Origin: Chlorokybus atmophyticus
Lineage: Eukaryota; Plantae; Mesostigma and Chlorokybus algae
Direction of reading: 5' to 3'
Assembly: GCA_009103225.1 (NCBI GenBank)
Contig: RHPI01002533.1
Location: 647,368 to 711,367 of the forward strand
DNA length: 64,000 bases
A model generated the notes under the pieces. That model ran no database searches. It saw nothing but the letters and a program-made list of their open reading frames with translations, and was not told the DNA's origin. A program made the position numbers and the translations under genes. How positions within the stretch are numbered: position 1 is the first letter of the stretch; every line of letters begins with the position of its first letter. Below, piece by piece: positions 1 to 64,000 of the stretch.

Positions 1-1723
1 CTGCAGAAATGCAGCACGACGAAGCGGTGAGTTACTGCAAGGCTGTGTGAATGGTGTGAAGTCTTTGTAGCTGATTGCGCAACACTGAATGTATGCAGCC
101 TTCTACGAGCGGCTTTGAACCGGGTGCACTTCCTATAAGAGGTTATTTCAGTGCCAAGTATGGTCCCAAACGCGTCGCGCCGGACAGCAGCGCACCTGCT
201 ATCAATGTCGCCAGCAGACAGGTAGGTAAAGCCTTTGGTGTGAGGTATATGGCAATGGTGGAGAATCAGCACTCACTCAAGATGTCTGTCGTGTGTACAG
301 GACTTGCTTGAGGCGGAGTCAGCTGCAGCGGAAGTGCATGCTGGCGAGCGTGAACAACTGCTCAGCACATACACAGCACAATTTCCGAAATGGATGTTTC
401 AGTTGCGGTACGCACAGACATACCTTGGGGCATGCCGTCAACGATCATGCCATCACCGACTAGTCTGCAAACGCAGCTGTTGTGCACAGGGCAGGGTTCA
501 GCCTGCTGTTCAATGGATTTGGTTCCAAACGCGCTCTGCTGGAGCGGTTTGCTCTTGAATGTTTGAACGACGCAACCTCTGTTGTCATTGACGGCTACGC
601 GCAGGACCTCACGCTGAAACAGGTACAACACATGTCACATGTTGTGCGGCATCCATCCAACATATCGTACACTGCACTACGCTACACTCAGCAACATATA
701 ACAATATCGGACAGTGTGCCGCGCGAAGCCAGTGTTTATGTGTCAGGTTTTGGCGGCAATCTCGCATGCACATCCAAGTTCTTACAGCAGCCACCATGCA
801 GACGAGCCGCAATGTTCAACTGCTCAACGCCCACCAATGGCTGCCAATAGCATTGTCTATGTTCTCATACACAACATTGACGGCCCAGCTCTGCGCTCCT
901 CCACTGCGCAGCTCGCGCTCTCACGAGTCGCGAGCTTGCCACACATACATCTGATAGCAAGCATCGACCATGTGGACATCCCGACCTGTAAGGACCAACC
1001 TTCAAGTTGGCATGATACTCGTGGGTAGCAGCTCTCTGTCAACTGTGGTTGCTGATGCATGGGTAACTGTGTATGCGCAGTATGGGACAAACAGGTGTTG
1101 TCGCGGTTCAACTGGTGGTGGCACCACATGCCCACGTTTGAACCGTATAAGCTTGAGACTGCGCACATGAAGCCATTGTTAGCAACAGGAAAGCGGGAAG
1201 ACGCACAGGTATGAGTGTTGCGCGTCTTAATTGCGCAACGTGCTTCACTAATCCATGCAATGTGTACAGCTGGAGAGTGCCGCGGTTGTGCTTGCCAGTC
1301 TGACTGCCAACTCAAGAAAAGTGTTCAAGGTGCTGGCAGAGTACCAGCTCGCGCAGACCAGCAATTACGGTCAGTGCTTGTTGCTGCAAGGCTAGTGTTG
1401 GCAAAGAGGGGGAATTTACTCATTTCATCACGCATACGGCTCGCATGCAGGCCTGCCCTTTGAGTCTCTGTTCCGGCTCTGTCGTGCCAAGTGTCTGGTG
1501 ACATCTGATGCTGGACTGCGCTCGCTGATGGGCGAGTGCCGGGACCATCACTTGGTGCGCACACGTCGAGCAGAAGCTGGTAGGTGGTGCCAGTCATGGC
1601 AGTCTGCAGGCAAGGCGGCCTGTAGATGATGGACATTATCGTTATTACGCAGGCACAGAACACTTGTATGTGCCAATGGGCAAAGAGGCGCTCGTACAGC
1701 TCGTGAACGAGATGCAGACGTGA
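1..1723 (+). CDS. ORC2: Origin recognition complex subunit 2 (5'-partial, spliced)
   Basis: Exon peptides YTAQFPKWMFQLR, GFSLLFNGFGSKRALLERFA, YVLIHNIDGPALR..HIHLIASIDHV, RFNWWWHHMPTFEPY and C-terminal EHLYVPMGKEALVQLVNEMQT* (TGA 1721-1723) match the ORC2 motif order; GT-AG introns between them. Confidence 0.92.
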
Positions 1724-2432
1724 GTGGACAGTCCAAGTCTGGTCATTAAGAAGAACGAGATGGCTTCTCTTGGCTTGCCTTGCTGGTGAACGACAACCAA
1801 GATGGACCGGTGTGGGGAGGAGTTGGGGAGCAGGTGTTGACCGCCGTGGAGGCGGAGTGTGTGCAGCTAATGCGGGCCCTCTGCTGAAGTGCGGAGCAGC
1901 ATCAAAGGCTTGTTTTGGCCGCTTTGTCATGCAGTTGGGGTCGGGGCCCCCAAGAGAAGCAAAGCCTCCTGGAACTGGCGTACAATTAGCAGCGCCAAGT
2001 TTCCACAACTTGCGGTTCACTAGGAAAGAGGCAGTTGTCCAGGCTGCGTTGCACTGAATGGTATGCAGTACAAGGTGTGATATACAACAAGCTGGTAACC
2101 ATAACATGCGTGCAGTTAACCCCGCATACACAGAAATGCAAAAGTCAAGCTAGTGACGACCCTCTCATTGCAAGCGCCACAGCCACTGCCAGATGTGCGT
2201 GCATTGGTTGGATAGTGGCCCGAGTTCAGTGAACGATACTGCATTCACCAGAAATCGGTTTACTGACGCGCAAGCATTTACCCCTTCAACTCTGCTCACT
2301 CCCAAGCAAGAAGGAGACATATGCATGCCATGGCGTAAATCAAGGCAGCACATGTAACAGTGAGGCATACAACGCTACAGAACAAAACTGCACTGATGTG
2401 AACCAACTACACATTGTTACTAACAACTATAC

Positions 2433-3606
2433 CTACTCGTTGAAGTGAATACCGCCCAACTTGTACACGACCCACACGGTCCCCAGCATAACGCCGGTGA
2501 TCATCACAAACGACAGGACAAGCAACAGCTCATTGCGCCCAATCAGAGCCCAGAAAGGCTTATTCTCCGCGCTCATAGCCTCGGCCTCGTTCTCAAAGAT
2601 GGACTTCATCGTCTTCTTCGCCATCCCACCACCGCCGATTGCAGTCGACTCGCCAAAGTTTACCGGCAGACGGCCGCTGGCCGCATCGCCGAAGGACTTT
2701 GACGGCATGTCGCCGAAGGGAGACTTTGGCTTTGCTGTGAACGCTGGCCTGGGCTTGGGTGCTGAGGCTGAATCAAACGGAGACTTCGGCTTGGCCTGCT
2801 CGAACGCTGGCTGTTGCGGCTGCTGTTGGGAACCCTCAGACTTGGCAGCAGGAGCAGCATCTGATGTGGATGGCTTCTCGCTGTTTTGTTCTGTAGCTGA
2901 TGCATGCACAAGCACGCTTTGTCGCCTCCTGGTTTGATTTGGCACGCTGCTGCTGCTGCTCTTCAGTGCTGGCCTTGCTGTGCTGAGCGGCTGCACTGTT
3001 GTCCTGTGACGCCTACTGCTGCTGACCTGAATTCCCAAACATTGCAGCGTTTTATGGCCAGCATGACTGACACAAAGCCATGAATTCATGCAAGAAAGCA
3101 TGCAACTTGGCACTGATGGACTAGGTTGGGAAAAGAAGCTGATATCAAACCAATTGCAACAACATGCAGCTGCCAGATCTGAAGCACAGCAGATTGCCTC
3201 ACGTTAGAAGCACCACAGCAGCCTCATAGCAAATCACAGTGATGAACAACCGCAACACGACAACAACGAGGGACGATTTACATCTGCATTAACGGCAGTT
3301 TAATAACATCTGGCCAGTTTTTGCTGGACTTACAAGATTGCAAGGTGCACGTTGACAGCTAGCAACAGTAGCCGTGACTGACTGCATGCTTTCATGCAAG
3401 AATCGCTCAAAGACAATAAGGCTGGCATGTCGGCCAGAAGCCTTGCTTATAACGTCTGCAATGCACCCTTGTTTCAAGCACCTTGCCGCCCAGCTCATGC
3501 CCCACTGGCTTTTGAAACCTGGCGGGTGCGGTTTACCACTGACCTGTTGCGGAAGGGCAAGAGTTGCGAGCGCTGCCGCCGACGTCGGCATGGCCAACGG
3601 CCCCAT
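2433..3606 (-). CDS. Hypothetical plastid-targeted protein with C-terminal membrane anchor
   Basis: Three exons joined in phase (MGPLAMPTSAAALATLALPQQ / SVTATVASCQRAPCNL / VSSSRRHRTT...) give a Ser/Arg/Ala-rich transit-like N-terminus ending near LVHAS. A Pro-rich KPKSPF-repeat region follows, then hydrophobic LLLVLSFVMITGVMLGTVWVVY and GGIHFNE*. Confidence 0.65.
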
Positions 3607-4316
3607 CTCCGCTGTCGCAAACGAACCCACCAGCAAACGAAACGACGCCTGCCGCAATTCCTCCGCAATCGCCACCGACGACACCGACCACGACGACACT
3701 ACCACCGCCGCCGCCGCTGTCTATGCGTTCATTGAACTTGCAGCCTGATCACAATTTCCTGCCAAGTTCAGCGATCAAGCTGAATGCGCTGATACCCGGT
3801 CTAGGTCGCGTGATCCTCCGGTCCAGAGCAGGTGCCTTTATTAGGGGGTGTTTTCGGTCTGCCTCGCGAGGACTTGAAAGGACGGAGCAAGATACGCAGC
3901 ATACCTCATGCAGCGTAACGTAAACACCGGACGAGGAATGTTTTACCAAGACTCCTCATGCAAAAGGCCCAACCAGTAGCGTTTGATACCAACTTGGTAT
4001 TACCAATGGTGTAAGTGAGTTCATTGCAAACGCACTCAAGATACGCTTGTACCGCGTGGGTACCTCCGTGCCGCACTGAGTTTGGTCTAATCTCTCCGCC
4101 TTGTGGTAATGTCGTAGAGGATTGCGGCGGTGGCGGCGGCGGTGGCGGCGGCGCCGGTGATTGTTTGCAGTTGGAGGCGGAAGCTGGTATCATTGTTGTT
4201 GTCACCAGCACTGTGTACAGACGGTGGCTGCGGTTGATCTAGCGAAGTGATTGCGTGAGTGGGGAGAGAGCGAGGGAGGGTGAGTGGTGGACATTGGCAC
4301 AGGCTGGGTGGGCAAC

Positions 4317-6514
4317 ATGGTGGTGGAATGCCCCAGCGATGAGTGCTGGGAGTGGACGGCGAAGTACTTTGCCGACTGCGTGTGCACACCCCGAGACAGG
4401 GTGTCGTTCTTCCTGGGGCTGACGTCCATCATATGCTGGGGGGTCGCCGAGCTGCCGCAGATCGTCGCCAACTACCGCCTCGGCAAGTCGGAGGGCGTCT
4501 CTCTTGCCTTCATTATGACCTGGACCGTAGGGTGCGTCCATTGCTCTGTGTGCGCCTGCATGCTGCTGTGCATGCCTCTTGTGAAACCTGGAGTGGATTG
4601 GGTAGCACAGGAATGCAGTAGTTTGTAGAATTGGACTTCGTCAGTCAAGCCGTCATGCATGTTAGTGTTGTACACTTTGGGTCGCTGATTTCAGCATAGC
4701 TGATTAAAACTGTCAAGTGGGTGCTTGGAGCTACACGTACATTTTTCCAGTGACTGTCTGCTTCATCTACTTGGCTCAGCTGCTCTGCATGTGCTGAAGT
4801 AGGATTTCTTTGATGAGACGCCCTCATGCATTTGTGACGGTTGTTGATAACTGTTGTTGGCATCGTATTTCTGAACAAAGCTACCACACCAGGGATATCT
4901 TCAACCTGATTGGCTGCTACGTCTCTGATACGGTATGCCACCCCTTTCTTTTCACTGCAGGATTGGATGTTGATCTGACCCTTGTTGTACTGACATTGCT
5001 GCTTGTCGCAGCTTCCAACGCAGTTTTACACGGCTGTGGTGAGTGGCGTGCTGCTGTCGTTCAAGTGACTGTTAAGCCTTTCACTTGCATGTTCCTCTGC
5101 CAAAGTTGACTACGTAGTGAAAGTGACTTGGTGATCTGCACAGCTCTACACAACGACAACGATTGTGCTCGTTGTCCAGCATCTTTACTACAACCATATA
5201 AAGGATCATGCAGAAGAGACATGGTCAGCAGAGGTATGCCAAACTTTTTGTGTGCCTGTGCGTGCATGCATTGCTTGATTGCTGGCATGCATGCACTCAT
5301 TGCATGCCAACAAGAACAAAGGCACAGTACTTTGTTGCAGACAAATGGCGTGGAAAGCCCCACGCCGTACCAAGCACTGCCATCAGCGCCAGTTCCCGCT
5401 CAACAAGTGCCTACAAAGCCTCCGTCGGCACCCCGCAACGCCTCGCAGCCGCGACGCACACCAAGCTGGACGCACCATGGCCTTTCACAGTCGCAGTCTT
5501 CTCCTGCGTGAGTGTTCAATGGCATTGTCAACTGCTTGACCTCCACTCCATGATATGCACTCCGCTAAGCTAAGCAACTCACCCGTTACAGGGCCAACTT
5601 CTTGGCACGTCTGTCGGTCTCGACACATTCGCCACGGTTGCGAGCAGTAAGCACTCTTGGTTGTGTTGCATCATTGTGCATATGTGTATGTGAAGTGTCA
5701 GGTGAGTCGAACTTGTTTGACTCGCTGTTTTGGTCCAGGTTGCTTTTGCTGCGCTTCTGATGGGAGGAGCGCTGCTGCAACATCCTGCCGTCAGCAATGC
5801 TGGTTTGCCGGGGAGTGAAAGTTCCTGGCAACTGGTGGACATGTCCAGTCGCGCGGGGCGCAAGCTGTTGCAGGTAACAGTGCATTTGCCGTTGAATAGA
5901 CATCGCGTTGCGCTTGAATGGCGATTGCTAGGTACTGTCAAACAGACATTGCAAGATTGTCGGCGATGCTGTCACGTTTGTGATTGTGTCCAGTTGACAC
6001 GGTCAACGTGTGTTTGTCTCTGATGGTGTGTTCCTGTTGTTAACTTGTTGCATTGTAGGTCCCCATGGCAAGACAGCTGATGAGTATCGCTCATGGCAAT
6101 GATACAGGTGAGAAGTTGGGATGGGTTTGGAATCGGCCACTGTGCCTGTATGATACAAATTATAATCTTTGACATGCTCTTTGAACAGCTCAAAACAGCA
6201 AGCTGGGGTGGTGGATGGGATGGGCGATGACGGGCATTTACCTCACCGGGCGCTTGCCTCAGATTCTACTAAACATCAGCAGAGGTTCCGTGGAAGGCCT
6301 GTCCATCTCTATGTTCTTGTTTGCCATCGGTGGGAATGCCACGTACTTGAGCAGCATACTTGTGCGGAGCTTGGACTATGACCGGCTTAGACCAAACATC
6401 CCCTGGATCATTGACAGCGCGTTCTGCTTAGTCATGGATTTCTTCATCTTCGGGCAGTATGTGTACTACACGCGGAAGAGTAGAACGCTGGAAAAGTACG
6501 GTCCGCTTGCGTAG
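4317..6514 (+). CDS. PQLC2: PQ-loop repeat vacuolar/lysosomal cationic amino acid transporter (PQLC2/YPQ family)
   Basis: Two PQ-loop motifs: WGVAELPQIVANYRLGKSEGVSLAF and YLTGRLPQILLNISRGSVEGLSISMF; DIFNLIGC helix; multiple transmembrane segments. Confidence 0.88.
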
Positions 6515-8027
6515 GTCCCCCCTGGTGATGGTCCCACTGGGGTGGTGCGATTTTGCTGGTAGTGTAGCTGTAGCCCAGTGTAGTGTTAGCAACATTGAAG
6601 CCCTGGTTGGTCACGATACCGGATCCTGCTGTATTGAGTCGTTTGGTTCATGGTAACCACCAGTCCTGTTGTTAGTGTGAAGTGTTGAGTTTTAATGCCG
6701 AGCAGAGATGGGTGCAGTAATCTCTCTCAAAGCTTGAGCACCTTATTGGTAGAGCTGAAGTTTCGGTAAGTACGCCACCTTACTGTCCCTCCCTGCTTCA
6801 CCCCAACCCTTCATGAGTTGTACTCGCTGCCCCTGGCCAGCCCCTTCAGCTGCCTAGTATAGCACTCGATGCGAGTTGTGGTGCTGGTTGTGCCTTGGTT
6901 TTGTGTTGGTAGTGTGCATGCTATCCATACCAGTGTACAGGATATGCGTGAGACAATTGGAGACATGCATGACGTCACAACAGCATAGCATACCAACCAG
7001 CATGCAAACACAGTCACATATACCACCACCGGGCTATATTGACTGCCTGTTTACCTACCACACTACCCTACTCTAGACCTCCCTGTTACGCATGCATACA
7101 TGCGTATTGTTGGTTAATTACCTGTGCAACACACGTGCAGCAGCGTCAACCGCGGTAGTCCAGGTGCAGTGTAACAGCAGCAGGCAGCATGCAGCACACT
7201 CCCGCTTCCTCCCTCTCCCTCCCTCTCTCCCCCTTCTCCCACAGTCTCCCTCCCTCTCTCCCTCTCCGTCTGTCATCCCCCTGCTTCCCTACTTCTTCGT
7301 CCCCCGCTCCGCCTGTTCTCTCTCCTCCGCCTCCCCCTCCTCCTCCTGCTGTCATTGTGCCGTCGCCTCGACTGCAAAACCTTTGTCGCCGCCGATCTGG
7401 CAAGGCCCCTCTGCCCCGCCCCTCTGCCCTGCCTCTCTTTCTGCAGGCTGGCATGCAGTGCTGCACTGTGGCACTAGGGCACTGCACTGTGTAGCGCTGG
7501 CAGTTAGGTGGTGCTGGTGGGGTTGGGTGGTGGGGTTGGACGGCTGTGTTCTTTGCACGGGCAGGCTGCTTGGTAACGCAGCCCCGCGCACGTTGTCTGG
7601 TCCCGCTGATGTGGTGTTTGCGACGGTCGTCTTTGTGCGCCGGTGTTTCTGCAAAGCGAGGTTGAATAATAAGCCATGCTTCAGCAAGAGCGATTTCGCG
7701 CGTAAACTAATCAGATTCACAAACCAGAGGCTCAACTAGTTCTATCAGGCTCATGCTGAAGTTTTGCTTAGCAATAGATACAAGTGCGTTGAGACCCTAA
7801 GTGTCGTTCAATGCAAGGTTTGCTCAGAACCAGTCAGAGTACTTGTCAGTCAGCAAACGCCGGACAAAACATAACAAATATTGCCAACCTAGCTTCTGAG
7901 ATAAAGAACTAGATACGACACCACTATGCACTACCCGCCAGCCACTCAAAAACACTGCCCTGCTATACACTCATTCAATGCAAAACTGTGGGAAACCTAT
8001 GATAACAAGTATGCTCACCCGGAACTA

Positions 8028-9334
8028 TTATGTCAGCAGGTCGTAATCGTCCAACCTGTCGTTATACTTCTCAACCTTGCGCTTAATCTTGGACGTATCA
8101 ACCCATGTCACAAAGTCTTCCATGTTCCTTGTCACCAGAAACGCTGGGTCTGTCACGGTCTCCGGTCCAACCTGCACAAAACAGCAGTTGCTAAGACCAG
8201 CGCATCACACAAGGCTCTCATTTTTCACTGCCATGATATGCTCTGCATGACATGTAGCTACGCAAGCTTGAACAATCGGACCAAGCACAAGACGCCAACC
8301 ATGGTAAACGTTGATCTAGAACACTTTTGCAATGCAGACAAAGCATACCCTTATGTGGCCTTGCTCAATGAATGTTACGGCTTCTCGAAGTGTCTCCGCC
8401 ATTTTCAATCGCACCATCACCACAGCAAGCCGTCTCCTGCAAACCACGAAATGCAGATGATTGTTTTAACACAGCAAAATCAACAACAATGGCAACAGCT
8501 TCTCCAGCACTTGCAAGGGTTGCATGCTTGTATCTGTGTACACAGTCGCTTGCCTGCAAAACGAAGCGGTTGATAGGCGATCGCACTGCACTAAGCTTTT
8601 CTTTGTGGGCAACACTCCCATGTCATTCCTGCACAAAATAGAAGCTGAGGTCCTATACTGAAAAGAGTCAGTTTGCATGGAGCCCAATGGTACCACAATG
8701 CGCTCACAGTTTGTCTAGAAGCTGATCGGTGAGCTCTATGCGCGCAGGATCTCGCGAGTCCAGCCGCTTGATCATGGAAGTAAGTTTCGTCACCAAACCA
8801 CACAGCTTGTTGTACCTATGGAGCAGCGATCAGTAAGCAAGATGCGCGAGGTTGCGCACACAAGAGAGCGGATGATTGAACCAAGACTGCCACACCAAAA
8901 AAATGAGCTGTTGCGCAACATTGTGTGCAGAGAACAACCATAACTCTGAACTTGCATGTCAAGCCAACCTTCAACAGCATGGACACACGTGTGCATTTTA
9001 CACAGAACGCAAATGGTCCCCACCTCTCCGCATGCGATGAGAGGTGCGCATGCAACCAGAGTGAAAGCCGCTGAATACCACAAATACACGCCCGCCAAAT
9101 GTGCAAAGTGTGGTGCTGACAATGCTCAAGGTAGCGAAGATCAACAGACAAAGTCAATCGGCACGGAACGCAACGTGCCGACAAGCGAGCAGCTGCTTAC
9201 TTCTTGTAATCATCTCGGTCCTGCAGGTGGTACCGCCGCATGATCTGCAGCTCCCGCAAGTTGTGCTCTCGCTTCCATTGCAAGAAGTCGACCTTCTTCA
9301 ACAACTTGTGCTCGTGATGCTTCAGCCGCCTCAT
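8028..9334 (-). CDS. IMP3: U3 snoRNP protein IMP3 (S4 domain)
   Basis: [23 protein letters not shown]..., [89 protein letters not shown]. Confidence 0.96.
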
Positions 9335-9600
9335 TGCTGCAACTCACAAAGGTCCTCGCCACCCGACTTGACCTGCAACCCACCACTACTGCTACTCTAA
9401 GCACACCTGCGACTCTGAACAACCACAGCAGCGCTGGGAGAAATCACCTCCCCCAATAGAATCCCACTGCAGTCTCTGTCTCGCAATCTCTCTCTATCTC
9501 TTGCTGCCTGTCGTTCCTCTCCCAGCCCAGCTGCTCCTCTTCAACCCGCCGCCACCGCCGCCGCTCACAGCTCACAATTCACAAACGCTATGCAAGCCCC

Positions 9601-9610
9601 AACCCTAAAA
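9601..9610. promoter_or_regulatory. Telo-box-like motif AACCCTAAAA in IMP3/AP4B divergent promoter
   Basis: Motif lies in the 426-bp interval between the IMP3 and AP4B start codons; function inferred. Confidence 0.4.
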
Positions 9611-9760
9611 CTTGTCTTCGAGGCTGGAAACTTTGACTCTGTGCTGCAGAGTTTGTTGCAAGCTTGCAGCTTGCCAGGTTGGTGGCGGCAGAGGTGGCCG
9701 CCGCCGCTGCCGGCGGGAGGTCGGCGTTGTTGTTGTTTTGGTGACACACACACGCACAAG

Positions 9761-12700
9761 ATGAATATAGACAATAGGAAGGGCGAGCTTGCGGAGATCC
9801 GGGCCCAGCTGCGCAGTCTCGCCGGCAGCCGGTAAGTGTGTTGCTGCTGGAGCCACACAGTTGTTGGGTTCTTGGTCAGAGGGCGTGTCGGAAGCAGCAT
9901 CCCGGTAGCATCAGCTCGTAGCCAAGCCTGGCCTCCATTCGATTGACGCAGTGATAACGTAAATGTAAACTCATCTCAAATCTCACCGTTTGAGGTGGTC
10001 TTGTGTCTTACCAATTGCTGATTCGTCTCGGACTGTGCTCTCAACCTCTCTGAGTTTATGTTTAGTTGAGGTTGATGCGCATAGCAGAGTCGCGTGGCAG
10101 TAATGTGCATGTGACGTAACCTTCTGCGTGTGCATGCAGGTCCAACGAAAGCAATGTCGCCAGGCGTGAAGTTTTCAAGCGTGTTGTTTCCTACATGACG
10201 GTAAGTGGTTGCCTGCCGACACCATGTAGTTATATATAGTTTTCATCAGCGAGCTCTTCCTTTTGGTAAAAAGACTCTACTTGTTGCACACAGACACACA
10301 TATGTGAAGGCTGGTATGCTGCACGCAGTCTTGTAAACACGTTGCCAATTCAGAATGCAAACAGACCTCCTTCAGCAGTGTTTTCAAGTCTTGTGCACAG
10401 GTTGGCATCGATGTCTCAAGCATTTTCTCCGAAATGATCATGTGCACCGGTAACACCAATGATGTCGTGCTGAAGAAGATGTGTTACCTCTACCTGTCAA
10501 CTTACGCTCATCACCAGTCGGACTTGGCTCTGCTCACTGTCAACTTTCTGCAAAAGGTGCGCCTTGCTGCTTGTGCATGACTGTCATGCATTCAGAGAAG
10601 CTGAAGAAGCTAATCTGTAGGATTGTCGTGATGACGATCCGATGATCCGTGGCTTGGCTCTTCGCACGCTGTGCTCGCTGCGTGTGAAGAACCTGGTGGA
10701 GTATCTGGTGGGTCCCCTGGAGCAGGCTCTCAAGGACGCGCACTCGTACGTCCGCAAAACCGCCTGCATGGGAGTGCTCAAGCTGCACTACCTCGCGCCT
10801 AGTGCAGCGGAAGATGCGGGATTCATCGGAGATGTCCGCGGATTGCTTCTGCAGGATCGAGACGGGCAGGTAGTTGCCTTGCTCTGTCAGCCAGTCCTAC
10901 CTGCAAGTAGTGATGTTGGTATCGTACAAAGTGGCACATGCACTGCTCACTCATCAGCACGCTTGGTTGCGTTTCAAGTAGCACTTGGCAGCGTGTTCAT
11001 GGCGGTGGTGTGGCTGCGGGTTGTGCTTATAGTTGTGTCAATCTGCTTGGCGTGCAGGTGGTGGCGACAGCCTTGCAGGTGCTGCGAGAAATTCTATCTT
11101 CCAGCAGGGGTGCGGGCGGTGGAGAAGCAGCCGTGGAGACGTCCGCTGTGTTGGTCAGCCGCCAGCTGGTGTATGCGCTGCTCAACCGCATGAAGGAGTT
11201 CAGGTAGTTGAGCGAGTGTGCTTTGGCTATTAAGCCCTCATATTTGCAAAGATTGCTTGTGATCGCTTACTTGCCAAATGCTTACCTGCCCATCTGTGCA
11301 GCGAATGGTCACAATGCGCTGTTCTGGATCTTGTGGCCTCGTACAGCCCTGAGAACTCTGAGGAGATCTTTGACATCATGAACGTGCTTGAAGACCGCAT
11401 GCAACACGCCAACAGCGCGGTTGTTCTGGCTACTGTGAAAGTGTTTCTGCACCTGACACTGCCCTTGCCAGCCGTGCATCAGCAGGTAGGTTGCCATGTA
11501 GTGCATTCAAGGCTTTGGGTGTTGTGGAATGCATGCAGGAATGACGGGACATTTGCCATGCAGGTTTATGAACGCATCAAAGCCCCTTTGTTAACACTCG
11601 TACGCAGCCCGAGTCCAGAGATCGCATACGCAGTCCTTGTTCATATGCACCTGATGGTCACGCGTGCACCCATTCTGTTCTCCTCCGAGTACAAGAACTT
11701 CTATTGCCGCTATAACGACCCTACATATGTCAAGAAGTTGAAGCTGGAAATGCTCACTGCTGTTGCCGATGGAAGCAACACGTATGATATAGGTGTGCTG
11801 CTTGACGCGATGTTGTGTAGGAGTGTGTTTGTTCCAGCTTGATTGATGGTGCCTTGACAGTGACGGAGTTGAGTGAGTACGTGGCCGATATTGATGAAAC
11901 CATTGCAAGGCTGTCATTGCGGGCTATTGGTCGCATCGCGCTGCAAAGTGATGATGCTCCAGAAGTTGGTGAGCGGCTTCTACAGGTCCGTACAACTGCA
12001 TTGCACGACTTGCAGTTGCACTAGTCTGTGGCATTGTTTAACTCCTCTACTGGCTGCAGTTTTTGGACAGTGGAGCAGATTACATTGTTGCAGAAACGTT
12101 GATTGTTACCAAAGACCTGTTGCGGCGATATCCAAAACGCGCTGCTTCGTGGGTGACGGCGGTAGCTGACGTGCCTGTGGCTGATATACAGGTCAGCCTC
12201 GGCTGTACTTCTATTGTTGTCATTGTGCATTCATGCCATCTGTGAGTCCGGGCACAGTTTTGTCATTGCGTTTGTGTTTGACTTGTTTGTAACACTTCAT
12301 TCACACGTCTTTGCATGCGAGTATCCTTACAATTGCATATTGCAGGAGCCCGATGCTCGTGCAGCTTTGATATGGATATTTGGCGAGTATGGACAAGAGC
12401 TGCCAGATGCACCCTATGTTCTAGAAAACCTAGCCCAAACCTTTCTGGATGAGGAGTCACCCAAGGTGTGCCAGCCGGTTTCACACGATACTGAAACTTG
12501 CTCTGATGTTTGTGGCCACCCTCAATCACATCATGCTGCCTTCGCTGCTTTCTTGTATTAAGTTCGTTTTGGTTTCCAAGCATAGAGAACGCTCTTGCTT
12601 TGTCAGCACAAGTATGCATGGCAACAATGCGTGCAGCATCTGTTTGCAGGTCAGATCGGAGCTGTTAACGGCTGCCGCAAAGCTGTTCTTCCAGCGCCCG

Positions 12701-14076
12701 CCCGAGTGCCAGTACATGCTGGGTACCATGCTTGAGTACGGATGTCAAGACTCGCATCAGGACGTGCACGACCGCGCGCTGTTGTACTACCGCCTACTCC
12801 AGCACAACGTGGATACTGCTGCTCAGGTTAGACTGCGCTGTGCTGGTTCATCTGGACAGATGACATGTCTCTCGCTAACAGCTGTGCAATATATGCAGGT
12901 CATCAATGGGCCCAAGGATGCAGTCTTGCAGTTCCTTGATGATCAGAGCGGCGAGCTGAAGGACCGGCTGTTTGACGAGTTCAACACGCTCGCTGTTGTG
13001 TACAGGCAGCCATCATACGTGTTCCTTGACCAAGAACAGGCACGGAGCACTCAGCACATGTATATGTGTAAGGTGGAAGCTTGCTGAGCTGCAAGCTGCT
13101 GTTGTCGCAGGACCTTGCAGCGGCCAAGGCACGGGTTCAAGAGGAGGAAGAGGCGCAACAAGCGCGGGCCATTGACCTGCCAGAAAACAGCTTGCTTCGC
13201 CCAGAAGAGCGAGAGGATGATGTGAAGGTACACTTTGGGTCAATGCACTTACACGCATGTATGCAATTGCTGTTGTCATGATGAACTCACGACATCTTGC
13301 CACTGTTGCTACCAACAGTCACGATGTTGACGACAGTGCTGTGTGTAGGCAGGTGCGCTCTCACCAAATGCCAATGGCAAAGGAGGAGATTATGCGGCTC
13401 CTCTGGCAGCATTGTTGGACTCATTTCCTCCCGCGCCCTCAGTATCAACTCCTCCCACCGCCAGCACAACCGCTCCTCCATTGAGTGCAGCAGCATCTTC
13501 AAGTCCGCTTGATGATTTGCTAGGCGGGTTCGGGGCTCTGGGCTTGCCCTCTGCAGCGCCCGCACTCGCGGCTGCACCTGCGCCTCCTCAAAAACCGCCT
13601 GCACTCATGTTGTCGCCACGGCCTGTGCTAGATGCGACAACTTTTCAAAAAAAGTGGGGAGCATTGCCTCTGGCTACAACACTGGTACGTGGACAACATC
13701 CATCTGTGGATGTCGTGCGACAGCACGAGCGCATTGCAAATGGTTGTGTCACATTCAAATTGTTGTTTTTGTTGATATGTGCGTGTAGGGTGCGCGTCTG
13801 CCATCCACGCCTGCGCTCTCCGCTGCCACCACGCAAGACATCATCAAGCACATGTCAGCTTCCAGCATTCTCTGCATAGCTTCTGGCGGCCAGGCACCGA
13901 ACTACAAGTTCTACATGTTTGCGCAAAACGCAGACCAATCGTCATTGTTTCTCGTAGAGTTGTTGATGGATCGGTCAACAGCAACTGCCACCGCAAAGAT
14001 CAAAGCAGAAAATGCCAGCACAGTTGGTCCGTTTGGCGAGTTGTTTACTGCAACTCTGGGAAAATTTGGTACATAA
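9761..14076 (+). CDS. AP4B1: AP-4 complex subunit beta (beta-adaptin-like A)
   Basis: KGELAEIRAQLRSLAGSR, GIDVSSIFSEMIMC..LKKMCYLYL, DDDPMIRGLALRTLCSLRVKNLVEYLVGP, adaptin N trunk, Pro/Ser linker and C-terminal ear ending GKFGT*. Confidence 0.95.
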
Positions 14077-14904
14077 AAGATGATCTGCCCAGTAGCCCGT
14101 TGTCGATTTGTGTACAAAAGGGGTTATGCTGCTATGCCAGCATGCATTTGCCCTATGACTTACATCTTATGCATGGTGTGTCGCCGACCGGGGTGACATG
14201 CACCATACGCACTCATCATCCGACATATATGTTGCATATGTTGTGTCGACATCTGGCATGCTCAAGCGTGCAAAATGACGAGAACACTTGTGCTTTGCGC
14301 ATGTGAGGTGCACACTATTCTGGCATGACAAGCCAGTTACATTTCGAGCACTATGAACTCCAGACCATGCAGTGCCTATCCAACGTCGCGCAGAAACATG
14401 GCAACTTGGAACAGTGCATGCGAAAGTTGCCACTCGATAATGATGCAGGCATGGATGCACAGTCTGTAGTCCAGTCTTTGTGTAGCTTGTCCAGTAGGGT
14501 TGCACACACTCACCACCCATCAACGAGTCGCCTCATTTAGGTAGACGAGTGCGGCATAGTCGCCCTACAGACCATCGACAAACTAACAGTCCACATCCAG
14601 TCCCAGGTACCCAGCTCCCGCCACATCCTGTCAGTGCGCCTCATATGTTGCACCTAGTTGCGCACGTGGCAAATGCTGCCCACTTGCACTCCTGGCACAG
14701 TGCAGCCAATCAAGATGCATTGCAACTTGTTCTGTGGTGAGCAGGTGCAGTTGAGCAGCATGGCCAGCACTGAAACCCAACAATCGCTGCATTTATCTAC
14801 ATTATACACCAACCTGTAGCTACAGATGCGGCTATGTTGCAAACAAAGCTGACCATAGCCGCTTCTGCTTATTTTTACACCAGCAATATACAGACGAGCC
14901 TAAC

Positions 14905-16810
14905 TTACGAGCCAATAAACAAGATCAGGATAACGACAAGGATGACCACCGCTGATAGAATACAGCAAGCCTGCAAGAACCAACATAAGTAACAGTACAA
15001 CATGTGTGGCATGCATGTGTGCACACTAGCATGCAATGCATGGCATGATGACGCACTGATGAGGCCGCACATATGCTTATGAAAGGCATGCTCATGCAAA
15101 ATTATGCAACAAGTACATACCATGCCTCGTGACTTTCGTTGCGACTTGGAGGCTTTGGCAAGCTCCTGATTGGCTTGGCGCGTGTGCTCATGCACTGTGA
15201 CAATGTTGGACTCGATATCATCTATTTGGTGACCCTGAAAGCCAAAACAAATTATTATCAATATGACAGCCATAGCCGCGTGTCGTCTGCCCTCATCAAC
15301 ATGACATACGAGGTGTGCACTGTCAGACTGATCACATAAGGTACTGATGTGGAGGTTGGTCAGCAGTGCCCAACTTGAATTCCCAAAGCTCAATGGTTTG
15401 TTATTACATGAACCAACCCACACCCTCATGCAAACACCAGCAGGCATGACCCGTACTGCACCAACCTGCTCATTGACAAGGACAGCAAGGTCTTGAAAGA
15501 TCTCATGAACCTCGCCGATCTGCTGCTGTATGTCTTGGATGCCGGCATCGCGCTCCTCGATGAGCGCCGTATTGTACTCGATGGCGGAGCCCAGCTGCAT
15601 CACTTCCTGCTGCCGCTGCTTTTGTTCCTGAAGAAGCGCCTGCCGTTCTGCAGGAGCCGCCTCGTCGAGGCTGGTCCTGACTGCTTGGGCTGGTGGTGGT
15701 GGTGGTGCTCGCGGCGCATAAGCCAACTCCCGCTCTACACACTGCTTCTGGGCTCGCTGCAACTCCGCCAGAGCAGCCTGCAACCACAAACGACGCGATG
15801 TCATGCACGACATATACTACTGCCAGAACACGCAACACACCATGCACATATGCTAAATGCTGCAGCAGCGCCAGCAGGATTGGCCATGACTTTCAGTGGC
15901 TATGTATGCTCTTGGCAGTGTTGGCATGTGAAACTGTGGTCAGCACCTGGAAGTCGCGCAAGAGCTTGTCTCTGGATGGTGGCGGTAGTGCATCTGGTGG
16001 CAGTGCATGCAGGGCCTGAAGTTGCACACACATCGTAGTTAGAACACGCAAGAGGCATTCACGCATTCAAGAAGAACGCAAAGAGCACGTCCGACATCTC
16101 CTACCTGTGAGAGGTCTTTGGCAGCCTTTGACAAGTGATCTGAAGTGTGGCGCAGCGTGTGGCGATACTCTGGCGTGTCCTTGGGACCTCCCAGCGACAC
16201 AACGCCGCGGGCAAACCCTCGCACCTGTGACACAACAGACATGAGCCTGTATTTGTGTGCAACATGTGCCTATCACTGCACAATCTCGAAGCATGTCATG
16301 CAATGCAACAACTACATTGAATAAGGCGCTTGTTACTGAGCACCAAGACAAAGTAAAAAAGCCGCTGCGTTTGCATTACAGAGACCATGACAGATGCAAG
16401 CACGAACAAGCCACAAGAAATGACTACTGTTCACCGCAAAACACCATGACGGGCATGCAACGCTGCAGATATAGACGACACACAGCAACCGTGACACGAA
16501 TTGTATTCACAACAGAGCAAGGAGGAAAAGACATGGATTTCCTAGGTTGTGCCATTATGGTGCAAACGAACAGCTCAGAGGCGCCGAACAGACGTGGCAA
16601 CAACTGTGCTTGTACTTCCAAGAGACGCACGTGAGCTTGCACATTGGATTTGCAAGGAGCAGAACACACAGCAGGCAATTCTACCTGTGTGGTCAGCATG
16701 AATACGCTCCTAGCAATGGCCGATCCCGCCTCGGAAGCAGGCACAGCAGCAGGAGCCGCGGCGGCGCCAGCTGCGGCACCGCCTCCACGGCCGACATCCT
16801 GGAAGCTCAT
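14905..16810 (-). CDS. SYP2: Qa-SNARE syntaxin, SYP2 group (PEP12/VAM3/STX7-like)
   Basis: MSFQDV N-peptide, Habc with LGGPKDTPEYRHTL, SNARE motif IEERDAGIQDIQQQIGEVHEIFQDLAVLVNEQGHQIDDIESNI, C-terminal TM anchor. Confidence 0.92.
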
Positions 16811-16932
16811 CGCACCCAGTAAAGAAGAAGGCACAATGCGGACAGCGTTTGAAGAATCCCTGTCCTCCTCCTCCCGCACTACCGCCGCCGCCGCCGCCGC
16901 CGCCTCCGCACGCCGTGGCCCACCGTACTGCG

Positions 16933-16940
16933 TAGGGTTT
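16933..16940. promoter_or_regulatory. Canonical telo-box (TAGGGTTT = AAACCCTA) in SYP2/NSF divergent promoter
   Basis: Exact plant telo-box octamer in the 399-bp gap between the two start codons; function inferred. Confidence 0.4.
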
Positions 16941-17209
16941 GCTTGCCTGCCACGTGTCGCAATGTGACTGTGGAACATACATACCGTGCCACGCACGGAA
17001 GGTGCTGCTTTCTTCCGTAGGAGAAAACACAAACCGTCTGGAAGCTACGTACACTGTGGCCCAAGCTTCCGTGCCACGTGCCAGCAGCAGATGAAAGCCA
17101 GGGTTTTTACTGCCGTTTAGCCGGCGACGGTGCTGCAGGTGGTGGCGGCGGCGGAGGACGAGGAGACGGTGGCGGCCGGGAGGGGCGGGGGACAGCTGCA
17201 GGCAGCAAG

Positions 17210-21187
<3,978 letters not shown>

Positions 21188-22369
21188 TGAACGGCACAGC
21201 ATGCGTAGAAACTCACTGTGTCTTGTTGGTATCTGTACAATACGCTGGCGGCCTGTTGCTCTGCTGGGCAAAGTTTCCAAGCCTACTGGGCGCTGCACTT
21301 CAACCAGCATGTAGTATAGTTGCGCCACGTGCGGCTTGGCGTTGTCGGAGTGCACATGATTGCAGTGCGCTGCGGGAAGCAGCGCATCTTGATTGACACA
21401 GCTGCAGATTGATTCGAATCATCTATTTGTTAGGTAGACTGTAGCATAACGTACATATGCTGCAGGCTAGCGTGCCTGTGACAAGTTGAGAATGAGTTCC
21501 GCTGTGTACAGAGAATGCGCGACACGTATGCACATGCACGACACATGCAATGGACCCAGCATGATGTCAAAATGCAGTTTGCATTGTTCATGTAGACCAC
21601 CGGGCTACTATTACTCACTAAGTTCACTACCTACTCTACTACCCACACCCCGTTAGCCATAGCAGTCAGTACATGCATGTAGTACCTGCCCACATGGGCC
21701 GTGGTCTGCGGTTGATAGTTGTCCACAACGTCAACATGAGCAGCAGCGACGACAACTCCCTCGCCCTCTCCTCCCCCTCCGCCTCCCTGCGCTTCTTCCG
21801 CTTGCTCCGTCGCTGCTTGCGGTCTTTTGTAGTGCAACCCACGCACTGTCCATGTCCACAGTGCTGTGCGTGCAGTGCTGGTGGCACTGGGCTTGTGCCA
21901 TTCATGTGCTCTTGTGCAGTGCATGTTCTGGTTCGGTTGGGTTGGGTTGGGTGGTGGGATTGGCTGGGAACCTGAAACAATGTACTTCAACAGTGTTTCA
22001 GGTTCCTAGCTCCTCTTTATCCTGTTGGTTCTAACTTGAAACCGCGCATAGTCTGTTGTGGATTTACGGCGTTGTGCCACCTGGCTAGGCTATATCACCA
22101 ATCACAGGGCGCTTGACGTGTGTGCTTGCTATACTGGTGAGACTGCCATTGCAATGTGTGTCTGCAACGTTTGCAATACACGGCTTTACTAATGTTGTGT
22201 ACATCTGATGGCTTGCGTGGCATACACAAGCACATGCGTGCAGAAGAGCTATAGCAAGTCAGAACACACTTTGTGGGCACAGCTCATGACATCTGCTTTG
22301 CGTGTGCGGCAAGGGGGCGTAGGAAGTACTTGTGATGGCACGACACTTGATAACCGATTGTTACGAGTA

Positions 22370-23753
22370 TTACGAATCCCATGGCAAGCGTCCCACGTAC
22401 GGCTGCGGTCCGCAGTGGTTGAACAGCTCGGTGAGCTCCGGGCACGCAGTAGGGTATGGGCTGGTGCGCGCGAAGGGATCGCGGTCCAGGCGCTTCTGCG
22501 ACAACGACTCGGAACACCCGTAAGGGTCTGAGCGGAACTGGCTGACGGTGTGCGTCTCTCCCTCCATTGCCGCGACCAGCTCCACCGTGTCCGGCAGGGA
22601 AACTCCTCGAAACTCGAACCGCTTGAACGGGAACGCAATGGCCACACGGTGCATGTCCACGAAGCGCGCGCGCTTGGCCTCGTAGCTCACCACCTGCCAC
22701 GGACACGCGCGCGAGCACACACACACGCATGGTTAGCACGCGGAGCGTGACCCTTCCGGCAATGTTGCATCATCGAAACCAGAGGAGGGGCACACACTGT
22801 GAAGTTCTTTGGGTAATGTCCGGTGAGCTCGCGGAAGCGACATATTGAGAACAAGACGTTCTCAAAGCTGTCGCGTGCGTACTCTTCTGTGAAGGCTCGC
22901 GAGCGCACCTCCTCCTTCCCTGCCATGCATAGTGTGCAGATGATCAGCACATTGTTGACTTACTACACACATCCCATGCATAAGATGTCCCAACTACATT
23001 AAGCAGCACGCTTGCTTACCAAACCAATCAAGGGCGTCTGCAACACTCCAGTAGCTGTGAGCTTCGCTGCGCGGCCCGGCAGCTCGCCTCGTCTCCCCTC
23101 CACTGAACAGCAGCATAGCCTCAGGTGACTCCGCTGCCATCAACACCCCCAACCTGAGAGGCAACACATCACTGTCAAAGTTTAAACATGAACAGTACCC
23201 ACAGTATTGGCACACGGAGGTCAGCAGATAGCAACAAGCGCTCCGCGTACTTACTTGATAGCATCAGCAAAGGTGGCGCCTGCACCATGCTCCCCTTTCC
23301 TCATCTTCTGGTACGGCTCAAGAAACCAAGCCTACCAACGGCCATACTAGTCAAACAAACTTGACCATTCACATGATACTACCGCATATGCACTTGATAT
23401 GTCCTCAGGCACACATGCGCACATGCGCATGCATGACTGTACAAGCCAGCATGCGTGCTGGCTTGCACCTTGTCATCGTCCGGGTGGGTAAGGTCCGTTC
23501 CTGTGTAGACGGCATGGCCGGCAACCATCACAAGTGACTCCAGGCCGGCCCATTCAGGCCGACCGTTGCGCCACACCTGGCCGTGGGCCGACCTGCGTGG
23601 CGGCACATAATCCCGCGCCACACACGGCCTCCCGGCAACATCTCTCGCAAACGAATACAGCAACACTAGCAGGATTGTCATCGACAGCATCGCAGCCGCC
23701 GCGACCAAAGAAAAGCGCCAGCTTGCGCCCGCACCCATGCCCAACCTCCGCAT
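22370..23753 (-). CDS. DUF218-like protein with N-terminal signal anchor
   Basis: LVMVAGHAVY, LLFSGGETRRAAGPRSEAHSYW, EEYARDSFENVLFSICRFRELTGHYP, RSDPYGC; hydrophobic N-terminal segment. Confidence 0.8.
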
Positions 23754-24494
23754 AATGCCATGAGCAAGATACACCGCCCGGCGCCTGCTGTGAGAATGTA
23801 TGAGGTTGTGTCTTTTGTACAAAGATGTTGTGCACTGTGGACACAATCTCTGATATCTTGAATACTGTTCAAGGCAATGTTACAAAAGCAACATGGGAGC
23901 AATGCGCAAGCTTTAAGATTACTGTAAGAAATGGCAATATAACTGTTGGAGGTGTGTACACGCAGAGAGTAAGCAGCTTGCTGTGTAGTACTGCATGCAT
24001 GCACACGCACACATACGCGCACTTAAGTCCGTGCTTTGTAACAACTGGGGCTATCAGTTGTTGGACTGACCTGTTGATGCTGCTGTTAGGGCTGTCAGGG
24101 GAAGCGTGGTGGTAGTCCTCTCCCCTCGGCAGCCCACCGCCGGCTTCCAGGTCCTTGCCGGAGCTGTTTCGGCTGCGAAGGAGGAGGCTTGCTGCAGCTT
24201 TAGCTGCACCACCTCCAGAACCACCTCCGCCCCCACCGCCTTCTCCACCTCCCCGCGTGGGCGCCAGCCTGCCCCGCTCCGCAGCACTAACGCCGTCCCA
24301 CCGTCCTCGTGCTGGGGGGCGTCGCCCTGCTTCTTGTGCTTGTTCCCCACTTTACGCTCGAAGCTACGCCAGCCCTGCTCACCTTACCGCCGCAGTAAAC
24401 GACGGTGCCGCCGTGGAAGTAGTTGTTGGTGGTGGTAGCGTCAGCTACGGCGTCGGCAGTGTTGTCGTAGAGATAGGAGTGGTGCGGGTTGCGC

Positions 24495-25654
24495 ATGGGC
24501 CAGGGGGCGAGAGGGGCGGCGGCGAGGCGAATCCAGCGGGAGATCGCGGAGATCAGCGGCGGCGGCCTGGCGCACCTCCCTGGCTGCACCGCCGGCCCCC
24601 AGGTACACGTGTGCCCGCTCAAGCTCTTTGGCTACGATCATGCTGCATGTGTATTCCTGGTCCAAACTTAGCGCATGCTATCAGTCTGCTTGCGCTGTCC
24701 CATGTGGTGACAGCTCTGTCTTTGTCAATTACACGATGTTCGTTATCTACTGGAAAGACTGCAATGCACAAGTGTAACTTGCAGGCATTGGCTTTGCTTC
24801 CAGTCCCGTAGCGTGCATGCTCGACGGATCACTGCATGTCCAAAGCGCAGGCAGCACATGTATGACAGGCACAACTGGCCACTCCAATCCGTACGCTGTG
24901 AACTCGTATGTCTTGTGCTGCGAACATCGTTGCAATCACGGATGGATTGTAAAAGAAGCAACCTCCATGGGCACATGGGCCTTCACTGTTTGACACGACA
25001 TCTGCAGCACCCATGCATTGCGTGTGCACGTTGGCCTGGCATGCAAGAATGAAATGAATGACCCTTCAGGGTGACGACTTGCACCGCTGGGCAGCGTGCG
25101 TGGCTGGACCTGCCGGCACACCCTACGAGGGGGGCTCGTTCTTCCTTGACATCGAGCTGCCGCAGGCAAGTTTGTTTCCAGAATCACAGCCCGCCCTGCG
25201 GCAAGCATAATGGAAGTCAGAGCTGTATTCACCCTGTGAAACACGTGTTGTGTTTTGGTTGTTGTAGACGCTTTAGCAGACTGCACATGCAGTCATTGGA
25301 GGGTTGAACAAAATGGTACTTGCTGAGTATCACGCATAGGTTACATGATTGCAATCGCACACAATCACAACAACACAGGACTATCCCTTCTCCCCTCCAC
25401 ATGTGGCATTCCGGACGCTTGTTTACCACTGCAATGTGGCACCGGAGGACGGAAGCCTGGCGCTGCGCATGCTCGAGCCGGACGCGTGGTCCCCCGCCAT
25501 CACACTTGCCCAGGTGATGCAGGCCATCTCGCAGCTGCTGGCCGAGCCCGACCTCGACAAGGCTGTTGTGGCCACCATCGCGCAGACGTACCTGCTGGAC
25601 CCCGACGCGCACGATGCCAACGCGAGGGAGTGGACAAGGCGCTATGCCATGTGA
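24495..25654 (+). CDS. UBC-fold E2 ubiquitin-conjugating enzyme variant lacking the catalytic Cys
   Basis: RRIQREIAE, GPAGTPYEGGSFFLDI, DYPFSPPHV, HCN motif, WSPAITL, AREWTRRYAM*; the position of canonical GSICLDIL reads GSLALRML. Confidence 0.88.
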
Positions 25655-26457
25655 AGCGCCCTTGACTTATCCCAGACCGCTACATGTGTGAAGCGCTGAA
25701 GGCACCTTAGTCTCTCATATATACAAGCACATATGCATGTGCATGACCAACTCCATGGCAGCATTTAGTCTTATTGTCAAACTCATAGAGAATGAAGTTG
25801 CAAGTTACATGCCCACATGGAGGTGAGATGGACATGTGCGTGTGCACAGCTTGTTCCCAATGACATGTTTGAGGGGACCAAGAGTATGCACTTTAGCACC
25901 AACACCCGACACATGCATGTCAATGATAATGCAGGTTGACGTATGAACTAGCCACTTGACTCTTACTTACCGGCTGTCTCGGTGCTAATGTCCGGGGCGT
26001 TATGGCTTGCCCAACCGTCATTATACTATTGTGCGTACAGAGCACGAACCCATGCATATGAACATGAGGACCAAGATGTTATGCAACCAAGGCATGCTAA
26101 ACATGCACCTCCATCGATCGGATTCATGTTCAATGAGTTTGATAACATGTAATCATTGTTTACGTACAGTAATGAACGTAGTAGAAAAGTTTGAAATTTG
26201 TACATAAACGTGACAACCTTGTTGACTTCATACATTACCAATAATACCACTCATGCATACAAGTAGAAGTTTTATATGTTTTAAATGTCGGTATTTGGGA
26301 TGCAATGCCAAATTTACTCAAAAGGTGCATCTGATTGCCATCTCACACTCCCGGGCACTTGCTTCCTAAACCGCTTTACAAGCATACTTACGTAATACAA
26401 GCTCACCTATATCATAATGTAATATGTCACATGGTATATTATTATGGTATATTATTA

Positions 26458-26923
26458 CAGTCTACCCCCTTACAAGAATCACGTTTATCCTTCAGCTTTT
26501 CGTTCCACTAACGGGGTTATTTTCTTGGCGTTGATAAGAATATATATTCTTTTACCGTTTAAAGAGTATATATTCTGTTGATGGGGGTATTGACTGATAA
26601 CCTTAAGCCACGTCATCATATGCTGACGTGGCAAAAACAGAATTCATATTTCATGAATATATTATACAATATCATACATGGCTTCTATTGTAGAAGGTGA
26701 TGTTTATTCTAATATCAGCGAAATATCTATGCTATTAACAAGGTATTCCCCCATTATAAGACTGACCCCACTTAGAATTTCAAGCCTTCTGTTTGGTCTT
26801 ATTACGCACAAGACTACTCCACTAACCGAAGATATTTGCCTGTAAAACGATTGATCTTTTGAAAAACGATGATCTTAACGGGGTTATTCCCTTAAAGCGA
26901 AGTCTTTTAACGGGGGTAGACTG
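26458..26923. mobile_element. Non-autonomous Tc1/mariner-pogo family MITE (466 bp)
   Basis: Terminal inverted repeats CAGTCTACCCCC...GGGGGTAGACTG, TA on both flanks, AT-rich interior, subterminal TAACGGGGTTATT at 26509 and 26876; right end aligns with the pogo element end at 44200. Confidence 0.9.
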
Positions 26924-29900
26924 TATATTCACTCTAAGTGAAGGCGAGTTACTGGTACATGTACTGGGTTCCTCAATCACGTATTACTAATAGGTGTTGC
27001 ATACGCGTATGCATCAATGTGCACACACACACATGCAGGCCCTTAATGTAACAAACACGACCCTAACCACTATAGTATGGTCATATGCATACAACGGCTA
27101 TATTCAAGAAAACGTTTTATAGGAATAAAAACTCCTTATGTATGTATTATACGTGTAATGTGTGTTATAGCGTTTGCGCGCGCGCACACGCACACATGTT
27201 ACGTGTACTCGTGGTTCAATTGGTGTAAAACATAAATTGTAAAGCCTTGGCAAGTTTTACGAAAGTTTTAAAAATGCAACATGTTGTTAAAGCCGCAACA
27301 CCATGATTCCTGCGCAACATCTTTGGATGTGGATAAGTACAGAGACTGATGAACAGTCTTTGTATTTATGGTGTTGCAAGTGCCTTGATCAAAGAGCTTC
27401 TTGATTGTGATACAGCGGAACATCTGCGCTATCACCTAGCTAATTGATAGCTGGCAGTGACAATGTTTTTTCTAATTTTCCTTTTGCATCTTTGGGTATT
27501 AATGGGAAAAGTAGCAACATACATTCGCAATTTGAGTGCGCTTATGATGTGCAATATTGGTGTCTGGCAATGGTTCATTACATAAGGGCCGTTGCATATA
27601 TCTTATACAGTGCTTCATTCATGTGCTTCACATTATGCCACACATGCACACATAAGAACTTGTTGCAATCGCACACGCATAACCACCCACCCACTCAGAG
27701 ATTTATCAAAGTGCCTAGATAGGGGCCCAATGCGTCTAGCTAAGTGCCAAGGAGGCGACGAGAGCAAGCAAGACTAGTTGGCTCTACGGTACAGCCAACC
27801 AGCTTGCAGGCAAGGCGTGTTTGCGCTGTTGTCTAGACAACCACGACGGGCAGGACTAGGACGACTACGATGACAATGCTTCCGCCCCCACCGCTACCCC
27901 AGGCTACTGGACTGGTCTGTCTCGTAAAAGTCATAATACAAGCATAACACAAGCATGCATGCCAGTCGTAACGCAAGCATCATGCCAGTGCGTTGAGCGC
28001 AACTAGTTGAGAAGAACGCCACATATGAGTTTGCTGATATCATGCAAGCGCGCGTGTGACACGTCGGTGTTATGTGTAAGTTATAGCCCATAACTTTGTC
28101 ATGTGAGGCAACGCAGCGTCATCGTCGGCATGATCCTTGGTTGTTGTATCAATGTGTAGCTCACTGCGTGGTCGTCCGCGTCAAGGGCTAACCCCTCCCT
28201 TCCTTACCTCCTTGCCCTCCTCTCATGCTGCGCAGGTAGCTGAGGTCAGCAGGCTGCACTCAGCAGGCTGAGCTCAGCAGGCTGCGCTGCTGTCGTCGCT
28301 GCTTCTTACCTCCATAATTGCTGCCGCACGCACATAGCAAGCATATAGAACCCAACCCCCATAGTTTTTTGGTGCATGTGGCTTGCTGCAAGCTTGCGTT
28401 TATGCCATGCCCATGCTGTGCTTTATTACTCTCAAGTTGGCCCCGTTGTTATACCATATACCAACACTAGACCATAAAATGCGCATGTATGCTAGCGATG
28501 CTCTCAATCCAAGATCATCAATCTGACAAAGCATGCAAGCGTTGCAGGATGTACTCTGTACACCGTTCCAAGCTTGAAGTCCTTGGTATTAATAATTGTG
28601 TTAAATGTTCACCTTGGTATGAAGCTTAGCTTATTGCCAAACATTGTCTATGTGCACATTAACAAATAAGCCTTCCACCGACATCTGTATTGGTGTTCGT
28701 ACGCAAGGTTTCTTGCAAGTTGATAATATAAGAAACCTTCTTGCTTGGACGTATGAATCGCATCTTCGGGTTGTGGATCACAAACAACTTGTGGTATTTC
28801 TTCAAATGTTCATGCAGTATTGAGCAACAATGCTTGCATGTGATGCATAGGCAAGACTCGTGGACTGACATTTTGAACACAAGGTGGCTTGGCTGCAGGC
28901 TCTTTTACGGGTTGCGATGAAGAGCAGCTATGTAACATCAGAAAGTGAGATGCACTGTGTGTGCTCGCATTCACGTTTGGCAGAGACTCAGCTATGAGAT
29001 TACCCGTAGGCACATGGGTTGGCCCAAGCCCGTAACCAAAACCTTGACACAATAACATGGTAGGCGACCTTGCGGCTGCTTGCTCCAGTCCCAAACCTTC
29101 CATCGTTGCACTCGCCCTGCCGTGGTAAGACGGAGGATTGACGCTTTGCGATAGAGCAGTAGTAGACGCATGGCAAGCAGCACGCAACAGCACGCAAGCA
29201 TACAGGAGCGGTAGACAAGCAACGTCAGCCGGCTCCGTCTAAACCGCTTCTAGCCTGGGTTTTACCTGCCCGCCCAAAAGTAGAGCACCACGTCGCCCTG
29301 CCCCAGCACCCTCCGCCGCCCGTCAACAAGACAAGACCACAGGCACGTGGGCTCGAGTTCATAGGGCCTGCTTCACGTTTTCCCAAAGCACCAGCTACGT
29401 ACACCCCCGCGCTAGCATTGGCGCCAGATTGCTGGGCTTAGAGAGTGTGGCAGGTGGTGGTGGCGGCGGTGGCGGCGGTGACGGCGGAGCGGCTGGTTGT
29501 TGGCGTCGAGTGCGTTATCTCGTTGGCATACCCTGTGGCCGGCATCATCGCTTGCTGCAAGGCTCACTTTGGCCAGTGTGCAGTTTTTCTTCGGCCGGTC
29601 TTGTCGGGGGCAGGCTGAGGCAAAGGCTTGACTTGCTGACTCCGGCCTTTGCTCTTATCAGCAGGGCCGAAGCAGCAAAGCCGCTGCTTGTGGTGCTCAA
29701 GAAGTTGTGGGGCACAAGGCGAGGGAGTTGTTTTGGTTCATGTACGGGTTGTGGTTAATGACACGTCGGCGATAGTTTTTCCCACAGCTGTCGGCCTAGT
29801 AGTTAATCCAAGTCCCTTGCATGTGCTGCTTAAAGCAAAGTAAACGTATACTATGCTTTTTGCCAACATAGGTCAGTTTGTACTGCACTAGACCTTGCAA

Positions 29901-30454
29901 GTGTTCCAACTGCAAGTGTTACTTGCCGACTGCAAGTGACTTACTTGCTGACTCCAAGCAATACTCGCAGTTGTAGTGCGTGCGTGACAACTAGGTGAAC
30001 CAGGTTAGGCGGCGCCAGTATCAATCGAGCACTACATATGTCTTCTCCCGTACTCGCTGTGCATTTATCCTTCTCAGATAAAGACGCATGCTTCCCCTGT
30101 GTTCGTAGTTAGCGTACAGTATTGTAATGGTCTGCACACCAATCTATTGGAACCTGCATGCAAAGTTGTACGCATGCAGCTTGTTGGCTGCTCAACGAGT
30201 TCACCGTGCAGGTGGGTACAGCCTATTACTGGAGAGAACTTGCCATGCAAACGCTGTAGCTGGGTGGTTCTGGCTGGTTTAGACAGCGAGGGGTGCGTAA
30301 TCTTCAGGTACAAAGCTATCAAATCATGTGTGCTCTTGCACACAAGAGAGTGCATATTGTCAGCTAGTTGTCGTCCAAGCAGCCACGCAGTTTAATAACA
30401 GCTTGTTTGTTTCTTACACAGTTTCAACCTGAGTGATGGCTTGAGAGGATCATC

Positions 30455-33400
30455 ATGGCAGAACAGGAAAAGGCTCAACCGCCTCCTGCGCCAGTGCGTC
30501 AGCGGGTGGCATGCTGCAGCAAAAGTTCCACGCAGCTATCCCCCACAAGTCCTTCGCTCCCTGCAACCACAACAGTGCCCCAACCTTCAGCAGTGGAACT
30601 CCTGCGGAAGCAACTGAACGAGCTCTGTGTGCGTGTTGGTGTACAGCAATCTAGCAAGTATTCTTCCACAAGAACCTTTGGGCCAGAAGTGCAGCAGCTT
30701 ACTGATGAGCAGTATGACATTCTGGTCAAGGTTGTTCCGGATGGACTGGTCTGTGCCCGCTGCGAGTTGAGTACCCAAGGCGAGCCGTTGAATTCTCCGG
30801 TGTATGTGCGATTGTCTGAGCTCAGAAAGCATCAGACAAAGCGACTCATTATTGGGGTGGAAGTGCCCACATTGCGGCCAAAACAATTGGGTTGGTTAAA
30901 AGTCAATCTGGGTGGCGAGGGTGAGCGGTTTACTCAAATCAACAGAAGGACTGCGCTCGTTCTCATGACCGGTGATGAGTTTGTTCGCTTCACTGAAAAT
31001 CAGTCAAAAAGCTGGTGCTCCCCGCTGTCAGTTCACATAGTTACAGGAGGAGTGGTGAAAAAAGAAGCACGCCTCAGGTGGCATGCATACATGTCCATGC
31101 TGCTGGACTTCATCCACGAGCTTTCACCCACCCACCCACCACTGCTGCAACGCGCATGTATGTGTTTAACCATTGGGTCACAGGCCATTTTTAGTATTGT
31201 CAGTTGTCGTTCCATGCTCTCGGAGTGCTGAGTTTCATTCAATGCAGGTCCTGAGTTGGAGGATGGCGAATCCTCTCCCAGCAATGCCCCATCTCTCATG
31301 GCTCACAGTGATGCCAAGCCATTGCAGAGAACGGCACGCCCAGCCGGCAGCATGGGTGCTCTTTCATCAAAGAGTACGTGCGTGCATGCGTGACATAAAC
31401 AGCAGCTCGCGCCCGAGCTGCTGTTCGTGTCAAGCCTGAGGGCGTATGTAGCACTGCACTTAGGTTCTGTAACTGACACATGTCTTGCAACAGGTGGTGG
31501 TGCTGATGAAGACAGCCATGATAACATGACGTTGGCGCAGCGCCGCAGCATATTGGCTCAGCTCAAACCAATCCAGAAGGAGCCAGCACAACCCTCTCAA
31601 CCAACCCAGCTCATGCACATACAAGTACCCAACTGTGCGGACCAGCCTGTGAGAGAAGGGCGAGAAACTGGCATACCCGCAGGTATTGCTCATCTTGGCA
31701 TGAAGGAGATTGCTGAACGCTATGCGTGCATGCACTCAGCTGTGCACTGTTATGCACCAGTGGTCCTTGCCAGTCTATACGGCAGTCAGCACTGCCACAA
31801 TCCATGCAACATTGGGTGACGCGTGCATGCGTATGTAGGACTTCATTTCGCTTGCTCGCTGCCGCAGCTACGCATTGCCATCTGTTGGCAAAGGGTGTGC
31901 GCTACTTGCACATTGATTTCTCAAGCTGATTCCTTTGCAGGCGCTGATAGCAAAGAGTCACTCAAGGCACATTCTGTTAGTCCGGCAACATCCAACGCAG
32001 CTGGTAAGTTGTGCTGTCCAGGGCATATGCATGGCCAACCAGATGGCCCCTCTCCTGCCGGCCTTCTTGTTAACATCACGTGAATCTGTTCAGGTACGAG
32101 CAGTGGAGTCAAAGTCAGAAAAGAAGCTGTGCGTGTAGAAGCTGTAGGTATGCTAGCAATTTGCATGCTGCGGTGTTTGCAGATGTGAAGTACATAAATG
32201 CAATCCGTTTGCAAGTAGTGGCTGACCCGCTGACTTGTCTTCTGCATGTGTTAGCATGCAGTGGCCCGGTACAAGTCCCCGGTCGAGCAAGCAGTGCAGC
32301 CGATTTGCTCACACCCGCAGCTCTGGGTATGCACTGTGTGGGCAGAGAAGCATACTCGTTTCAATTGCAACTGAACCGTTTCTTGTAAGACCACACAGTG
32401 GTTTCATGCGCTCTTGCTTGCATCATTGAGACGAGTTGTTATCTCACATGATGACTGCTGGCAGATGCACCAACCCAGTTGCACGATCATCAACATGACC
32501 AAGCCCGCGTAGCAGTGCAAGAGGGGCGTGCTGAAACTCCAAGTCACACAGGCAAAGATAACCTTGCGCAAAGTGCAGCCAGTCACCCGTTGCAGGCAGA
32601 TTGTGGAAAGCCTGTGGCTGTCTCTGACGCTCCAATCCAAGGCGAAGCACTACGCCATGCTTTGCTTGCCGAGGTTACAAGGAACTGGTTTCAATCAGAC
32701 GAGGAGTGGCTCTGCCGCATTCAAAACTTCTGTAGCCAGCACAAGAAGACGAAGCTGTTAATTGAACAACGACCTGCAGTGAGTGGCCAAGCTCAGGTCG
32801 CTGGCTTAGCGGGCGCTGCAGGTGTGCCGCAGCCGATGGTTACTTGTCCAACTTTTCCTCAGCTGCCTCTGCAAACCGCCACGTCAACGTCAACAACTGA
32901 GCCGCTGCAGTTAGATGAGGAAGAAGAGACAAGGGACATTATGGCTGTTTCTTCTCCGGTAGAGCAGTTGCAGCAGCTACCTCAAGGGCATGCTGATGAG
33001 GCCTCACCGATGCCGACGCCAACACCATTGCTGCGGCCGCCAACGAGTTACGCCAATGCCGTTGTTCTTCCCACATCACCACCACACCACAGCACACCAC
33101 ACCACAAGGAGGTAAAGACGGAAGGAAGTGACAAGGAGCGCTTCCGCACTCCAGTGGAGCAGCAACAGCCCTCTCAACGCCTTCACAGCAACAAGACACC
33201 ACTGCCCACACCAAGGCCATTGTCGTTGCCTCGGGCGCGTCTATATGAGCCAAGCACAAGTGACAGCGCACGCTTTCCCAGTCCAGTAGAGCATCAGCGA
33301 CAGCCATCTCACATTCGGCAGGGCACCAAGGCGTCACCGCCCATCCTGATACTGGCCCCGGTCCCGCAGTCCTTTCAAATTCATGAAAAGTCGAGTGACA

Positions 33401-34608
33401 AGGTGTGCGTGGACCAGCAACGACAGCCATCTAGACCGCTTGAAAGCAACGGGGCGCTATGCTCCACACCAACGCCTTCACCGCCACAGCAGCAGCAGCA
33501 GCAGCTACTGCGACAAGACTCTGGCGTACAGGTGGATAATGAGAGGCCTACAAGTGCTGCACCTGATGCCGGCCTGCGTGGTCGGTTTCCAAGCCGTGGG
33601 GACGCAGGCAGGCAGGGTCAACAACAGCCCACCCCTGAAGAAACTGCACAGCAACAGCATTGCAGAGTCCGCACTGACCAACTAGGCCGCTCAGGCAGTC
33701 AGGGTCATCAGCAGCAACCACCCGCAGTTGAAGAAACTGCACAGCAACAGCAGCACAGAGTCTACTCTGAACAACCAGGTCATGTCCTCAAGCACAATCA
33801 GCCATCATTGTCGGCAACTTCGCAGGTGTGCACTTGAGGGTCTCACTTGGTGTTTTGAATTGTCTTCACGTGTTACGCAGTATCTGGCGATGCTGGCATG
33901 GATTGACTTGTGCGCATGTGCTGTTTTAGGGCGCATCTAGCCTTCGGCCAGACCATCAGTCAGGTTGGCAGGCCAGGGATGGCAGGCCCCAGCGCGCTTG
34001 TAGCTTCGACTCAGCAGTGCAAGAGAGACTGGATGACTTGCGGAGGCGAAGAAACATCCACCAAGAAGAACTTGACGTTGACGTGTTGAGTAAGTCGTCA
34101 ATGTGCACAGTGCAATCATACACAACTGATTCATGAAGCAGCGCATGTGCTCTGGTATGACTGTGTGTTATAAAGCCTCCTTCAGTCTCTGGTTGTACGT
34201 GTATTGCGTGCAACCTCAAGCTCGTATAACTCCTCCCTGTGGGCAGACTTCCTGAGCAAGGTACAACCGAAGCTTGCTCTGAGGGCGCTTGACAACTTCT
34301 CCACCGATCTGCGACGGGAGCCTATAGGAAATAAATCAGCCTGGTTGACACGAATATTGAGGTGCGTGTTGCCAGTTCACAAGCACAGAAGGGAACGCTG
34401 TTGTCTGAGCAGACGCTTACCTCACTTTGGCAGGCAACTCCTTGAAGGTATTGAGACTAGTCATGAGCCTCGTATAGACGCGCACTATAATCGCACTCGT
34501 CGCGAGCCTTATGATCGTCAACATGATGCGCGTGACACAAAGCGTCGTCGTTATTGGACGGTAGAAGAACGTGTGCATGCTGAAGAAGATGGGCCGCCAG
34601 GATTTTGA
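30455..34608 (+). CDS. Large low-complexity hypothetical protein with C-terminal hnRNP-Q acidic-domain-like module
   Basis: Long open exons (30455-31078, 32462-33826) joined by GT-AG introns. VQERLDDLRRRRNIHQEELDVDVL-FLSKVQPKLALRALDNFSTDLRREPIGNKSAWLTRILR resembles the hnRNP Q/R N-terminal AcD pattern from memory. Internal exon structure is approximate. Confidence 0.6.
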
Positions 34609-36105
34609 TGGTCAAGTCAAGATGAGGTATGCTTGTTGTTGTATCAAACTGTGCAAAGCATTAGCACCAAACTTGCAATATGTGTCAGATGTGGTCCTGT
34701 TGCAATTGTCGTGTATTATGTGGGCCCGGGCTGCCATGGGCGAGCTGCCAGACACAGGCACTGGTCGTCGCGAGCTATGTGTGCACCGTCTGGAAGAAAT
34801 GGCGTATGCGAGTGCGCAAGCGGGTTGACGACAGCTGCATTTGTCGACATACTACCTGCATCGGAGGAACCAGGCTGAGATATGGGATGATCAAGTGCAC
34901 GTGTGTGAGCGTTATAAGCAAGCGCATGCTTGACTGTGGTTTTCCGGTAGAAAGAGGGATAATGTAGCAGTGACAGTTACGACCACACCACACCACAGAC
35001 GGTGTCTTGCTCGCTACTTGCACTCAAAGCGCTCTTGTGCAAAATGTATATAGCAGTGATGAGGTCGTCTCAACCGCTGTGTAGTGCAATGCATGGCTAG
35101 GTGCACATGACTACTGCAAAAGTACACATGTCCATCCGACTGACACTGCTACTACTACGGCTGATAGTGCGCGCTGCGTTGCATTAGCCGAAAGTTTTGC
35201 CTATGTCCAGCGTGCCAAAGTTAGTAGCACAGCCTTGGTGCAACAGTCTTGCATTTACATTGCTATTGTTCATCATTGCTGGTGGATTGGAATTATCCAT
35301 ACACCTATTGGATTTGGGTACAATGACTACTATGTGCAAAGGTACAAGTGTTGCCGCCATAAGTCCAGCTCACTTGCGCACAAGTTGTGACAAAACTAAC
35401 CTTAACCACCCCGAGACTCCAACCCGGGTCTCAAAGGCGAGGGGTCAAAGATAGAGTACGGGATTGGATGCAGTGGGCTGTAATGGTCTGTAGCCCAGTA
35501 TGGCCAACATCAAAGCTGCTGCTATGCGCTGCACTGGGCGCAGTTGCGGGCATTGCTGGAGGAGCGCGGCGCGGTGGGGTGGTGGGAAACACTGCTAACA
35601 ATGAAGGTGACATGCTAGCAATGGTGTGAGCGAATCGATATCGATATCAGCGCTGAGACGTAATGGGATGGGATGGGATGGGATGGGATGGGGTATGCGC
35701 GTTGCATCATGTGATTATGTGGCTAGGTATGGTACGGTGCATTACTTGCAACAAGGATATACTGCGCAGAAGCGTGTCAGTCCTACCGATAAGCTGCTGA
35801 TCAGGCAAGTTAATATGCACCGACCGCAAGCGCACGCTGGTCCAAGTTGAAGCACAAGGGCTCCGCCTGCGGCACTTTCAAGCAGCGACATGACAACACA
35901 TAGCCCAAGGAACTGCGACACATGCTACGAGACTGCTACAATGTACAACACTAACCACATAACGTTACATTTGACGCAGCCCAATGGCTGCTGCGACAAA
36001 CCATTGCTTTGCAACAGTGACGAGAATGGTCTCAACACTCCCCCCGATGCACATGCGCGCCACCGCCACAAACCACACAGGTTTTGCCCACATCTCAGTT
36101 TTACA

Positions 36106-37154
36106 TCACTCAAATTTGTCATTCGTCTGCGCCAGCGCATGGTGTGCTTTGTGCAGCTCGTCCACGGCTGCTGAGCGCTGCGCCTGCACCTGTTCTGCCA
36201 AGTGAGAGCTCATGCCGGTTAGGTCGCCAACCTGCTTGTTCGTGCGGTCGATGGCGTGTTCTAGGGTGTCCGTCGGGGAAGGCCCATGCATGCAAAGCTC
36301 GCGATACTCTTTTGCCTGCACGCACACAACCGCAATAAATCAAGGACAGGACATGTAACAAGCTGCCTCAGTTTGTTACATGTCCTGTCCTTGATTAGCT
36401 GTAATGGTGGGTGTCCAATCCATGTACGAGCATATGCACCGGATAGCATAACAAAGACAAACGTGCAGCATGCTTGCACAAACTCACACATACGCGCGCA
36501 CGTTGAGTGACCATCACTTGCACCAACATGTTGGCGCACATGCATAATGGAAATGTTACATGTAGGTCTACTCGGTCAACCACCTGCTGTACAAGAAGTT
36601 CGTCTGGTTCACGCTGTCCCTCCACCATCCGCAACTCGTCATCAGGCTGGAGCGAGTGCGGATCACCACCATGGCAGAACTGCAGCACCCGCACATGAGT
36701 GCATGCCCGCATGTGAGGATCAACACTCGAACACAGCAGCAGCAGCAGCAAAAGCATTAACAGCCTCAACCTGGATCTTTTTGCGCTCGCGTATGGTATG
36801 CAAGAGGTTATTCCGCAATTCCTCCTTTCTGGCTTCCGTTCCATCCTGAAACATATCACGCAAAGAAGCGTCCCTGCATGCTGCTGTTCAAAGCTGGCAC
36901 AGAGCATGGAGCGAGAGAGAGGCTTCCGTGCATGCATGAAAACTTACGACGAGCGACCCAGTCATCACCTCTTCACGGTGCTCGTCGTCGCCTTCGTGAG
37001 ACTTGTCTTTCCCTTCCTCCGCCTCCGCCTCCGTCTTTTTCTCAAGCTGCTGGTCTCGCACCGCTTCCTCATGCACGATCTGGTGGGCTTCGGTAACGGC
37101 TGCGTCGCCGGAGGCCTTCTCCCCGCTCTCGTGCCGCAACTGACCTTCCTCCAT
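36106..37154 (-). CDS. Hypothetical acidic/coiled-coil protein
   Basis: Four exons join in phase with GT-AG sites: MEEGQLRHES..., DGTEARKEELRNNLLHTIRERKKIQ, FCHGGDPH..RVDLH, AKEYRELC..TNDKFE*. Confidence 0.6.
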
Positions 37155-37462
37155 GATCACTGTCACTGTCACTGTCAACGACCCAGCCACACAGCAGCTT
37201 GAGCTCAAGCTTGAGCTTGAACTTGCGCTGGAACTGGCCTGTGGCTTGAGGTCGAGCTTGCGCTGACGTTTGAGCTGAAGCTTGAGCTTGAGCTGAAGCT
37301 TGGCTGCTACTGACACCAAACCTCTCTCAGCCAACTCCTGGTCAGCAAGATCAGTCTACTCCGCCGCCTCCGCCGGGATAGCGCTACTTGGAGCGTTTGG
37401 TCTGCTTGTTGTCGTCCTGTTGGTGGTGGTCCGGGTGGTTGTGGATCTTGGTGGTTTCGTGG

Positions 37463-38734
37463 ATGGCTTCGGGGTCGGCGTCCAAGGGTGACGTGTCCAC
37501 AGCCTCGTACTGGAGGAGGCTGTGGGTGAGGCGGAAGGTGGCGCTCGGGGCGTGGTTCTTGTCGGGGGTATCCACGTCGCTGGCGCTGTCGCTGCTGCGG
37601 ATCAGGCGAGAGGCGCGGGAGGCAAAGGAGGAGCTCACAGCCGCGCGACAGCAGCTCGCCACCGCCAGGGAGAAGGAGAAGGAGGCGCGGGACAAGTTGC
37701 TCCTCATGCGACAGGAGGTTAGCCAGGACATTGTCGTGGTGGTGGTGGTGGTGGTGGTGGTGGTGGTGGTGGTGGTCGTCGTGGTTATTGTCATCGTCGT
37801 CACAGCCAGCAGCAGTGTCGAACAGTTCTCTTACAATAAACACACACACAAAAACGGTGGCTTGGACCCAACAATACGCTCCACTCAACAAGCACATGCT
37901 TTCTGCTCAGTATGCAACACTTGCATGTGAGCAGAACGCATGCGCGTCAACATGCATACGATGCTCAAGGCACCCAAACGTGTTAACTGGCCTAAAAGTC
38001 GTTTCAGCTTGGCAATAACAACCATGCAACTATGCGAAAATCTGTTGAAAGCTTTCATGTTGCATGCGTATGATCGGCTACACTGCCCACTGGACAGTGC
38101 ATGGTTTTGTGTGACTACTGACCAAACAGCACCAATACACATACATAAGCTAGCTGGCCTCTTGGTGCAGCTGCTCGAGGAGCTGCAGGGTGGGGGTGGA
38201 GGGCGCAGCGGGCGGCGCAGCGCAGCAAACGATAATTTGGAGCGGATTGTGCGCAAGTACGATAACGCCGTCACCGAATCGGCAAAGGCTAACGCAAACG
38301 CTAACAGCAAGGGTGAGTGCTTTGCCTGTGGAGTTTGCTCTGCTTGCATGCATGTGTGAAGTTGCAGTTGGTATGCTTGTTGTGTGCACACCGTGTCGAG
38401 ATGCATCCCCCTCTCGCCAGCAAGCCGAGACACAACACGGCAAGTCCAGACGGTTGGTAAGCATGTGTTGCTTCTCAGCTTAGGAGAGATCTCGACACTG
38501 AGCATTGTGTGTCATATCTGCTGCAGTTACCCTTGTAATGCTGTTTCACGGTTCATTATTGCATATGCATAAGCCGCTTGAGGCGTATGCCATGCTCACA
38601 GTATGCCATGCTCACACTGACATGTAATGCACTTCACGCACATGTGCGATATTGGAGATAGCTCATAAGCATCTTCAAGCCTGAACAATTGCATGGTTGC
38701 AGCAGCGGAGCACAAGGCCAAGGTGATGGTGTGA
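37463..38734 (+). CDS. Small hypothetical membrane-anchored coiled-coil protein
   Basis: MASGSASKGD..VALGAWFLSGVSTSLALSLL (hydrophobic) then heptad-like RREAREAKEELTAARQQLATAREKEKEARDKL; downstream exons LLEELQ..NANSK and AAEHKAKVMV*. Confidence 0.55.
37736..37776. repeat. (GGT)n microsatellite, intronic
   Basis: Uninterrupted GGT run directly visible. Confidence 0.9.
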
Positions 38735-38846
38735 GGGTTTCAGCCAGTAAAACCGATGGGATAGCGGTTCATCCCCATCAATCCATTTATCCTCAACTTG
38801 CTTATGGTTGACGCATGACGAATGGGTGAAATTCTCTATGTCAAGA

Positions 38847-40380
38847 TCAAGCAATAGATGTTTGGATAGAATTGGGTGCAGAGGTTTGATAGCATAACAC
38901 TGTCAAGGGAGTGGGGCTGTGCGGATGAATGTTGTAGTGGCTAGCATCAACGCAGTGAAGTTGCCCCTCACCCATCAAACACTGCAAAGATTGAGTCCAT
39001 CCCCTCTTATGCAAAGTGTATGTATCCCCCCCCTCGCCACCGATAATCACCTAATGAGTGCTGTCTTGGATCACCATCTGACTGGACCGTTTACCTCCAC
39101 ATAAGAGCTCCCTGCGCAGCTCCCGATCTCATCTGCACACGTCAGCAGACAGGAAACAGTGCCACCAGTTAACCACCAATGGCAATGCAGTGCTGCTACA
39201 CAAAACCACCAATACAGCCCCTGCAGCTCTAAAAATGGATTCTGACTTCTGCTACACCAGTACTACCATGAACAACAACAATAACAACAACTATGGGGTT
39301 TTTGCTTGCCTGAGGTTGGGTCGTCGCAGGTGCTGCGCGGGGGTCGCTCACACGTGCAAATGGGCTCCTGGCCCTCGGCGAAACAGTTGGACACGGGGCA
39401 GTCCGGCGTCGTGGGACACTCATACCCCACACATGGATCTGCACAATTCAAGAGTATATATGATTCACACTCTCACAGTGTCATACACGATGTGTATACA
39501 CGGTGTATAAGAGCCCATCTTGCGCGCGTACACGCAAGATGTGCACACAAGCAGCGTGTACACATCTTGCGTGTATGCACGCAAGTTTACGCCTGAATGT
39601 TTGTACATACCGTAGGCGTTGCAGTCGGAGGCCATGCGGAACAGCAACCATCCGGTCTCTTCAGGGCGCGAGTCGCACGCTACGCGGACGCGCACAAGCT
39701 TGCGGTCGAGGAGCTGTCGCGCCCCGCCGGCGTACGCGGCAGCCCCGCTCAGCACCCCGACGCCGCTACCGCCCACGCCAACCGCCTCCGCGAAAGGCCG
39801 ACCACCGGTCACGGGACCCGCCACATCAAAGGACTTCTTGAACACCGTCGCGCAAGCGCCGCGGTTTGATTGCACCTAGGTGAGGATGATAAGTGGTGAT
39901 GATGATGATGATGATGATGATGATGGTCATGGTCATGGTCATGGTCATGGTCATGGTCATGGTCATGTGAGTACCTGAACAGCGGTTTCAACCATGCCAG
40001 CGAGGTGGCAGTCCGTAGCCACGGTTCCATCCCTGCGGTTCATGTTACTTGTCTTGTGTATTGATGTTGTGACGGTTGGGTTATCCGACTCATCTTACAA
40101 CCAGCACACAGTTCAATCTATCCCAACACGCCAGTAACTACACCACCAAACCATTTTGCACGCACATGTGGACGAGGGGGTTGTCGGCGGCGTTGACGTG
40201 GGCGAGCGCGTCCGCAGCGGCGGTACTGTCTGGCTGCGGGAGTGGGAAGCAGGGCGGCGGGCCCTGCAGGGAATGCGCGAAGCGAAGCGACTCGTGGAAG
40301 CCGTATGCGCAGTTCTGAGCGGAGGCGGGGGCGGGGGTGTGGATGATAAGGAGAAGGAGGCCGAGGGGGAGGAGGACCAT
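38847..40380 (-). CDS. Predicted secreted protein with a Cys-rich repeat
   Basis: Signal-like MVLLPLGLLLLIIHTPAPASA; in-phase exons ...LVH/MDGTVATDCHLAGMVETAVQ/VQSNRGACATVF...DCNAY/DPCVGYECPTTPDCPVSNCFAEGQEPICTCERPPRSTCDDPTS. The 3' exons are uncertain, and an upstream exon (ATG 40678) is possible. Confidence 0.55.
39897..39966. repeat. Compound (GAT)n(GGTCAT)n microsatellite, intronic
   Basis: Directly visible; lies between a GT donor and AG acceptor of the minus-strand secreted-protein gene. Confidence 0.85.
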
Positions 40381-40846
40381 TGCTGAGCAAAAGCAGGACA
40401 GAGTGTTTTGGGTTGGGTTAGCTTGTTGGGTTGCAATGCTTTGATACTACCAATGTTGCTGTGTAACATCGTGTTCATCAGCACTTAAACGCTGTGTGAT
40501 TGAAAATAAGGGGTGTGAATGCGAGATCTTTGTAAACATGTGGCTGAGTTGTGGCAATGGTGAATGACGCCACTGCACGGGATTGAAGGCGTGGTTTGGC
40601 AACCATAAGCTTAAGGCGGTGCGATCGCGTACCAGAGCGCAAGGATGTCTCTGCAGACGTCGTCATCGTTCTCCTCATCGCCGCCTCCGCCGCCGCCCAG
40701 CTCGATTGTGCGGGAGCCACGTCGCCAAGGCTGCCCTTAGAGCTATTTTCTAACGTCTGTCACGTGGGACATTGGACATGGGCCTCCGCATACTGCTCCT
40801 CGAGTAGCTGCCCTGGTTGCCGCATACTGCCACATCAGACAAAAAG

Positions 40847-40858
40847 CCCTAACCCTAA
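40847..40858. promoter_or_regulatory. Tandem telomeric dimer CCCTAACCCTAA upstream of ZC3H15
   Basis: About 180 bp upstream of ATG 41038 in a divergent promoter/5' region; function inferred. Confidence 0.45.
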
Positions 40859-41037
40859 TCGGCGGCGGCGGGGCCGGCGGTGTGCGTGGCGTAGTCGTCG
40901 CCGGCGGGGGCCGGCGGGGCCGGCGAGACGTGGTTGGAGGAGGCGGGGTACAGTGCGCTACGTGAGGAGGTGCACCAAGTCCCTGATCCAGCCGTACAGG
41001 CTTGCAGTCTCTTAATCCTGCCTGATTGCTTGGCGTC

Positions 41038-43255
41038 ATGCCGCCCAAGAAGGTCCCTTCGGGCGTAGTCAAGGCGGAGCAAGCCAAAAAGCAGAAGGTA
41101 TGTCAGTCCAAGTTGAGACAAAATGTCGATGTCCTAGTTGGCGCCAATTTGCCATTCTTGTGTGGGGTTCTGCGCCATGCATCGTCGCTGTAGATCAGTT
41201 CGGGGCATTGTCAGTAGCAAACATCGCAGCTAGGCGTCCCCTGCAGTCATTGGCGCTATCGAGCAGGGAAATAATGGCAACGGAGCAGTGTCGTCTCTGA
41301 GCTTTGGTGTTACAGGAGTGCTTACTGGCTTGATATCTTGTCAAATGTGGCCTCAATGAGCGCTTAGGTGTCAGCAATTGTTGTTCTTGAAGACCGCTGT
41401 TGTGGGAGCTCTGTAACTCAACGTTTTTGCACGCACACCTGTGCAGACTGTGGAAGACAAGACTTTCGGGTTGAAGAACAAAAACAAGAGCAAGACGGTG
41501 CAGAAGTATGTGCAGAATCTGCAGTCGAGCGTGCAAGCGACGCAGAACAAGCGCAAGACGGAACTAGATCCGAAAGAAGCCTCTCGTAAGAAGAAGGAGG
41601 AGGAGGCCAAGCGACAGCTTGAACTGAACGAGCTGTTCAAGGTATCAGTGACTGCATGTTGGTTGACAGGTCTATTGAGTGGATTGATGACACACAGCAG
41701 TGGTGCAATCTTTCTGCACGTGAGCACATGACATGATGAGGAATTTCATGCCATCGAACTGCAGAAGCAGTGCAGTCTTGTGCAACATGCATCTCTGTTG
41801 TGCAGCACTGCGTATCGCCTCTGCGCAACTGTATGCGTGGAGTTGTTGTCAACGCGTGTGACGTGTTGCCTTGACCGCGACTGTAGGTAGCAATTTCACA
41901 ACCCAAGGCGCCGCCGGGCGTGGACCCCAAATCTATTCTGTGCGAGTACTATCGTCGCGGGCAGTGTACAAAAGGGTTCAAGTGCAAGTATTCACACGAT
42001 CTGAATGTGGAGCGCAAGGGTGAGAAGATTGATCTGTACAGCGATCAACGAGACAAGGAACAGGATGATCCCATGACTGAGTGGGACCAGGTTGGTTTAT
42101 GCGCTGGTTAGGCGTTGTCGGATTTATCCATGTACCCCGCAGACAATTGCGGCCTTGCAATCACTGATGACATGCTGTCTTCAAGGCCAAACTGGAGGAG
42201 GCAGTGGCATCAAAGAGTAAAGAGTACAACCAAAATAAACCAACAGATATTATTTGCAAGCACTTCCTGGAATCAATTGAAAAGCGCCAGTATGGATGGT
42301 TCTGGGCTTGTCCAAATGGCGGAAAAGCGTGTCAGGTAGGCAGCCGATGTCGACCGCACATCATTAGTGCACGAGGCTTTTTGTGACTTTAAAGTGAACT
42401 GTGAAGCGCCTCACAAATCGCAACTTATTCCTGCTTCCTGTCCATCTGCAGTATCGACACGCGCTGCCTCCTGGCTATGTCTTGAAGTCGCAGCTAAAAG
42501 CACTTGCAGAAGAGAGTGGAATGAACACCAAGACTCTTGAAGAAGAGATCGAGGAGCAGAGGGGGAAGTTGGCCGCTTCGACGCCTGTCACAGATAGTGT
42601 GTTTTCTGATTGGAAAAAGCGAAAGCTCGCTGAGAAGGAGCAGCAGAGAGAGCGTGAGCAGCTGGAAAGGGCAAAGGATAACCGGATGAGGTATGAGGTG
42701 CCAGGCCGCATTGAGCTGCTCTTACACTGTGCTGGTTGACGCTGCCCCTGTAACAAGTGGTTACTAAGCGACTTGCTGCAGTGGGAGGGAGCTGTTCGAG
42801 ATGGATGCATCTGCTTTTGTTGATGATGAGGGTGCGGCGGATGCTTACACACGCGATGAAGACGCTGAGAGACATAGGCCAAGCACAACCACCAATGTAG
42901 GTTAAGCTGTTACTGCAGGCGGCTGGCTATTATTGATGAGCCTGTGTCTGGATTGCTTAATGAAGGCTTTCAGGGACTAACACCAGTTGTTATTGCAGGG
43001 ATATCATTCTGAGGGTGAAGACGGCCGGCAAGCAGGTCCATCAAGTAGTCGAGTTGCCGAGGAGCTGAGCAATGCAGAAGATCTCTTTGCTGAGGTGTGC
43101 GCTGTGCCTTGCGCACATTCATCCTTGATATTCTTGGCTGGGTTGCTGACTCTGGTCATTTGCAGGACGATGACGAGCTCGACGAGGACGAGCTTGGGGC
43201 TGATGAACTGGAAGAGCTGGAGGCGCAGATGACTGCGGTGAAAGTTAGTGGTTGA
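41038..43255 (+). CDS. ZC3H15: CCCH zinc-finger protein ZC3H15/DFRP1/TMA46
   Basis: MPPKK, VEDKTFGLKNKNKSK, DPKSILCEYYRRGQCTKGFKCKYSHDL, ICKHFLESIEKRQYGWFWACPNGG, YRHALPPGYVLK, acidic tail. Confidence 0.95.
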
Positions 43256-43616
43256 CCTTGCGTTGCAGGCACGCAGTTAGAAGCAATGGCTCTGTGTAAT
43301 ACAAGTCTTGTACAGCGCGACCTGCATTTCAGGTTACAGCTGGTTGGTCACCTTGGATCTGCATGCATGATGGTTCCAGCTGCACTCAATCCGGCTCAAT
43401 TACAGGCGTCGCCCAGGTTCACCAAGGCTGTGACCCTGTGCGTTTAACTGTTGTATAACTGAATATATTGAAGTGACATACATTGCTTTTCTACATCTCA
43501 TACATGCTCACCTCACTAGGCAACAACACATACATGCGCCACATTGTGTGTATGTCAAAAATAGAGTAAAACTCTGGTGTTGTGCTATGCTATGCTGACG
43601 GCAAGCACTATGTATG

Positions 43617-43806
43617 TACACGGCACTTTCCCAGCACAGTTGCAGTAAGACAAAACACCGCTGGTCCATCAGTGCGCTAGAGTGATCAGCTAAGGGCCTA
43701 CTGCCATTAGATTACACGGCACTTTCCCAGCACAGTTGCAGTAAGACAAAACACTGCTGGTCCATTAGTGCGCTAGAGCGATCAGCTAAGGGCCTACTGC
43801 CATTAG
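43617..43806. repeat. Two-copy ~96-bp tandem duplication
   Basis: TACACGGCACTTTCCCAGCACAG...CTACTGCCATTAG at 43617 and 43713 with about 3 substitutions. Confidence 0.9.
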
Positions 43807-44665
43807 CTACCAATATAAACCACATACACCGACACTTGCACAAGCACCTAACACCATCACCATATAACCAACGCATGCGGGGTCGCCTCGACTCTCACAC
43901 CGTGCCTCTCAGCGTGACGTCCTCTATCGTCATAGGCTTGGAGTGCAGGGGATCCCCAGTCGGGCATCGCCTCTATCGGTGCCTCGTTGCAACATCGCCC
44001 GCGCATGCGCCCACTGCAACGTGCACAACACTTTCTGGCAAAATAGTGTCACGAAGCCGCTCAACCTCCGCACTGGTAGCCTCAGACTATAAATCGCATT
44101 GCGCGCGCAGGCTAAGAACCTCCCTATGTAAGTTGTGGCTCAAGGTACCATGTGTCTATGCTATCGATGGGAATAGGGTGTCGCCAAGTGTTCGTGGTAC
44201 AGTCTTCCCCCGTTAAGAGACTTCGGTTCAAGAGAATAACCCCGTTAACATCATTACTTATAAAGAGACCAATCGTTATACGGGCAAATACCGCTGCCCA
44301 GGAGAATATTCTCTTACGTGATAAGACTAGCTTTTTAGCCGTTAAAAGCCGGTGCTTATATTCTCTTATCGGGGTAGCAGCTGTCGCAAAGCGCACAAGC
44401 GCGCTTGTGCCTGGAAGCCGCCTCGCACTTGCAGAGCAGGCCCTGGAGGAGGCCCACGCGGCGGCGGCGGCGGCGGCGGCGGCGGGAGAAATAGGTGCAG
44501 AACGGTAGCGTTGCAAGCCCTGATGGGGGCGTAGTTAGATCAAGCTTGCGAGGCGCTTCTACTGAGGTGTGTGAGGTGTGCTCACATGTGCGTGTCGTTG
44601 TCGTATTGTGACTGTGCGCATATACTGAGGGTGTTCATGTTCATGTTCATGTCTGTTAGGGCATC

Positions 44666-46897
<2,232 letters not shown>

Positions 46898-47827
46898 CGC
46901 TAGCATGCATCACATGAACCAGTGATTGGTGATTGTAATGCATGTGTTTGTGTTGTTGATCTCACATCTGCATGGTGAATACTAGCACATAATGAGCAAG
47001 TGGTATGTGCGCACATTTATTAGCTTAGGCAAGCTAACAATATTAATATTAAATAAATATGCTCTCAACGGTAAGAGAGTATATATTCTCTTAAACACCG
47101 TGCGTATCGAGCTGACACTTCAGCACTTGATGATACAATTATGCTGTAATCAAATACGCAAAGCTTGATTAAGACACCTTATATGTGATCAGTCGACAAC
47201 GGATTATGTGGGCACAGACATTTGCGGGAGGACATTCAGCAGTTGCAGTGATTATGTACAAGACACATGGTGGTGGCGTATGGTGTGGAGCAACAATGGG
47301 TTAATGGTGAATATTCATTATAACACATGGTTTGCTAGGGTACAACATGTATGATGCAGGATTTGAGTGCTAGTTGCTCGTTCATCATGTGTTCGCCTGG
47401 CAATGCTCCCGGGCGTGCTTTTTGTGATTGCTTGGGACTTGATGCATGTGATTCAATATGTTTTAGTGCCATATTTCGCTCCACTCGCATGTTAACCTGT
47501 TTCATAGCATATGAAGCAAGCTCTATGCCGGACAATCTGCTTTCAACTCAAGTTTCACTGAGCAGGAGAGTGTACAGCTGTTGTGCAAAGCAATTGCACA
47601 ACTGAACCGCTAGCTTGAAACTATGACTTTGCAATCTGCGTAGCTTACAGCCTAGTAGGGTAGATATACATAGCTATACAGTTTCTGTACAGGTGCTACA
47701 ATACAGTGCAGCAGTAAGCAGCACTACTGGAGGTCAGATGCACGACCTTGACCGAGTTGCAGGTCGCGGATGACCAGACTCTGCGGAGACAAGTCTCAAT
47801 CGACTTCAGAGGCAATGGCAGGAGGCC

Positions 47828-50191
47828 TCATGCTTGTGCTGTAGCTGGTTCCATGCTCAACTCCTGTTTCACGCTGCCAGGCATTCGCTTTTTTGGTGGT
47901 CTTGCTGCAGCCTCTATCAATTTGGCTTCGCGATCTGCGGCATCTGCGTCGGCGTCTTGCTTGACAGTGCCAGGGCGTTTCTTTGGTGGTCGAGCAGAAG
48001 CCTCAGCCAACTTCGCATCTCGCGCGGTTTGCTCAGCATCTCTTGCTGCCCCCTCTTCTGCTGAACGCAGAGCAATGTCAGTTGCAAACTGGTCAACTAG
48101 AACTGCATTGGCGCAAAGAAGCAGCGTCACTACCACCTCACTGCAATAATTAGCCGCTTAATGTGTACAAGAGGACAAACAGACACCAGATTGCGTCCCA
48201 TGGCTGAACTGATCACGTTCACTGCAGGCTTGTGACACATGCATCACTCCATGTTTCTCACCTTCCTGGGCATGTGAGTACAAGCCACTTTTTGAGTCGC
48301 TGTCCTCTTCCGCACTGGGCTGACCTTGTGCATCAGCACTTTGCCCTCGTCCTCCCACACGACTCCGCCCACGGCCTGAGGAGCAACAAGAGACATGAGA
48401 CCTTATGACCACACATTCCTCATGGCTGCAGGAGCCACATCACAGGTCAGTTTCTAATGTAGACTATGACTGGCAGTGAGCATACCTGATCGTTGGCCCT
48501 TCACAGCAGCAGGAATAACCGCCACAGGATCCAGCTTACGCGACTTGCCCTGTGACGCGGAGCGTTTGGCCGTTGCATCGCGTTCATGTTTGCGGCGAAC
48601 TGGCTCGCCCGCCCCAAGCTTGTACAAAGTCTTATTCTGGAAGCAAGCACTGTTAGGAGTGCATGTGACAAGTTGTGAAACACCTGCTACAACATCTCAC
48701 CGCATGACTGACTTTGGTAAGCTTGCACTCGTCAGTCATCAACTTCAATCGCTGTGGAAGCTGCTTCCGTAGCTTTTGATCAACTTCATAGGTGTCCTGT
48801 GCACAGCAGATAGTTCAGGAAACATTCCCAAGCACGGAAGTCACCAGGCACGTACCTCAATGTACTTGACAATGCTAGTAACCGAAGAACCGTTCTTCTC
48901 TTGCAATGCAAGCACTGCTGCCAGCGTCATTTCTTCATACCTAAGAGCAGAGACCACATGAGATAGACAAAATTGAGTCAAAGCAACTATGCGCCACGCA
49001 TGACAACAATCTTCCGCCTACGTAGTTGCTGGCAACTTGGCTGGTCGTTCTGGCTCTACAGTGCGATGCTCTGCTTCTGTGGTTTCCGCCATAAGCTGCT
49101 CCGGCACGCAAGTCTGCTCAATCACCGCCATGTGACTTGCATGCTCTGGTTCCATGTGTTCTTGTTCCAGGTGCTCGACATGCTGGACACCTTCCATCGG
49201 CTCTGCTGGTTCGAGGTGCTCTACATGCTCATGCCCCATATGTTCAATGTGTCCCAGATGTTCTCCTTGAAGATGTTCTTCTTCCTCGTGCTGCAAGTGC
49301 TCATGTGCCAACTCCTGCTCATGCTCGTGTTCTGCTTGGTGTGCAGCCTCGAGATCATCCGTGCCTTCCGTAGGCACCGGCATAGCTTCACCATCATTGG
49401 CAACCCACACTGGGAAACACAGAGGCTTCGCATCAGCCCCAATGGCACTTGAGCAGAGGCACAACCCAAGTTGGATACCGCAATCACAACCGTCAACATT
49501 GGAGGCCGCATTGGCACCTGTTGGCTCAGCTGGATAAGCATCGGTCATGGGGTCTCCAAGTGATATGACGCCAGTGTGCGCAGTGACCCCAAGAGCAGCA
49601 GCATCCTAATTCAAAAACACAAAAGTGAGCAAGCTCGGCACAACGCATGTGCATGGTTAGAAGAGGGCAATGCCACATGCAAATGGTCACAACACGAAAC
49701 ACACCGGAACAGCAGCAGCTGCCGCCAGTTGTTTCTTCGCCTTTGGCATCTTGGGTTTCTTAATCTTCCCTGGCCCCTTGAGCTTAGGAGTGCCCTCAAT
49801 GCCCGCAGCAACGTTCATGTTGCGCCACTTGTCCTGCAGAGGAACTCCAGCAATGAGATGGACAACCTTCAACAAACAACAATTATAATCCTGCACAATC
49901 AACAAGACGCACCTTCAGGTCTACATTGGACCGCTCTGCCAAAGCGGGACCAAACTTGGGGTCCTTCTGTATAGCTCGCCATTTGCCAGGGCCATATTTT
50001 GCAACCCCCTGCAACAATGATGCTGTCAATTCCAGACTAACCCTAATGCATACTTAGCCTTGGCAGCAGTGAAAACGAACCTACATAGGTCAACCAATAG
50101 CAAATTGCAGCAAAGATTCACCGACCAAGGCTTTTACCTGACGGAGGGCAGACTCCTCCTCCGCAGTCCATTTGGACTTGGGGGCGCCCAT
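47828..50191 (-). CDS. TRB: Single-Myb-histone telomere repeat-binding factor (Myb telobox + H1/H5 globular + coiled coil)
   Basis: Spliced Myb MGAPKSKWTAEEESALRQ/GVAKYGPGKWRAIQKDPKFGPALAERSNVDLK/DKWRNM; GH1-like YEEMTLAAVLALQEKNGSSVTSIVKYIE/DTYEVDQKLRKQLPQRLKLMTDECKLTK/NKTLYKL; Ala/Glu helix AEEGAARDAEQTARDAKLAEA. Confidence 0.92.
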
Positions 50192-50398
50192 GCCTCGAGC
50201 CACTGCTCTCGCTGCCGGCCCGCCTGCGCGGGCAGTATCATAGACGTCCTCCAGTGGTCATGCACTTGCGGCAATTCCGACGAGGGGACAGGCCGAGCAG
50301 ACCACAAAGGGAGCCCACCCCCTGGCCGCCGCCCCTGCCGCCCCGATGTGCAGCGACACCCTGCAGGAGGACAATGCTGGCTATGGCGGAATCTGTGC

Positions 50399-50630
50399 TT
50401 AGGGTTTCATTAGGGTTTCCACAATTTCCGCCGTCAGATGGCGCATCCAATGGTCAGCACGCCCTCGCATTAGGGTTTCGCACAACCCGTACAAAACCCT
50501 AACCCTAATTAGGGTTGACACTGACCGCGAACCCTAATTTAACCCTAAATGAACCCTAAAAAAGCCCTAAAGCGAACCCTAATTAGGGTTCATTTAGGGT
50601 TCAAACAATAAGTGAACCCTAATTAGGGTT
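50399..50630. promoter_or_regulatory. Dense interstitial telomeric-motif (telo-box) array in the TRB/LNR divergent promoter
   Basis: 15 CCCTAA/TTAGGG hexamers in 232 bp; three AACCCTAATTAGGGTT palindromes (50501, 50575, 50615). Confidence 0.85.
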
Positions 50631-51000
50631 GCAACTCGCCAAAAGGTGAGGTGTACATAGCCGTTTGCCACGTTGGTATGTAAACCGAGTTAGCCCGTTT
50701 CCCAGTTACCAAAGTGGACACAGTTAAAAGCACCAGACGTTACACAGATGTCCCCCATGCTCGCTGGCTTCATGTGAGCCCTAGGATGTTACTGAGGACT
50801 ATCCAGTCAGTCAGTATCTTGCTTGTCGTTTGCGAACAATTTGATTCGGCTAACCAAGGTCGTTTTCTCTTAACCTGACCTAAGCAAGCCGGGGGGCCAC
50901 GTGCATACTTTGCCGATATTCGCCGCAGCACGACACTCATCAACGTCAGAGGGATATCGGTTCCCAATGCAAACTGGTTGTTAACAGCAGCAGCGGCAAC

Positions 51001-52421
51001 ATGAAGGTGGTGGAGGAGGAGGCGATGGCGATGACCCCCCCTCTCGCCGCATGTTGTTGCAGGGTGTTCTTATTGTCGCTGGTTGCGCGCGTCATTGTCG
51101 CGGCTGCGGGCAATAGCGGTAATGCTGCCTCCAGGTTTGAGCGTGGCCGTTGTCATGCACAGCATGACTTCAGGATGAGGCGTGCGTATTTTCACTTTAA
51201 TTAGGATCACATTGGCGTGCCGTTACTTGGCAATTGGTGAAACGTCTGTTGATGCAGCGCTGCTTGATCTCACTTTTCAAACGGTGACACAAGTACAGCA
51301 AGACAACAACATCCCTCAAGCATATCATGCTCCCCTGCAAATGTCGGTCGTCCAACATGTTGATAAGCAGAAGAGGAACAATGGAGATCAGATTGCACAT
51401 GATCTGCATTTTGTGCATGCACACAAGCAAACAATGGACACTCGGTGACAGGTCACTGGGACAAGGTATAAACACGCGCACATGCATGCGTGCACATCAA
51501 CACATGTACACGCAACACACCTACCCACGCCACTACACACACGCATACAGAGTAGTTGCTTTCAGTGTATCAAGCATACAACTGGCCCCTCGTAATCGCC
51601 AACCAGCACAGCTCCATCAATAAATCTGATGAGAATTGTTTACTGTTCGAGCAGCTGTGCCGGAAGGATACTGCGCTCCAGGTTGCCGCGAGGCCTTTGT
51701 TGGGGACCGCAACTGCGACCGCGAGTGTTACAACGAAGCCTGCCGCTGGGATGCAGACGACTGCAAAGACAAAGGTAGGTGGCTTCTTGTAAGGACACCC
51801 AACATGTGTGACTGCATGACAACGAGTATTTTGAAGCCAGTGTGTTTTCTCAACTGTGTCTTAGCTGAGTTGAGAAGGGTTGTTGTGATGGGCGAATTCT
51901 ACCGGCACGTCGACCACATAGAGTACCACGCTGTCGGACCCGATGGTGAGGCCAAGCCGATATCCATTGCTGCGGGACGGAAGTGGGAAGGCATTGACAC
52001 CACCGGAGAAGGGGAGGTGAGGGATAGTTTGGCATGTTGCTTGTTGTCACAAACACACGAACACATGCACACATGCACATTCGTGTGTGTGCACACGTCT
52101 GCCGACATGCACATTCACGCGTGTGTGTGTGCTATGCTCACATGCATGGACACATGCACAGGCAAACACAAGCATGCGCACACGCTCTCACACGCTCATG
52201 AGTGTGTGAGAGCACACGTACGCACATGCACACTCACATTAATACTTTTCGACATGCAGGCTCCAGACTGGCGCGAGCTGATTAACGCCCCGCCCATTGA
52301 TGAGCTTGAGGGCCCGCTGGAGGAGAAGGTCGACGATCCCGACAGGCATAGATATGAAGCCCCAGTGTCGATGGAGGAGCTTGAAGCGCCGGAGCAGGAT
52401 TTCCTAAATCTACATTTCTAA
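51001..52421 (+). CDS. Predicted secreted protein with one LNR (Lin-12/Notch) repeat
   Basis: Hydrophobic N-terminal segment (VFLLSLVARVIVAAA); exon CAPGCREAFVGDRNCDRECYNEACRWDADDC fits six-Cys LNR spacing; acidic C-terminus. Start codon and early exons uncertain. Confidence 0.65.
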
Positions 52422-52573
52422 GTTGGCAGAGCACAGGACATACACTCTTTCGACACAAGTGTTGGGCTTTTGAGAAACTTTTGCATGTACAGTAACACAG
52501 ACCAGGAAACACCGTTGAGACGAGCAAGAGTATTGTTCATTGTGTGCCTGTACAACTATGTCACTCTTGTCAT

Positions 52574-55500
52574 CTACTCTTGGTCTTCACACTCCCACCA
52601 CCCTGATCCCCCTCCTGTCTGCTCCTCGACAGCAGCACGAACCCCGCAGGCAACACCACCTCTTCTCCCTCCCCCCCCTCTTCTTCCCCAATCAACCCGT
52701 CTCTCCTCCCCCTCTCCTCCCTCTTCCCCAACTTCTTCCTCTCCCGCTTCTTGCGCCGCCTCGCGCGTGGAGGAGGAGGAGGGAGAGGCGGCCAGTGGGC
52801 GCGCAGAGACACGGGGCTGCTGGCGAGTAGAGAGAGTGGGGACAGCGGGTCGTCGTCCTCGTGCTCGGGGATGTCCTTTCTGTTGTTGTGGGAGTGGTAT
52901 GTGGCTGTGGATGTGGCGAGGTAGTCTTCTGGTTGTTGGTCTTCTTGCTCTTGATGAGGGTTGTAGCTGCTGCCGAGGCTGCTGGTGCTGGCGCTGCCGG
53001 GAACCGGGTGAACCTGTGCGGTAGTCTATGGAGGTCACTTAAGCGCATAACAACAACAACGCAAGTCATGTTTGTCTGCTTGGTGATGAGTGCTTGAGCT
53101 TTGGGTGAATGTAGTCCCACAAGCATAATGGCAGAGTGGAGTGTTACCTCATGGAAGTCTTCATCCCAGCGCTGGCCACGCTGCCCTCGCTGACCTCTGC
53201 GGTGTGCTCGTTGGTATTGTTCCCTCTGCACTTGCGCAGTGGGAGTGGGAGGAGGGGGAGGCTCCATGGCGCTCCTCCCCGCAGCCACGGTGTCCTTATA
53301 CGGCACGCCTGCCACCACACACCACCAAGGTAAGGCGCCACTCACTACCCGCACCCACCCACCCACCATCACACCCACCGACCACACCCACACGCACCCA
53401 CACATGCACGCACCGCAACCCACACGCATTACCATTGAAGCACACGACGTCCTCGAACTGCGCCTCGAGCATCCCAACCGCTTCCCCCGCGCGCCTCGAT
53501 ACCTCCTCCATTTCTGCCTCGATCTCCAGCTGCTCACGGGCCTCCTCCACCCGCTCCTCCTTGTCCCTGTCCTCACCTCTCTTGCGCGGGGTGTTGTGGT
53601 CGTCCTCGCTGTCGTCCTCGCTGGTGGCGGAGGTGAAGATGTTGGTGAGCTTGGAGCTGGGGCTGTGAGAAAAGGACTTGGCCTGCGCTTGTGCGTGTGC
53701 TTGGGCGTGCGCTTGTGCTTGGGCTTGCGCGTGGGCTTGGGCGCGTTCCTCTTCTCGTCGTTGCACGCGCATGAGGTGCTCCCTCCTCAGCTCCAACACC
53801 TGTGTCACGAGTGCGTGTCACACACAACCATGATGTTGAGAGACTGTATCTCCACATTCTACGCACATGTTCTCGTTGTAGAAATGCTTCGGCGGCGCGT
53901 TCCCAGGCTTCCAGGGCGGTCTCGAGCGCGTCCGCGCGGTCTTTGGCAGTGTACTTGAGCACCATGTCCATCCTCTGCACACAAGGTGATGATACATGAC
54001 AACATCAGCAAGAGCGCGAGACAGGCATGCTGTACGAGCGTGTGTGACAGCAACAACAGCAGACCTCCATCACGGGTGTGCGGAACACTGCCCACACGCG
54101 CTCCAGGCGCCGTTGCAACGCCTCTGCCTCCGTTGCGCTCGGCGGCAGCGCCGGCAACCGCACGGTCTGGACACTGCATCCCCCCCACACACTCATTAGA
54201 AGACACCCCACACACAGTATGTGCAAGTACCTAACACCATCACAACAACCCTGCTCATACCTTGCTGCCACTGAACCTCCTCCTCCTCCTCCTCCTCCTG
54301 AAGCCTTCTTCTCCTTACTCCTCTCCTCCCGTCTCTTCTCCGCAGCAGCTGCCTCAAACTTTCCAACCTTCTGAAACTTTCCTGCCTGGCTGTTGATCTT
54401 GTTGTTCTTGTTGTTCTTCTTCTTGTTATGCTGCTGCCGCTGCTGCTCGCCATCAGCAGCATGGTTACTCGAGGCCTCCTCACCAGAAGAGGCAAATGCA
54501 GATGAGGAGCTCTGCTGCTGAAGGAAGGCCAGGAAGCGTGCCACGCTACTCGTGGGAGCCAACTGCAGAACTGGCTTTTCCTCTTTCTTGATCACAGTTC
54601 TTGCCTCTTCATCTGACAGCGGGACTGCTGAGGCTCGAGAGTCTTCGCCTGACTCGAGTGATGGCGTGGAGGGGTGCTGAGTTATAGTTGGTGGCTCGGG
54701 AGCATTTTGTTGTTGTTGTGGCTGGAATGTTGGGGCTGTAGTGGTGTTGTCAAGGGACGTGTTAGTGGGTGTTGTTATGTTGGTCGCTGTTCGGGTGGGC
54801 TCTGCGGGTTGCTTGCGCGGTGGCGGTGGTGGCAGTTTGGGTGACATGTGAGGTGCGGCGATACGCTTGAACTCGCACACCGCCTGCATGCGTGTCGACG
54901 CGGGTTTAAACACGATTAACCAAGCAGTAATGGCGAAAAAACATAGTCCATATGTGGGTATGTAGTAGCACCACCTGCACACGTACCTTTTCCACGCGCT
55001 GCATGACAGTCTCGATGGCAGCCACAGTCGCCCGGTGGACCAACCGCTCCTCTGCACCAAGCCACACATCAGCGCGTTCAACAACAGCCAACACAACTGC
55101 ACAGTATAAAACTTACGATCCTTACCTGGTGCGAATGTCACGCTGGCCGCCGTGTTGCCCCGCGTCAGCCGCTGCGCCTGACCCCACTCGTCCATCCCCG
55201 ACCTCTTCATCACGCTGGACACCCTCGACACCCTATCCCCATCGCTAGCGGACTCCCTCTTCTGTCTCTCCTCACTCCCTACCCCACCCTGATCATCCTT
55301 CTGGTCCTGATGTTCCTGATGTTGTTGTTGCTGTAGCGGCTCGTCGTGCTGCTGCTGGTAGTGTTGCTGGAACCAGTCGAGCTCCTCTTCTGCGGCCCGC
55401 GGCGTGAGGTCCACGGTCTGCCCACGAAGGTAGCCCGCTCTCCTTTCTTCGACCTGCCGCCGATACTTTGACACCGCCAACTGCACATAGAGACAAAAGG

Positions 55501-57871
55501 TCAATGTTAACAAGAACACATGGAACCCCACTCCTCCTCCACCCGACTTACTTGTGCGGCGGCCGCTGCCTCGACCCGCCTCGCTTCCATCAGCCTGCGC
55601 GGGAGAGCCAGGCCACCCATTCCGGACGGTGTCGGCTGCTGCTGTTTCATGCTGCTGCTTGCGGTGAACACGCTGCGCTTGCGGCTGGGGGCGGGAGTGA
55701 AGGTGGAGGGGGAGGGGGAGCGGGTCGGGTACGGGTGTTGGTGGAGAGATAGGGCGGAGGGGGAGGGAACGCCGTCAACCAGAGACGTGATGAACTGCGA
55801 GGAGGGGGAAGTGGGTTGGTCGTGCGCGTGTGTGATCACTATTGTATCAATTGAGGTGGTGGTGGCTTACTTGCAGGAGTTGGGAGAGTCTCTCTTCTAG
55901 ACTGGCTTCGGGGGCTTTCTCGAACTGCAGGGGCTCTGGGGCGAGCAGACCTTCGGCAGCTAGTGCTGTTTTGTTAAGCAATAGCATGAAGAGTGAGTTA
56001 GGAGGCTCAGAATGGTATGTTAAGTCAGATACCAGATGGTTTGTGAGTGCTGATGCTCACCTTCTTCCTTGGCCTGGCGCTCAGCTTCTAACGTCTGCTG
56101 CACCAACTGGTTCGTGTACGTGCTGTAGAGTGTGGGAGACAAGGAGATGGATATCAAGAAGTGATGTGTTTGGTTTTCTCTCTTTTCGTCCTTCTGACTA
56201 CAATGCAATGTGTGCGCTCACTTGTTCCTCACCTGCGCTTGAGCTGCACTCTCAGCATGGACTCGGTCCGCAACGAGTTGATGTCGGGCCGAAACACCCC
56301 CCTCGCCATCAACCCTGAACATAACACTAGTTACCAAACACTTGCACAGCTGCCAAGCCATTGTACCCCTGAATACACTCGCGCGTGCACTCGCATGCTC
56401 TCTGTGTCTAATGCACGCATGTGCACGCACGCACGCACGCACATATGCATTCACTCACTCTCCATGCGGTGGTGGAAGCGCTGCTGGAGTGTCTTCTCAA
56501 TGAGGTCAATCTTTCGCAAGAGCGCCTTCTTGCTGCTGTCCTGCACAAGTAGCATGAATTGAACAATCAATACTCGAGACTGAAAGGATGATAACAAGGC
56601 TCACCAGCCAGTGGTGAGCATTGTGCTTTACTCTGCAACTTGACAAACTTGCCTGGCCCAGCATGTAGCGCACAGTCTCAGCCGCCGGTACGAATCCTGC
56701 CTAAGGTGATGGAAGGGAGACTATTAGATCAAGATGAAACCAAAAATCACGTCATCACCATGTCCATCATGGTCACACAGTGCGCATATATTAGAGCTGC
56801 GTACCGCATTGCTGTCACCTTGTGCGCTTTGCCTTGACTGCTGGGAGTGGCGAAGTAGGGGGTACATGAAGTAAGCAACACCACACCACAACAACACATG
56901 CACGCGAAGTGCAGCAAATCTTCTGTACTACTACTCTACTTCTATACTCCTTGCATGCATGAAGGGGATGAGTAACGTGCCTGGCAGCATTTACCTCGCG
57001 GGCATCTGCGGGCGGTGTTGAGGCATGCTCTGCATTCGTGACAATATAAAATTAGCCATTACACAAGCTGTTGGAAGGGAAGTACACATGTTTCTTACAA
57101 GCACGGTAATGACAAAACGGTTACGTGTACATCACGAGGCGCTAACCTTGAAATAAATCGAAGTCCCCGGACTCTGTGCGCCTAGGCTGCACGTTGATCA
57201 CAGAGATAAGGATGATGTTGTGTTGTTGTTGTGAGATAAGTAGTTAGGCTTGCGTCATAGCCATGTTGCAAAACCTACTTCGTAATCAAGCTGACTACCA
57301 TGAATGCGTGCGTGTGCATCATTGTTGTCCAAAATGCAACAGTCGTTTATATATGTATTGCGTGCGTGCTGACTCGTTTTTTAGCCTGTGCATCATTGTT
57401 GTCCAAAATGCAACAGTCGTTTATATATGTATTGCGTGCGTGCTGACTCGTTTTTTAGCGTGTGCATCATTGTTGTCCAAAATGCAACAGTCGTTTATAT
57501 ATGTATTGCGTGCGTGCTGACTCGTTTTTTAGCCTCCTACAGCACGCTTGGGTTGAGTAGATCAACCCAAGCGTGCTGTATATATGCTGTTCTGTGTCTA
57601 AAGTTGTGGTTCTGCGTTGTTTGAATCCTCAACTTGTACATCAACGACAGATCAACACACTGCACCAAGTGTTGAAGCAATGTATAATACGGCTGCAGCA
57701 CATGTTTCTTGCCTTTGAGATCGCTTCCAGCGCGTGCAGTCCCGGTGGCCTCCCCCTTGCGCCAGCGACTCCCGGCAGCAGCCCCGACGCCGCCGTAGGC
57801 GGCGCCGCCCTTTCCCAGCCCAGCGACGCCAGCAGAGCCCGACGCTCCGCCGGCGTTTCCTCCATTTCCAT
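52574..57871 (-). CDS. Large coiled-coil protein, CCDC87-like
   Basis: LQRRLERVWAVFRTPVME/RMDMVLKYTAKDRADALETALEAWERAAEAFLQRE resembles the recalled CCDC87 C-terminal motif (LERLW..DMAIKYS..AWERA); many coding exons. The 3' end is approximate. Confidence 0.55.
57313..57534. repeat. Three-copy 74-bp tandem minisatellite, intronic
   Basis: Units start at 57313, 57387, 57461 and are near-identical with no spacers. Confidence 0.95.
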
Positions 57872-57900
57872 CCTGGCCGCCGCCGCCGCCGCCGGCGATG

Positions 57901-57912
57901 TTAGGGTTAGGG
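57901..57912. promoter_or_regulatory. Tandem telomeric dimer TTAGGGTTAGGG upstream of CCDC87-like ATG
   Basis: 30 bp upstream of ATG 57871 on the minus strand; function inferred. Confidence 0.4.
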
Positions 57913-58851
57913 CTGGGGAGGTGGTCTGCTGGTGACGTGGACTCACTTTGCGAGAGTGACTAAATCTGCCTGAGGTGCTCACGTGACGATGCACAAGCAC
58001 TGTGCTTCGGCCTTGTGCGGCTCCAAAGTGTGCAATTCGAGGGGGTACTTAAACCTGCTAAAGGGGTACGGTTGGTTTTGCGCGAGTCCTATGTGGACGC
58101 CGCGTTGCCGGTCATTGTCAGTCAAGAAATGAGACCATTGTCCCAGGCTCCGGCCACAACCCCGCACGTAGGCATGCCTTCTACAGCACATTATCAGAAA
58201 GAACCGGTCTCTTGCTGACACGGCCGGTCGTTGGACGTTGTCACTGTCCCTCGGCTGTGGCGCATCGTGTGGCCGCGGATGAGCGCGCGGGGAAAATATC
58301 TGGTTGGAGGGAAAATCCAACAGGCAGGTAACCGGACGCTGGTTGGTCGGTTGGTTTGGGCTACGGCATTGCCGCGGCCTTGGCGCGGTCATATGACTCT
58401 TCAAAGCGGAGTCAGGCGCGGGGGGGCAGCCGTCCCCGCTGCCCGGCAGCGTCAATGCATTGCGGTTAGAGTGTTAGACTTCGGTTAACGTTGTCGTGGC
58501 TTTGCGAGCTTCAAAGTCGGTGGGGAAGAGCGGTGGCTGTGTTTCAACAAGCAAAAAGGCTGGGACGCGGCTTGGTCGTGGCGTCTTGGCTAAAGCAAGT
58601 ACACTAGGCGGCCTACACGGTGCGTGCAGGGGTGGCGGCGGAGGCGGTGGTGGTGGTTGGAGGCGTCGCAGCGACGTGGCCTTTGTAGCTGTCTGTCGGA
58701 GGCTGCTGCTGCTCGTGGTGGTGTGAGGAGTTGCTTGCCGAAGTTGTCGTGGTTGTTGCGTGAGGAGGCAGCTGTGTGCGTGTGTGAGTCAGTGAGTGCG
58801 TGTCTGGTCTTGCCTGTGTGGGGGCGGCGGCCAAGGGTTTGACAAGGCGCA

Positions 58852-61800
58852 ATGGCGTCGGCCGCCGCCGCCGTGTCGCTGGTGGGTTCGTCCGTGTCCT
58901 TGAGGAGAGTTTCCGGGGCGTTCGGGGCGCCGAGGAGGCGGGTGGCAGCGCCTTCCAGGCAAGCTCGGTGCCAGCTGGCGAATGGGAGCGACAGCACAAG
59001 GGGTTTGCGGGTGGGTCCGCAGCTGCGGCAGTTCAAGGAGGTCTGTCAGACTGCCATAGAAAGGCTCGCCCCGCCGTTGCAGGCGGCGGCCCCCTTTGCC
59101 CTGCCCGCCCTGCTGACGCCAATGCTCCCCGGCGTGGACCTCGCCGGCCCAGGCTCCGTCTTGGAGGTGCGCGCACTGCCGTCGCAGTCCCAGTTGCACT
59201 ACAACAGCAACTGGGTCATGCTGCACACTCAACGCAGTGTTTCAGCTTCAATTCGGCGTGTGGTAGTGCAATTCCAGTGTGTTGTTGGGCATTAATAGCT
59301 TCAATTCGGCGTGTGGTAGTGCAATTTCAGTGTGTTGTTGGGCATTAATGATGTGTTCAATTGCTGTCAATTGTTTCACCAGCCATGGCAATGCCAGCAG
59401 CAGTACACGATTGGCAAGTTGATCGATTCCTACGTAACCAACAGCAATGCAGATCAATTGCACAGCGTGTTTGTTGGCATGCCACGTAATATCAAGCAAT
59501 CAAGCATGCGGGACGTGCCTTAAACTGGTTGCCCAGATATTTTGCTGTATGGCAACTGTCTTGTTTAGCAGTCTCAACATGTGTCCAAAGTTGCTTACAT
59601 TGGTTTGTGTGCACCTGCAAACACTTGTTGCTTTAGCTTGCGGACTGAACTTGCTGTTGGTGTGGCTGCTGGTCAGCGCCACTGACTGAAACACGTCTGC
59701 GTTTGCAGGCTGTGGCGGTGCTTGCCACTATTATTGCGGTGCACGAATGCGGTCACTTGTACGCGGCTAGAAGTCGAGGCATTCACGTGACCAAGTTTGC
59801 ACTTGGGTTTGGGCCCAAGCTGTTGTCATTCAAGCCTGACACTGTGGAGTACTCACTGCGCCTCATTCCGCTGGGCGGGTGAGTATTGTGATGCCTTGTC
59901 ACCTTTTCTCCCCAAATGGTTGCGTGCAAATGGAAGCAAGCTTTGATGTTTCTGACGTTGTTGTTTCAACAATGAGTAGCAGTGCACTTAGCAGTGCACT
60001 TAGCATTACAACCACAGCGTGACTTTGTGCACTGGGGAAACTGCGTTCGTCATTGTTCATGTAGTCTGTAAGGTGGAATACGTCCGTGCTGCGTCATTTC
60101 GTTGTTATGGTGCATCATGTATCGCACACGGAAGTCGCAATAACCCATTGCTACTGCATGCGACATCTACCCTGCTGTTCAATGCTGTCAAGGATGACTG
60201 GCTTGTTATCCTACATCTGTAGTACCGAGAACAACCCGCTTGTAGCCCTTGAAACTAATATTCGCCATATGATGAACACCGTTGTGCAATGCTCTGGCTG
60301 AACATGCGTCACACTCGCCAATGGAGTCTCATGTACTGACATCCTCATATGCAGGTACGTTGCGTTCCCTGATGAAGACCCGGATTCCACCATCCCACCC
60401 GATGACCCGAACCTTCTGCGCAACCGGCCACTGCTGGACCGGGCTTGGGTCGTGTCGGCTGGCGTCATCTTCAACTTCATCTTCGCTTTCTTTGTGCTCA
60501 CAACACAGGTAGGCAAGAATAGGCCTTGGGTTGCTGCGTCACCCCCATCCCCACTCCAGAAAAGCACAACAGAGTTGATTTCACTCCCACTCAGATTATT
60601 CACTACTGCTTGCATCATGTCACGTGTAAATACTCTATGTCAAGGTGCCTGATGAGGCAGAGCGTTACAGTGTCTACATGACCAGTCTTTCACTTATTTA
60701 CCGAGGGGGAAAGCGGCGGGGGAATGGAACTTCCTAGTTGCTTGTGGCAGTGGTCAGTGCACTTCTTGCGTGTGTCAAAGAATGTGATTCACATACTCCG
60801 TGGCAGGCGTGCACCACCGGCATGGTGAAGCAAACCCTTCTCCCGGGCGTGTCCGTGCCGGGTCTCGTCGAGGGCCCCTCAAGAGCACGGGAAGCCGGGC
60901 TGCACAAGGGGGACCTCATTGTCGCAATTAACGGGGAGACTGTGAATAACGATCCTGGGGCCGTGAATGCCGTAGCTGACCGCATCCGCAATAGCCCTGA
61001 GCACCGCATCACACTCTCCGTGCAACGCAATGGAGAGGTAAGTGCCAGCAGAGCGTCTAGCATGTGTGGATGTTGGGTGCACATGTGTGTTTGAAGGTGT
61101 AGATGTGGGATACGTGCATTGTGACATAGATCGATGCGTGTCTCAGGTGGTTGATCTTGGAGTGGTTCCTGAGTTGTCGGCAGACGGGTCGGGCCGTATT
61201 GGCGTGCAGTTGGTCTCGCACATGGACACTGAGAGGACTGTTGCAAGGAGTCCTCGTAAGTGAACATGGCAACGAGGCAGCAAACATTGCGTGTTTGCGC
61301 ATGCTGACAGTGATGCTGTCCGTGCAGGTGTTGCCATCGGCATGGCCTCCAAGGAGTTCAGTCGCCTGTTCAATGTGGTGGTGAGCGGCTTGCAACAGAT
61401 CGTATTCAACTTTTCGCAGACAGCCGAGCGGGTGTCTGGACCGGTGGCAATTCTTGCTGCCGGAGCAGAGGTACACACAGTGGATTAAACTCACATTGTT
61501 TGCTTAATATTTGCTTAATCAAACCGCGTGGGCTGACACTGAGGCTTTTAGGTTGCACGCAATGAACCACCCGGGCTGTATCAGTTCGCAGCAATTGTAA
61601 ACATCAACCTGGCGGTTGTTAACATGTTGCCTCTGCCCGCCCTTGACGGAGGTTTCCTATTCTTGATGCTGATTGAGGCTATACGCGGCGGCAAGAGGCT
61701 CCCGCAGGTGTGCATGACTTATTGGTGGCGCACTGTTATACATGTAACTCATGTATCCGTAGCTTACTCGCTACAGTACACATTTGCATCACTCACGCTT

Positions 61801-61932
61801 ACACTTGCCACTTGCCTGCAGGAGGTGGAGGCGGTTGTCATGTCATCAGGTCTTGTCCTTCTGCTTGGCCTTGGCATGGTTCTCGTCGTGCGCGACACGC
61901 TTAACCTCGACTTTGTAAAGGCATTACTGTGA
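58852..61932 (+). CDS. ARASP: Chloroplast membrane zinc metalloprotease, M50/S2P RseP-like with PDZ
   Basis: Transit-like N-terminus, HECGH zinc motif, FALGFGPKL, YSLRLIPLGG, PDZ-like AGLHKGDLIVAING, NMLPLPALDGG third ligand. Confidence 0.93.
59244..59349. repeat. Two-copy 53-bp tandem duplication, intronic
   Basis: AGCTTCAATTCGGCGTGTGGTAGTGCAATT(C/T)CAGTGTGTTGTTGGGCATTAAT twice. Confidence 0.9.
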
Positions 61933-63013
61933 GAGCGATTCGTGGATGGTTTCCGACCAGATTAGAGTCCAATTCGTACTGCTGCATTGCAGCAGTGATT
62001 CATAAGTCCGGCTGAGCGTACCACCATTGTTACGCGGACTGTTCATACACGATAAGTTCAGTAAGGGCCGCTGTGCTGGAGGTTGTACAGGTAGATTGCA
62101 CGACGCACATGTGCACAAGTTCTATGTAGGCGTATAGACACACAGCATACACAAACCAATTTGTTATCCCAGCCAGTCAGCCCGCAAGCTGCACAACCCT
62201 TGATGCCAGCCTATTATGTGTAATAACTACTTCCCTGCAGTACGCTAGCGGACACCTGCTACCTAGGCAAGCCATATGTGCATGGCAATAATGGTGCGCG
62301 TGTGTAGAGCAGCATGAGACTTTATGATGCATCGCATGCATATGGCATACACATCAGGGTGATGGTGTGATCGCTCAAGCCCACGGCATGCCAAAGCCTG
62401 CTTAGTGCTGAGCCTGCCCCAGGCCGGACTAACTTTAATTGCTGCGTTCTGGCACTGGCGCTGTGCTTGTTTGCCTGCACACGGGTTAGCAGTAGCATAG
62501 CGTAGCAAGCCATTGTACTAGCCCGTTGGTGAGTACTTGTTGCAGTGCATGTCATGCACTGCAACAAGTTGTCCATTCACCATGCAACCTGTGTATGCTC
62601 AGGTGGGTGACTGCTGCTGCTACCTGCCTCACCCATCATTGCATTGCACAGCGCATAGGAGCACCTGTTGCAATGGGCGGCGGTGGCCCCGAATGTATTT
62701 GTAATCATGTCTCTGCTTGCCTATGGTGTATGTTTTGCCTTTGAGCATAGCCTGTGACTGCATGGTTTAACAACGACTTATACGCTATGCATGCTGGCAC
62801 AGCAGCATACCCCTTTCATACACTGTCTTCCAGGCAAACTTTGCAAAAGACTTGGGGCGTCCATCATCTTACAGCTCAGTCTTTATGCAACAGCTGAATT
62901 TGTGCAAGCACAGTGCGATATGTGCTAAGGTGACGCCAAGAACCATTATTTAGGTGTTTGCAGCCGCCAGTGAGCTTCCAACAAGAGTGATGTACAGCAT
63001 GCCAGCCTAGCAT

Positions 63014-64000
63014 CTACCGATAGTACCTCCCAAACTGCTGGAAATAGTACTCGTCGGGCGTGTTCGACATTGCCATATTCCTTGTTGTCTTGTCCCTGCG
63101 CATTGCACCATCTCAACACCACCCAACAACTCACACCACAACAACCACAACCATACATCCTCAATCTGCCTCACACCTCATCACGGACTCCTCTTTCTGT
63201 GTCAGCTGCATCTGCGCGAGCTCCTCGCGCGCGCCCCGCCTCTGCTGCTCCAGCTGCAACGCCCGCAGCGTGGCGATCTGACGCACGAGCTCCTGATCAC
63301 GCGCAAGCCGCGCCTCCTCATCCCTCTCAGTCTAGGCACAACAATCAGGGATGAGGGTCTCGCTCTGGATGATAGTTCATGACAACAACAACAACATTCT
63401 CATACCTGTTTCTGCTGTCGTGCGGCTGCGCGCTGCTCCTCCTGCTGCCTGCGTATGGCCGCGGTGTCCTGGGCGTTCATGCCCTTGTAGTGGTCGGGCC
63501 GCGGGCGCAGCGGGTTGGCTGTGGACACGCCGAGGGAGGGGTCTTCCGTCAGCAAGGCGCTCCTCAACAGATACATCTGTAAGTGGAGAGTGGTTTGAGT
63601 GTGTTTGATGTGAGGAATGAGAGGTGTGTGAAGGTGGGTGGGTGGGTGGGTGGGAGGCTCAGACTTACCTGCTCGGCCTCTTTGGCAGCCTGCTCGGATT
63701 CGCGCTGCGCCTGAGTGGCGCGCTCGGCCTCCTCTTGCCTCGCACGGTTCTCTGCGGCCGTCATCTGCGTACGACACGACACATGTTGCCTCGCGCTGTA
63801 CATGTCCCAACTACAACGAACGTGTCCTGATCGTTTTTGTTCCAATTCATGCATGTGTGAGCATGAGCGCGTGTGCTGTAATAGCCCCTTGCAAGACTTG
63901 GTGACTCCATATATACCTTGTTGTGCTCGCTGCGTGCCTGCGCGGCCTCCGCCTCCGCCCTAGCCTGCATCGCCTCCTGCGCCTAAACACACCCAAACCA
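63014..64000 (-). CDS. RIB43A: Flagellar ribbon protein RIB43A (5'-partial)
   Basis: LLTEDPSLGVSTANPLRPRPDHYKGMNAQDTAAIRRQQEEQ and C-terminal NTPDEYYFQQFGRYYR* match RIB43A/RIBC motifs; coiled-coil exons. Confidence 0.85.

What the first reader, a model, noticed from the sequence alone, without database searches (positions are those of the whole stretch)
47828..50630. Telomere-repeat-binding factor gene with a dense array of its own predicted binding sites in its promoter: candidate autoregulatory telo-box circuit
Seen: an intact TRB/SMH gene (telobox Myb LKDKWRN) with 15 CCCTAA/TTAGGG hexamers 208-439 bp upstream of its ATG. About 0.1 would be expected in 232 bp at uniform composition. A further CTAACCCTAA lies in intron 1 (50037-50046). 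Established: plant TRBs bind double-stranded telomeric repeats and promoter telo-boxes and recruit chromatin modifiers including PRC2. Inference: TRB occupies its own promoter, giving feedback control of its dosage, possibly titrated by genome-wide telomeric and telo-box load. I know of no such description in algae.
Basis: partly seen in the sequence, partly recalled or inferred. Interest (0 to 1): 0.85.

Follow-up and report, generated by a model that had tools for sequence, protein, structure and literature searches.

The report
Telo-box array at TRB gene promoter
In the early-branching alga Chlorokybus, the gene for the telomere-repeat-binding protein TRB starts right next to 15 copies of the short DNA word that TRB proteins recognise, so the protein probably controls its own production, though no binding has been tested.

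Summary
Window 50399-50630 holds 15 CCCTAA/TTAGGG hexamers, against 0.11 expected and 13 in the other 63.7 kb. Fourteen extend to AACCCTAA. They form 11-bp phased runs and three perfect 16-bp palindromes, not a 6-bp telomere tract.

The minus-strand gene is the Chlorokybus TRB (JGI Chlat1 model, 477 aa), with a Myb and a GH1 domain, both above Pfam cut-offs. Spliced transcript contigs from two studies confirm 10 exons. One contig ends at 50397, 2 bp from the first box, so the array is the proximal promoter. It is the TRB-side part of a ~590-bp divergent promoter.

Other 5' regions in the window carry one or two boxes. Among 28 non-redundant TRB-like loci from other plants, 20 have AACCCTA within 1 kb upstream of the ATG (43 sites; permuted-word median 3). 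Two ferns have (TTAGGG)3-5 clusters there. None reaches the Chlorokybus density.

Self-binding and feedback remain inferred. I could not scan the whole genome, so uniqueness is shown only for this window. The Chlorokybus TRB itself was published in 2025. I found no paper on TRB self-regulation. The scan's earlier notes on this genome list single telo-boxes and TTAGGG tracts elsewhere, but no similar array.

The parts
50399..50630 (.). Cluster of 15 telo-box cores (14 AACCCTAA, 1 AGCCCTAA), 8 in one orientation and 7 in the other, plus decayed units at about 50484 (AACCCGTA) and 50604 (AACAATAA)
50529..50582 (+). 11-bp phased run of five boxes (consensus unit GAACCCTAAAT)
   Evidence: Tandem Repeats Finder: period 11, 4.8 copies; start spacings 11, 11, 11, 12
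50583..50603 (-). Two boxes in the opposite orientation, 11 bp apart; inverted copy of part of the run above (22 nt, 95% complementary)
50399..50419 (-). Two boxes (AAACCCTAA type) 11 bp apart, next to the transcript 5' end
50501..50516 (.). Perfect 16-bp palindrome AACCCTAATTAGGGTT, preceded by the only true 6-bp tandem pair (50497-50508)
50575..50590 (.). Second perfect 16-bp palindrome
50615..50630 (.). Third perfect 16-bp palindrome
50501..50630 (.). Roughly 130-bp nested inverted repeat formed by the distal half of the array
   Evidence: Folded as single-stranded DNA: -31.9 kcal/mol, z = -8.6 against shuffles
47600..50397 (-). TRB transcript as seen in contigs. The 5' end is at 50397 in X1 and at 50335 followed by adapter in X2. 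The contig runs about 62 nt below 47600.
47828..50191 (-). TRB coding sequence, 10 exons: 50138-50191, 49913-50008, 49705-49833, 49518-49605, 49022-49409, 48856-48940, 48701-48796, 48486-48636, 48262-48375, 47828-48060. It encodes 477 aa.
   Evidence: joints; identical to P0003
49705..50191 (-). Three exons encoding the Myb domain (residues 5-56, motif VDLKDKWRN)
   Evidence: Pfam; PDB; alignment
48486..48940 (-). Three exons encoding the GH1 / linker-histone domain (residues 252-310)
   Evidence: Pfam
50037..50046 (+). Extra telo-box (CTAACCCTAA) in TRB intron 1
50985..51118 (+). First exon of the divergent neighbour (ATG 51001), spliced on to an LNR-domain exon at about 51655
40847..40858 (+). 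Comparison site: tandem double telo-box about 190 bp upstream of the ATG (41039) of a DFRP1/TMA46-type gene
57901..57912 (-). Comparison site: tandem double telo-box about 35 bp upstream of a putative minus-strand ATG
9601..9608 (+). Comparison site: single AACCCTAA about 160 bp upstream of a putative ATG at 9761

Best explanation
The 232-bp segment is the proximal promoter of the TRB gene, which PMC12616469 reports as single in streptophyte algae. It is built as a same-motif cluster of 15 telo-box cores. The core AACCCTAA equals one and a third units of this alga's own TTAGGG telomere repeat. It is also the core word that plant TRB Myb domains recognise. The most likely working is that TRB binds its own promoter. 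Its Myb domain would read each box, and multimerisation would favour cooperative filling of boxes set one helical turn (11 bp) apart or paired as palindromes. Occupancy would then feed back on transcription. The feedback is probably negative, because land-plant TRBs recruit PRC2 and JMJ14, and moss trb mutants raise expression of telo-box genes. Shown here: the motif cluster and its architecture, the gene's identity, its expression and exon structure, the array's position at the transcript start, and enrichment of the same word upstream of TRB genes in many plants. Inferred: binding by TRB, cooperativity, the sign of the feedback, and any link to telomere load.
For: Fifteen sites against 0.11 expected. 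The 8-bp core has 1 mismatch in 120 positions, while flanking bases vary overall. Phasing is 11 bp, with three palindromes. The gene has Myb and GH1 domains above Pfam cut-offs and a telomeric-type Myb domain. A transcript contig ends 2 bp from the first box. All four AACCCTAA 8-mers outside the array lie in gene 5' regions or TRB intron 1, with only 1-2 per promoter. So the word is a promoter element here, and TRB has about seven times the usual dose. In 28 non-redundant TRB-like loci from other plants, 20 carry AACCCTA within 1 kb upstream of the ATG. That is 43 sites, first of 140 letter permutations (median 3), against 6 in gene bodies and 6 far upstream. Clusters of a different design occur in two ferns and a Brassicaceae TRB1-like gene. 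Literature: one telo-box suffices for TRB binding (PMC10167121). Moss trb mutants de-repress telo-box genes, and streptophyte algae have a single TRB (PMC12616469). The Chlorokybus telomere repeat is CCCTAA (PMC8287931).
Against: There are no binding or expression data for this alga. Telo-boxes are a common promoter word in plants, and I had no matched control set of unrelated plant promoters, so the cross-species enrichment may only place TRB among housekeeping genes. The array shows clear signs of duplication: 11-bp tandem units and inverted copies whose spacers also match. Its size could therefore be partly a mutational accident. No sampled orthologue approaches 15 sites, and several have none. 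Other telo-box-binding proteins may exist in Chlorokybus. The promoter is shared with a divergent gene. Uniqueness is shown for 64 kb only.
Confidence: 0.45

Rival explanations
1. Ordinary telo-box housekeeping promoter. The boxes drive or mark constitutive expression of TRB, and perhaps of the divergent LNR gene, like the 1-2 boxes at other genes. They are read by TRB or another factor. The high copy number adds nothing specific, so there is no meaningful dosage feedback.
For: Telo-boxes lie in the other 5' regions of the window, including a translation-associated DFRP1/TMA46 gene. An earlier scan note reports boxes at head-to-head gene pairs. The array lies in a divergent promoter. Most orthologous loci have only 1-5 boxes.
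Against: The dose is 14-15 boxes against 1-2 at the other genes of the window. The array hugs the TRB start and lies 355 bp from the neighbour's.
Confidence: 0.3
2. Neutral repeat growth. One or two functional boxes were multiplied by slippage of an 11-bp unit and by an inverted duplication. The extra copies are young and have no function.
For: Period-11 arrays have 76-100% matches. Inverted copies match in their spacers too (22 nt at 95%; 27 nt at 89%). The inverted-repeat fold is strong, z = -8.6. Decayed units are present.
Against: The spacers of the tandem units all differ while the cores are almost invariant, which fits selection on the cores. Multi-box clusters of a different design sit upstream of TRB in ferns and a Brassicaceae relative.
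Confidence: 0.15
3. Transposon-derived or dispersed repeat, for example subterminal repeats of a DNA transposon or a fold-back element that landed next to TRB by chance.
For: The structure is palindromic. A pogo/Tc5-type transposase remnant lies 4 kb away. An unchecked scan note describes a pogo-like element with telomeric repeats near its end on another piece of the genome. One DNA contig of run X5 joins 50381-50440 to 140 nt of unrelated sequence.
Against: There is no other copy of the array or its flanks in the window. No terminal inverted repeat pairs the array with any other site in 43.8-51 kb. The motif equals the promoter word used at other genes.
Confidence: 0.07
4. Interstitial telomeric sequence left by telomerase or by repair of a break.
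For: The hexamer matches the species' telomere repeat. The genome holds many internal (TTAGGG)n tracts according to scan notes.
Against: Only one 2-unit head-to-tail pair exists. The period is 11, not 6, and both orientations are interleaved.
Confidence: 0.03

Closest known systems
Plant telo-box promoter elements bound by TRB1-3 (Arabidopsis, Physcomitrium)
   Same: Same core word (AAACCCTAA / AACCCTAA). Same position at or just upstream of the transcript start. Same protein family as the presumed reader. Boxes also occur at a translation-associated gene in this window.
   Different: The plant boxes I saw here and in the papers read are single or few. No paper I found mentions TRB genes as TRB targets.
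TRB / SMH (single-Myb-histone) protein family
   Same: N-terminal telomeric Myb domain, central GH1 domain, Ala/Glu-rich C-terminal segment ending in RPPKK.
   Different: There is a roughly 150-aa acidic, His-rich insert between Myb and GH1. The C-terminal segment is shorter and has a duplicated ARPPKKR motif. PMC12616469 calls the Chlorokybus coiled coil disordered.
Interstitial telomeric sequences
   Same: Telomere-type hexamers away from chromosome ends.
   Different: Not head-to-tail: the period is 11 bp and orientations are mixed. The fern TRB loci, by contrast, do carry short true (TTAGGG)3-5 tracts.
Telomere-binding proteins that also act at promoters: yeast Rap1/Tbf1, mammalian TRF1/TRF2 at internal TTAGGG sites
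   Same: Same idea of a telomere-repeat reader doubling as a gene regulator, with the pool possibly shared between telomeres and promoters. The closest solved Myb domains are TRF2/TRF1.
   Different: Different protein architectures. The reported Rap1 sites in the RAP1 promoter and the telomere-length-dependent TRF2 partition are recalled from memory and were not checked here.
Same-motif binding-site clusters at autoregulated transcription-factor genes
   Same: Many copies of the factor's own site in its own promoter.
   Different: This is a general design principle, not a family. Here the sites also equal the chromosome-end repeat.

Membership tests
TRB / SMH protein | N-terminal single Myb domain with the telobox helix (VDLKDKWRN) | tested here: met
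   Pfam Myb_DNA-binding at residues 5-56, 37 bits against a 24.4 cut-off. LKDKWRN is invariant in a 10-sequence alignment. Best solved relatives are the TRF2/TRF1 Myb domains, E = 7e-9.
TRB / SMH protein | Central GH1 (linker histone H1/H5) domain | tested here: met
   Pfam Linker_histone at residues 252-310, 42.7 bits against a 22.4 cut-off.
TRB / SMH protein | C-terminal coiled coil | tested here: inconclusive
   It aligns to the Ala/Glu-rich segment and the RPPKK end of other TRBs, but is shorter and interrupted. PMC12616469 reports it as disordered. No structure prediction was run.
TRB / SMH protein | Binds double-stranded telomeric repeats or telo-boxes | not testable with these tools
   Needs EMSA or DAP-seq.
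Telo-box cis-element | Core AAACCCTA(A) | tested here: met
   14 of 15 sites are AACCCTAA; 4 are the full AAACCCTAA.
Telo-box cis-element | Located near the transcription start or in the 5' region | tested here: met
   A transcript contig 5' end at 50397 is 2 bp from the first box. Contigs give only a minimum extent.
Telo-box cis-element | Occupied by TRB in vivo | not testable with these tools
   No ChIP or CUT&Tag data for Chlorokybus.
Autoregulatory transcription-factor circuit | Own recognition sites in own promoter | tested here: met
   By motif only.
Autoregulatory transcription-factor circuit | The factor changes its own transcription | not testable with these tools
   Needs a reporter or dosage experiment.
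Interstitial telomeric sequence | Head-to-tail repeats at the telomere period (6 bp here) | tested here: not met
   The period is 11. There is one 2-unit pair only, and orientations are mixed.
Transposon / dispersed repeat | Further copies, terminal repeats, target-site duplication | tested here: inconclusive
   None in this window. The rest of the genome could not be searched.

The most novel reading that the evidence does not exclude
TRB genes carry their own recognition word as an old and repeatedly renewed feature of the family. It appears as a phased 15-box array in Chlorokybus, the earliest lineage with a TRB, as (TTAGGG)3-5 tracts in ferns, and as 3-5 boxes in mosses and Brassicaceae. 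Because the same word makes up the telomeres, the free TRB pool would be set by competition between chromosome ends and the TRB promoter. TRB output would then report telomeric and telo-box load.
Probability: 0.2. Interest if true: 0.8.

Novelty: new variant of a known kind. Interest (0 to 1): 0.55.

Why it matters
TRBs link telomere maintenance with Polycomb, JMJ14 and PEAT chromatin control in plants, yet what sets TRB dosage is unknown. Chlorokybus represents the lineage in which TRB first appears, and PMC12616469 reports a single TRB in streptophyte algae. A dense, ordered array of TRB sites at its own start gives a simple testable model of dosage control, with no paralogue redundancy. The cross-species enrichment of the same word upstream of TRB genes suggests the loop could be general. 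It can be checked at once in existing Arabidopsis TRB ChIP-seq data.

Tried and rejected
- Searching with the large His/Glu-rich exon (49021-49605) found no homologues.
- An exact look-up of the window's own protein found no contig on record, and so did the Eutrema TRB1 look-up. Other Chlorokybus genomes could therefore not be fetched.
- The telomere-tract reading was rejected on period and orientation.
- The idea that the nearby pogo/Tc5 remnant and the array are two ends of one element was rejected. No inverted repeat pairs them, and the whole expressed TRB gene lies between them.
- Findings-index searches by sequence and by words gave no similar promoter array.
- Closterium P0174 (L001) has its Myb domain around residue 400 and no GH1 domain, so it is not a true orthologue. 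L049 and L061 are also doubtful. All three are kept in the 28 loci and contribute 0, 0 and 1 sites.
- Literature searches for TRB autoregulation, feedback or 'own promoter' found nothing relevant.

Full report
**Observation**

Reading 47600-51200 on the minus strand and counting the hexamer on both strands gives exactly 15 CCCTAA/TTAGGG between 50399 and 50628. The whole window has 28; dinucleotide-preserving shuffles give a mean of 13.5 and at most 22. From window composition 0.11 are expected in 232 bp, and the rate outside the array is 0.047 per 232 bp. The extra site in intron 1 (50037-50046) is present.

**Anatomy of the array**

- Fourteen of the fifteen sites are the 8-mer AACCCTAA and one is AGCCCTAA. 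Four carry the full plant telo-box AAACCCTAA.
- Eight sites point one way and seven the other.
- Same-strand neighbours are spaced 11, 11, 11, 12 and 11, 11 bp. Tandem Repeats Finder calls period-11 arrays at 50399-50419, 50529-50582 and 50583-50603.
- Three sites pairs form the perfect palindrome AACCCTAATTAGGGTT, at 50501, 50575 and 50615.
- Only one pair (50497-50508) is a true 6-bp head-to-tail repeat. The array is therefore not an internal telomere tract.
- The distal half folds as a roughly 130-nt nested inverted repeat (z = -8.6). Some inverted copies match in their spacers too (22 nt at 95%). Tandem and inverted duplication therefore contributed to its growth.
- Across all 15 units the 8-bp core has one mismatch in 120 positions, while the flanking bases are variable.
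- Decayed units sit at about 50484 and 50604.

**The gene**

A 32-residue query from exon 2 recovered a 477-aa protein, P0003, with 100% identity. Its source name is jgi/Chlat1/154/Chrsp1S00229, which is Chlorokybus.
- Pfam finds Myb_DNA-binding at residues 5-56 and Linker_histone at 252-310, both above the curated cut-offs.
- The closest solved structures are the human TRF2 and TRF1 telomeric Myb domains (E = 7e-9), with the KD(K/R)WR recognition helix aligned.
- In a ten-sequence alignment with algal, bryophyte, lycophyte and maize TRBs, the Myb domain is nearly invariant. The GH1 domain and the C-terminal Ala/Glu-rich segment ending in RPPKK also align. Chlorokybus has a roughly 150-residue acidic, His-rich insert and a duplicated ARPPKKR end.
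- Transcript contigs from two studies (X1, X2) lie on the window at 100% identity with nine GT..AG introns. They give ten exons whose coding part is 1434 bases, exactly P0003.

**Position of the array relative to transcription**

The X1 contig reaches 50397, 2 bp from the first box at 50399. The X2 contig stops at 50335 and runs into sequencing adapter. Contigs give only a minimum extent. Even so, the 5'UTR is at least 206 nt, and the array is the proximal promoter rather than a distant upstream element.

On the other side, a plus-strand transcript begins near 50985 (ATG 51001) and splices to an exon encoding an LNR domain. The two starts are about 590 bp apart. The array fills the TRB-proximal 40% of that interval.

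**How the word is used elsewhere in the window**

Outside the array there are only four AACCCTAA 8-mers.
- One is in TRB intron 1.
- One is a tandem pair member about 190 bp before the ATG of a DFRP1/TMA46-type gene (DFRP_C at 43.9 bits plus a CCCH finger).
- One is a tandem pair member about 35 bp before a putative minus-strand ATG.
- One is about 160 bp before a putative ATG at 9761.

In this alga the word therefore behaves as a promoter element with a usual dose of one or two. TRB carries about seven times that. No other copy of the array or its flanks exists in the window.

**What is known**

- Chlorokybus has a CCCTAA telomere repeat (PMC8287931). AACCCTAA is thus one and a third units of its own telomere.
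- TRBs were traced to Chlorokybophyceae in 2025 and found in four of five cryptic Chlorokybus species, with an unusual C-terminus. The same paper shows that moss trb mutants raise expression of genes with a telo-box near the start (PMC12616469).
- One telo-box is the minimal TRB recognition unit (PMC10167121).
- Earlier papers placed the origin in Klebsormidiophyceae, or found no TRB in unicellular algae.
- None of the papers I searched or read mentions TRB genes as TRB targets, or any self-regulation.

**Orthologue test**

I fetched TRB loci from NCBI genomes: Riccia, Sphagnum, Calypogeia, Selaginella, maize, Amborella, Brassica and Adiantum, plus a Closterium Myb protein. I added 80 metagenome contigs.

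After grouping near-identical upstream regions, 28 non-redundant loci remained. Results for the 7-mer AACCCTA:

| Region | Sites | Loci with a site |
|---|---|---|
| Within 1 kb upstream of the ATG | 43 | 20 of 28 |
| 140 permutations of the same letters, same region (median) | 3 | 3 |
| 1 kb of gene body | 6 | 6 of 28 |
| -3000 to -2000 | 6 | 3 of 21 |

The real word ranks first among the 140 permutations. The 8-mer AACCCTAA is likewise first of its 280 permutations.

Multi-box clusters occur in several loci:
- A fern contig has (TTAGGG)5 plus three more units at -514 to -427.
- Adiantum has (TTAGGG)3 at -339 to -322.
- A Brassicaceae TRB1-like gene has four sites, three of them TAGGGTTT, at -479 to -163.
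- A moss contig has five.

No locus reaches the Chlorokybus density (maximum 8 against 15). Several have none. Three of the 28 are doubtful TRBs.

I had no matched control of unrelated promoters. The only base rate I can cite is 9% of highly expressed moss genes with a box within 100 bp of the start, which is a stricter criterion than mine.

**Reading**

The array is best explained as a functional, TRB-proximal, same-motif binding-site cluster that TRB itself occupies, giving feedback on its own dosage.
- The 11-bp phasing would put successive boxes on one face of the helix.
- The palindromes would suit paired binding.
- The sign is probably negative, by analogy with land-plant TRB partners and the moss mutants.

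All of this is inference. The main rivals are:
- an ordinary housekeeping telo-box promoter whose copy number has no special meaning;
- neutral growth by duplication;
- with lower weight, a transposon-derived repeat.

Titration by telomere load is possible but wholly untested.

**Limits**

- One DNA contig of run X5 joins 50381-50440 to 140 nt of unrelated sequence. I cannot tell whether this is an assembly chimera, a variant or a second locus.
- No DNA contig covered 50441-50704.

Noticed in passing
L059:190-300 and L090:2660-2685: Two fern TRB loci, an unidentified fern contig and Adiantum capillus-veneris, carry short true (TTAGGG)3-5 tracts 320-515 bp upstream of the ATG, both starting GAATTAGGG. 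The unit is 6 bp although, from memory, ferns have 7-bp TTTAGGG telomeres.
   Followed up: partly
L066:2520-2840: A Brassicaceae TRB1-like gene has three canonical AAACCCTA boxes within 300 bp of its ATG and a fourth core at -479. Exon 1 is 100% identical to Eutrema TRB1. Public Arabidopsis TRB ChIP-seq could test self-binding directly.
   Followed up: partly
window:44666-46540: Remnant of a pogo/Tc5-type transposase (HTH_Tnp_Tc5 at 68 bits, DDE_1 at 56 bits) about 1 kb beyond the TRB 3' end. It is interrupted by a roughly 225-bp run of G containing an N, followed by a run of C (45876-46128), which looks like an assembly artefact or gap filler.
   Followed up: partly
window:41039-42740: DFRP1/TMA46 (ZC3H15-type) gene with a tandem double telo-box about 190 bp upstream of its ATG. 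This fits the land-plant link between telo-boxes and translation-associated genes.
   Followed up: partly
window:50381-50440: A 200-nt DNA contig of run X5 matches these 60 nt exactly but continues into 140 nt unlike the window. It could be a chimera, a structural variant or a second locus; this is unresolved.
   Followed up: no
P0043 (Tetraselmis striata), P0029 and P0037 (Logan contigs): Proteins with a TRB-like N-terminal Myb domain (75-78% identical over exon 2). Pfam finds no GH1 in P0043 or P0037 and only a sub-threshold one in P0029 (18.7 bits). P0043 is from a chlorophyte; the origin of P0029 and P0037 is unknown. They may bear on where the Myb-GH1 fusion arose.
   Followed up: partly
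P0015 (Mesotaenium endlicherianum): A full Myb + GH1 TRB exists in a zygnematophyte. This agrees with the 2025 phylogeny and contradicts the 2023 statement that the class lacks TRBs.
   Followed up: partly
window:51001-52421: The divergent neighbour encodes a signal-peptide or transmembrane start followed by an LNR (Notch/Lin-12 repeat) domain, which is uncommon in green algae.
   Followed up: no
window:49022-49409: The TRB has a roughly 150-residue acidic, His/Glu-rich insert with repeated EH-rich stretches between Myb and GH1. It is absent from all aligned orthologues and has no detectable homologue.
   Followed up: partly
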